The notes under the pieces: model-generated
The model's input: only the letters and a program-made list of their open reading frames with translations
What the model was told of the DNA's origin: nothing
Database searches by the model: none
Shown: positions 1 through 64,000 of the stretch, piece after piece
Layout of the letters: the number at the start of each line of letters is the position of its first letter
How positions within the stretch are numbered: position 1 is the stretch's first letter
DNA from: Octopus sinensis
Lineage: Eukaryota
Direction of reading: 5' to 3'
NCBI RefSeq assembly: GCF_006345805.1
Contig: NC_043004.1
Span: forward strand, 4,278,001 to 4,342,000
DNA length: 64,000 nt
Made by a program: the position numbers and the translations under genes

Positions 1-284
1 CTGGAGTCGATGTAATCGACTTAAATCTGTTTGTTTGTCCCCTCTGTGTTTAGCCCCTTGTGGTAGTAAAGAAATAGGTATTTCGTCTGCCGCTACGTTC
101 TGAGTTCAAATTCCGCCGAGGTCGACTTTGCCTTTCATCCTTTCGGGGTCGATAAATTGAGTACCAGTTGCACACTGGGGTTGATATAATCGACTTGATC
201 TGTTTGTCTGTCCTTGATTGTCCTCTCTGTGTTTAGCCCCTTGTGGGTAGTAAAGAAATAGGTATTACAGTTCTATATTTAAAA
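1..284 (+). repeat. Tandem fragments of a tRNA-derived SINE family (core GAGTTCAAATTCCGCCGAGGTCGACTTTGCCTTTCATCCTTTCGGGG)
   Basis: B-box-like GAGTTCAAATTCC at about 102-114. The segment TGTTTAGCCCCTTGTGG..TAGTAAAGAAATAGGTATT occurs twice. The same core recurs near 56.9 kb (+) and near 15.1-15.2 kb and 37.4 kb (-). Confidence 0.7.
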
Positions 285-298
285 GATGAGGAATTATG

Positions 299-763
299 TA
301 CATTATTTACATTTGACGAATATTTGTCCTCGTCTTGTTTGTTGTTAGCACAACGTTTCGGCTGATATACCCTCCAGCCTTCATCAGGTGTCTTGGGGAA
401 ATTTCGAACCTGGATTCTCATTCCTAAGGTATTTTTCGATGTTGTTGTTATTATTATCATCATCATCATCATCATCATCATCATTATTATTATTATTATC
501 ATTATTCAGGTCACTGCCTGGAATCGAACTGGGAATCTTGGAGTTAAGAGCGCGGACAACTAACCTCAAGATTCCGAGTTCGATTCCAGGCAGTGACCTG
601 AATAATAATAATAATTACAACATTGAAAAATGCCTTAGGAATGAAAACCCAAGTTCGAAATTTCCCCAAGACATCTGATGAAGGCTGAAGGGTATATCAT
701 GCCGAACACTGTACTAACAACAAACAAAATGAGGACAAATATCCGTCAAATGTAAATAATGTG
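299..763. mobile_element. Foldback (head-to-head) pair of a composite element: tRNA-like head, (AAT/ATC)n, and Penelope-like tail with hammerhead motif
   Basis: 299-548 is the approximate reverse complement of 561-763. B-box GAGTTCGATTCC at 576-587 is mirrored at 520-531. Each arm carries CTGATGA...GAA(A). Confidence 0.75.
347..392 (-). ncRNA. Minimal (dimerising) type I hammerhead ribozyme motif of Penelope-like element type
   Basis: Minus strand reads GACAC-CUGAUGA-A-GGCUG-gagggUAUAU-CAGCC-GAAA-CG-UU|GUGCU. The catalytic core is intact, stem II is GGCUG/CAGCC, stem III is the palindromic ACGU, and stem I is GACAC/GUGCU with one mismatch. Confidence 0.65.
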
Positions 764-1598
764 CTTAGCAGTATTTCTGAAAGCTACAAGGGAACAAAAT
801 CGGTGGGACACACATGAGTAGGTATGCCTGTTTTGTTTATTTCCTTTGGGGTGGGAATCGATAAAGTAAATACCAGAAATATTCCTAGAGTTGTATCTGT
901 AGGTTGTACCTATTCCTTCTCTAAAATGTGTGGCTTTTGCAAATTGAAAACTCGATCGATATTTAAGGAAACACTCAGGAACTTTTGCGAAGAAAAATAA
1001 ACAATGGTTACCAAGACAAGTCGAGACATGTTTCCGACTTCCATATTACAGTTCTAATCCTCTTAAATTAGTGACTAGATAAGACTAGTGTGACCAAAAG
1101 ATTTAACAGCATTAGGAACATAGACATTGAAATGACTTTATGGTGGCAATTCATGATAAGCAATTGAAAACTTTGAATTTTCATTTTATTTGACAATGCA
1201 GTAGCTTGCTAATCTTTTTTACTCAAATAACAAGGAATCGTAAGATTTATGCTTGGCTTGTATTTTCCAGATGACCGGTGCATTTCCTTATGTATGACAC
1301 GCTGTTCTAGTGTGTCTGGCTTTTCTCACGAAAGGGTATTTTTAAGCAGCGTTGCAATCTATTTAGAGTTAGACTGACACAGTTGTTAGAAGTTGAGCAT
1401 CTCAGCTATGGACAGTATAGTGCTGATGACAGGATCGAACAGTCGGTCTCTCGGCTGGTTCTCCGATATTCTATCGGCCTCCAACTTCTGTGAATACAAT
1501 CCCAAAAGATTATTAGTATTAGTAAGAAAGATATCGAGTCAAGAAAATTAAGTTATTTTCTGCTAAGCTAGTAAGCACTTGTAGCAGACCCTTAGTGA

Positions 1599-1601
<3 letters not shown>

Positions 1602-1686
<85 letters not shown>
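1602..1686. repeat. (CT)n microsatellite
   Basis: Near-perfect CT run read directly from the sequence. Confidence 0.98.
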
Positions 1687-1747
1687 GTTATATATAACAT
1701 AAATACAAACATAGCAGATAACAGCTAACATTCGGCCGCTTGGACCC

Positions 1748-2709
1748 TGTTGGGTCCACTACTTTGATTGCTTGGTATTGGCGCAATTTGTCTCTTGCTC
1801 TATTACGCGCCAATGTGCAACCCAACCAATCGCAGCCTTCTAATAAGATCCGTGACACAGTTTTTCTAAAGCTCTGTTTGAGCCTATAATTTGCTATAAA
1901 ACTTCAGCGATTCACTGTATTTCGTCTTTGGTTCTAGACCTTCTAAAGTCTAACCACTGACCACAGAGCACTCAACCAGTTCCAACGACTACACCAGTAA
2001 CAACTTGGAGGAACATCAGCACTTCGTCTAGCAGGATTCGGGCCCTCCATCAACGTCGCCATCATCTTATCGACGCCAACATCTCTACATACACAGCATC
2101 ATTCGCTCAAGTTTAACTCCTCACTGTTTGTGAATTATTTCACTATGGTTAACAGTAAGCTCAACCTGCGAGAACCTTCAGTACCAAGTAACCCAGCAGC
2201 AGCATGGTAGCCACCACTTCTTCGTGCAACACGTACTGCACAGGCTCTGCTATTTCGCCTCAACTTCTTGTTAAAGCACTTCAACTATTGTGTACCTTAC
2301 TACAAACTGGTATTTATCTTCATTGTGTCTGAACTTCTTCTAGCGTTCTGTTATAGACTCTTTATTTTATCTCACACATACACACTTGTTTGTACACTCA
2401 TACACATTATGTATGCATGACGGCCTGTCTATTGTTATTATTATATATGTACTTATGTCGTACACACAGACACACACTGCTAACACAAATAAAACCTTTC
2501 TCTTAACATTCTATGGTTGTGTTGTCTTTCTTTTCCTTCTGGCACTCATACTCCTCCATTTTTGCTTTTATTGTAAGCGACCATGCAGTGTATTAAAGGA
2601 GTCATTCATTCGTCACCTCTCCTTTCACACGGTTGTTCTACACACTCTTTTTGTATGAATGAGTTAGGTCATGTGTCATTCGTCGATTTTAGTTCGGCGT
2701 GTTCACCAA
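1748..2709 (+). mobile_element. LTR-like element (probable solo LTR), copy 1
   Basis: Starts TGTTG, with CCAAT 1826-1830, TATAAA 1895-1900 and AATAAA 2488-2493. It is colinear with and similar to 12323-13240 (shared blocks such as GTGACAC and TAGACCTTCTAA.GTCTA..CACTGACCACAGAGC). Confidence 0.55.
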
Positions 2710-2959
2710 ATGGTGGATGGGTGTTATGTTATTATGTTGAGTCTTGAGCAAATAAGAAATTATCTTCAGTCATGTTTTATTGATAACACTAAACATAATA
2801 CTTTGCAATATTTTCACTTGTCGAGGATGTATTATTTATAAATCACTTAAAAGTTCTCAGAAAAATTGTTAGTGGTAACAGGAATAATTTTTCAGTGGAG
2901 ATTTTGAGAGATGAAAATTATCTTGTCAAACGCAAAACGGGAAATCCACTTAGCTTGCA

Positions 2960-3340
2960 TCTCTCTCTATATAAACGGCAGTTTGTCTGTGCGTGTTTCT
3001 GTGTGTCTGTTTGCTTGTACCCTCACCCTGACCACGGCTTTCAACCGATTCTGATGAAACTTGACACACACATAGCCCAATGTCATAATTCAAAACTAAC
3101 GCAGCGAAAATTTTGAAAAGTTCCCCCAGTTCTGAAAAAATCGATAAATTCGACATGGGGTCGAGAATCAGAAACACAAACCGCAAACTGTCTAGGGGAC
3201 GCAACTCCACCTTTTTTAACTAAAAAAAAATTTACCATCGTTTTTTTCCATTTTTTTGTTATTTTTTGGCTATAACTCTCTAAAAATGCTTTATAGTTAT
3301 TTCCCTTACAAACCTGAGCAACGCCGGGGGATACTGCTAG
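2960..3340 (+). mobile_element. Non-autonomous Helitron-like element, copy 1
   Basis: A|TC...CTAG|T termini, with a 5' TCTCTCTCTATATAAA end. A GC-rich hairpin CCTGAGCAACGCCGGG lies about 10 nt before the terminal CTAG (3337-3340). Confidence 0.65.
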
Positions 3341-3689
3341 TTTATATATAAAAGTGAAGTTGTGTGTCTGTCTCCTACGATTTAGATTCCTAACTACTCC
3401 CACATTTTGCGGTGCAGTGTAACCAAAAGCGGGTATCTTATAGTCGTGATTCATATCGAGCCCTTCCGGGTATTAGCGCGCGTCTACGATGAGTCTACGA
3501 TTTAAAAAAAAAATTAGCATCATGTTTTTCCATTTTAATGCATTTTTTTCGTTATTATATAAGGGAAGTAACTCTCTAAAAATGTCTACGATGAGTCAAC
3601 GATTTAAAAAAAATTTACGATAATTTTTTTTCCAATTTTAATGAATTTTTTTGCTATTTTTTGGCTATAACTCTCTGAAAATGCTTACA

Positions 3690-4091
3690 TTCTTCTTCTT
3701 CTTGTTTCAGTCATTTGACTGCGGCCATGCTGGAGCACCGCCTTTAGTCGAGCAAATCGACCCCAGGACTTATTCTTTGTAAGCCCAGTACTTATTCTAC
3801 CTGTCTCTTTTGCCGAACCGCTAAGTAACGGGGACGTAACCACACCAGCATCGGTTGTCAAGCAATGCTAGGGGGACAAACACAGACACACAAACACACA
3901 CATATACATATATACACATACATATATACGACAGGCTTCTTTCAATTTCCGTCTACCAAATCCACTCACAAGTCATTGGTCGGCCCGGGGCTATAGTAGA
4001 AGACACTTGCCCAAGATGTCACGCAGTGGGACTGAACCCGGAACCATGTGGTTGGTTAGCAAGCTACTTACCACACAGCCACTCCTGCGCC
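3690..4091 (-). mobile_element. tRNA-derived SINE (dominant family in the window), near full length
   Basis: Minus-strand head GGCGCAGGAGTGGCTGTGTGGTAAGTAGCTTGC...GGTTCAGTCCC has A- and B-box-like motifs, followed by an internal (TA/CA)n and an A-rich tail. There are many homologous copies in the window. Confidence 0.85.
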
Positions 4092-4252
4092 ATTATATAT
4101 ATATTCTCTCCCAATTTCGCAGTGTGTGTATGTGCATAAATAAATGTATTTACGGTAATGTATCCCATTGCTTAGGTTATAATATTTCATTAATATATGT
4201 TTTGATGAACGTCAGATCTGATAATAAGATTGCTTTACACCATTCAAGGCCT

Positions 4253-7200
4253 CAGAGATCAAAGAGGGGTGCCGACAGAGATCAAAGGGGGTGCCGACAG
4301 AGATCAAAGAGGGGTGCCGACAGAGATCAAAGAGGGTGCCGACAGAGATCAAAGAAGGTGTCGACAGAGATCGAAGAGGGTGCCGACAGAGATCAAAGAG
4401 GGTGCCGACAGAGATCAAAGGGGTGCCGACAGAGATCAAAGAGGGGTGCCGACAGATATCAAAGGAGGTCCCGACAGAAATCAAAGAGGGTGCCGACAGA
4501 GATCAAAGGGGGTGTCGACAGAGATCAAAGAGGGGTGCCGACAGAGGTTAAAAAGGGTGCCGACAGAGGTTAAAAAGGGTGCCGACAGAGGTTAAAAAGG
4601 GTGCCGACAGAGATCAAAGTGAGTGCCGACAGAGATCAAAGAGGGGTGCTGACAAGGATCAAAGGGGGTGCCGACAGAGATCAAAGAGGGGTGTCGACAG
4701 TGATCAAAGAGGGGTGCCGACAGAGATAAAAGGGGGTGCCGACAGAGATCAAAGAGGGGTGCCGACAGCAATCAAAGAGGGTGCCGACAGAGATCAGAGG
4801 GGTGCCGACAGAGATCAAAGAGGGGTGCCGACAGGAATCAAAGAGGGTGCCGACAGAGATCAAAGAGGGGTGCCGACAGAGATCAAAGAGGGGTGCCGAC
4901 AGAGATCAAAGAGGGGTGCCGACAGAGATCAAAGAGGGTGCCGACAGAGATCAAAGACGGGTGCCGACAGATATCAAAGGGGGTGTACAGAGATCAAAGT
5001 GGTGCCGACAGAGATGAAAGAGGGGTACCGACAGAGATCAAAGAGGGGTGCCGACGGAGATCAAAGAGGGATGCCGACAGAGATCAAAGAGTGGTGCCGA
5101 CAGAGATCAAAGAGGGATGCACAGAGATCAAAGGGGGTGCCGACAGAGATCAAAGGGGGTGCCGACAGAGATCAAAGGGGTGCCGACAGAGATCAAAGAG
5201 GGGTGCCGACAGAGATCAAAGAGGGGTGCTGAAAGAGATCAAAGAGGGTGCCGAAAGAGATCAAAGAGGGTGCCGACAGAGATAAAAGAGGGTGCCGACA
5301 GAGATCAAAGAGGGGTACCTACAGAGATCAATGGGGGTGCCGACAGAAATCAAAGAGAGGTGCCGACAAAGATCAAAGAGGGGTACCGACAGAGATCAAA
5401 GGGGGTGCCGACAGAGACCAAAGAGAGTGCCGACAGAGATCAAACAGGGGTGCCGACAGAGATCAAAAAGGGTGCCGACAGAGATCAAAGGGGGTGCCGA
5501 CAGAGATCAAAGAGGGGTGCTGACAAAGATCAAAAGGGGTGCCGACAGAGATCAAAGAGGGGTGTCGACAGAGATCAAAGAGGGGTGCCGACAGAGATCA
5601 AAGGGTGTGCCGACAGAGATCAAAGAGGGGTGCCGACAGAGATCAAAGAGGGATGCCGACAGAGATCAAAGAGGGGTGCCGACAGAGATCAAAGAGGGTG
5701 CCGACAGAGATCAAAGAGGGGTGCCGACAGGAATCAAAGAGGGTGCCGACAGAGATCAAAGAGGGGTGCCGACAGAGATCAAAGAGGGGTGCCGACAGAG
5801 ATCAAAGAGGGGTGCCGACAGAGATCAAAGAGGGGTGCCGACAGAGATCAAAGGGGATGCACAGAGATCAAAGGGGTGCTGACAGAGATCAAAGGGGGTG
5901 CCGACAGATATCAAAGAGGGTGCCGACAGAGATCAAAGACGGGTGCCGACAAATATCAAAGGGGGGTGTACATAGATCAAAGGGGTGCCGACAGAGATCA
6001 AAGAGGGGTACCGACAGAGATCAAAGAGGGGTGCCGACAGAGATCAAAGAGGGATGCCGACAGAGATCAAAGAGGGGTGCACAGAGATCAAAGAGGGATG
6101 CACAGAGATCAAAGGTGGTGCCGACAGAGATCAAAGAGGGGTGCCGCCGACAGAGATCAAAGGGGGTGCCGACAGAGATCAAAGAGGGGTGCCGACAGAG
6201 ATCAAAGAGAGGTGCCGACAGAGATCAAAGAGGGTGCCGAAAGAGATCAAAGAGGGGTGCCGACAGAGATAAAAGAGGGTGCCGACAGAGATCAAAGAGG
6301 GGTACCTACAGAGATCAATGGGGTGCCGACAGAAATCAAAGAGAGGTGCCGACAAAGATCAAAGAGGGGTGCCGACAGAGATCAAAGGGGGTGCGGACAG
6401 AGACCAAAGAGAGTGCCGACAGAGATCAAAGAGGGTGCCGACAGAGATCAAAAGGGGTGCCGACAGAGATCAAAGGGGGTGCCGACAGAGATCAAAGAGG
6501 GGTGCTGACAAAGATCAAAAGGGGTGCCGACAGAGATCAAAGAGGGGTGTCGACAGAGATCAAAGAGGGGTGCCGACAGAGATCAAAGGGGTGCCGACAG
6601 AGATCAAAGAGGGATGCCGACAGAGATCAAAGAGGGTGCCGACAGAGATCAAAGAGGGGTACCGACAGAGATCAAAGAGTTGTATCGACAGAGATAAAAG
6701 AGGGTGCCGACAGAGATCAAAGAGGGGTACCGACAGAGATCAAGGGGGTGCCGACAGAAATCAAAGAGTGGTGCCGACAGAGACCAAAGAGGGGTGCCGA
6801 CAGAGATCAAAGGGGGTGTCGACAGAGACCAAAGAGGGTGCTGACAGAGATCCAAGAGGGGTACCGACAGAGATAAAAGAGGGTGCCGACAAAGATCAAA
6901 GAGGGGTACCGACAGAGATCAAAGGGGTGCCGACAGATGTCAAAGAGATAAAAGAGGGTGCCGACAGAGATCAAAGAGGGGTACCGACAGAAATCAAAAA
7001 GGGTGCCGACAGAGATCAAAGAGGGATGCCGACAGAGATCAAAGAGGGTGTCGACAGAGATCAATTGGGGTGCCGACAGAAATCAAAGAGAGGTGCCGAC
7101 AGAGAGCAAAGGGGTGCCGACAGAGATCAAAGGGGGTGCCGACAGAGATCAAAGAGGGGTGCTGATAGAGATCAAAGGGGGTGCCGCCAGAGATCAAAAA

Positions 7201-8830
7201 GGGTGCCGAAAGATATAAACGAGATCAAAGAGGGGTGCCGACAGAGATCAAAGAGGGATGCACAGAGATCAAAGGGAGTGCCGACAGAGATCAAAGGGGG
7301 TGCCGACAGATATCAAAGACGGGTATCTACAGAGATAAAAGAGGGTGCCGACAGAGATCAAAGAGGGGTACCGACAGAGATCAAAAAGGGTGCCGACAGA
7401 GATCAAAGAGGGATGCCGACAGAGATCAAAGAGGGTGCCGACAGAGATCAATTGGGGTGCCGACAGAAATCAAAGAGATGTGCCGACAGAGAGCAAAGGG
7501 GTGCCGACATAGACCAAAGAGGGTGCCGACAGAGATCAAAGAGGGGTGATGATAGAGATCAAAGGGGTGCCGCCAGAGATCAAAAGGGGTGCCGAAAGAT
7601 ATAAAAGAGATCAAAGAGGGGTGCCGACAGAGATCAAAGAGGGGTGCCGATAGAGATCAAAGGGGGTGCCGACAGAGATCAATTGGGGTGCCGACAGAAA
7701 TCAAAGAGAGGTGCCGACAGAGAGCAAAGGGGTGCCGACAGAGATCAAAGGGGATGCCGACAGAGACCAAAGAGGGTGCCGACAGAGATCAAAGAGGGGT
7801 TCCGACAGAGATCAAAGAGGGGTGCCGACAGAGATCAAAGAGGGGTGCCGACAGAGATCAAAGAGGGTGCCGACAGAGATCAAAGAGGGTGCCGACGGAG
7901 ATCAAAGAGGGATGCACAGATATCAAAGGGAGTGCCGACAGAGATCAAAGGGGTGCCGACAGAGATCAAAGAGGGGTGCCGAAAGAGATCAAAGAGGGGT
8001 GCCGATAGAGATCAAAGAAGGGTGCCGACAAGGATCAAAGAGGGTGCCGACAGAGATCAATGGGGTGCCGACAGAGATGAAAGGGGGTGCCAACAGAGAT
8101 CAAAGAGGGGTGCCGACAGAGATCAAAGGTGGTGCCGACAGAGATCAAAGAGGGGTACGACAGAGATCAAAGGGTGTGCCGACAGATACCAAAGAGGGGT
8201 ATAGACAGAGATCAAAAACGGGTACCGACAGAGATCAAAGAGGGATGCCGACAGAGATCAAAGAGGGGTGTCGACAGAGATCAAAGAGGGATGCACAGAG
8301 ATCAAAGGGGGTGCCAACAGAGATCAAAGGGGGTGCCGACAGAGATCAAAGAGGGGTGCCGAAAGAGATCAAAGAGGGTGCCGATAGAGATCAAAGAAGG
8401 GTGCCGACAAGGATCAAAGAGGGTGCCGACAGAGATCAATGGGGTGCCGACAGAGATCAAAGAGGGGTGCCGATAGAGATCAAAGAAGGGTGCCGACAGA
8501 GATCAATGGGGGTTCCGACAGAGATCAAAGAGGGGTGCCGACAGAGATCAAAGAGGTGTGCCGAGAGAGACCAAAGGGTTGCCGAAATAGATCAAAGAGG
8601 GTGCCGAGATCAAAGAGGGTGACAGAGATCAAAGGAGGTACGACAGAGATTAAAGGGGATGCCGACATAGATCAAAGAGGGGTGCCGACATAGATCAAAG
8701 AGGGGTGCCGACAGAGATCAAAGGGGGTGCCGACAGAGATCAAAGAGAGGTGTCGACAGATATCAAAAGGGGTGTCGACAGAGATCAAAGAGTGTGCCGA
8801 AAAAGATCAAAGAGGGTGCCGAAAGAGATC
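4253..8830. repeat. 4.6 kb minisatellite, consensus GACAGAGATCAAAGAGGGGTGCC (21-23 bp units, roughly 200 copies estimated from length)
   Basis: Continuous tandem array read directly. Unit length varies in the G run, and the + strand is strongly purine-rich. Confidence 0.98.
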
Positions 8831-8999
8831 TTCCCTTACAAACCCGAGCAACGCCGGGCGATACTGCTAGTCTACAATAAACAGAAAGTTCTCCCACCCT
8901 GAGTATTGACTCCCAGATTTTTCCCCCTTGGAAATTCTTGAATCTTCTGGCAGCAACTTGAAGTGCGAAAACAAAAAAGTTTCCCTTGGGTTAGCATAC

Positions 9000-9590
9000 C
9001 TACCACCAGCAGACATCGAAGATGGTTGACTAAATATTACCATATATAGTATTGTCACAAGAGTGGTTGTCACGGTGGTAGTCGTGGTAAGTTGATGTTC
9101 ATGCACTAAATGAATTTTAACGTTTTTTGTTTTTTTCTGGCTACTTTTCTGGATCGAATATCACCAAATGTTGCTTGGTGGTGGTTGTTTGTTCACTTCG
9201 TTGGGTGTCACCAGTTGTTACGAGAGTGGTGTTTGGGCGTTTCGTCAAATGGGGCAATGGTAGCTGTTGAGTTGGTGAATGGAAATGTATTTTTCAGATT
9301 ACTTGAAGAAGTAATTAACACTCGCAAACAATTAACAGAAGATTTCATTACTGTATATTGTGTTTTCTGGTTGTTGTTGTTTTTTTTACAAATACTAACA
9401 ATAATTACATACCGAGAGAGACACGCTGCTTGGGATTTACATGTTAACCAATATAGCAATTTGTGGTCGGCCCATCATAACTGGAAAATAATTGTGCTCC
9501 ATTCGAGGAGACGAACATTCCTGTCTACTATCTGCCAGGTGCCTTAATCAGCTGAATGTAGTAATGAGAATGGAGACGTCATGTGGCTAC
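9000..9590 (-). other. Candidate first exon or 5' region of a transcript initiated downstream of the 9612-9646 promoter (long leader with uORFs, or lncRNA)
   Basis: Repeat-free unique sequence directly downstream of the TATA box. Candidate donors are CG|GTATGT at 9411 and AG|GTATGC at 8999 or G|GTAGGT at 9003. There are only short ATG-initiated frames (e.g. MVIFSQPSSMSAGG). No product recognised. Confidence 0.3.
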
Positions 9591-9611
9591 CTCAACATTC
9601 TGCGGTTACCA

Positions 9612-9646
9612 CTTTTATATAGGACACAATGAGAAAGTTCTAGAAA
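9612..9646 (-). promoter_or_regulatory. Heat-shock element plus TATA box
   Basis: AGAAAGTTCTAGAAA (9632-9646) is a perfect three-unit nGAAnnTTCnnGAAn. About 10 bp further along the minus strand is CTATATAAAAG (9622-9612). CACGTG (9696-9701) and TGACG motifs (9666-9670, 9574-9581) are nearby. Confidence 0.6.
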
Positions 9647-9837
9647 ATCAAATCACGCCATGGCTTGACGTTGATTAGTTGCTTAATAGACCGATCACGT
9701 GAAACTACTGAGATTTGATCGTGATGTCTGCTTGGCTACCTAGAGATTCGGTTTTGAATCACTGCTACAATATTGTTCTTTCCACACAACACTACTATAT
9801 ATATATATGGTCTATATTGTCAAATATAGTAATGTTG

Positions 9838-10278
9838 TTCTTTTATTCTTTTACTTGTTGCAGTCATTTGACTGCGGCCACGCTGGATCACCACATTTAG
9901 TTAAACAAATCAACCCCCAGGACTTATTCTTTGTAAGCCTAATACTTATTCTATTGGTTGTTTTTGCCGAACCGCTAAGTTACAGGGACATAAACACTCC
10001 AACATCGGTTGTAAAGCAATGATGGGGGTGCAAACACAGACACACAAACATATATTCACAAAAGACGAAGACAGGTGGTGTAGACAACAAACAGATGTAT
10101 TAGTATAAAGCTCAGGAAGTGAAAGTCTTTAAAGTTTCGAGCCTACGCTCTTCTACAGAAAGGAACACAAATAAACAAAGAGAGAAAATAAAGGATATGT
10201 ATAGTGGCTAGTGATCTATCATGGCGAATGTATATACATACATATATATATATGTGTGTGTGTAGATATATATATATG

Positions 10279-10373
<95 letters not shown>

Positions 10374-10510
10374 CGGGCTTCTTTCAGTTTCTGTCTACCA
10401 AATTCACTCACAAGGCTTTGCTTGGCTTGAAGCTATAGCAGAAGACACCTACCCAAGGTGCCACGCAGTGGGACTGAACCTGGAACCATGTGGTTGGGAA
10501 ACAAGCTTCT
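9838..10510 (-). mobile_element. Dominant-family SINE interrupted by a Penelope-like tail (about 10055-10225) and a long (TA)n
   Basis: SINE tail and body at 9838-10050 and head at 10370-10510. The intervening piece carries a degenerate hammerhead-like motif (10127-10162). Confidence 0.7.
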
Positions 10511-12322
10511 TACCACACAGCCATGCCTGATTTTGAACATTCAAAAAAAAGTTAACTGTTGTACTCTATACCAGACATGAACAACATTTTTCGAGAGACT
10601 TCATTTTTTTTTTTTCTTTTCTAATTTTGACAATAAGGAAGCTATTTTGAAGGGAGACGAAGTCGATTACATTGAACTCAGTACTTGACTGGGACTTATT
10701 TTAATGATCCCGAAAGAATAAGGCAACCTGACCTCGGTGGCATTTGAAATCAGAAAATAAAGAGCCGAAAGAACTGCTGCTAAGTATTTACTCCAGAACT
10801 GTAACGATTTTGCCAACTTGCCCCCTTTGAGTTTGTTGTGGTATTGTATCGATGTATTTTAAACATTGTTGGAGTTGATGTTGCTGTATCAGTTGTGGTG
10901 AGTGATCAGGCTGGCTGTGTATAATATGACAAGGCAAACTCAGGAACATTTAACAGATTTTATTAAGGAAAAGAGAAGCATGTATACATACATAAATTAT
11001 CAAATCCTCATTGGTAACAAACTAGGAGTTGGGGATTAACTTAACTGTATTTTCTCAGTCATTAGTTATCTGGAAAATGAGAGACTGCCGAAACCTGAAG
11101 CTTTTTCCTTGATTTCCTTGGTAAAAGCTGAAATATGTCCCGCTTGAAATGCCATTAGAGCTCTACTTCAGTCTGGCTTATGGTGAGAGATGAGATGTGT
11201 GTTCTATGTGGTGGTCTCGACCTTCTATTCTGAGATCTTCGCGGCACCGCTTATCATGCAAGGTAAATGCATGAATCTCAAGAAAATTTGAGATGATGTT
11301 CATGACATGGCTTCAAGCTGTTTGGTCAATATTTAGGTTGTTCACGTAAAACTTGCATGTTGCAATTGTAGCTTACTTATGATTGTGAACTAATTATTTT
11401 ACGGTTGGTGTTCAAATCCTTACAATTTCAATTTAATGTTGACTTCTAAAAATTGAAACAAACCCCAAAATTTAGGCGGAGGATATAGTCGATTAATTCG
11501 ATCCAGTGCTTGACTAGTACATTGTTTTATTGACCCAGAAAGATGAATCGCAAAGCTGGCCACGACAGGATTTGAACTCAGAATGTAAAAGATTTTAGTA
11601 AAATTCTGCAAAGAATTTTGTGTGACCCGTTAATAGGATTCTGCTAATCCACCACTCTTTTTATATATATTTCCATAATATTGGTAATTCCAGAAACAGA
11701 AAAACAAAATACAAAAACCATTCTAACTAGAAATTCATGTCAGAGCATTGAACTAAGCAATTATAAATGGTATAATTAGTTAAGGAAATAGGAGAAGCAG
11801 GGGAAGTGACCTCATAACCTTTAAAGACCCCCAACTAGACTTGTGAGAGTGATGTCATTGATGGCATGGTGGAATATTGTCATGTCGATATCTGTAGCAT
11901 AAATATGGGTGGGGAAGAAAATAGGAACCTATTTGCAACGCATGCAATAAAAGATATTTCGCTAAAGACATCGAGAGATTGGGTGATGGTATTAAACCAA
12001 TTAGGATATGAGGGCAGTGGACGACCAGCCAAGAAGTCAGCTGATTGAACCAAACAGTTTTATCGTTTTATTACCATTCAGTGGTCTTAGGTCTTAAGAT
12101 ATCTGATTTTTACTTCATACTTATTTGTCTTTATAGAGCGAATGAAATACTGATTAATAGTCATAATCTCTTAATATAGTTCCATTAATATCCAGGATGT
12201 TTTATAATAATATTGAATCAACTCATTACTAGGTAATCAGAGAAGCATAGTTGATTAAGACAAGTCCTGAACTCAGGAATGATCTCGTTTGAGATTACAA
12301 CCATCTTTGTCTAGTTTAACCC

Positions 12323-13240
12323 TGTTGTGTCCACTGCTCTGATTGGTTGGCATTTGGCGCAGTTTGTCTTCCGACTTATTTCGCGCCAGTGTGTAGGCCA
12401 ACCAATCATGGCCTTTGGATAAGGTCTCGTGACACTGTTTTCCTGATCCCTCATTTGAGCCATCTAAACCCTATAAATAATCCAGCATTTCACTATTCCT
12501 GGTCTTTCGGCTTTAGACCTTCTAAGGTCTAGTCACTGACCACAGAGCTACTCAGCCATGTTCCAGTTTGAGCGACAGACGACCAGTCAGCCAGCCAGCC
12601 ATGCTACTGCTCCAGCCATGAAGATGCTATTATACACCAGTGACAGACAGGATGTTCTCCATCTCCGCCACCGTCATCACCATCGCCGACGACTTCATGT
12701 ACACAACATTCACACACGTTTAAACTCACGCTGTTTGTGAATATTTCACCGAGGTAAAACAGTTCCAGTCTACCCGAAAGAACTTTCTGTACCAAGAGAC
12801 TCGGCACAGCATAATAGCCACAACTTCTACACGTGTAGTAACCGGTCTCTGCCACGTGACCCCCCCCCCAACATTTTGTTATAGAACTCTTGCTATCATG
12901 TACCTCACTTATGAACTGGTAAACTAATTCCATCTTAACTCAATATGCTGAGACATTCATCTTATGCTCTGTATTTTGTTCTATACGCATACACCTCTGT
13001 CACATACACGAACTCACAGGTACAAACACTTATCGCATGCATCTAGACACAATACTGCTAGCACTCACAACGCACTATCTTTGTACACATTGTAAATAAA
13101 GTCTTCTCTCTCTCAGACAGTTGAACGGTTGTCGTCCATCATTTATTCCTTTTGGCACTGTATTTTATATTATGTATTTGGCTTCATAGTTAGTTAGGGG
13201 CGACCGTGCGGCGTTCAAAAGGAAATATTTGTCACCAACA
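12323..13240 (+). mobile_element. LTR-like element (probable solo LTR), copy 2
   Basis: TGTTG...CAACA inverted termini, CCAAT 12402-12406, TATAAA 12472-12477 and AATAAA 13095-13100. Homologous to 1748-2709. No clean target-site duplication was found. Confidence 0.6.
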
Positions 13241-13345
13241 CCCCACGTACGGTCGTATTCCCTACAAGAGAGAGAAAATTCTGTGCTACTTTTGCATACA
13301 GTCTAGTGCAGTATCCATAGTCTCCACTGTGAAATGACTTGATCT

Positions 13346-13503
13346 GGGTTAGGAATAGGGTTATGGTTTAAGGTCAGAGTAGGGATAGGGTTTAGAGTTA
13401 GCTATTAGGGCTTAGGGTTTAGGGTTAGTTAGGGGTTGAGTTTTGGGGTTATGGTTATTTTTTTAGGATTATGGTTAGGGTTAGATTTTATCGTTATGGT
13501 TAG
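13346..13503 (+). repeat. Degenerate telomere-like (TTAGGG-type) interstitial tract
   Basis: Repeated TTAGGG, GTTAGG and TTATGG variants. Confidence 0.75.
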
Positions 13504-14375
13504 ATTGCACGCAAAAGCGTAAATGACCAGGTATAACGTACTCTAAAATCTAAAAGGCCGGGTTGACCGCAGTTCTTAGTGTCTACATACAGAGTAACTG
13601 TTTCCTAGTTCTTCCTCGTCAAATTGTTCTGAGTAGCTGCTGGAATTATCTCCCTTGCTTTCTTATTTAAACGTAAATAGATATTGGATACACATGGCAT
13701 GTGTTATAGTCGACTTGTTGCTTGAATAATATTCATTAGTCGAAGTTTTTCAACGCATATTAGATGCCAGACTATACCATACGAATATTTGAATCCATTA
13801 ACCGAGTTCTATTCCCTTCACTCAACAACAAACTCCCCAAAGTAAGACACGGACGTTTAAGATTCAAATTTTCTCACAGCCATAATTTTTACGTTCTTTT
13901 GCCTGAAAAAGAAATCAATTTGAGACAGAAAGGTTTTTAAAAAACAAATTTATGTGAGAATATAGATTTTTATCGCTACGTAGTAAAAATATGTGTTACA
14001 AATAAAGAAGATGAAAACAAAAAGCTGTAACTTAAAATATAAAATAGAATAAATAAATAAATAGCTATCAGACGAGCAATATTTCAGTATTTTCAATGAA
14101 TGGTTGGTTCGATAACGTAGCTTCTTTCAAAACAGGTGGCTCACACAACCTTCTAACAGCTGTTGAAAATATCTTTTTGAAACCATGTGGTACAACCTAC
14201 GCACTACTATACATCATTCTACATTCTGTGAATGTAAGTGTGTGTGTGTGAGAGAGAGATGGAGGCTGTTTCCTCTTGAGTTCTTTGGATTCTATGGTTA
14301 AAAGAAAGATACCTTTGCTTGAAACATATTTCGGTTCTCCTCTTAGCACACAAACTTTATGAATTTCACACAACA

Positions 14376-14414
<39 letters not shown>

Positions 14415-14759
14415 TGTGTGTAATACTTTCTAGGGCTATGTTAAGCACTCGACCCGGATTCCCTTTAACTATTTATTACGAAATTCTATGAGAGTCATCA
14501 AGAGAATCTTTAATTGAATACTCGACCAGCTAGAAATAACAACCAAATTTCTCTTAGATCATATCCTACTGCTTTAAATACGTAAGACATACAGAACAAA
14601 TGGAAGTAAATATCGGTGTCATGTATCGAACACCTTGCAGCGTATTGTCCACTCTTGTCCGTCCATATGCTAAGTGTAAAAAAAATATGCAGTGAACATT
14701 GCTGCTCATTCGTCTGAATTAGCGTTCAGCAGCAGCAGCAGCAGTGACGACGATGACCT

Positions 14760-15780
14760 AAGAAGTTCTCCGAGGCATAAGTGTGGGTAAGGCTGTTTAC
14801 AGAAGACCGGCAGTTGCCCATGCATATCAGCCTTTCCTCTCTACACCACCAATGTTATCCAAGTAAAAACGCAAAGGCTTAGTAACAGTGACGTCACAGC
14901 TCATTTCTACAGCTGAGTTAACTGGAGCAACGTGAAATAAAGTGTCTTGCTCAAGAACATCACATAGAGTCCAGTCTGAGAATTGAACTCATTACCTCAT
15001 GATTGGGAGCCCAATACTCTCACCACTGAGCCATGCGCCTTCACATATTATTATTATCTGTTTCTTTATTACCCACAAGAAGCTAAACATAGAGGGGACA
15101 AACAGATTAAGTCGATTACACCGACCCCAGTTCGTAACTGGTACTTAATTTATCGACCCCGGAAGGATGAAAGGCAAAGTCGACCTCGGCGGAATTTGAA
15201 CTCAGAACGTAACGGCAGACGAAATACGGCTACGTAGTTCACCCGGCGTGCTAACGGTTCTGCCAGCTCGCTGTCTCTTCACATATTATTATCATAATTG
15301 ATAACACTGATTCAGCTCCATACAACTTAGTTTTGTAGGCTTCTCATATAAGTTTAGCTCATCAATCACCTAAGCCTGATGAATGAAATTCATATGATGA
15401 GCCTACGAAACTAAGGTGCGTGGAGCCAAATAATACAATTTACAAAATAAAAATATATAGCTCAGTGATCAGCGCGTTGGGCTCACAATCATGAAGTAGT
15501 GAGTTTGATTCTCGGACTGGGCTGTGTTGTGTTCTTGAACACAACACTTTATTTCCTGTTGCTTCAGTTCATTCAGCTGTAGAAATGAGTGGCAACATCA
15601 CTAATGCCAAGCGGTATCAGCTTTTGCCTTTCCATTAGATGACACAGGTGGTATGGAGAGGGGAGGCTTCTATGCATGGGTGATTGCTATTCTTCCATAA
15701 ACAACCTTACCAGGACTTGTGCATTGGAGGGGAACTTTCTAGGTGTATCCCATGGTCATTCATGGCAGAATTATTACTGT
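14760..15780. mobile_element. Two copies of a second tRNA-SINE family in divergent orientation (about 14760-15045 minus, about 15455-15780 plus), with another SINE between
   Basis: CATTTCTACAGCTGAG...AAATAAAGTGTCTTGCTCAAGAAC in the first copy is reverse-complementary to GTTCTTGAACACAACACTTTATTTC...CAGCTGTAGAAATG in the second. Confidence 0.65.
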
Positions 15781-16381
15781 GCCAGGTAAAATCCTTAGCA
15801 GTATTTCTTTCATCTGTCTTTACATTCTGAGTTCAACTTTGCTTTTCATCCTTTCAGAGTCAATAAAATCAGTAACAATTGAGCACAAGAGTTCTTGTCC
15901 TCTGAAGTTGCTGGCCTTGTGCCAAAATTTGAAACCAATACATGTAAGCCCAACCAAATGTGTTGAGTGCCACTTTTGTTTGACCACTCAGTTATATATG
16001 TGTATATATATATATGTTTATGAATTTATTTAGCAAGATTCCTGATGTGGGATGGAAGAGTCACTGAAGAGGTCACAGGTGTGTGACAAAAAATTTCCAG
16101 AGAGTGGGTAAAAAATATGAACAATAATAAATGAGTGAAGAACAAATATATAGTGCATAGGTTTATTTGGCAAGAATATAAAAAATGGTCATTCCGAAAT
16201 ACAATAATATATATATAGATACACATCTGAGAATGTAAAGAATGGTAAAGATAAATAAAGACTACAAATGTTTCATAGCTAAACTCTTTTTATCATATAT
16301 TCTTCACCTTTTGTCATCTGTACTAGCTGTATATATGCTCGAAGTTTATTATCTTCATACATAGACTAGTGTATGTATATA

Positions 16382-17169
16382 CGTAGTCTGATCAATAAGT
16401 ATCTAGACGGTTGCCATAGTAATGAATCTAAAACAGAGTGAAACCACTTGGCACTGATTGACCTTGAACTCTGCTGCACATGTGCACCAAGTTTTAACAT
16501 TCTAGCTCACTTCCACTGTTTACAGCAGTGCTTGGAAGGAACATGTGTAGCATGTGATCATCGTATTGACCATGACAGAAAAAGCTGAGCAGAGAATCTG
16601 CATTAAATTTTGCCATAAGCTTGGTGATACCTGCTCAGAGGCTTATGTAAAATTTAAAAAACATGTTCATTGTTCTCGCCACAGTCAAGGAGATCTTGTG
16701 CAACTGAAACCTGAGTATCTTTTCGGACTGAACTGAACCATAACTAATCTGTACATCATCTGGTAACTCACAAATGATTTGATGATTTCCCCTCACAGCT
16801 GTGATGTTTTCCACATTTCTGCTGGTTGCAAGTGTCCCAGAACATTCGTCAATACCAACATTTTTTCGGCTATCTTGGAAACGTCTGAACCATTTGTACA
16901 CTTGTGTGTGGCTCATACACTGCTCTCCATACACTTTCTGCAACTTTGTGTAGGCCTTTGAGCAGGTATCACCATGGTCAATGCGACAATCACACGCTAC
17001 ACATTTTCCTTCCAAGCACTGCTGTAAACAACAGAAGTGAGCTAGAATGTTAAAACCTAGTGTGCATACACAGCAGAGTTCAAGGTCAATCTTTGCCAAG
17101 CAGCTTCACTCTGCATGCTTTAGCTTTGTTATTATGGCAACAGTCTAGATACTTATTGATCAGATCTCA
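16382..17169. mobile_element. Mariner (Tc1/mariner)-derived foldback element built from two inverted 5' ends
   Basis: TA-flanked TIRs CGTAGTCTGATCAATAAGTATCTAGAC / GTCTAGATACTTATTGATCAGATCTCA. The + arm encodes MTEKAEQRICIKFCHKLGDTCSEAY. The - arm encodes GDTCSKAYTKLQKVYGEQCMSHTQVYKWFRRFQD...QISYGSVQS (mariner N-terminal HTH). No catalytic domain. Confidence 0.85.
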
Positions 17170-17173
17170 TATA

Positions 17174-17245
<72 letters not shown>

Positions 17246-19876
17246 TAGTTAGTTAAAGTTAATCCAAACATCAAAGCACAAAAAAAAACACAACAACGCG
17301 AGGACGTGGAACAAATATAGTATTATTGGATGCTCAGGAAAGAAGGAGGATTTAACATTTTGAGCTGAGCTCTTCGTCGGAAACATAGAAGGAAAGATCC
17401 AGAGAAAGGAAGACAGAGGGAAAAAAAAATCGCCAACGGTACACATGCGGTCACATTTTGAATCATATATATATATATGTATTTATACTTTTGTCCCCAT
17501 GGGTAATATGAGGAAATATGGCACATATACAATAATCTTAATTAAACTTTTATTCAAATCTCTCAAAATGATTGATAACACAAATACTAATTTTTAGAAA
17601 ATTATTTCATACTGTCTCTCTCAATCTTTCTATATAATGTACATCATGACCGGAGAATTCAACCAACAAACAGTTTCATTGGATAATATATATAATTTAG
17701 ACTTAGGAGAAGGGATAGAGCTTCCTATATCTTTTCTAGGCTTTACTCATCTGGATAGGAGCAAGTGCCAAGTGATATGTTTTGAAATCTTTGAAGGCCA
17801 ATGGTTCATGGAAAACATTAGGTTAGGGCTTAGGTGAAACACAATAAAGGGAAATACATGAGGATGCTATCATTTGACTGTGTGTTCACTGAGATATTAA
17901 TTGATGATATTGCAACCAGGTTTTGCCACTTTTTTGGGGGGTTTTCTGCTGCTCTCTGTGAGTCAGTGGAACTGAGGTATGATCACTCTTTGATGATGCA
18001 AGACCAGCTTTTCCCCACCTTCCATGGTTGTCTTTGCCTGACAGGAGCCTCTTGTGACATGGCTATACCATTTCAGTTTCCTTGTCTTCATAATTGTCAG
18101 CAGATCCTTGTGGTCAAATAGCCGGTGTTATTCTCATCCCCACATCATCATGTTCTTTGTACAAGCCATCTCATCTTCATTGTGCTTACCTTTTTTCTTT
18201 TCCAATTCTTTTAATGTCCAAGCATTGCGGCTGTATAGAAATATGGATATCACAAATGAGGATAAGATTAGACAGAACGGTTATGCAATATCAGAACCCA
18301 GTAGTATTCCTTGATAACTATGTATATTAAGCATGGTTGTGTGGTTTAGAAGCTCGTTTTACAACCCTGTAGTTTTGGATTCAGTTCCACTATGTGGAAA
18401 TTACCTTCTACTAGAATTCCTGACCAATGAATACCTTGTGAGTGAATGTGGTAGATAGAAACAGTGAGGAAGCCCATCATATATGTGTGCATGTATGTCT
18501 TCCCATTTATTCATTTATACCACCACTGCTTGACAACCAGTTTTGATCTGTTTACATCCCTGTAATATAGCAGTTCAGCAAAAGAGATTGATAGAATAAG
18601 TACCAAACTTGAAAATATATACTGGGGTCAATTTGTTTAACTAAACCCCTTAAAGTAAGTGTTCCAGCAATACTGCAGTTTAATGACTAAAATAAATAGA
18701 TAAAAGATATAAACAGCTTTGTCCAGCAAACCCTGTCTTAATTGATTTTAAGCTTCATTAAGTAACAATTTTTGGCTCTCACTATTACCAAAGGCATCTC
18801 CTGGTAAAAGTACAACCTTAACAAAGCTAAGATCTCATTCCAGCAACTACCCATGCCCTTCAAGATTAGAAGCTACTTCAGCTCCTAACATTCTGCAAAG
18901 CTCAAATGAGGCTCTTTTCTCACATTTGAGACAGTGCTGTTGCAATACACACAGATATACCTCTCGTTTTTAGTAAAAATTACTGAATGGTAGTATGAAT
19001 GGAATAAAGTGTTTTATCACAGTCTCCATTGCAATTAGTGACATTTAAAACGGAGTGTTCAGGGCCAGCTTTTTTTTTTCTTTTTTGCATTTAAATTACT
19101 CCTGCTTCTAGGATGATTCAAATTACATTCTATCCAGACATATGAAGTAGTTCTATAAATCCTAACAACTGGATACCTTTTATGAAGTCTACTCTATATT
19201 TGAGCCTGTACGTGGTCCTTAGAAATGCTAGAAATAGCAGTCAAATCTCCCACAAATTGAAAAGAGAACATGATGAGCAATGTTATCCAAGGTCTCAGCT
19301 GGAATGCTTCTGGTTATAGTATAACTGCTTTACAATGATCCATTCATCCTATATTTAAGGAATTTGATTATGCCATTGTCCAACGACAACAGTAACTATC
19401 AGGTGTTGCTGCTTAACTTCAAGTGAATGATCGAATGTATACCAGCTGTGACCATCCCATCATTATAGGGACAAATAGGATTACAACAGCTAATGTCAGG
19501 GGAATGATTTCATTGCAGGATGTGGGTCACATAAACTGTCATAAGTTTCTAAAACCCTAAATAGTGGTGAGGATCAAAGCCTCAAGTTCAAACAATATAG
19601 AGGTGCTCACCAAGGAAATCATGAAATTATAAAACATTCAGTTTTTTCTCAGCAAAGAACCCCTACAAACTTTTATGCATTTGTAAGTTGCCAGTAGTAC
19701 TTAACTGTTTAGCACTCAGATTATTGTCAAATGTAATGCTAATTTATTAATATTGTTTTGAATTAATCATGCATTATCTCATAGCTTTGAGATTTTGATG
19801 ATGCGATAGTTTGACTGGTTTAAAAGCTAAAAGGCTAATGAAGTTTCTGGATACAGAAACAAGTCTTAGATAACTA

Positions 19877-20226
19877 GGAGCGGCTGTGTGGTAAGTAGCT
19901 TGCCTACCAACCACATGGTTCCGGGTTCAGTCCCACTGCATGGCACCTTGGGCAAGTGTTTTCTACTGTAGCCTTGGGCCGACCAAAGCCATGTGAGTGG
20001 ATTTGGTAGACAGAAGCTGAAAAAAGCCCATAATCTATATGTGTTTGTCCCCGCAACATCGCTGGTGTGTTTACGTCCCCGTAACTTAGCAGTTCAGCAA
20101 AAGAGACCAATAGAATAAGTACTAGGCTTACAAAGAATAAGTTCTGGGGTCAATTTGCTCAAATAAAGACGGTGCTCCAGCATGGCCACAGTGAAACAAC
20201 TGAAACAAGTAAAAGAGTAAAGAGTA
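19877..20226 (+). mobile_element. Dominant-family tRNA SINE
   Basis: Head GGAGCGGCTGTGTGGTAAGTAGCTTGC...GGTTCAGTCCC, ending in the tail GAAACAAGTAAAAGAGTAAAGAG. Confidence 0.85.
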
Positions 20227-23200
20227 ATATTCTGTTATGCTTGATAGTAAGACAAATTAGTGATTGCAATATTTGTGACAAGTCTATTTAACTACGGACT
20301 GATTGAATAAGCCATAAGTCAAAATTTGCAATAAATTTTAGTTTCAATATTGAGTTCCTCATCAGTAAATTATAAAGTTGCTTTAAAATAACCTCAACGT
20401 AACATTTGTTATACTAAATTACGTCTATTCTTTCAGTGGTTTAATGATCATCTATTTAATGTCAGAGAATTCTGCAAATGTTAGCAGTTCACATTTTGAA
20501 TTAGGTGGCCATAGTCATCTTCCATCCGACAACTAGTCAGTATTACTGATCATTATTTGATTGATTTCTCTATGCTGCTTCCCATGGTGATTCTAATTTA
20601 GTCTAATCTCTCACCTATAGTTGTTTGGGTCATAGGAATAATGGAAATCCCACTACAACAATCAAGATAAGAATCATTAAATTTAAATCAATAATGCTGA
20701 TAAATAGCAATCTTTTATTTTTAACAATAAATGGAAAGTACTTTCCCATTTTTTCATGTTTCTAACCAAACAGCAATCATCAGATAGTACATTAACTGGG
20801 TCCCCCTACCACTGCAATAAAAATATACAATGTGTTACTACTACTACTACTACTACTGAGTTCTCTTTCACATACTATACAGAGACAAACATTCTTTCCT
20901 TCTAAATAAGCTTGGTATAGCAAAATAACTGTACGCTGTTCTTGAAGAGTTATCGAACTTGCTCAAAGCAAATGAAAAATAATAATCAGTAAATGCAATC
21001 TTCACTATAGAAAGAACTTTTTGTTTCGGTACAAGATCTTTTGTACAATATGGTGGATAAAGCAGTGACTTGCAGATATTTCATCAATCCCTTGTATCTT
21101 TGCGAGATGGTTCTGCACTTTGTAGCTGAACAACCTGCACAAACGATTTGTTTATAGTGAACAGCACACACCCTCCATCAAATTGACATTACCTGAACAG
21201 GTACATGGTGTATCATGTCAGGTGTCAAGGTAACCAGAACGTGAGATGAGGTTTTTGGTGCCTGGCCCAAGAGCAATCATGAGTGCCACATCCTAACTTC
21301 TAAGTCACGAGTTGTTTCAACCCCCAATAACAAAACCAAACTATACCAACCAGTCTCTTGACTGTGGAGTTTCCATACAAATACCCATTACTTTGATTAA
21401 ATCAATAACAAAAAAGATACCTAAATTCAAATTCTCTGTGGTCACCTGATTAAAAAGTTCACTAAGTAGATATGTGGGGTTCCAGATTTGAACCACCACT
21501 ATGCTGTATCTTGGGCAAGTGTCTTCACCAATAATCACAAGTGATTATATCTTGCAAATGGAATTTACAGCCATGCTAGCATGGAAGGTGGAAGTTAAAT
21601 GATGATAATAAAAAAATCATTGTCTGTCAGTGTTTACACTGTCCCAATTCTTCACCAAGACAAAACCCCACCAAAAACCAAACAACTCAATATTGTTTAA
21701 GACATATTCTTTTATGTCCCACAAAAGAACACATCTCTGAGATTCATGAGCTGATATGATAAAAATCAGACCCTTGAAAGTGATGCAAAAACATGGCAAC
21801 ACACTACTACCATGTCTGAAACAAGTGAAAGGATTTAACATTTTTTAGCATCAATCAAACAAGAGATCTAAACAGTTTCTACATGGTTAAATGACTGGAG
21901 AGAAACAGCTACCAAATTTTTGTCTTGCAAGGGAGAAAACATTGGGCAATGTAACAAGATAACTAATACCCGCTGGATTTCTATTAATCACAGATCTGTC
22001 CTAGGGCTAAAATCAACAACAGAAATTATGATCATTGCAATTTTGATTCAACATTAAAAACAAAAATGACAAAGAATTATCTATGACAGCAGAAATTTTT
22101 AGGATTTGTCATTTTATTCAAATTATGTACACAATAATTTGGTTTTTGTAATACTTGCCAACACCCACATACCAAATTTTCTTAAAGGGGAAAAAAAACC
22201 CATCCCCAGACAAAGACAAAAATTATACCTGTAAGATTACTGTGGTTTGAGGTAACTGTGAGCTGGTTGCCAGCATCTAGAATTGATTAGTAATGAAAAA
22301 CCAGCTAAAGCAAGTCAGATGTGTTAAAAGATAGAAGAGTTGATTTTATTGATGCATAAATATACAGTCACCGCAAGCTTTCTAGCAAGGAAAACGTGAG
22401 TGAAATTAATTTGGAGGAAAGAGAAGACGTGAATTTTATATCTATATATATTCATTTATATAAAACTGTAATTGAGTTAGATCTCCTTGCAGTCTAACAT
22501 CCATTGTTATTAGTTCTGATGGGAAAAATAAGTTAGAAAGAAAGAAAAATTTAGTTTGCTTTATATTGTATGTATTAAGTCATTTGGGTAATGTTTACAT
22601 TTGATGATGAGGGGGATGGAGGTAGCAATGATGAAAGGGCCAGTGAAAAGAGAGAAAAAAGACAAAAAAAAAAAACCCCACCCCTTTATCTAAAACAGAA
22701 ACCAGATGAAGTCAGTCAGTGAAATAAAATTTAAATTAAAAATAAGTTTTCTATTACTTAGGGAGAAATTGTATAAAGTAAATGTTGCATATATTCACAG
22801 TATGCAGAGTCAAGATTAGGTGACTAACAAACACTATGGAAGGGTTAAGATTTGCTCAGCTCTTGATGGACCCAGCAGTTGTTTTGTACAAACTGTACAG
22901 ATCACCAATGACTCAGTGATGGTGGATAATAATGCTGATTGTAGCTATTAAAATATGTGTATATCACAGACACACAGCAATGTAATATTCGTCATTTCCA
23001 TTCTCTGTCTGATTTCTTCATTTTCAATGCTAATAATTGTCTTAAGCATTAAGGAGAGATGCAACAAATATCAAAACAATTTAATACAGTTTATGATTTC
23101 AGTCAGAAAACCCAGAGAAACATGAGAAAACAGTCTCCAGAATAATTACTATAGGTATCAGAATGGTATTTGCTTTTCTTTCCACTTCCAAAGTAGTTGT

Positions 23201-23457
23201 TTGTCCATCTTTTGAAACACTTCCACGTGCAGATTACAAAAAAACCCAGCTGGAATTTCCATAGTAACAGCAGGTTAACTACAAATGGTTGCAGCTAGAT
23301 GACATTTCAGAACTGATTGCTATATATAAAAAAAAGGGGGAGAAAAAAAAAAGACAGGAAGAGTTTTTGTCAGTTACAAAGATTTTCTTTTTTTTTTTTT
23401 TTACAGGAACTGACAGCTGGTCTGCTCAGAGTCGGCACTTGTGGTTGACACAGTAGC

Positions 23458-23566
23458 CTACCTTTTGCTATTACTGTGTCCCATTCCCCTAATGGGCATT
23501 TTGAAATTGGCAGCAGCCTGATACTGGAGTTGATATGCTAATGGGTGAATCTTGAAACCATATAAT
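23458..23566 (-). CDS. CSNK2B: Casein kinase II beta, terminal coding exon: (R)[35 protein letters not shown]
   Basis: Acceptor TTTTCAG, phase 2. Matches the CK2beta C-terminal RLYGFKIH motif. Stop TAG at 23460-23458. Confidence 0.93.
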
Positions 23567-25348
23567 CTGAAAATATATATGAATACGAGATAAAGATAAT
23601 CAGATGAATACAGACTGCTATCAGCAGATTCAACGGTTTAAAAAAACCCCCAAAACGCAAAACATAAATTACTTCAAGAACAGTCTTGTAACATTCTTTA
23701 AACTCTCATACAAAGAATTCAAAGTATTTTAAAAAACATATACCATCAGTTACTTCTCAAGAACACCTTCATTCTATTTCCATAGTTGTTTGTTCCTTCT
23801 TGAGCCATAACTGGCTCATAAGGGCCGCTTTCCTGGTTTCATTGGTGTATAGGTTCCCCACCTGGACAGGACATTGGACCGTCGCAGGTGAGCAGCTAGA
23901 GGCAGGAGGAAAGAGCGAGAAATTCTACCACTTCCTTGAATTTCTAGTGTTTAAAGAAGCTGGATAATGTAAGCAAAACTGAAGATTTATTTCTTTTTTC
24001 AAGAAACTGAACCAAATCATTGCTGTGATTAAAGTTGAAGTGGTAGAATTTCTAACTTGAATTAACCTGGAGATTTGAAACTTCTAAGGAGATATTGGCC
24101 AGAAGAACTGTGCTTTAAAGCTATTTGCACTACTTCCTTGTTTATTTCACTCCAAGTCATATATAACAGCAAGAATGAATTACAAAATGAAGAGAATTAA
24201 GAGCATTTTTGCAATAAATAAAGGCATTTAATAAACAAAATAATGTAGTCAGAGAAATAATATCATGTCATGATATTTGAAAAAAAAAAAAAAAAAAATT
24301 TCAATAACTAATGTTTTACTAATTTTCCAGTACTTATCTGTAATTAGAGTAGTCTGAGACAAAAATTCCATAATAGATATATGCAAAAACCTTAGTTGTG
24401 TTCCAAATATCACTTTTATATATTTTGATAAATGAAAAAATTTGTTTTATGAAAGCAGTCCATATTTAATTTAAGCACATAGAAATATAGTAATGAAAAG
24501 GTTTAACTCCCTTCCATACCACTTCTGGGTCTTTGATACACAACATCTAAAATGTTTAGATTTCGAAATAAACTTTCCATCTTAATATGCTAGAACCTTT
24601 TTGTTAAATCATTTTCCTAACACTAGCTTTGCAATGAACCAATTGTTTCAGCAAATCCTAAATTCTCAATTGTTTTTGAAATAAACAAACACACAAGCTG
24701 TGTATTCCATTAGAAATATGGCCACAACATGTTGAAGTCCCTGTGAACTAGTAACATGTCTTAAGCTCAAGTAACTGGTTGTTTCTTACACAAAAACTAT
24801 TCATATACTTCTGATGACAGTAAGGATTGCAATTACATTGAATTTATATTTTTTATGTATGTATAGGCACAGGTGTGGTAAGGAGCTTGCTTCCCAACAA
24901 CATGGTTCTGGGTCAGTCCCACTGCTTGGCACCATGGACAAGTGTCATTTACTCTAATCTTGGGTTGTTGTTAGATGGAAACTGAAAGAAGCCTGTCGTA
25001 TATGTGTGTGTGTATATACATATATATACACACACACACACATGCATGTGTTTGTTCTCCACAATAGCTTGACAACCGATGTTGGTGTGTTTACGTGTTT
25101 GTAACTTAACAGTTTGACAGAAGGGACCGATAGAATAAGTATTAGGCTCATAAAGAGTATGTCCTACGGTCAATTTATTCAACTAGGAGGCAGTGGCTCC
25201 TGCATGGCCGCAGTCAAATAACTGAAACAAATGAAAGAGAGAGAGTGTGTGTGTGTGTATGTATGTATATATATATATATTATACACACCACACACACAA
25301 ATTCCCTACTCTCAGATTATTGCTGGTGAAAAGCAATCAGCACTCTAC

Positions 25349-25538
25349 CTTGGAATAAATTGGTTTGCAGGACGCTTAGGTCTGTATTCAGGATGGACCA
25401 TGAACAACATGTGTGGGAAACCAGTGCCGAAATATGCTCCATCCGTGTGGTGATGACGAGAAGACTTAGGTGTGTAAACATCTTGGCATTTTGGACAGTA
25501 CAGCTTTACCATGGCTTCACCAGGTACATCAGTGAGAC
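25349..25538 (-). CDS. CSNK2B: CK2beta coding exon 5 (190 nt): [64 protein letters not shown]
   Basis: AG/GT boundaries. Contains the second CxxC zinc-finger pair (CPKC) and is near-identical to vertebrate CK2beta as recalled. Confidence 0.98.
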
Positions 25539-26644
25539 CTGTTAAATATACAAGGGGAATAACTTGAATAGTTGCAGTTATCAGAACAAAACAATAACAA
25601 CAAAATATATCTGCTTAGAAGGAAAAAATAAAACCCACAAGAATTAGAAAATATTTAACCCTTTTTTCTTTTAAGGGCTCACTATCAGCATTACAATACT
25701 GATATTTTTTAAAGACAACTCTGTAAAGTCACACACTGGTTTTCAGCAACATGTTTGACAAAGTAAAATTTAAACTGACAAATTTTATGAATAAACCAGT
25801 CAAAGACATTCCTACATTTAATACAACCACTAAACCCTTCAAATAAACTCCATGTGCCCTCAGTACAAGGTTTTCACTATGCATACAGGTTAACACATAA
25901 AAACGATCCAGTTTCACTTAGCTGCTTCATTAAGCAAGTCAGCCTGCCAGTGGCCACTAGACAATGAATTATATCTCTTAGCCAGTCCCTCAGCAACATG
26001 ACAGCTAAGCAGTAAACACTCAGTTAAAAAAATAACTAACATAGTCATAGTTAATCTGACCATCCAAATTCAATGTTAAGAAATTTTTAATAGATTCACT
26101 TCCAATTTGTCTGAAACTACCTTCTTTCATTAATACATAAAAGGGACAGCGAATTGTTTGAGCAGTCATTTTTATATAACTATCACCTTCATTTTAACTT
26201 GAGTGTGTACACATGAAACAGAGCTATTTTATTTACATTACTCATGAGCTGAGGAAAGGCATGAACATTTCAAGTTACCATTTCATGTTTTTGAAAATCG
26301 ATCAGATTAATTAGAAAATATACTGAATACAAATGTATTAGGATATGCACAATATGAATCCTTGCAAATTAGTTTTTTTTTTTTTTTTTTCTCAGAAGCT
26401 TAGTCAGAGAAGGGAAATGTCAATGACCATTTTCGAAGCTCCCACTTCCAAGTGCTAAGTGATGGTGATAAACTGGACGATGGACTGGTATTAGCTTCTA
26501 GGTAATGTTTTAAGAGGTGATAAATAAAATATACCTCAACCAAAAGCACACAAAATCAGTAAGTGTTTCAATTAATGACAACAACACTTTCACAACTCAA
26601 CTATTCAATGAGGACTGACATGAGAACTTAATCAACAAACTTAC

Positions 26645-26720
26645 CAATAGGTAGCATGGGTTGGTTTTCACAATAAACCCTAGGACAGTAACCAAAGTCA
26701 CCTTGCTGCCATTTTTCAAT
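26645..26720 (-). CDS. CSNK2B: CK2beta coding exon 4 (76 nt): [25 protein letters not shown](G)
   Basis: TTTTGACAG acceptor and GTAAGT donor. Contains the first zinc-finger pair CPRVYC. Confidence 0.98.
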
Positions 26721-28396
26721 CTGTCAAAACAACAATGTCTTTATGAAATACAAGCGATGTACTGCTAGGTGGCAATATTTGTTTCATAAATCAAATGGTT
26801 ATACTACAGTTCTAATTCACTGCAGACCACTTCTAAACAGTAGTTTAATTCTATAGCTGTCTATATTCTTATAAAGATAGAGGTTTATAATTATTCTATA
26901 CTAGTTTAGATGCTGAATTAGAATTTCAATGCATTTGTTTCTGCAGTAAAGCAAGTTTTCTAAAGCTACATATCATATAATAATTATGTTCCAAACATAA
27001 AACAAAGAATATAAATTTTAAAAATTGAGTTTAAGGAATGCATAAATCTATTTGCAAGTGTAGAAACCATTATCCTATATTTAGAATAAATGTTTATATC
27101 ACATTAATTATAGTTGCATAGCTACAAATTGAGGGGAAAGAATAGTCAAATCAACCCCAGTAGTTAACAGGTGCATGTTTAAATCAACAGCAGCAGCAAG
27201 ATTGTATAAGGATGGGACTAAATTCTGCAAGATTCATTTTGAAGGAATGTTATTGATGATAATAGAAATAAATTGAACTATTGCTTTTGATTCACCCTGG
27301 ATTAAAATGCACTTCGTTTCATGCTTGAAACCAAATTTTCCAGAGACTTTAGCATGAGAAATTATTAATCATTCTTCACATACCTACACATTTCCTATGG
27401 GCTGATGCAGCAAGAGTGGCCCAGGATCTTGCTAGCATGTAAAATTAAGAAGAGATTTCCCCAAGGGCTAAATCAACAGTAATAGCAATATGTCTAAAGT
27501 ACATTTTGGATAATGTTTACCATAAGAAAGTAATATACTTTTACTAGTTTCAGTCATTTGACTACTTCAACTCACTTAAGGTCTAGAGTGACTCACAGCT
27601 ATGGTAGAAAACAACCTGCCTAGCATGCCTTGTAGAAAATGAATATGGAAGGCGATGTGAACTTTTTATCCAGTTGGTCAGTGTTTTGATTAAGTAGACC
27701 TATAGTCAGAGGCATTCAACCATGATCATACCAATGGCTTAAAGATATGTAGGACTTCATTATCCAATGTGTTCTTTTCTTTTCTAAGACAGTAAAGTGT
27801 AATTTTAGAGAAATTTGGCTGCTATATGCAGCAAATCAAACAATCATATAGGAGACCTCTCTGTTGAAACTGGTAGTACAAACAGGTCCATTCTATAAAT
27901 GCATTTTTACAATTCTGTTGTCAATTTTTACTTAAGATATTTCCAACAGCATTTATTAACATTTGATAAAAAAAGTTTTTTTCAAATATTCACAAAAATT
28001 GAAGCAGTAAGAAGTATTTGCTAATTTTTTGCATGCCCTAAATGAACTAAAGATTTAATTAAGATGTAAGAGTGGAGACAGTTAGTACCATAGTTGGGAT
28101 TTATTGGGTGTAGAAAACAGGAATAAACCACAGAACTTAAAATGATGGTTTAGTAAGCAGAAATAAAATACAGCAATCATGTAGCCAAACCAAGCTAACA
28201 AACCCATTACAACTACCTAACCATACTAAAATGGATGCAGCTGTATTCTTAGATATTCATTCCCAAAGCTAGATGAAGTTTTACTAACTGATGAAAAGAT
28301 AATTAGGTTGATTGAGACAGAATATCTTCAAAATTTAGACCCATAGTTAATTCTGATAAAAATTCATATTCAAACAACAGGAGATGATCATTTTAA

Positions 28397-28610
28397 CCCA
28401 TTAGCATTCAGATTACTCTGTCAAATGCAACACTTATCCATTGACATTGTTTGGAATTAATCATGCATTATCTCATAGCTCAGATTTCGATATGATTATT
28501 TAGTTTCAGAACAACATCGAAGGTAGATGTGAGAGGCTGGATCTGTTTGGTTTGAACATAAAACAGGTAGAGTATTTAAGCCAGACATAGCTGGTTTAAA
28601 TGCTAATGAG
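28397..28610. mobile_element. TTAA-flanked piggyBac-type MITE
   Basis: TTAA|CCCATTAGCATT...AATGCTAATGAG|TTAA. Related copies lie at 52135-52344, about 19.7 kb and about 34.7-35.1 kb. Confidence 0.75.
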
Positions 28611-28785
28611 TTAAAGAAACTGTTAATATTAACATTCCATTCCCAACCCTCTTTAAACGATCTCAAAGGGAATTAAATGTGTGAATACGACTACACACTA
28701 GTTGGAAGCCTTAAGCTAAATCTGAAAATGTATTTTAAATAGAACAGCAATGAAAATAAAAAAGCTGGTTAACGGCTAAGCTTAC

Positions 28786-28901
28786 CATTTGAGCTATGCC
28801 CCTATTTGTCATTATGTAACGTGCATGGATCAAACCATACAGCATCTCAGCAGCTTGCTCAATCAAATCACTTTGGTTTGGATTATCTTCAAGTTCATCA
28901 T
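28786..28901 (-). CDS. CSNK2B: CK2beta coding exon 3B (canonical, 116 nt): (D)[38 protein letters not shown]
   Basis: TTTATACAG acceptor (phase 1) and GTAAGC donor (phase 0). Near-identical to human CK2beta residues about 59-97 as recalled. Confidence 0.97.
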
Positions 28902-30404
28902 CTGTATAAAGATAAATCATTTACAGCCATCAACTCTCGCCCAACCAATTCCGATCAACAAACCCTGCAGAAACAATTACTGCGCACGTGTGTGTGTGTG
29001 TGTCTGCGTATGTGTAATAAAAAATAAAACAGCAAAAAAAGAAAAAGGAATTTTGGAAACGGATGCAAACTTGCAAAATTCATATTTAAAAATAAATAAA
29101 AAAATAAACACCACTACAAAAATTATAACCAGAAATTGCGGGAGGAGAAAATGCACAACTCCTTTAATCATATCTAAATTCTCTAGATAAAAAAAGCCAT
29201 GCCTCTAATGGCAATAAAATATATTGAATTGCAGTATATGACATTCAAGATTCTCAGGACTAAGTAATTGTCATGATTTTTCTAATCAGTTGATTAGTTA
29301 TTAGTTAGTTCATGTATTATCCATACTTCTTATATCTAGTTACTAAATCTACATCATCATAATCATTTTAACACCCTCCCTCTCTTTTCCATGCGTGCAT
29401 GGAGTTTGAGGCAGGTGTTCTATAGCAGGACGGTCTGTTTGCCACTAATTCTCACCCATTTCCAAGCAAGACATGTTTTCACAGAATGACACTGCTTACA
29501 TGATGGTGACATTCATTTACAACCACCACACAATGTCAAGACAAGGACACATGTAATCACATTTCGAATCAATCATTCACTGTGGTCCTGTACTTTTGGT
29601 TTTCGTTTGCTTTCTTCCACAGTACGTAAATTTCCTAACTAAAGTTGGTCTGTTATCAAGATTGAAAAAAACCTTCAGTTGTTGCATCTTCAGTGCCTAC
29701 ATACAACAACACATATACATATATATACAATGGGTTTCCTTCAGTTTCCATCAACCAAATCCACTGATAAGGCTTCGGTTGGCTCAGAACACTTGCCTAA
29801 AGTGCCATGCAATGGGACTGAATTCATAACCATGTGGTTGGGAAGCAAGTATTTAAAACTCAAATGGCTTTAAGATCTTGCAATTGGTCAGTTAATCAAA
29901 CATCTTCAATTTTCTCAGACTATTAGAATCCTTTTGCTAAAGAAAATACATGTGTCATAGAAAATGCCACTTCCTTAAAATATGTATTTATCTGCTACAT
30001 AATTCTGCAATATCCTAACTGCCAACTGTTGAAGCACCTATCACCTGCATCAATTTCATACATCTTGATTAATGGTTCTAACTAATCATAAGCTAGAGGC
30101 AAACCCTTCATCTCAGATGCAATGCAATAAATTATATAAATATGAGACACTAAAACATATTCTATTTCAGTCTAAAGACAGCAGTAAAATTTAGCTGTCC
30201 TAAAATATTATCTTCAGATTTTCCCCCCTCTCCTTCCATGAAACAATTATTAAAGTCAGACAGAAAAACAAACACACTTGAAGGCAGTTCAAATTGAGAA
30301 TGTCATATTATGCAAGGTGTGAGACAAGAACAACAAATTTCTTTTGAAAACAAAATGAACATTCCATCAGACAGGGTCATGGCAGGAAGCAGACAAATTC
30401 TTAC

Positions 30405-30517
30405 CATAGTACTGAGACCAGCATTTGTTAGGATATATCTAGCATGAATCAGTCCATAAAGCATGTCAGCAGCCTGCTCCAGCTGGTCTTTATTAACGCA
30501 GTCATCCCCATCATCGT
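30405..30517 (-). CDS. CSNK2B: CK2beta alternative coding exon 3A (duplicated, 113 nt): (D)[37 protein letters not shown]
   Basis: TTTTCTTGTGTTAG acceptor (phase 1) and ATG|GTAAGA donor (phase 0), the same phases as exon 3B. The frame is open, and the [21 protein letters not shown] core is retained with many synonymous changes. Confidence 0.88.
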
Positions 30518-32848
30518 CTAACACAAGAAAACAGATCTTCACAGTGAAGAAGCTTGGACAGATACAATGTGATAATAGAGTTTACACAAGCTATTAACAG
30601 CCAGCAGTCACACTTAAATTAGAACATATACAATCACAATACAATTTCAGTAAAAATTAGTTCTGAAAACTATCACATTTTCATTTGCTTTGCAATTAAG
30701 AACATGACAGTCATAGAAAACTTACCTATTTCTTTTGGTTAGTACATTCGTGTTAGTGAAGGAGTATACACTGCCTAAATTTGTGAAGGTAGCAACTACT
30801 CTATTCTCTCTCTTACTTTTTCCTGAATGTCTTTTTTTTTTCTAAAACAAGGAAGCTCATGTGCCCTGATTAGAAGCGAGTTCTGATGTTATGAACAGGA
30901 CTCTTGGTCCTTTTTAACATTAAGATGACTGTATGGAGGTGCAAATAAATTCTAAACTATGGACAAAGCACGTTTGTCCATCCATATATGTATACTGCGA
31001 CACTAAAACGAAGTTACCTCCCTTCTATACTATAACTTCACAAACACATGGAAATATATTTAAAACATCTCAACTATATTTTCATGTTCTTTCCCGAATG
31101 CAAAGCGACATATTTCTCATGAAAATGGACTGCATTTGAAACTAATGTAAAAGCTTTGTGCATTATCACATCCAAGATCTGCTGTGCTGAAGTGAATTAG
31201 GAATGCAACAATCTCTGCTAATTTCTTATGCAAGCTCAAAGTGCAAATATTACAACAGTTTATCTGTGAGAGAAATGCTGACTGATGTCACAAGAAAGCC
31301 ATCACAACAAAGGAATACAATGTGCAAACCACTGTAAACTTATCTCCTAAACATAAAATATTTAATGATTGACATTTACAGAGACATCAAATTTATTAGA
31401 TTAATACTAGTAAGGAACTGTTTTGATCTCACCAAAAGCTACTGGTTTTACTAATAACCAGTCAACTGTAATGATATATTTTTATACAACAGGAATAAAT
31501 GCTGGCATGGCTATATGGTTAAGAAGTAAACTACATTTTACTGTTCATTCCCATTGTGTGGGTACTGTCAGTGTTTTCTACAGACATGGGTTGATCAAGC
31601 ATTGTGAGTGAAGTTGGTAGATGGAAACAGTGAGAAACCCATTCCATATACATGTGTACTTGTGAGTGTGTCTTCCCCTTGTCTTAACAGGTATACACTA
31701 ATTGAAAAAAAAGTCATCATTCATATAGCATCATTTGTTTACAATATATCCAAGTAAACATGCCAAGCCATTGAGTTGTTCAATGTTGAAGTAAGATGGG
31801 GAAAATGTTACTTTCCTCAAAAACAGAAGAGTGCTGGTAATAGGAAGAGCATTTGGCCACAGAAAATCTACCTCAAACAAGTTACATCTGCCCCATGCAA
31901 GTATAGAAAAGTGGAGGTTAACACGATATTGAAAATTGCATCTCTCCTGCAGCTGATGCTTTTGATATTTTAAATCTAATTAGCAACTAATTTCTCTGAT
32001 TTAGAGAAACCTCATTATACTTGCTTAAAGTTCAAACTGAATAACCAGATGAATTTTTATCTCCAGTTATAATATTTCTATATTTCTGTTTTTTTTTGCA
32101 ATGTCTCATGGTCAAAAGTATTCCATGATATTGAATGGTCTTAATGCAATAAGCTGCTGTATATACTAGTCACCACATTCAGAGTCTGCAGTTAAAGAGT
32201 TCAGATCAAACTTTGATCAGATTGATCTGATACCTATCCTCAGCTGTAGGCTTAGCTGTGTCACAACAAAGTAAAAGGGTTTTGATACAAAACACAACAA
32301 AAATAAGTAACATTTTAAAAGATTTTTGTTAAAGCAGAGCAAGGTAGCACCCATGAAATTTTTGCAGGGTTTCCAAAACTGGCAAAGAAAGCACCCACGT
32401 GTTATCTTCAGATTGGAGACCTTAACTGAATGTTTACAACATAGTAGATGAAAAGGTAATAAAGGGTGAAACGGAGATGAATTAGTTCTATTGAATTTCA
32501 CTGACAAGGCTTGGAACGACTCAAGGCTATGAAAGAAGCCACTTGTCCAATGTACTGTGCAGTGGGATTGAACTGGGAACTTCTTAACCATAAAGTCATT
32601 CATATCCCCAAGTGCACCTAGTTGAATATCTTGATCATTTTGTCATATTCATCATCATCATTTAGTGTCTGCTTCCATGCTGGCATGGACTGGACAGTTC
32701 GACTTAAACTAGTAAGCCGGAGAGCTGCACTAAGTTCCAGTCTGGTTGGATGCCCTTCCTGACACCAACCATTCTAAGAGTATAAAGGATGTGTCTCACA
32801 AAAAAAAAAAATTTTAAGAATCAAAACAAAAGCCAATAGATTGAGTAC

Positions 32849-32951
32849 CTGGCTCAAGGTCTAATATCATATCCAGAGCCTGCCTATAATGAGGGACTTG
32901 TTCATTGAGACCTGTTAAGTTGAATTTGTCTTGAATATAATCTTCATCAAC
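32849..32951 (-). CDS. CSNK2B: CK2beta coding exon 2 (103 nt): [34 protein letters not shown]
   Basis: TTATTGCAG acceptor and GT donor. The translation matches human CK2beta as recalled. Confidence 0.98.
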
Positions 32952-33702
32952 CTGCAATAAATAAATAAAAGATTAATTACACAAATTACATGCTAAGAAA
33001 GTAAAATAGCAAAGGTATGTATCATAGTAATAGCACTAATTGTAGAAATGTACACTGACTCTTTCAGCGATAACTGAATGTATGCTAGCAAATAGTTATT
33101 AATAGAATTAGTAGAACAGAGAACACCAAAGTACTGCTACTACAATAAGATTATTGATATTGGTATTTAACCCCAGGTCAACCCTAAGTAAGAAGGGAAA
33201 TAAGTGGTCGAATTCATTCAAGCTACAGCCATATTCTTTTCAAGCTGTGTATTTAAAATCACACAAACCAATGTATCCGTTTTTAAGATGGTAGATACAA
33301 ATTGAAAGAGATTTGACTGCTATTTCTCACAAATATATCAATTACATAAAAAGTCCTAACACCTAACTTCACAGTAAAATATACAGTCTTGTTTCTATAT
33401 ATTAACAATAACCTACACAACATTGGTATCCTATGAATTGTGTCAGTCATGTGTTTGTTTTTAATTATCATTGTTTTAATGTCCACTTTTCCATGCTTGC
33501 ACTAAATTTGTGAAGGCAGATTTTTCTATGGCCAGATGCCCTTCCTGCCGCCAACACTCACCTGTCTCGAAGATATTATTTCTCCAAGACCAGACATGTT
33601 TTCATGAAAAATTGGAAACAAAGGACACTGCATGCATAATAGCAATACTCGTTACAGCTATCATATGAAATCTAGGCAAGAAGACAGTAACACACACGTG
33701 AA

Positions 33703-33733
<31 letters not shown>

Positions 33734-36504
33734 CATCGTTTAACGTCCGTTTCCAATGCTAGCATAGGTTTGACTGGAGGTCTGGGAAACCCGGAAGCTG
33801 CACCAGGCTCCAGTATGATTTGGTAGTGTTTTCTACAGCTGGATAAACTTCCTAACGCCAACCATTAAGAGTGTAGTGGGTGCTTTTTACATGCCACTAG
33901 TATCTACCACGTTTGGATGATATAAAATGGGCTTTTTCCAGTTCTCATCTACTGACAAGGCTTTGGTTAGCCGGGGGTTATAGAAGACACATGTAAAAGG
34001 TGCCACACAGAGACTGAATCTGAAACTTCTTACCTCACAGCTATGCTCATGCCTACGTTTTGTTTACATTTATTGAAGGAGCCATTAACAGTTTGGGAGA
34101 AAAATGTGAGATGATGATGACTTGTTAACAATGAAACTGGTAGGCTTGATCCTCATTCCAAGCTGCCAAAAGTTCCCTATGGTCCTAATTTTTAAAAATG
34201 GAGATTCAATGCAGATTGATCATGGTTAGAATGCCTTTTGATCATAGATCTAATCCATCAGAACAGACCAGGAGCAGAATAACATCACTTAACAGCCAGT
34301 TTTCAACGAGTCAGACTGAATTTGTTGAAGCAAATTTTCTATGATCAGATACCCTTCCTGTTGCCAGTTCTCACCTGCTTCCACAGTTTCCATCAACCAA
34401 ATTCAAGAACAAAGCATTGGTCAGCCCAAGACTTTGTAGAAGCTACTTGCCCAAGGTGTTGAACAGTAGAACTAAACCCAAAACCACATAGCAATATATG
34501 CTTTTCATGGAAAAGATTCCCAGATCCTTGAGTAATTGCTTAGTGTTTCCAATTTATATTGGACCTTGGATTGTTATACAGCAAACTATTTACATAACAT
34601 GGCATCTAACAGAGCAAGATTTGAATTTTCTTTTTAAAGTTTGTCTATAAATCAGCTGTAAATTGCATTAATTGTTGTTTTTTTGTTTCTTAACCCTTTA
34701 GCATTCAGATTTCTTTCTTCAATTTATAGCTTATTTATTCACATTGTTTTGAATTAATCAGGCAAAATCTTGTAGCTTCAAGATTTCTATATGATTGTAT
34801 ATGCCAAAAATGACCCCGCCTGTGCTGGTGCCATGTAAAAAGCACTCAGTCCACTCTGTGGGCGGGCGGGCTGTCTGGTGTTAGGAAGGAAGGAAGGGTA
34901 TCCAGCCATAAAAACCATGCCAAAACAGACACTGAAGTCTGGTGCAGTCTTCTGCCTGGCAAGCTCTTGTCAAACCACCCAACCTATGCTGTTGAACCAT
35001 GATGCTTGTAGGGGTGGTGTGAGAGGTTGGTTCTGGTCAGTTTAAACTTATAACAGGTAGAATATTTGGACCAGATATGGCTGATTTAACTGCTAAAGGT
35101 ATATATTATTGAAAAACCTGTTAGATTTATGCACAATAGTGTTGAGGATTCCACTCTTTCGATCATCATATTTCCAGACTGTGAGTGTCTTTCTCATTTC
35201 AGCCACTGGATTGTGTTCATGCTGGAGTACTTCTTTGAACAGTTCAATTAAACAAATCATCCCCAGCACATATTTTTTAAAGCCTGGTACTTATTCTATC
35301 AGTCTACATTGCTGAACTGCTAAGCTATGGGGATATAAACAAATCAACACCAGCTGTTAAGTGCTGTGTATGTGTGGAAACAAGCAAACACAGACACACA
35401 AAGTTTCTGCCTATCAAATTAATTCACAAGGCTTTGGTTGACTTGGGGTTATCGATGAAGATACTCACTCGAGGTACCACGCAGTGGGATTGAACCTAAA
35501 ACCATGCCTGCTTGCATACTTTCTTTTCACACATTTCCCAACGGCATGAAAGGAAAGCAAATATACTCATATTTGAAGACATTTTCACTAAAGGATAGAC
35601 AATATATAAAGAAAAGATTTATAAAGCACTGACATATTGATAATTTTTTTTCTTCTTTTTAACTTGAATGCAAACAATGTCAAGAGTAGTGCTGGCTGCA
35701 AGTGACGGCGTTTAATAAAGAACAGTGAAGCACAATGAAAAATGCTGAACAATGGATTTGCTGGACTATGGATACCAGATTAATGGAACTTTTCTGTATA
35801 CAGGCACAAACTTGGACACGTGACCAAGTTTGCTTTGTGACCATGTGGTTTTGGGTTTAGTTCCATTGTGTAGCACCTTGGGCAAGTGGCTCCTACAAAG
35901 ACCAGTGAGTGAATACGGTAGATGGAAACCATGTTATATATGTGTATGTGTGTGCCTCCCTGCCACTGCTGCTTCACAACCAGTGTTGGTTCATGCCTTC
36001 ATAAAGTGGCTCGGCCTGAACACCCCTGTACATAACTCCATGTCCCCCTACACGGTCTTGCTTTTTGCTTTTTGAGCCAAAAAATTAACTTAACCTAACT
36101 AATAAGTACTAGACCAATAAAAAAAAATATACAAAAAGTGGGTTTGATGTGTTCAACTAAAACCTTTTGATGCTGTGCCCCAGCGTGGCCACAGTCCAAT
36201 GACTGAAATAAGAAAAAGCTATGTACATAAAAGGTGTTGAGTGAAACTGACAGCCAGTTCTTAAATTACACCAAGAGCGACCCAGAGTTCTATTATTAAA
36301 CAGAGACCTGTACTAACATGACTATTTTTAATGACCTCATTAATTGCTGTTGCTATTTACGTATTTCATATTTGGAAGCCAATCCCAATCCAGGTTGTTT
36401 GTTAATTTGGTATAGATTCTTTTAATTTCTATTGGTTTCAGTACTGCTTTTTCTCACATTGTTATTTATCATTCAGAATTCACAAGAGTTTTAAGTAAAC
36501 ATGT

Positions 36505-36959
36505 TATTTTTATCTTTTATTTTACTTGTTTCAGTCATTGGACTGCAGCCATGCTGGGGGCACTGCCTCGAAGAATTTTAGTCAAAGGAATCAACCCCAG
36601 TACTTATTCTAACTTTTTGCTAAACTGCTAAGTTACAGGGATGTAAACAAACCAACAACAGTTGTCAGGTGATAGTAAATGCATAAAACACAGTTTCCTT
36701 CAACCGAGTTCACTCACAAGGCTTTGTACAGTCTGAGACTATAGAAGATGCCCAAATGATATTAAAAAGGCAACATCCTTTTTTGGCGCAGGAGTGGCTG
36801 TGTGGTAAGTAGCTTGTTTACCAACCACATGGTTCCGGGTTCAGTCCCACTGCATGGCATCTTGGGCAAGTGTCTTCTGCTATAGCCCCGGGCCAACCAA
36901 TGCCTTGTGAGTGGATTTGGTAGACGGAAACTGAAAGAAGCCCGTCGTATATATGTATG

Positions 36960-36994
<35 letters not shown>

Positions 36995-37192
36995 ACGTAC
37001 GTGTTTGTCCCCCTAGCATTGCTTGACAACCGATGCTGGCGTGTTTACGTCCCCGTCACTTAGCGGTTCGGCAAAAGAGACCGATAGAATAAGTACTGGG
37101 CTTACAAAGAATAAGTCCCGGGGTCGATTTGCTCGTCTAAAGGTGGTGCTCCAGCATGGTCGCAGTCAAATGACAGAAACAAGTATAAGAGT
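36505..37192. mobile_element. Adjacent inverted pair of dominant-family SINEs (about 36505-36756 minus, 36785-37192 plus)
   Basis: TTTACTTGTTTCAGTCATTGGACTGCAGCCATGCTGG in the first copy is reverse-complementary to CCAGCATGGTCGCAGTCAAATGACAGAAACAAGTA in the second. Confidence 0.85.
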
Positions 37193-37808
37193 ATCTTAAT
37201 TATTTTTCAGTTAGTTCTATAGCTATTTTTTTTTCTATTGTATTTTATAGAGCAATTATAAATAAATTTGACTAAACTCCCTTTTCCCCACACATCATTT
37301 AATATTCTTTTCTACTCTAGCACAAAGCCAGAAATTTTTGGGGAGGGGGCCAGTTGATTAGATTGACCCCAGTACACAACTGGTACTTAATTTATCAACT
37401 CCAAAAAAGATGAAAGGCAAAGTTGTTTGCTGTGAAATTTGAACTCAGAATATAAAGACAGATGAAATACCATTAAGCATTTCACCCAGCGTACTAATGT
37501 TTCTGCCAACTCACCATCTTAATATTGATAAGTGAATGTATATTATACATGAAACCAGAGTATAACTCATCATACGTCAGGTAGCTTTGAGAGTGTACTT
37601 TCGCCACCAAGAGTAATAACAAGAATTATGTCATACACAATACAATAATTACAAATTAACTTTCATCAAATTTCTTGGTACTTATAATAAAATAATATTT
37701 AGTTTCAAAAGAAAAATATCTTAAATTCCAAATTTCTCGTTTGAATAACTTCTCCAACTACTGCCATTCACTTCCTCTCCTCCAGTCTGATTCAATCTCT
37801 CTCACTAT

Positions 37809-37860
<52 letters not shown>

Positions 37861-38790
37861 TACATATAGATGACCGTTCTTTTACTCATTGCCTGCCACC
37901 AAACCTCTTATGCGCACATATCCTGCACCTTATAACTTACCTCTCTCTATCTTTTTTGCTCTCCTCGCTTTCTCTATGAGGTGTAAAGCATGACCGGAGA
38001 AATCAATCAACTATTATATCTGCTATTATTATATCAAAACTCCTTACCACCAAAAGATTTCATTGCTCAAAGTTATGCCTGTGGGTCATCATCATCATTT
38101 AACGTCCGTTTTCCATGCTAGCATGGGTTGGACGGTTTTGACTGAGGGCTGGCAACCAGATGGCTGCACCAGACTCCAGTCTTGATCTGGCAGAGTTTCT
38201 AACGCCAACCACTCCGAGAGTGTAGTGGGTGCTTTTCACGTGCCACCTGCACAGGGGCCAGTCAGGCGGTACTGGCAATGACCTCGCTCGAATGGTGCCC
38301 TTTTACGTGCCAGTTGGTTGCTCTGGCAACGATCACGCTCGGATGGTGTTCTTGGCACCCTACTAGCACAGGCATAAGTGCCAAAGTACGATACAAATGA
38401 AAAACTTCTCTTATTAGAAATTATTTCATCACAGGAATCTCTCGCCTTGCATATGTGTAAAAATGTTTTTTCTACCTTGTTTGGCACCAGGGCCAACCCT
38501 GAACAAGCAGACCTATAATCAAAAACATTATCACGAAAATCCTGGGTTTTTTTCTCGTTGTTTAAAAAAAAAAATTAACAAGAAATGGCGGTGCCCCAGC
38601 ATGGCCACAGCTCATAAGCTGAAACTAGAATCAATCAATCAATCAAAACTACATTATCCAGTAAGTCATGTTTTAAAATGGGTGATTTAAAAGAATTACT
38701 AATGAGCACCCACAGAGATGCGCATAATTTTCTAAAATATTATTGTTAAACAAATTAACAAAGAATGACAATAGAATCAGCTCTACTTAC

Positions 38791-38862
38791 TTCGCAAAAG
38801 AACTCATTTCCTCGCAATCCACAAAACCAGGAAATCCAAGAGACTTCCTCTGAACTACTCAT
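38791..38862 (-). CDS. CSNK2B: CK2beta first coding exon (72 nt CDS): [24 protein letters not shown]. The exon starts at 38870 with 8 nt of 5'UTR.
   Basis: Long polypyrimidine tract with TTCAG acceptor, ATG at 38862 and GTAAGT donor. Includes the MSSSEE autophosphorylation N-terminus. Full CDS is 221 aa with 3B or 220 aa with 3A. Confidence 0.98.
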
Positions 38863-40424
38863 ATCAGATCCTGAAGTGAAAAAACGAAAAAAGAGAAAAC
38901 TTTAGATAAGCAATTCATGTGAAACTCGTTTAAAATATGTAATTAAATTATTTACCGAATATTTGCTTCCACATGAGAGCAATGATGGTTTTCTCAAAAT
39001 GATCGATATAAGTTTCAACAAATAATCGGTTTGTACATAAAACAGTTTATGTAACAGGAGCAAAATGATACACTCGATTATATGATGGAGGTAACAAATC
39101 TATTTTTACAACACTGTCCTAAAAATGTTTTTTGTTAAAGCAATTCAAAGCAAATTTTGTCATCACCATGTGTGCATGATTCGATACTTATGTTTAACAG
39201 CAAAAAAAAGATCAACCTAAAACCTCTGCTTACACATCGTATTCAATAGCAGGAAGATATTAAACAATACACTTTATACGTCATAATAAACATATCATCA
39301 GATTAAAAAAGAATATTTTCACAATACACTGATCAGATCACTTGAAATTAATTACACATGAAGAAAAAAAAAAATTCTGAAATTCAACAGACGTTAATGT
39401 TTTACTCCCAGAATTCAGTTAGAATTAAGAGAAATGTTATGAAAACAACGTTACAAGCAACAGACATCAATTTCTTCCTACTGGCAATTTAAGATATAAA
39501 GTGAAATATTGGACAGAATAGTGATTCTATATTCTCTGAAATGGGTGTAACGTCATCTTATCACTTCCATCTTATTTTTAATCTTAACTAGCAATAGCTC
39601 ACATTTCAACTAAGATTGGTTAAACGAGATAAGTTCATAAACCCTGATAAAAACATAACCCTGCTATATACAATGAATCCACAAGTAGAAGACATTTCAA
39701 TGCCCAATTCCCTACTCGAGGGTTGTTTATACTGAATTGTTTCAGTAAGCAGAGACGCAATTTTAAATGGATAAATACGCAATAATTATAGCAAGCATTT
39801 ACAAAGATAAATACTAATTGGTAACACAGAAATATAACAAATTAGTGCGACCGGCACTGCAGTGGCTGAAATAATATTCGTCACGATGGAAATATAATAA
39901 TAATAATAATGATGATAATAATAATAATAATGTTTGTTAGATTGACTTAACAGTACATTTAATGATTTTTTGATCGTCTCGTTAAAGGCAAACCCAGAAA
40001 ATACAAAGATATTTAACAAAAGTCGAGTTAAAAACCAAGAACAGTGCCCGCCAACAACGAGCAATCCTCGCGAAACAGTGATTCATCTCTACGAAGAGAA
40101 GCTCAAAAAGGACAATCGTAGACAGAAGTCTTGTGAGATTATAATGGCACTTACAGAAAGTCATTTGCAAACATTATTATGCGATAAAAAATAAACTTCT
40201 AAAATCACTTGACTTGAAACAAATCACGTGTAAAGTGCGTAGATAATTTCTGAATGGTAAGAATTCAACAGATTTTGGCAAAATTCTCTGAAGAGCATCC
40301 GGCCATCTTAAACGATGTCGTTTGCTGTGAAAGCAGAGGGGAGGCTGAGAATTAGAGACAAATACTACATTTCATGAATAGATTAACACAATTTTAAGAT
40401 TGGTAAATAATTATACATGCTTAC

Positions 40425-40560
40425 CGAGGTAACTAGAATGCCTTAAAATATTGGAGATAGAGCGAAATAGCTTTAGAATTTCTGCTACTCAGGAGACACA
40501 AAACACAAAGGTAAAAGTATAGAATAAGAGAATCTTACTAAGGAAATAAGATCTACCTGC
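40425..40560 (-). other. CSNK2B: Probable non-coding first exon of CSNK2B (upstream boundary approximate)
   Basis: Donor CG|GTAAGC at 40424. The ATG exon has an acceptor, so an upstream UTR exon is required, and this donor lies next to the promoter motifs. Confidence 0.5.
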
Positions 40561-40780
40561 CGTAACTATTACGCATGCGTAAGTGCGGTATCATTGTCTC
40601 TTGATTTTAATTCAATTAACTTAAAATAATTTTAATAATTCCTTTCAAAATATTATGTTGATATTTTAAAATATATTTTATATTTCTAAAAAGATTAGTT
40701 TTGAAAAAGAAAAAAATGCCAATATTTCATTGGTGGCGAGATTATCATTTTCCCGCCAAACATCACTTCCGTTTGTAAGA
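40555..40780. promoter_or_regulatory. Bidirectional promoter between CSNK2B and POLE3
   Basis: 14-bp palindrome TTACGCATGCGTAA (40569-40582, NRF1-like core), E2F site TTTCCCGCCAAA (40749-40760) and ETS-like CACTTCCG (40764-40771). Outward-facing splice donors at 40424 (-) and 40858 (+). Confidence 0.65.
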
Positions 40781-40857
40781 AAGAAATCTTCTCGTGTGAA
40801 CTCTATTGATTTCTCTTTCTATTCAACATCCCGGGCTCCTTGTTGCCCCCCAACACG
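40775..40857 (+). other. POLE3: Probable non-coding first exon of POLE3 (start approximate)
   Basis: Donor CACG|GTAAGA at 40858, just downstream of the E2F and ETS motifs. Confidence 0.5.
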
Positions 40858-43800
40858 GTAAGAAATATATCAAACTTCTTTGTCTAGGTCGATAAATTTG
40901 AATTAGAATTATACAAAATATATGAGGTCAAAGGTTACCGAAAACAACGATACCAAATAATCATAGGAACGGCGGTTTCGGTTTATAAATATTGTGGTAA
41001 TCCTTCTGTAGGCAGTTCTTTGTGATGTTTTGTTAGAATGGAGATTTCGTTACAAATGATTTCCGCACACACACACACACACCAAAGAGAGGCATATATA
41101 TGTACACTTATAATATACACATGTATTGGCACGTGTGTATATGTGTATGTACGTGTTGTGATTATTTATTTATGTTTGTAAGAAAAGGGTAGTATATAAC
41201 ATGTCATAGCACATGACAAGTGGGATCATGCTAGTTGCCTTACTACGGATGGGTTTTTGTTTTTTTTCACTTCTGTTTACCAATTTTAAAATGCACAAGC
41301 CTTAAAATCTTCTTTACAGCGTCTGTTTCCCTATTGCGAAAACCATCGCCTACCTATCTTTATAGTTAATGACAGGACTGTTAAGGTAGTCCGATACCAG
41401 AAATTTATCGATATTCTTGCTCACACCAATAATTTCGTTGGAATGGCTGTGCAGTGGATAGAAACTGTCGATAATTGCAATTCGTTATTAGATTAGATAG
41501 GAATCGTCTCACAGAAGCAAATACTTCAATACGAAAAAAAAAAATGAATAAATAAAATAGCAAACGAAATCAGATTACAATACAAGTATTATTTAAGTGT
41601 TTTAACACATTTAAAAATATTTGGTAAAAAGTGTTGTTTAGTATAGAGTGAAATATTATTGCTTTGAGTTCTAAGACAGAGATTTGCTGGCTATCTTTAG
41701 CAGGCAAGATATCCACATCAAACTGCATGTTGTCTTAATCTTAGTACCATAAGAAGACTCCTTAACTTTTTAAATGGAATGTTTCATATGTGCTAGACAT
41801 TAATTTATTAAAATATTCACTGATTAAACGGATTTAGTCGTTGCATTGTATCGCTCAGAAGATTATAGTAGATTATGGTGCCTCTATTATAAACTAAAGC
41901 ATGCAAGACGCAGAGTTTATAATCTAACGCTACTCGCTGCTTCGTATGAGTAATATAAGAGTCATAGAATTTTCATTACTTTGTACTGTTAACCGATTCT
42001 ATGGCGCCCTATTTATTGATAGGCTTGTCTTCAACTGAAATTAGTACCCATTTCTGTGTGTTTTATTGTTTTACTAACGATTTGAAATTTACTGAAGGCG
42101 AAATGATTGTCACTACTATAACTGTTACACCAGTTACAAACACATTCATTAATACCCTTACTTTGGATAGTCTTCTGTACACACACACAAAAAAAACAAA
42201 AACCCCGACTTCTACACCTACTTCCAATATTTTCTCTCTCCCCCTCTTTCTTTAATGTGTTTTGTGTTCGTGTGACTGTTTCTCAGCGCTGCCTCTCTTT
42301 ATCCAGCTGCCCCGTTTATTATAATAGAAATATATAATCTATTGCCGTGGTTGATATGACACAACATTAAAAAGTAAAAGAATGGGGGTGCAGCTGTTTG
42401 GAGGAGAGTGTCTTCGTAAATATTACATTTTACTTACGAAACACTTGGGTATTTTAGTTTGTGCTTAAGTTTATAGTGGTACACGGTGTATTCTGTTATG
42501 GTCCTAGCTTTTGATTTCATACATAGCTGGGGCTTTAGAGTAGCTTGAAACAGACCGTTGTTATTGTACTAATTGTACAAGAAGGTTAACATTTTAGAGT
42601 TTGTTGGCAAAATGCAGTGAACGTCGTTTACATAAAAATAGTCAGGTAACGATGGATACTATTTATGATAATCAGCAGAATATATAAGGTGTAGCTTAGA
42701 CAATAGAAGAGTGTTATCTAGCTAAAGCTAAGCATGATTTATAAATGTAAAAATAATGACTCATAAGGTAGATGGTGTTTAGCCTCTTATTGAGCAGATG
42801 AAATTAATCTCCTCTATGAAAAGACACCAATCAGTCCTGGACAGATTTGTTAAAGTTGACCTTTTAAAAGAAAACTTCACAGCTTGTTTAACTGATCCTT
42901 AGGGCAAAACGTAGCACTGTCAAAGTTAGCTGATCCACATTTGATATATCTGGAATTAGAATCCAGTAGACTGGATCCAACCAGGTTAATGAATTCCTCA
43001 TGTTTTAAATAGGTATGATTTATATCCCTCTGTATTTGTTTACATGTGTGTATGCCCCTCACAATCTCTCTCTCTCTCATTCACCATGTATTCACCTCTT
43101 TGGCAAGACACCTATTCCTCTGTCATACTTTAGGGGGTGTTATGAGTACTTGGTGATTTCACTATTGTCAGCACTGAAAAAAGCACCCATGGGCCCTCTG
43201 AAGTGCTTGGCATTCAGCTGTTGAAACCATGCCAAAGCAGATACTGGAGCTTATTGCATCCCTGTAGCATCTTGGTTTCTCCCAGACCATCCAATCTATG
43301 CCAGCATGGTAAAAGTATTAAATGATGATAATGATATACATAACATAGATAAGTGGTTAACAAGTTTAATCTACAATTATGAGGTCTTGGTTCAATCCCA
43401 TTGCATGGCACCTTGAACAAATATCTTTTACTATAGGTTTGGGTCAACCCAATCTTTGAATGACATTGGAGGGAAACTGTCTAAGCCCATCAGATAAATA
43501 GCATCTGTAACTCAAACGTCCAGCCTTTTCACATAGTTATGCTGATTCTACATGGGAATTATGTTAAGAGCACCTGTCCCCCTGGAATACTCAACCATTT
43601 GCATGTTAATTCAATGGGTAGACTGTTCCAGGTAATTAAATGACAAACCAACAAAGGATCCACTGTCATAATTATTGTCTTGTACTACTGAGTAAAATGA
43701 AAGCTTATTGAATACAGTCTCCTACCAGCTTTGTGTGATTTCAAAACTGATGGTAGATTCCTCAACCATCTGTTTAGCTTATGAAGTAGCATGGTAACTT

Positions 43801-46800
43801 TCAACAATGTCTTCAGTAATATATGATCAGTATCCCAGCATATGAACCTCAAAATCATTATCTCTGTAACAGATGTGATGGATTAACTCGGTTTAAAACT
43901 GGTTTTGTCACAACAATAGATGACATCATCCTCATCAATATCATTGCTTTAATGTTCACTTTTCTATGCTTTATGGGTTTGATGGTGTTTGTTGAGACAG
44001 ACTTTCTATGGTTGGGTGCCCTTCCTGTCACCAACCCTCACCTGTTTCCAAGTAAGGTAATATTTTCTGTTATCACAGAGTATTGGAAATGAATGACACT
44101 GCTTGTATAATATCGCTCATTTACAACTATCAATATCAAGACAAAATGTGTGAAACACACACATTCATATATACACACACACAAACACACAGGCACAAGT
44201 AATATACACAGCTAGCCTCTTTGTTTCCATCTAAGAAATCCACTTATGAGGTTTTTGGTTGGTCCAGGTCTATAAAACACTTGTCCAAGGCGCCAGGCAG
44301 TGGGACTGAACCCAAGACCATGTGGTTGTGAAACATTTTTTTGAACCATGCAGCCACACCTGCACTTTTATATGATAGTTTGTGTGTTATATGCACTAAA
44401 CAAATATAACTGCTTAAGTTGTACATTATTTGATAATAATCATTTCCCTTTATTTTACACATTGCTGATGTCATCATCCCATATGTTGCCATCACTTGCA
44501 AGCATTCATGTCAACTTCTGGCACCTACGTGTGTCTTAAACTGATCAACAGGTCTCTTGTGTACAAGTTCCTTCACTGTTTACATTCATTACTTAAAACC
44601 CTTTTAATACCAACCTGTCAAAGACCACTTCTGGTTCCAGGAAAGAAAACTCTTATTTTTAAAATCTTCCTGTTTTAAGTAATAGCTCTGTTTTCTTAAA
44701 GCAATATTCCAAAATACTAACCTTATAACCAACATGTTTGTCACTTTGTGATATTCCTACTAATAGCTGATTATTTTCAAATTCAATTGTAAAGTGTCAT
44801 CAGTGATTGTGTTAGAAATAAGGACATGAAAGAATCTAATGTCTACAATTTATTCTACTTGTTCCTGTTGACATCTATGGCTGTTTCTGTTGACATTCAA
44901 CTTGTTCCCATTGACATCTATGGCAATTTGACAAAAAGTTTGCTTTGTATCTATGAAGTTCCAGGTTGAAAAATCTTACTGCTTGGTCTCTTGGCCAAGT
45001 AGGTTTTTTTTTTTTTTACTGTAGTCTCAGATCATCTGGCATCTTATGTGGGAAATTTGATGTCTAAGAAATTGTGCATATGTCAATTATATTTGTCTGT
45101 ATGTATTAGTGTTCAGTGATGCAAACAAATTTGAATAGATATACCTTGTAGTATTAAGTATTGCCTCCCCTTCATCTGGTTGACTCAACTTTTGTCCTCT
45201 TCAAAAGTTGATAAATAAAACATCAACATACTGAAGTTGACATAGTCTTCTAAAAAACCTCAAAGGTGTTACCAGTATGGTTACATTGCATTAATTGAAA
45301 TCTGTAAAAGAAAGATTTTTTTAAAACAGGTTAACTATTAAATATTTCCAATTATCCAAAACTAGTCTTCAGCTTTTTGTTGATCACAATGTGGTTCACT
45401 TATTGTATGCATTATATGCACTTACTGTGCACACACGGGTTGTAATACTTGCACATAAAATTAAGTCCCAACATGTATCTTTCTTGTGTGTTATACTTTG
45501 CCATTTTCTCAGTGTCCCTATTGTCAATTAGTTAATCAGTTAATCCCTAGCTTCATTTATTAGGTCTAGTAATATTTATACATTTAATTTATTTTCAAAA
45601 TCCTTCATACACTTATTACTTTCGTCACTGAGGCTATTTCTCTAATTCTCATATATCGTTTCATGCAGGACTGCCAAGTATATAACATTTTTATACAAAC
45701 ACTTCATTTATGGAGTAGATTTGTTATTACTTTTGAAAGTGGTAGATTGGCAAAATCAGAAAGCATCAGGAAAATGCTGTAGGTTATTTGTTCTGGCTCT
45801 TTGCATTCTGTGTTCAGATCTTACCAAGGTCAGCTTTGCCTTTAATTCTTTCAGGGTCAGTAAAATAAAGTTACAGTTAAGTACTGGGCCAGTCATCATT
45901 TAATGTCTCCTTTTCCTTGATGGCATGAGTGGGACAGTCCAACAGGAACCAACCAGCCAGATGACTGTGCTCAGTTTCAATGCCTGCCCTTCCTAATGCT
46001 AACCACTTTACAATGTACTGGGCGCTTTTTCCGTAGCACTGGCACTGTCACCAAGTACTCATCTCAACTAAATGAAATATAGTTCTGAAGGAGGCAAAAA
46101 CATGAAAGAAGGCGGGAACATATTTTTACTTTTTTCAATATCATACCCCGATGTTATCAGTTAATCTCTTCCCACTAAATTGCGGGTCTTGTATCAAAAT
46201 TAGCAGATGGTTGTGGAATATTTAATAAATGTAGTCACACAATAGTTCAAATTTTCTAGCCAATGTATTGGTACTCCTCAACAAGGTGCTTATTTCACTC
46301 ACTATGAACCTCTTTGTGCTTAATAGTACAGCAGTAAAAATATAATATTGTTCCAAAAATAAAAACTATTATTGTCAGCTTTCTTCATTATTCCTATCTA
46401 GTAGGAGTATTAAGTTTTGTTATCTATGCCCTCTACATTATTTAGGTTTTGGTGTACTCCGGTCAGTTGGTTTACCGTGACCCTTTATAAATTTCTATTG
46501 CATAATGTAATTTGTACCTACCTTGTAGGTATATATAGATGTATATGGTTGGCATATTTGTAGACAACTCAGTTGCAATGTATAAATATTAAAAATAGTA
46601 TCTTTGCAAGATGTACTTTTGATCTATGAACCTCTGGGTTATGGGCCCAGCATGCTTTCACTGTGCCACTCTGCTCAGCGGATACTTTAGCAAATATACG
46701 ATGTATTACTTTTATTGTCTGTTCTGAGTTACATTACTTCTATGGCATCATTCATCATATGATGTTTTTATTTCTATACTTGGATTCTGTCAAATGTATG

Positions 46801-47169
46801 AAATATAGTAATTACATAATACCTGTAGAAGCACTGGAATGTTAATTTAATTACAGAAAGGTGACATTACATTCTGTTGATATTCCAAGAGTTAGGCATT
46901 TCACAAACTACATGCATAGATCTATGCATTGCAAATTTTTTCTTGGTGTCCCTTCATTTGCCATTTTCAGGTCAACCAGAAGTAAACTACCTCCATAAAT
47001 GTTCCCCCAGCACTTGCTTAGCAAGTGGGCTGTTCTTTTATTAAACTACTCTATTATATTGTCATTTCAGCTCCTAGGAATCTGTAGCCTTATTTCTCTA
47101 TCTTGAGTCCTATACAGAATGCTAATATGCAGTTTGTTTGCAGGTAAACAATTGATGCCCTAGTGTACA

Positions 47170-47235
47170 ATGGCAGAGCGACCTGAAGATCTAAATTTGC
47201 CAAATGCTGTTATTACAAGAATTATCAAGGAAGCC
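47170..47235 (+). CDS. POLE3: DNA polymerase epsilon subunit 3 / CHRAC17, first coding exon: [22 protein letters not shown]
   Basis: Matches the human POLE3 N-terminus as recalled. GTGAGT donor. Confidence 0.97.
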
Positions 47236-47397
47236 GTGAGTTATTCATTACTTAACATTTTCATGTGATGCTTATTTCATTTTATACAATTATATTTTAT
47301 TCCTTCTCCAATCAGCCAGTGTCACAATAATAATATTAAAAAATAGGATTTGAATTTTGAGTCAGGCATTGTGAAGTAATTTTTCATTAATACTTAA

Positions 47398-48270
47398 TGA
47401 AATGGATGTGACTGTGTGGTAAAAAGCTTGCTTCCCAACAACAAGGTTCCGGGTTCAGTCCCGCAGCATGGCACCTTGTGCAAGTGTCTTCTAATGTAGC
47501 TTTGGGCTGACCAAAGCCTTGTGAGTGGATTTGGTAGATGGAAACTGAAAGAAGCCTGTCGTGTATGTATATATATCATCATCGTTTAATGTCCATTTTC
47601 CATGCTGGCATGTGTTGGATGGTTTGACTGATGTCTGGAAAGCCAGCGACTGCACCAGGCTCCAATCTGATCTGGCAATGTTTCTACAGCTGGATGCCCT
47701 TCCTAATGCCAACCACTCCAAGAATGTGGTTGGTGTTTTTTATGTGCCACTGGCACAGGAGCCAGTCAGGTGACCCTGGCATCACGTTTGGATAGTGCTT
47801 TTTACATACCACCAGCACAAGAGCCAGTCAGAGGGCACTAGCATCGACCACATTCGGGTGCTGCTTTTTACATACCACCAGCACAAGAGCCAGTCAGGGG
47901 GCACTGGCATTGACCACTTTTGGATGGTACAATTTACGTGCCACCAGCACAGGATTTTACTTGACTCAACAGGTCTTCGGAAGCGTATCATATCATCCAT
48001 CGCATCAAGGGTACTTTTAAATGGGCCAGACGTGCAAAACTAGCATTGGCCATGGCTGCAATCTCATTTTAGTTGCTGGGTCTTCTCAATCATAGCATAT
48101 CTCCAAAGGTCTCGGTCTGCTGTCATGGGCTTTGTAAGGCCCAACATTCGAAGGTCATGCTTCACCACCTTGTCTGATGTTTTCCTAAATCTACCTCTTC
48201 CACAGTTAGGGTGTGGCACTTCCTCACACAGCTGTCCTCATCCATATGTAACACATGACCATACCAGTGT
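47398..48270. mobile_element. SINE head (47398-47575, +) followed by an RTE-type LINE 3' fragment (about 47577-48270, -) with about 60-bp internal tandem repeats
   Basis: The minus strand encodes WYGHVLHMDEDSCVRKCHTLTVE and ends in a (GAT)n-type tail. Confidence 0.7.
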
Positions 48271-48729
48271 TGGTGTGTTAACATCCCTGTAACATAGCAA
48301 TTCAGTAAAAGACCACTAGAATAAGTACTTGGCTTTAAAAAAAAAGGTCCATTTGTTTGATGAAAACCTTTTGAGGCAGGGCTCCAACATGACCGCATTC
48401 AAATGACTTAAGCAAAAGAATAAAAGAATACCAAAGTTTACAGAAATACATACATTTCAATTAAAATCGTTTTTTTTTTAATGTATAAATACTATTTCTT
48501 GGTGCTAAAATGACTATCTCTTGGTAGCTGGTGCCATCTGAAACATTTCAATTTGCCTCTTGATCAGGCAATAAAATTCACTACATCTGTTTGTGTTTCT
48601 GGTCTCACTCCTAGCTGTCGGTCAATGCTGGATCCTGTTGACGTGGTCTGCTCGCTACCAACACTCTTAGCTTCTCTGGACAATGATATGTTATAGCTTA
48701 GTATTAAGAATCTTTTTTTTTTTTTTATT

Positions 48730-50607
48730 TTTTGTTTCACTCATTAGACCGTGACCATATTGGGACACTGCCTTGAAGTGTTTAGTCAAATAAATTGGCC
48801 CCAATACTTATTTTATTGGTCTCTTTTTGCCAAACTGCTACGTTACAGTAGTGTAAACAAAACAACAACAGCTGTCAAGCAGTGGTGGGCAGAGGACAAA
48901 CACAAAGTGCATATACACTCAGCAGGCTTCCATACAGTTTCAGTCTACCAAATTTATTCACAAGGCATTTGGTATTGCCTGTGACTATAGTAGACACTTG
49001 CCCTTGGTGCCATGTAGTAGGACTGAACCAGGAACTGCTTGCAAAGTGAATTTCTTAACCACCCAACCACAAAATTTTTGAGGAAATCTGTAAAGAACTT
49101 AAATTATTTTCGCCATTTACTGCTTGGGTGGATCTGGTTTATTTATTGGAGCAATTGATTTTGACAGCATGGTATATCGTTCCTACTGCTAGCCACTTAG
49201 AACTGATGAAGGATCTTCTCTGCAGCTTATTGGTCTTCTAGAAATAGTAACCAGAGCTGTCTCTAGACATTCACTACTACCTTTTAAAAGGAAGGTCATA
49301 TTGGATAATGTAGTATGAACTATACTATATCTGGAAATAAAGATGAGATGGTCGTGGTTGGAGTGCTTTCAGTCAGATCTAATCAATGAGTAATCAACTT
49401 CATGGGAGTGAGTAGGTCTTGATGCCCGTGGCTGTAGAAGGGAATGCTGCCTGTGACAGATTAGCACAATCAATCGAGAGTTATGTACCCTTCTTCACAA
49501 TCACACTGCAGGAGTTCTTTTACTCTATTCAGTCACGTGACTGTGGCCATGCTGGAGCACTGCCGTTAGTCGAGCAAATTGACCCCCAGAACTTATTCTT
49601 TTTAAACCTAGTACTTATTCTATCGGTTTCTTTTGCCGAACCGCCAAGTTATGGGGACGTAAACACCAGCATCAGTTGTCAAGCAATGTTGTGGTGACAA
49701 ACACACACATACATATGTACGACGGGCTTATTTCCGTCTACCAAATCCACTCACAAGGCTTTGGTTGGCCTGAGGCTATAGTAGAAGACAACTTGCCCAA
49801 GGTGCCACACAGTGGGACTGAACCCGGAACCATGTGGTTGGTAAGCAAGCTACTTACCACACAGCATCTCCTACGCTGTTAATTTTTTTTCATTCATCAT
49901 TAAATGTCTGCCTTCCACACTGGCATGGGTTGGACTATATACTCCAAAATCTGATCTTGCGACCATTTGGTCCACAAGTCCAGTTGTTTACTCTCGAAGT
50001 TATTGCATTTCGTTGAGACAGCTGTAGCCATGTAGTTAGGAAGTTTACATGATTCAGGTTTCATTTCTATTGCACTCCACATTTTGAGTGAAAACTGGGT
50101 TGTCAGAAATGATGTAGAAACTTCCAAACTGAAACTATACTATCACCTGGATTTAACATTTAAAAAATATATATAAGCATCAAGATTTTCCTGTATTTTT
50201 GTTCTAGTTACTAATGAAACCAAAATAACAGTAGTGAAGTGTTTATTCTCTTTTACTCTTTTACTTGTTTCAGTCATTTGACTGCGGCCATGCTGGAGCA
50301 CCGCCTTTAGTCGAGCAATTCGACCCCGGGACTTATTCTTTGAAACCCCAGTACTTATTCTATTGGTCATTTTTTGCCGAACCGCTAAGTGACGGGGACG
50401 TAAACACAGACACACAAACATACACGCACACACATACATATATACGATGGGCTTCTTTCAGTTTCTGTCTACCAAATCCACTCACAAGGCATTGGTCGGC
50501 CCGGGGCTATAGCAGAAGACACTTGCCCAAGATGCCACGCAGTGGGACTGAACCCGGAACCATGTGGTTGGTTAGCAAGCTACTTACCACACAGCCACTC
50601 CTGCGCC
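48730..50607 (-). mobile_element. Cluster of three same-orientation dominant-family SINEs (about 48730-49070, 49520-49875, 50244-50607)
   Basis: Each is colinear with 3690-4091. Confidence 0.8.
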
Positions 50608-52134
50608 TATTCTGTTTATACAACACAATTTTTGTCTAGCTGCTGTGGTTGGTTGTGCTCAAAACATGGCATACTATCACATCATCATCATCGTTTTACG
50701 TCCGCTTTCCATACTGGCATGGGTTGGACGGTTTGACTGAGGACTGGTGAGCCAGAAGCTGCACCAGGCTTAGTCTGATCTGGCAAAGTTTCTACAGCTT
50801 AATGCCCTTCCTAATGCCAACCACTCTGAGAGTGTAGTGGGTGCTTTTACATGCCATTAGCATGAGGGCCAGTCAGGCGGTACTGGCAACAACCACACTC
50901 AAAAGCTGTTTTTACGTGCTACCTGCACAGGAGCCAGTCCGGTGGCACTGGCGATGACCACATTGAAATGTTTTTCACGTGCCAGTAAAGTGATGCTGAC
51001 AACAATCATGCTCGAATGGTGCTTTTCACATGTCACTGGCACAGGAACCAAACCACGGTCCTGTCAACAGTCAGGTTCAGATATGTTTTTAACATTCCAC
51101 TCGCATGAGTGCCAATCAGGCGGTACTGTCAGTGATTTTGATTTGTTTACACTTGCCTCAGTAGGTCTTCGCAAGCAAAGTCCATTGTCCAATGAATGAG
51201 GAGTACTCATAAGTGGTCTGGTTACACCCTACATCAGGCAGTACTATCATCGACCAGCAATTTTGATTTGATTTCACTTGTCTCAATGTCGTCACAAGCA
51301 AGGTTTATTGTCCATGGTTATACAAAATATTAACAGAGTGTAGCAATATTACTCATTGGTTTGCCACATTTGAAATGCAGGCTAACATTACATGTTGGTT
51401 GCACAAAATCCTAGTAACAGGATGCAGGAATGTTACTCTTTGATTTTGCTGTGGTTTGTCATTATTGAAACGCTGTTCTTTGGCTACCTTTCGTGGAGTC
51501 CACTCTGCCAGCATTTAGACTGTTGATCTGGTCTGAAGTTCCTAAGTTGATTCTCTCACACACCTGCTTTTTTAATGTAGTGACCCATTCTACCACCAGT
51601 CTTGGAAGTATTTAATCAGGGCTGTGCCTACCTTGAATAAAATAGATTAAAAGCAACATTTTCCTCACATGGCAAAATATGCACCTAATTCAATAAAATT
51701 ATGATTGTTAGTCTGATTACTATGCATAAAATGCAAACTATTTTATTATTTTGTAGATTAGGTAGGCATAATTCACCCCTGCTTTTCAATCTCAGTATTT
51801 AAACTATACATAGTACTGCTGTGGTACACATACTGCATACACTTCTACAACACTATTTTCATTACATGCTATAAAGGCAGAGGTAGGTCTGCCTTCAACT
51901 TAGTCGTGAACCGTGTTTCACTCTTTTTTTTTTTTGTGTTTTACTACATGAAGGTCACCAACTGCCTACTCGGAGTAATTACTGATGGCACGTGCCTGTA
52001 TTTAATCCTCTATGCCGTGGAAATGGTAAATTTAGATCATAGTCCTTTAACATGTAAACCGTAAACTGGTCATAGCAAAAATTAGCAGTCATATTGAAAT
52101 ATCAAAGCTATGTGATCAACCATGATTAATTTAA

Positions 52135-52344
52135 CCCTTTAGTGTTCGCATTATTCTGCCAAAATTAATGCTTTTTTATCCACATTGTTTTGAACTAATC
52201 AGGCATTATCTTGTAGCTATGAGGTAGCTGTTAATTTTTAAAAGGACATTGTAGGGTCGGTGTGAGAGGCCAGATCTGGCCAGTTTGAACATAAAACAGG
52301 CTGAATACTTTTGGCCGGATATGACTGGTTTAAATGCTAAAGGG
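52135..52344. mobile_element. TTAA-flanked piggyBac-type MITE about 110 bp upstream of a POLE3 acceptor
   Basis: TTAA|CCCTTTAG...CTAAAGGG|TTAA. Confidence 0.8.
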
Positions 52345-52453
52345 TTAAAACAATCTAAATAGATAAACATATTTGATAGTAATCTCAATGCTGAAAGACT
52401 AACATTTGTTGGAGGTAATTTCATCTCTTTATTCCACTATATTCTTTTTTCAG

Positions 52454-52539
52454 ATACCTGATGGTGTAAATGTATCAAAAGAGGCTCGATTAGCCATTTC
52501 CAAAGCAGCCAGTGTTTTTGTTCTCTATGCTACATCTTG
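52454..52539 (+). CDS. POLE3: POLE3 coding exon 2 (86 nt): [28 protein letters not shown](C)
   Basis: TTTTTTCAG acceptor and GTAAGC donor. Histone-fold (H2B-like) helix 2. Confidence 0.97.
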
Positions 52540-52636
52540 GTAAGCATTGTATCAGATGTTTGTCTTATTTGTTATTTATTTTCCCATTTCCAGCCCACTG
52601 CCTTATGAACCTGAAACTCTTTCTTTACTGTTTCAG

Positions 52637-52755
52637 TTCCAATAATTTTGCATTAAGGTCAAAGAGGAAAACCATCAATGCTCAGGATGTGTTGTCAGCC
52701 ATGCAGGACATGGAGTTTGATCAGTTTTTAGACCCTTTGAAGTTATGTCTAGATT
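52637..52755 (+). CDS. POLE3: POLE3 coding exon 3 (119 nt): [39 protein letters not shown](S)
   Basis: TTTCAG acceptor and GTAAGT donor after a 97-nt intron. Histone-fold helix 3 and alpha-C. Confidence 0.97.
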
Positions 52756-55109
52756 GTAAGTAAAACATTGTTCTGTTTGTATTACTAGCAAGCTCACTTG
52801 CTATACTGCACTGGGGAAAACATCAAATTTTTTTTGCTTCTTTCAATAGGTTGCATAAAGACAACTAACAATAACTAATCGGTGAACTTTAAAAATCCTC
52901 TCAAACATATTATATGAAACTTTATTTTGCTTCATAGTTATTTTTAAAACTTGCAAATCTTATGTTATAAAAGACATGTGGAAAGGGAAGAGAAAAAATT
53001 GTTGTTGAGAAAGAAATACAGTGAGTGAGAGAGAGAGAGAGAATGTGTGTGTGAAAGATAGCTAGATAGTGTTGTCACCATAATAAGTTTTGATTAAAAT
53101 GCTGGAATTTTAAGTGCGAGTCTATCAACACAATGCAACACAGACTTTGAAAAATGACTTTCACTGTATAATAGTCCATTGGCTGTACTGCACAGATTTT
53201 AGAAAAAGTCTTTCTCTTTGGACAGTTTATGAAGGTACACACATGATTTTTACTGATACTGGTAGTGATGGATAATGACCTAGTTTAATCATAAAATATA
53301 TATTCATACAACTGACCACCCCTCTCTAAAACTACTGGCTTTATGCCAAAATTTGAAACCATTATTATTACTATCATCTTAATACAATTTATTGTGATAT
53401 TATCGAGTCTGTAAGAGGGACACCTGCTCCAACACATCATGAATGTGCATGTAGGTAGGTAGATATAAATTGTATTATGTAATAGAGATTTATACAGGGT
53501 CAAGTGGTCACCAACTGATTAGGGTTCACTAAAATCCATGTAGTGTAATGGACAGAGACATCAACAGGACTTTTCATTTAGTATGTTAGGATATATTAAA
53601 AAGGAATTCCATTCAGTATATGTTTACTAAACTTCACTTACAAGGCATTGGTCAGCCTAAGATGGAGGATCTTTTGTCTTGTGAATTACTTGGTGACCTC
53701 ACTGGTGTTGGTGCCACATAGAAGGCTTATGTATGGCACCTTGCATATCTTGTTCTGTAACCCCAGATTGACCAATCACTAGTGAATGAAATTTGGTTGG
53801 CAAAACCTGCATGGAACCCCATGTGTGATTTGTGTGTTTTCACACTTCTCCACTTTAATTCCATTTTGCAGCAATAATGTTTGTAACTCTCATGAATTAA
53901 ATAAAACCTTTAACAACAGCCTGACATGCAAGTATGTGATGTGAAATATCTTACTTGAAAACAAGTTGGCATCAAGAGAGACATCTGATTGTAGAATTCT
54001 GCTTCAAGAAGTCTTGTCTAACTTGTAACCAGTATGGAAAAAGTGGACATAGGCATAAAACTGAAGATGATGAACTTTATCTTTCGAGATGTAAAAATTT
54101 ATCTTCTGGTGTTTACATTTACACTGTATTTTAATCTGTTTGAACTTTGGTCATGTACGTGTATCCAAGCTAGTCTCAAACCTGGAGCCTTTTTTGTAAT
54201 AACATCTGTTGTACTTTCCAATTCAGGTAGCCATGTAATTTCCTCTATTGCAAGAGACATTTCTAACCTTTATCATTGGCATCTAATGTTCATTTTCCAT
54301 GCTGCCATGGGTTGGACAGTTTGAGAGGAGTTGACTAGCTGAAGTGCTGTTCAGGCTCCATGTCTGTTTTGACATGGTTTCTATGGTTGAATGCCCTTCC
54401 TATTATGCTTTAATCAGTCATCAGTTGGCACAAAGCCAGCTCCCTCAATACTACTTGCCCATACACTCAGATGGCGGATCTTTTGTCTTGTGAGTTACTT
54501 GGTGACCTCACTGGTGTTGGTGCCACATAGCTAAGTAACAACACCAAAGCAGGTGGTGGAGCGTGGCACAATTCTCTAGCTCTCTACCTCCTCTTGAACT
54601 GTCCAACCCTTGCCAGCATGGAAAACGGATGTTAAATAGTGATGATGTTCTAATAACACGTGCATCCACCCAAGGACATGCATTTTGATGGAGAGTAACA
54701 TCAATTACATAATGATCCTTGTAATTGAAAATTTTTGCCAACCATGGAAAGTTGCACAATAAAGTTAACTGTGGCAAGATGCAATCTCAGGACATAAAAG
54801 TGATGTGACTAAATACCACAAGGTATTTATCTCATACTCTGCTGATTGCCAAATATTGATGAAAATTAACTGCTTTAGCAAAGAGGAGTAACCACTTGGT
54901 TTTAACAACAGCATACAATTTGATGTAATTATTATTTTGAAAGTACATGTTTAATTTAGTCGTATATAGGTGCAGGCTTGGCTGTGTGGTTCAGGTTCAT
55001 TCCCTCTGTGCAACACCTTGGGCAAGTTTCTTCTATTATTGCCCCTGGCCAACCATTGTTTTGCAAGTGAATTTGAATTTAGTTGACAGAAACTATGCAG
55101 AAGCCCATC

Positions 55110-55880
55110 ATTCTTCATCATACGTCCGCTTTCCATGTTGGCATGGGTTGGACGTTTTGATTGAGGGCTGGTGAGCCAGAAGGCTGCACCAGTCTCCAAT
55201 CTGATCTGGCAAAGTTTCTATAGCTGGATGCCCTTCCTAACCCCAACCACTCCGAGGGTGTAGTGGGTGCTTTTACGTGCCACTAGCACGAGGGGCAGCC
55301 AAGTAGTACTGGCATCAACCACGCTCAAATGGTGCCTTTTATGTGCCACCTGCGCAGGAGCCCTGGTAACAATCACACTTGAATGGTGCTTTTAATGTTC
55401 AACTGGCACAGGTGACAATCAGGCGGTATTGTCATTGGCCCCAACAGTGATTTCACTTGCCTCAACGAGTCTTTGCAAGCATAGTTTATTGTCCAATGAT
55501 TGAAGAGTACTCTTAAATGAGCAGGTTATACAGCATTGGCATAGGCCATGGTTATAGTCTCACATGGATTGCTGGGTCTTCTCAAGCACAGCATATCTCC
55601 AAAGGTCTCGGTCACTTGTCATTGCCTTGGTGAGGCCCAATGTTTGATGGTCGTGCTTCACCACCTCATCCCAGGTCTTCCTGGGTCTACCTCTTCCACA
55701 GGTTCCCTCAGCTGCTAGGGTGTGACATTTTTTCACACAGCTGTCTTCATCCATTCGCAACACATGACCATACCAGCGCAGTTGTCTCTCTTACACACCA
55801 CATCTGACGCTTCTTAAGTCCAACTTTTCTCTCAGGGCACTTACACTCTGTCGTATATGCACACTGACATTACACATCAT
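55110..55880 (-). mobile_element. RTE-clade LINE 3' fragment
   Basis: The minus strand encodes LRWYGHVLRMDEDSCVKKCHTLAAEGTCGRGRPRKTWDEVVKHD...DRDLWRYAVLEKT, typical of the RTE ORF C-terminus, followed by the family 3' UTR. Confidence 0.85.
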
Positions 55881-58036
55881 AATGGAAGAAGTTTAGGCTC
55901 ATGTTTTTTCATAAATGCAGCCAAGTCTGTGATGTCATAATTTGTCTCTCGACGTTAAATCACTAATTAGATGGTTTGTTTTTGGCAGTTCAGGACCAGA
56001 CTCTTCCAAATAAAACCTTATTTAAATTTAAAACCAAATGATAAAACAATTTAATTTATTAAAAGATTTCATCTACACTTTTCCTCACTGACCTTCTCTT
56101 CTGATTTCTGTATTATTTTGCCTGTGTAACTCTTGTTGGTAGTATCTAGTAAATCTGTACCATCAACCACCCTTCTGTTCACACTCTCTTCTACTCACCT
56201 CAAACATGTTATCTTGAGTACATGTACACATCATAAAATGTGGCAAGGACCTTGCCTTACTTGTTATAAGACAAACTCACAAGTGCTGTTGCTGCGATAA
56301 AATGCACTCAATATGCTATGTAAAGTTCTTGCTGATTGAGCAGAGTAAATGACCTTTTAGCACCTTTTAGTTTTTATCAAAAGCATGGCACCCTTTCTGG
56401 TGCTGGTGCCACAATAATTCAGAAGAAGGGCATCCATCCAGCTGTAGAAACCAAGCCAAAAGTATTACAGGTCATTTGTGGATCCATCTAGGAAAGCAGT
56501 AACTCTGAATAAATACTGACTTGGACCCTAGCGAACTGTCTAACCCATGCTAGCATGGAAAATTGACCTAAAGTGATGGTGATTATCCTTCTACATTATT
56601 CTCAGGCTCAGCAGACCTGGAATTTGAGGTATGATTACTAAAATCTTGTTGCACCTTAATCATGTGATAACTCATGCAAGGAAAATACCTGCTGCTTGCT
56701 GATCACAAAATGAGATTGTACACCTCCTTATAAAACTGCATTTTATTGGTTTATATATTTAGTTGCCAAGCAAATTTCTTATATTATTAAGAATTGTGTT
56801 ACAATTTGTTAATGATAATGAGTATATTATGTTATTTACATAAAGTAGCAAGCTGGCAGAATTGTTAGCACATCAGGCAAAATGCTTAGCAATATTTCAT
56901 CTGTTGCTACGTTCTGGATTGAAATTCTGCCATGGTCAACTTTGCCTTTCATCCTTTCGGGGTCAATAAATGAAGTACCAGTTACATACTAGAGTCGATG
57001 TAATCAACTGCTCCTCCTCCCCCAAAATTTCGAGCCTTGTGCCTTGAGTAGAAAAGAATAAATTGTGTATCAATGTGATTGATTTATCCCTTTCCACCAA
57101 TTTTCAGGCCTTGTGTCTATAGTAGAAAGGGTTATGTCATTTACATGATCTCTCCCACACACACACTTCTGGAAATGTTGTATTATGTGACTTAACAATG
57201 TTCAGTTCTGAAGACAAATTTGAATGTTTTCCTTTCAGGATAGTGAAAATTCTGAGAGAAAATATTTATTTGACTACAGACAAGACAGACAGAGCTATTT
57301 TTGATGCTTGTAGTAGTAAAATTCAAGAGAGAAGCATTTGTGTAAATGAACGGACCATAAATATCACCGAGTTTTCAAGACAACAAAAAAATTAGATGAC
57401 AGAAAAAGACTTCTTAAATATACTTTGCCCTTTTGTGTGTCACTTGACGAAAATATGCATTTGGCCAAGTAATAAGGAATAGGGAACTTGTAAAAATTAT
57501 CCAGAACAGTATAAGCAATATGAGGTACCTTTCCCACCTTCATTAAGATTTTTTTATTTTGTTATTTATTTATATATACTGGTGGTTCTTTTTTCCAAGT
57601 AAACATTTTTACAGCAGTTATTTTGTATTTTATTGCTGAAATTTTATAGTAATTGTTAGCATTGAGAAATGATTATCTACAAGTTTTGTAAATTTGCAGA
57701 TGTTTTAAAAATCTGAAATGGTATATTCTGTTATAAGGGCCTAAGAGATTGGCCGAGGTGAAAATAAGTCCTAAATCTTAAAGGGTTAAATATGTGAGTT
57801 TGATAAATTTATTATCAACAAATCTGTCTTTGTGATTGGTAGTTTAACTAAATTGAAACAAGTAACTTAAAACACCTCTTGCTCCTTCATGCTGAGCCTT
57901 GGATCACCACCATTCACACGTCCAATTTCCCATGCTTGCATGGGTTAGATGGAGAGACCAGTTATCAAAAATATGTTGATGAATATGAAAAATAATTTAT
58001 GCCTCAGTTGAATTATTGGATTGCTTGTATTTGCAG

Positions 58037-58221
58037 CATTCCGCAGAGAACAACAAGGAAAGAAGGAAGCCTCTGAGAAGAGGAGGAAAGCTAAAGAGGA
58101 GACTATTGTGATAGATGATGAAGAGGAAGGTGATGAGAATGAGGATGAAGAAGAAGATGGAAGTATGGAGGAAGAAGAACTGGACTCTAAAGATGAAGAC
58201 TATATTGAAACAGATGATGAG
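58037..58221 (+). CDS. POLE3: POLE3 coding exon 4: FRREQQGKKEASEKRRKAKEETIVIDDEEEG...YIETDDE (acidic tail). It ends either at the donor after 58221 or by read-through to TGA at 58243-58245.
   Basis: TTGCAG acceptor, phase-compatible with exon 3. The RREQxGKKEASE motif and acidic tail match POLE3. Strong GAG|GTAAGA at 58222. Confidence 0.92.
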
Positions 58222-58439
58222 GTAAGATTTATTGTTGGAAAATGACCTTGATTTAGGATTGGATTAGGTATTTGATCTGATGGATATCTATGCCAAGAAT
58301 CTTTTGCCGCATGTAGGGCATGCATGGAAAGATGCAGCGCTTGAGATAATTGTAGTTCTAGTTTTGCAAGGTGAACAATACTTCTCAAAAGTAGTTTTAG
58401 TACCAGAGTGATCCATGCTGCATTAGTTGCTGGTTTTGA

Positions 58440-58945
58440 ACAAAAAACAACTGTAAGTTGTCAGTGACAGTGTTGAGGTCTTTCAGAGATTCTTTTAGGC
58501 AGGCCTTGGATGTTTTCCTTTACCCCACCAACTGTGTGCTTTCCTTGATAGTTCATCATAAAGGAGCTGCTTTTGGGATGTTACAGTCTGGCATGTGACT
58601 GACCTACCCAGCTCATCTCACCTGGGAATTCTGCCAAAATGTGTACAAGCTTGGGAGATCAGCTCATTGAGATGCTTGTGTTGTGGATCCTCTCTTGCCA
58701 ACAGATTTACCAGATGCTGTGAAGCCAGTTTGTGTAGAAAAGGCTCAGATGTTTTACGTGTTTCCTACAGACTATCCAGGGCTCAAAAACATATAAGAGG
58801 GTTAAGAGATCTTCAGCATGGTGGCGAGTTGATTCCTCTGTCCTTCCATACATTTTTTTTTTTTGCCTCCTGCAGAAGTCAGTCCTGGATTTGGGAGATC
58901 TTACTGTTGACCTCTTCATTGATGTTTACCCAGAGAATTCATAAT
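58440..58945 (-). mobile_element. Older degenerate RTE-like LINE RT fragment
   Basis: The minus strand encodes TLLYVFEPWIVCRKHVKHLSLFYTNWLHSIW, resembling the RTE TLLYGCETWTVY..H..L..FH..CLR.I motif. Confidence 0.6.
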
Positions 58946-60516
58946 TGAATTAGCTGAGGTGGTTAGATTTTTCTCTCTCTCACTTGCAAACTACAATGAC
59001 TCATAAATAGTTGTATAAACCAAAATGCATGGTAATAGTACCACTGCTTTCTTCAGGACTAAGCACAATACTATCGATATTTGTATTAATAAGCTTTTGA
59101 ACCCAAGTGGATCATTGACTTGGCGGCCTGTTCCTGTTTGTTGACTTGATCAAGACTTAGACTCTTTTTAAAAAAATAACTCAAACAATTAAAAATAAAA
59201 TAACTGGTAAACTTTTATTATTATTGATAATAGAATTTATTTTCTGAACATTTTAAAGAAGTCAATTACAAAGTTTTTCCTAAGATTATTCTCTTGAATG
59301 ATTCTTAATATCTGTAGAAATGAAAGACGTCAGGTGGAAAGCCATTTCTGTTAACTGCTACCTGAGAAGAAAACTGACTAAGACAATGTATAGATGTAAC
59401 GAACCTCCTTTGGAATACATTTTTCCTCAAGTAAATGTTCTTTTTTTTCATAGGAGGCTCTTGGTTGAAAAAACTGCTGATGCTGTGGGAACCATGTTTT
59501 TACTACAGAAGAGCCTGTTCTGACTGTAAATTAGCTGAAGGAGTATTGAGGAGAGAAGCTGAGAACTGTGACCGCCTTTAACGAGAACAGTTATTGTATG
59601 TGTACATATATTATATATAAGTAGAAGCCATTTGATGGACTTGCTCGCCCTGTTGGTTGCCAAGATTGGCAGAGAGACCTGATCATTCAAAAGATGCTAG
59701 TGCACTCACTAGCATGCATCATTTTCATAAGGAACAACTTTTTGAATAAATGAATTAATAAATTAATCATTTTTTTTATTTAGTTTGAGTTATTTAATTA
59801 CATTTCAACTAACTGTTTGATATATTTGCTGCATTTATTAGAAAAATTTTCTGGAAAGTTGTATTTCAAAATGAATTATCACAGATTATTTGATTTCTCA
59901 ATATTGTTGTTTTTGAAAGTTATCAAAGCAAGTTCGTAGAAGATATATGTGAAATACAATGTAGTGGATAAAAATGTAAACAAACAGCTGGAAAAAAGGC
60001 ACATAACACATGCAAAAAAATAAACACCAGTGTACCAATGTTGCATTCTTTCCAATTGTCATACTGCAGCTATTTCAAGTTCTGGCAGCTATTTATAACA
60101 ATTGGTTTAATAATGTGACCAAAGTCATATTTAAACATGGAAGGAAATTCCAGCCAGGTTCAAACTTTTGGTAGAACGAGTATTTTTCAGATTTTGTATT
60201 TGAAATTCTAATATTTAATTTAATTTTTAAAAAAAGTTCCCATTAACTGAATAAGATATAAATACACATAATATATTTTTATATATATAATGGAATTATG
60301 GCAAAAGTAATTTGGAAGAAATGTCAAAACATGACAGTTACTAGGATTATGAAGAATATAAGATGGCTAGCAGCAATAACTTTTCAGTAAAGCAGAAGCG
60401 AGTGCAATATCAAGAAAGGTTATATTCCCAATTTAGCCATATTTGTACAGTAGCTGAAATGGGGCTGGATATGATATAATGTTTTGGATGATGATTAACA
60501 AGAAAATTGGCAGTGA

Positions 60517-60642
60517 TCAGCTCTGTTGCTGTACTTGGATTTTCTGTAAAATGTGTGATCGGCAGAGAGGACAGACCTCTAGATCAACGGCACATTCGGT
60601 ACAACAACAAACATGGCCGCAGTTGAGGAAAATGATGTTAGT
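60517..60642 (-). CDS. LRSAM1: LRSAM1-like E3 ligase terminal exon: TNIIFLNCGHVCCCTECAVDLEVCPLCRSHILQKIQVQQQS*
   Basis: Long pyrimidine tract with TTCAG acceptor. IFLNCGHVCCC..C......CPLCR matches the LRSAM1 C3HC4 RING as recalled. Confidence 0.85.
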   Translation of the reverse strand, partial: TNIIFLNCGHVCCCTECAVDLEVCPLCRSHILQKIQVQQQS

Positions 60643-63343
60643 CTGAAAAAGAAAAAAAAAAATATTTTACTCTAAATCACCAACATATATGTAAAAGAAA
60701 AAAAGACAGTGATAAAGCAACTTATGAGAAATTTGGAGAAAATTATTCATTATTTTAGCTTTATCAAGCATAAATTTTTAATTTTTTTTTTTTTGTGAAT
60801 TCTCATGACTGTCGCCATCCAATTCTATTACTATGAATTTGAGTTATAGTGAATCTTTCATGAGCTGATTACACACAATCACGGATGCCACCCTTATGGA
60901 TGCATTGCAGATACTCTTGACATGGCTTTGTGATCTAAGATTCCTTTACTCAGCATCAATGTAAGAAGCACCATTGGCTCAGCTGAGCTCTTCCACTACC
61001 TCTTCACAATCTGCCATGCTGCACTCCCATGACTATGCCATTTCCCTGGCAGGGTGGATGTATGAGTGCTGTGCCTTGCTAGAGGTCTGTCACCCGCAAA
61101 CCCAGTCAGGCAGTGTACACTTTCCATGTTGGCATGGGTTGGATGGTTTGACTGAGGACTGGCAAGCTAGAAGGCTGTACAAGGCTCCAATCTGATCTGG
61201 CAAGGTTTCTACAACTGAATGTCTTTCCTAACGCCAACCACTCCGAGAGTGTAGTGGGTGCTTTTTACATGCCACAAAACTTTTTAAATTGTTTAACAGG
61301 CTGCCATGATTCAAGAAGCTTGCGATCGGGGCAAGCAAATATCCAAGTGATCTTTGTCAGCAACCAAAGTTTTAAGGGTTTGATATGATTTATAACTTCT
61401 GCATTCTGACAGCTTTTGCCTTTACAGTCAAGACTGCTACATCAATGTGTTCTGTAATGCATAAGTCTAACAAGATATTTGTTAGTGACTTCAACACAGT
61501 CAATGAGAGTGCATTCAGTAAACTCTAAAGCATTTATTGACATACAGGCACAGTAGTGGTTAAGAAGTGCAGTTCCCAACCACATGGTTCCAGGTTCAGT
61601 TCCACTGTGGGGCACATTGGGCAAGTGTCTTCTACAATAGCCTCTGGCTGACCAAGGCTTTAAGAGTGAATTAGGCAGACAGAAACTGAAAGAAGTTTGT
61701 TTCCCACTGCTACTTAACAACTGTTGTTTTGCTTATGTCCCTCTAACTTAACAGTTGGGCCATAGATACAAATGGAATATGTACTAGACTTTAAAAAAAG
61801 TACTGGAGTTGATTTGTTTAATTAAACACCTTCAAGACAGTACTACAGCATGGACACAGTCCAATACTTAAAACGAGTATAGGAATTTCCAACAAAGCAA
61901 TTCATCAACCTACATATTCTGTCAGGATCAGAAGTTTGTTTTCACCTACCAAAGTTATATTTACTGTGTCCACCTTAATCATCTAGCTTACTCTAACACA
62001 ATTAGCTACCCGTCCACCTTGTCTGTTCCTCTATCCTTATTCTCTCTCTCTCATGCACTTTGTACCTTGAGGGTTTGCTCTCACCATCTCTCTTTCCAGC
62101 ACAAGAAGCCATAAGACACCTGTTCCTGTCCCTCTATCATACTGTCACATTCTTCAATGTCAAACTCCATTCAGTTTAGGGGTCTAATATTTTTTTTATT
62201 TGCCCATTTTGGCTTCCCCACTTCTTTGTGTGTTGCAGAAGCATGAATGGTTTTGATTCCATTCACTATTATCCTGGATATCTCAAGTATAAAAATTAGA
62301 AATAGAATAAAGAAATTCCTGCATAAGGAACAGTTGTTAGATGTAGATTCCTTTGAAAATGTTTAGACTCTGAAGGGAATTATGATCAAAGACGCTCTAT
62401 TTATAATCATATGAAGTATTTTTCTGAGTCTATCTAGGATTAGATTATCTAATATATGTCTTTCCTTGAAATAACTGGATATGATTGGAATGAAATTTGT
62501 CTGGTACAGAGGATCCTTTCATTGACTGAGAGTAATTACATGCACTGGTGTCAACTGACAATAACCTTACTCCCTCTTCACATGCTTGAGGAATCAATCC
62601 CTGAACCATGTTTCTGCTATAGTGGGAATAGGTTAGCATCATTGCTGCTAGATTCTTGGTAAGGCAGTAATGGAGAAATGTGTAGAAAAAAAAGATGCAG
62701 CTAATTCTGTCCTTAGTTTGCCTGCAATCGTTATTCTTGAGCTGTATATGCAACTATTTTTATGCTAAGGAGCCCAGGTTGAAGGTAACATTAGATACAA
62801 GGGCTCAGGTTTGAGATGGTTATTTAAAAAGTTGGAAATCATCCTAATGCATTTGATATTGGCCCATCTGAGAGTACCTCTGCTCTCAGATACATACTTG
62901 TTTTAAAATGATTTAAATTAAAACCTTCAATCGAAATGCTATTTTAACCCTGTCATGCCATGTTACCACTAAGGCATGAATAGGGTAAATGTCATCACTG
63001 CTGGATTCCTGGTAAAGCGGTAATGCAGAGACATGGGCTCAAATCTGAGGGTTAAATTTAAAAGGTAGTTGGAAGAGAGGAAATAATATTTTTACACTAT
63101 AAAGTGGTTGGCATTAGGAGAGGCAGCCAGCTGTAGAAGCTATGCCAAAGCAGACACTGGAGTGCAATGCAGTCCTTGGACCCATAGGATCCTGTGAAAC
63201 CTATGCCAACATTAAATTATGATGATGTTGCTTCAAACAGAAGATTCACAAAGATTTTTTTTTTTTTGTTTTTAAACCTCAATTGAAAATTTTGTGAAAC
63301 ATTCTCTCTGAGTATCAACACTTGAACTAAACCAGAGACTTAC

Positions 63344-63493
63344 TGTTCGGTCAAGACATATAGAACATTCTGAATAGAGTCCACGAGCTGTAACAATTGG
63401 TTGGGTACTAGATGTCGGGTTCTCTACAGATGATGATGGCTCGATAGCAGGAGCACTGGGCAGAGGTCGTACTGCTTCACCCGTGCAAACGTC
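63344..63493 (-). CDS. LRSAM1: LRSAM1-like penultimate exon (150 nt): DVCTGEAVRPLPSAPAIEPSSSVENPTSSTQPIVTARGLYSECSICLDRT
   Basis: TTTTCAG acceptor and GTAAGT donor, phase 0 at both ends. A PSAP motif followed by SECxxCL, as in LRSAM1. Upstream exons lie beyond the window. Confidence 0.82.
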
Positions 63494-64000
63494 CTGAAAA
63501 TAGAAAATAAATGTTTTAAATGTTGCCAGTAAGCAAGCGGTATCTATCTATTTCAAAGGGCAATTCAGAAGTTGTTATAGCTGATCAAATCAAGTGTTAT
63601 TCACATTACAATTTAGCATTCCATCAAACAAAAATTATTCACATTGAAAAAAGAAAAATAAACCTAGAATAAGGGAAAACTGAAACATGTCCAAAAGCTG
63701 TTAATGTGTTGGATTAAGTTTCCCCCACTTCACTGTGTGCTTATTTCCAATTTTGCTCTTGCTTTGATTACTGTTTTCTCCATCACACTAGTGTTTTATT
63801 CACCCAGCAGGTCATGCTTATTTTGAACAAACAGGCAATGCAGAGTAGAGAAGACTCTTTAGTCTTGCAGAAGACAAGTTAAATTCACCAGTGCTGGTGC
63901 TACAAAATGCACTCAACACTCTGTGAATGGTGTCCAGCCATAGAAACCACGTCAAAATGGAATATCCAAGTAAGACATGTTTGCCTGATATGTCTATGAG

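What the first reader, a model, noticed from the sequence alone, without database searches (positions are those of the whole stretch)
28786..30517. Tandemly duplicated, mutually exclusive exon pair in CK2beta (3A at 30517-30405, 3B at 28901-28786)
Seen in sequence: two homologous exons with identical intron phases (1 in, 0 out) and canonical splice sites, 1.5 kb apart, between single-copy flanking exons. Either one alone gives a full CK2beta (220 or 221 aa). Including both shifts the frame and stops after 12 codons (ATG ATG AAC...ATT TGA), and skipping both also shifts the frame. In the shared 21-codon core, 18 residues are identical and 10 of those use different codons, which indicates an old duplication under purifying selection rather than a decaying copy. 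Established: CK2beta is normally an extremely conserved subunit. Inference: this lineage makes two CK2 regulatory subunits from one gene by mutually exclusive splicing. I am not aware of this being described for CK2beta, but I could not search.
Basis: partly seen in the sequence, partly recalled or inferred. Interest (0 to 1): 0.88.

Follow-up and report, generated by a model that had tools for sequence, protein, structure and literature searches.

The report
Alternative exon pair in octopus CK2beta
The octopus gene for the regulatory subunit of protein kinase CK2 carries two old, intact copies of one exon that are used one at a time, giving two versions of a normally invariant protein, and scallops have the same unannotated arrangement.

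Summary
The window is Octopus sinensis chromosome CM016866.1. Its CK2beta gene lies on the minus strand and has two homologous exons: 3A (30517-30405, 113 nt) and 3B (28901-28786, 116 nt). They share intron phases and have AG/GT splice sites. Either exon alone gives a 220 or 221 aa protein; both together, or neither, break the frame.

RefSeq already models a 3A-only isoform on this locus (XP_036361111.1, isoform X2). Exon 3A is intact in O. vulgaris, O. bimaculoides and Argonauta hians. Both exons, unlike the constitutive ones, have 50-70 nt of conserved flanking intron.

New here: four scallop genomes carry an unannotated divergent exon-3 copy in the same place. It keeps the frame despite indels and is under clear purifying selection (dN 0.014-0.067 against dS 0.28-0.55). 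Lottia, an oyster and a unionid mussel lack it. One ancient origin or several independent ones cannot be decided.

The swapped segment (human residues 59-97) holds most of the acidic regulatory loop and helix alphaD.

I found no paper describing this. It is a new member of a known kind of splicing. I saw no RNA-seq junction reads.

The parts
38953..38974 (-). Alternative 5' exon with an upstream ATG (MWKQIFG...), spliced to just upstream of the main ATG. It gives the 9-residue N-terminal extension of RefSeq isoforms X1 and X2. The low-coordinate boundary is approximate.
   Evidence: tblastn of the MWKQIFGSD... N-terminus; P0002 and P0126 sequences.
38791..38862 (-). Coding exon 1 from the main ATG ([24 protein letters not shown]), donor GAA|gtaagt, phase 0.
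32849..32951 (-). Exon 2 (103 nt, VDEDY...LDLEP + G). Ends in phase 1. Single copy.
30518..30572 (-). Conserved intron stretch upstream of exon 3A (polypyrimidine and acceptor region), alignable between Octopus and Argonauta.
   Evidence: blastn block 30572-30347 at 87% identity; alignment A1.
30405..30517 (-). Exon 3A (113 nt), encoding (D)[37 protein letters not shown]. This is the alternative copy, used in RefSeq isoform X2.
30347..30404 (-). Conserved intron stretch downstream of exon 3A (gtaagaatttg.ctgcttcc...atggaatgtt).
28902..28950 (-). Conserved intron stretch upstream of exon 3B.
   Evidence: blastn block 28950-28718; alignment A2.
28786..28901 (-). Exon 3B (116 nt), encoding (D)[38 protein letters not shown]. 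This is the canonical copy; its peptide is identical in octopus, scallops and Sinanodonta.
28718..28785 (-). Conserved intron stretch downstream of exon 3B.
26645..26720 (-). Exon 4 (76 nt, [25 protein letters not shown] + G). Starts in phase 0. Single copy.
25349..25538 (-). Exon 5 (190 nt): second half of the zinc finger and the core.
23458..23566 (-). Exon 6 (109 nt including the TAG stop): C-terminal segment that binds CK2alpha.

Best explanation
Exons 3A and 3B are a tandemly duplicated, mutually exclusive pair in the single octopus CK2beta gene. One pre-mRNA gives two full-length regulatory subunits. They differ only in residues 59-97 (human numbering).

What is swapped (shown). The segment covers most of the acidic loop (Asp55-Asp70), helix alphaD with its acidic-groove residue 77, and the linker 91-96. 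Residues unchanged in both versions are the autophosphorylation site, the destruction box, Tyr80, Arg86, Met97, the four zinc cysteines, the dimer interface and the CK2alpha-binding tail.

How exclusivity works (inferred). Both exons have ordinary U2-type sites. The intron between them (1503 nt) is too long for steric exclusion. What can be read from the sequence is frame policing. Both exon lengths equal 2 mod 3, so including both exons gives a stop 12 codons into 3B, and skipping both shifts the frame. Such mRNAs would be unproductive and probably removed by nonsense-mediated decay. The choice between the two exons is probably regulated. Only these two exons carry 50-70 nt of conserved intron on each side, and their synonymous sites are almost frozen between Octopus and Argonauta.

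What the swap does (inferred, not tested). The acidic loop is the autoinhibitory, polyamine- and polybasic-peptide-binding and oligomerisation element of CK2beta. The two isoforms should therefore give CK2 holoenzymes that differ in basal activity, polyamine response, oligomerisation or partner docking. Assembly with CK2alpha should not differ.

Origin. The duplication is much older than the Octopus-Argonauta split. The same architecture exists in scallops.
For: - Anatomy and frames.
- Transcript-level support: RefSeq isoform X2 (XP_036361111.1) equals the 3A-only product at 100% identity, and it is annotated on the very assembly the window comes from.
- Conservation in octopods: 3A is identical in O. 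vulgaris and O. bimaculoides. In Argonauta it is 106/113 nt identical, with AG, GT and the open frame kept.
- Age and long-term purifying selection: 3A versus 3B gives pS 0.79-0.93 (saturated) against pN 0.22-0.25.
- Signature of a regulated alternative exon: the Octopus-Argonauta blastn blocks are 228 and 238 nt around 3A and 3B. Around the constitutive exons they extend only 5-21 nt beyond the exon.
- Frozen synonymous sites: 0 of 24 differ in 3A and 3 of 22 in 3B, against 48 of 108 in the constitutive exons (P=8e-7 and 0.002).
- Independent support from scallops: Mizuhopecten, Pecten, Ylistrum and a fourth scallop assembly have an upstream divergent exon-3 copy of 137, 131, 131 and 140 nt. 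All lengths equal 2 mod 3, all have AG...GT, and all give a stop when joined to the canonical exon. Core dN is 0.014-0.067 against dS 0.28-0.55.
- Function of the swapped segment: PMC9608649, with residue mapping to 1JWH chain C.
Against: - I saw no junction reads or cDNA. The only transcript evidence is one automatic Gnomon model.
- Every annotated protein retrieved for O. bimaculoides, O. vulgaris and Argonauta uses 3B.
- Neither the 3A-centred fragment search nor the isoform-A profile search found any other predicted or assembled protein with a 3A-type exon, in octopus or scallop. These searches have limited reach, because isoforms collapse into 90% identity clusters.
- Between Octopus and Argonauta all 7 substitutions in 3A are non-synonymous and none is synonymous. 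That is not the classical protein-level purifying pattern. It fits nucleotide-level constraint plus a fast-evolving acidic loop.
- I found no conserved competing RNA structure, and local folding is not unusually stable (z = 0.47 and -0.12).
- The functional difference between the isoforms is untested.
Confidence: 0.8

Rival explanations
1. Exon 3A is mainly a poison exon. It is included together with the constitutive exon 3B. That puts a stop 12 codons into 3B and sends the mRNA to nonsense-mediated decay, which tunes CK2beta dosage. The 3A-only protein would be a minor by-product.
For: - 3A+3B gives a premature stop, and so do all four scallop pairs.
- All annotated proteins retrieved from the other octopod genomes use 3B only.
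- In octopods the synonymous sites of 3A are frozen and all substitutions are non-synonymous. That looks like RNA-level rather than protein-level constraint.
Against: - A poison exon does not need to keep a CK2beta-like peptide. Yet 24 of 39 residues, 18 of 21 in the core, are kept although synonymous sites are saturated.
- Tyr80, Arg86 and Met97 are kept in every 3A copy.
- In scallops dN/dS is about 0.03-0.13, and all length changes are multiples of three.
- The RefSeq model that contains 3A lacks 3B.
Confidence: 0.1
2. The conserved 3A block in octopods is a nucleotide-level element, such as an intronic splicing regulator or the arm of an RNA-editing structure. Its open frame would be a relic of the duplication, and isoform X2 an annotation artefact.
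For: There are no synonymous differences in 24 sites and 7 non-synonymous ones between Octopus and Argonauta. Overall divergence is 6% against about 44% at neutral sites. Flanking intron is conserved.
Against: - With so few changes the open frame could persist by inertia in octopods. But the deep 3A versus 3B comparison shows protein-level selection since the duplication.
- Scallops show textbook coding constraint on the equivalent exon.
- Both splice sites are kept in every species.
- No Rfam family matches and local folding is not unusually stable.
Confidence: 0.06
3. Exon 3A is a decaying, unused duplicate (a pseudo-exon).
For: All annotated proteins retrieved from the other three octopod genomes lack it.
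Against: - At the neutral rate seen between Octopus and Argonauta (pS 0.44), a free-running copy would differ at about 40% of sites and would have lost its frame or splice sites. It differs at 6% and keeps both.
- Synonymous sites are saturated against 3B, yet the core peptide is retained.
Confidence: 0.02

Closest known systems
Tandem-duplicated, mutually exclusive exon pairs in animals (for example ATE1 7a/7b, sodium-channel exon 5a/5b, OGDH 4a/4b; PMC7797038, PMC12772994, PMC7969005, PMC9741552, PMC8373072)
   Same: - Two adjacent homologous exons of nearly equal length and identical phase.
- One or the other is spliced in, giving proteins that differ only in a homologous segment.
- The duplication is old, both copies are under selection, and the flanking introns are conserved.
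- Double inclusion or double skipping breaks the frame.
   Different: - The host gene is CK2beta, for which I found no report of such a pair.
- The specific exclusivity mechanisms known for those genes were not found here. The intron is too long for steric hindrance. A distant branch point was not tested. No conserved competing RNA structure was established.
Drosophila CK2beta isoform and paralogue diversity (DmCK2beta types VIIa-d and VII-VI, CK2beta', SSL, Stellate; PMC5374408)
   Same: One animal lineage makes several non-identical CK2 regulatory subunits. Differences in the acidic micro-domain among the fly paralogues are proposed to matter for regulation.
   Different: The fly CK2beta splice isoforms differ only in the C-terminal tail. 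Variation in the acidic region comes from separate genes. In octopus the acidic loop and helix alphaD are swapped inside a single gene, and the tail is constant.
Poison (NMD-switch) cassette exons
   Same: Including 3A together with 3B creates a premature stop, so unproductive splicing can occur as a side product.
   Different: 3A alone keeps the frame and encodes a conserved CK2beta segment. Coding constraint is shown in scallops and in the deep 3A versus 3B comparison.

Membership tests
CK2 regulatory subunit (CK2beta, Pfam PF01214) | CK_II_beta domain over the whole protein and close identity to solved CK2beta structures | tested here: met
   PF01214 is precomputed for P0002. phmmer against PDB 1JWH chain C gives E=4e-135 over residues 1-212.
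CK2 regulatory subunit (CK2beta, Pfam PF01214) | Four zinc-binding cysteines (109, 114, 137, 140), the MSSSEE autophosphorylation site, and the C-terminal CK2alpha-binding segment | tested here: met
   Both isoforms contain MSSSEE, CPRVYC...CPKC and RLYGFKIH. All of these lie outside the swapped exon.
CK2 regulatory subunit (CK2beta, Pfam PF01214) | Acidic loop 55-70 and helix alphaD | tested here: met
   3A keeps an acidic stretch (DLEPDDDGDD...D) and the core [10 protein letters not shown]. The AlphaFold model is poor overall (pLDDT 52.6), but it predicts a helix at P0002 residues 77-95, with pLDDT 68-85 in that region.
Mutually exclusive exons from tandem exon duplication | Adjacent homologous exons with the same phases and similar length, between single-copy exons | tested here: met
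   113 and 116 nt, phase 1 in and 0 out, 70/114 nt and 24/39 aa identical. There are only two copies in the window.
Mutually exclusive exons from tandem exon duplication | Each exon alone gives an intact product; both or neither do not | tested here: met
   (220 aa, 221 aa, premature stop, frameshift). The same holds for the scallop pairs.
Mutually exclusive exons from tandem exon duplication | Transcripts exist with one exon or the other | tested here: inconclusive
   RefSeq models X2 (3A only) and X1/X3 (3B only) exist on this locus. No junction reads, cDNA or peptides could be examined, and no other database protein carries 3A.
Mutually exclusive exons from tandem exon duplication | Both copies conserved in related species | tested here: met
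   O. vulgaris, O. bimaculoides and Argonauta hians. An analogous pair exists in four scallops.
Mutually exclusive exons from tandem exon duplication | A known exclusivity mechanism: steric hindrance or U2/U12 incompatibility | tested here: not met
   The intron between the exons is 1503 nt. Both donors are GTAAG and both acceptors YAG, which is U2 type.
Mutually exclusive exons from tandem exon duplication | A known exclusivity mechanism: competing RNA structures (docking and selector sites) | tested here: inconclusive
   No complementary pair lay in intron blocks conserved between Octopus and Argonauta. Two divergent species are too few for a covariation test.
Poison (NMD-switch) exon | Inclusion by itself introduces a premature stop, and the peptide is under no coding constraint | tested here: not met
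   3A alone keeps the frame. Coding constraint is shown.

The most novel reading that the evidence does not exclude
The pair is not an octopus peculiarity. It would be one ancient molluscan invention, predating the split of cephalopods and bivalves more than 500 million years ago. It would be retained in octopods and scallops and lost in limpets, oysters and unionid mussels.

On this reading, an otherwise almost invariant kinase regulator has had a switchable autoinhibitory acidic loop all that time. In octopods the switch region is additionally frozen at synonymous sites. That would point to an RNA-level control layer, such as splicing enhancers, long-range structure or A-to-I editing, on top of the protein-level difference.
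Probability: 0.25. Interest if true: 0.7.

Novelty: new member of a known kind. Interest (0 to 1): 0.55.

Why it matters
CK2beta is one of the most conserved regulatory proteins in animals. The canonical exon-3 peptide is identical in octopus, scallops and a unionid mussel, and the 28-residue core compared differs from human at one position. CK2 is usually treated as a constitutively active kinase with one beta subunit per animal genome.

A natural, selected swap confined to the acidic loop, helix alphaD and the following linker is an evolutionary experiment on exactly the element thought to restrain CK2, namely autoinhibition, polyamine response and oligomerisation. Comparing the two isoforms in vitro would test that model directly.

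The scallop exons show that current mollusc annotations miss a conserved coding exon in a housekeeping gene. The same exon has been duplicated and kept either once very early or several times. Either answer says something about which part of CK2beta is free to vary.

Tried and rejected
1. Direct transcript evidence. The spliced 220 aa isoform could not be looked up, and the 229 aa RefSeq isoform is not on record as a gene product because only the longest product is kept. A 3A-centred 84 aa query returned only short fragments, all canonical and none identifiably octopod, so that negative result says little.
2. A profile of five isoform-A proteins found no further 3A-type protein anywhere. Isoforms collapse into 90% identity clusters, so this is weak negative evidence.
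3. Competing RNA structure. RNAduplex between the flanks gave no specific conserved stem. The inverted repeats found are either SINE-like and absent from the Argonauta alignment, or short and likely chance. Local folding of both exon blocks is no more stable than shuffled sequence.
4. Single versus multiple origin. A neighbour-joining tree of the 28-residue core gives 57/500 bootstrap support for a clade of all 3A copies. Six of the seven core sites changed in octopus 3A are also changed in scallop 3A (hypergeometric P=0.005). But these are the sites that vary across animal CK2beta generally, so the overlap does not prove common descent.
5. Structure prediction of isoform X2 gave a poor model (pLDDT 52.6), so I made no fold comparison.
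6. Squid, cuttlefish and nautilus genomes could not be reached with the available collections.
7. The Nucella lapillus locus could not be fetched.
8. An exon-4-like tblastn hit at 13343-13290 lies in degenerate CCCTAA-type repeats and is chance.
9. No Ly6-like gene was found downstream in the window.
10. Rfam found nothing in the window.

Full report
**What the window is.** The window is 100% identical over 16.5 kb to Octopus sinensis assembly GCA_006345805.1, chromosome record CM016866.1. The CK2beta (CSNK2B) gene lies on the minus strand. tblastn with human CK2beta, followed by reading the splice sites, gives these coding exons:

| Exon | Window coordinates | Length |
|---|---|---|
| 1 | 38862-38791 | 72 nt |
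| 2 | 32951-32849 | 103 nt |
| 3A | 30517-30405 | 113 nt |
| 3B | 28901-28786 | 116 nt |
| 4 | 26720-26645 | 76 nt |
| 5 | 25538-25349 | 190 nt |
| 6 | 23566-23458 | 109 nt |

An upstream 5' exon near 38974 supplies an alternative start, MWKQIFG.

**Check of the observation.**
- Both exons have AG acceptors and GTAAG donors, enter in phase 1 and leave in phase 0.
- 3A alone gives 220 aa and 3B alone gives 221 aa. Both together read [12 protein letters not shown]-stop. Neither shifts the frame.
- In codons 73-93, 18 of 21 residues are identical and 10 of these use different codons.
- There are only two exon-3 copies in the window.

**Is 3A used?** The protein database holds 'casein kinase II subunit beta isoform X2 [Octopus sinensis]' (XP_036361111.1, 229 aa). 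Apart from the alternative N-terminus it is 100% identical to the 3A-only product. Isoforms X1 and X3 carry 3B. So the public automatic annotation of this very locus already contains the 3A isoform.
- All annotated proteins retrieved for O. bimaculoides, O. vulgaris and Argonauta use 3B.
- I found no other predicted or assembled protein with a 3A-type exon.
- I could not see reads, so expression rests on one gene model. If real, the isoform is likely minor or tissue-restricted.

**Conservation in octopods.** I fetched the orthologous loci.
- Exon 3A is identical in O. vulgaris.
- In O. bimaculoides it is identical, including 40 nt of flank on each side.
- In Argonauta hians it is 106/113 nt identical, with AG, GT and the frame intact.
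- Between Octopus and Argonauta the constitutive exons differ at 48 of 108 synonymous sites (pS 0.44) and have dN 0.009. A free-running copy would therefore be unrecognisable.
- Only 3A and 3B sit in extended conserved blocks (228 and 238 nt, that is 50-70 nt of intron on each side). The blocks around constitutive exons barely exceed the exon. This is the usual mark of regulated alternative exons (my knowledge).

**An unexplained feature.** Synonymous sites in the pair are almost frozen between Octopus and Argonauta.
- 0 of 24 differ in 3A (P=8e-7) and 3 of 22 in 3B (P=0.002). Combined, P=2e-8.
- All 7 substitutions in 3A change the amino acid. Five fall in codons 62-67 of the acidic loop.
- Given only 7 changes, the lack of third-position changes is marginal on its own (P=0.06). 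The contrast with the rest of the gene (51 synonymous, 4 non-synonymous) is strong (Fisher P=7e-7).
- Local RNA folding is not unusual.
- Candidate explanations, none tested, are dense exonic splicing signals, long-range RNA pairing, or constraints linked to cephalopod A-to-I editing (context: PMC8382921, PMC5850729).
- Scallops do not show this freeze.

**Age.** Between 3A and 3B synonymous sites are saturated (pS 0.79-0.93), while pN is 0.22-0.25. The duplication is therefore far older than the Octopus-Argonauta split, and the protein was under purifying selection for most of that time.

**Beyond cephalopods.** All four scallop loci have a second, divergent exon-3 copy 0.7-2.4 kb upstream of the canonical one. 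The loci are Mizuhopecten yessoensis, Pecten maximus, Ylistrum balloti and assembly GCA_041381155.1. An example peptide is [44 protein letters not shown].
- It is not in the annotated proteins.
- Lengths are 137, 131, 131 and 140 nt. All equal 2 mod 3 despite indels in the acidic run, and all have AG...GT. Joining the copy to the canonical exon gives an early stop.
- Among scallops the core has dN 0.014-0.067 against dS 0.28-0.55. The canonical exon has dN 0 and similar dS. Constitutive exons have pS 0.39-0.55. This is plain coding constraint.
- Lottia gigantea, Crassostrea virginica and Sinanodonta woodiana have only the canonical exon.
- A Nucella lapillus gene model contains an extra upstream partial copy ([25 protein letters not shown]) that resembles the canonical exon. 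I could not fetch that locus.
- Whether the octopus and scallop copies descend from one duplication is unresolved. The core tree gives 11% support for a 3A clade. The shared changed sites are the generally variable ones.

**What is swapped.** Mapping to human CK2beta shows that the exon encodes residues 59-97.
- According to PMC9608649, the acidic loop (Asp55-Asp70) acts in down-regulation, as a pseudosubstrate, in oligomerisation and in binding polyamines and polybasic peptides. Glu77 in helix alphaD belongs to the acidic groove. Tyr80, Arg86 and Met97 are disease-linked.
- Octopus 3A keeps the acidic character (DDDGDD...D, one residue shorter) and changes Glu77 to Asp. It keeps Tyr80, Arg86 and Met97, and rewrites 92-96 from RGIAQ to AGLST.
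- Scallop 3A lengthens the acidic run, changes Glu77 to Gly and rewrites 91-96 to SQGMTI.
- The zinc finger, the dimer interface and the CK2alpha-binding tail are untouched.
- The inference is that the isoforms form the same holoenzyme but differ in autoinhibition, polyamine response, oligomerisation or docking.

**Mechanism of exclusivity.** Steric hindrance and U2/U12 incompatibility are excluded (1503 nt intron, U2-type sites). No conserved competing structure was found. What the sequence shows is frame incompatibility, so decay of wrongly spliced mRNAs is the most likely enforcement. That is an inference.

**Comparison with what is known.** The arrangement is a standard tandem-duplicated, mutually exclusive pair (PMC9741552, PMC8373072). 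For CK2beta, isoform diversity has been described in Drosophila. There the splice forms differ only in the C-terminal tail, and acidic-region variation comes from separate genes. A 2016 review states that such transcript diversity had not been reported in other animals (PMC5374408). Five literature searches found nothing on a CK2beta exon pair.

**Verdict.** This is a real feature. It is already present in one automatic annotation but undescribed in the literature I could search. It is a new member of a known kind, and it extends to scallops.

Noticed in passing
L004 5716-5852; L005 4697-4836; L006 2011-2141; L009 2881-3011: Four scallop genomes carry an unannotated, conserved, divergent copy of CK2beta exon 3 upstream of the canonical exon. 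It has a much longer acidic run and is under coding constraint.
   Followed up: yes
window 30405-30517 and 28786-28901 compared with L002 6961-7073 and 8693-8808: Synonymous sites of both alternative exons are almost frozen between Octopus and Argonauta (0/24 and 3/22, against 48/108 in constitutive exons). All 7 changes in 3A are non-synonymous, and 3 of them are A/G differences. The cause is unknown.
   Followed up: partly
window 29709-29775 and 31597-31663: A 67 nt inverted repeat pair (76% complementary) brackets exon 3A, with one arm in each flanking intron. From memory its sequence resembles the common octopus SINE; I did not test this. It is not in the blocks alignable with Argonauta. 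Pairing in the pre-mRNA would loop out 3A.
   Followed up: partly
window 4253-8830: A 4.6 kb minisatellite of about 204 copies of a 22-23 nt purine-rich unit (CAGAGATCAAAGAGGGGTGCCGA). It explains the GC and skew anomaly at 4-8 kb.
   Followed up: partly
P0004 (Nucella lapillus CK2beta model, 256 aa): The gene model reads through an extra upstream partial exon-3 copy ([25 protein letters not shown]) before the canonical exon. This suggests a third, younger-looking duplication of the same exon in a gastropod. The locus could not be fetched.
   Followed up: partly
P0265 / L008 (Crassostrea virginica) and P0119 (Magallana gigas K1PN44): Oyster models fuse CK2beta residues 1-186 to a Ly6/QVR-type three-finger domain encoded by the downstream gene (also modelled alone as P0266). 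This recalls the mammalian CSNK2B-LY6G5B read-through chimera (PMC3626593). No Ly6-like sequence was found downstream in the octopus window.
   Followed up: partly
window 23458-23462, 22243-22314, 18137-18247: The O. vulgaris model CAI9726953.1 (277 aa) carries a 43-residue C-terminal extension beyond the usual ...HSNSKR end. tblastn places the extension on two downstream segments. Reading, an AG|GTAGGC donor overlaps the normal TAG stop. This would be a possible alternative C-terminus, as in Drosophila CK2beta.
   Followed up: no
window 13230-13420: Degenerate CCCTAA-type (telomere-like) repeats on the minus strand. A weak exon-4-like tblastn hit here (GDYGYCTRLY) is chance.
   Followed up: partly
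window 38953-38974: An alternative 5' exon with an upstream ATG adds MWKQIFGSD to isoforms X1 and X2. O. bimaculoides has MWRQIFGSD.
   Followed up: partly
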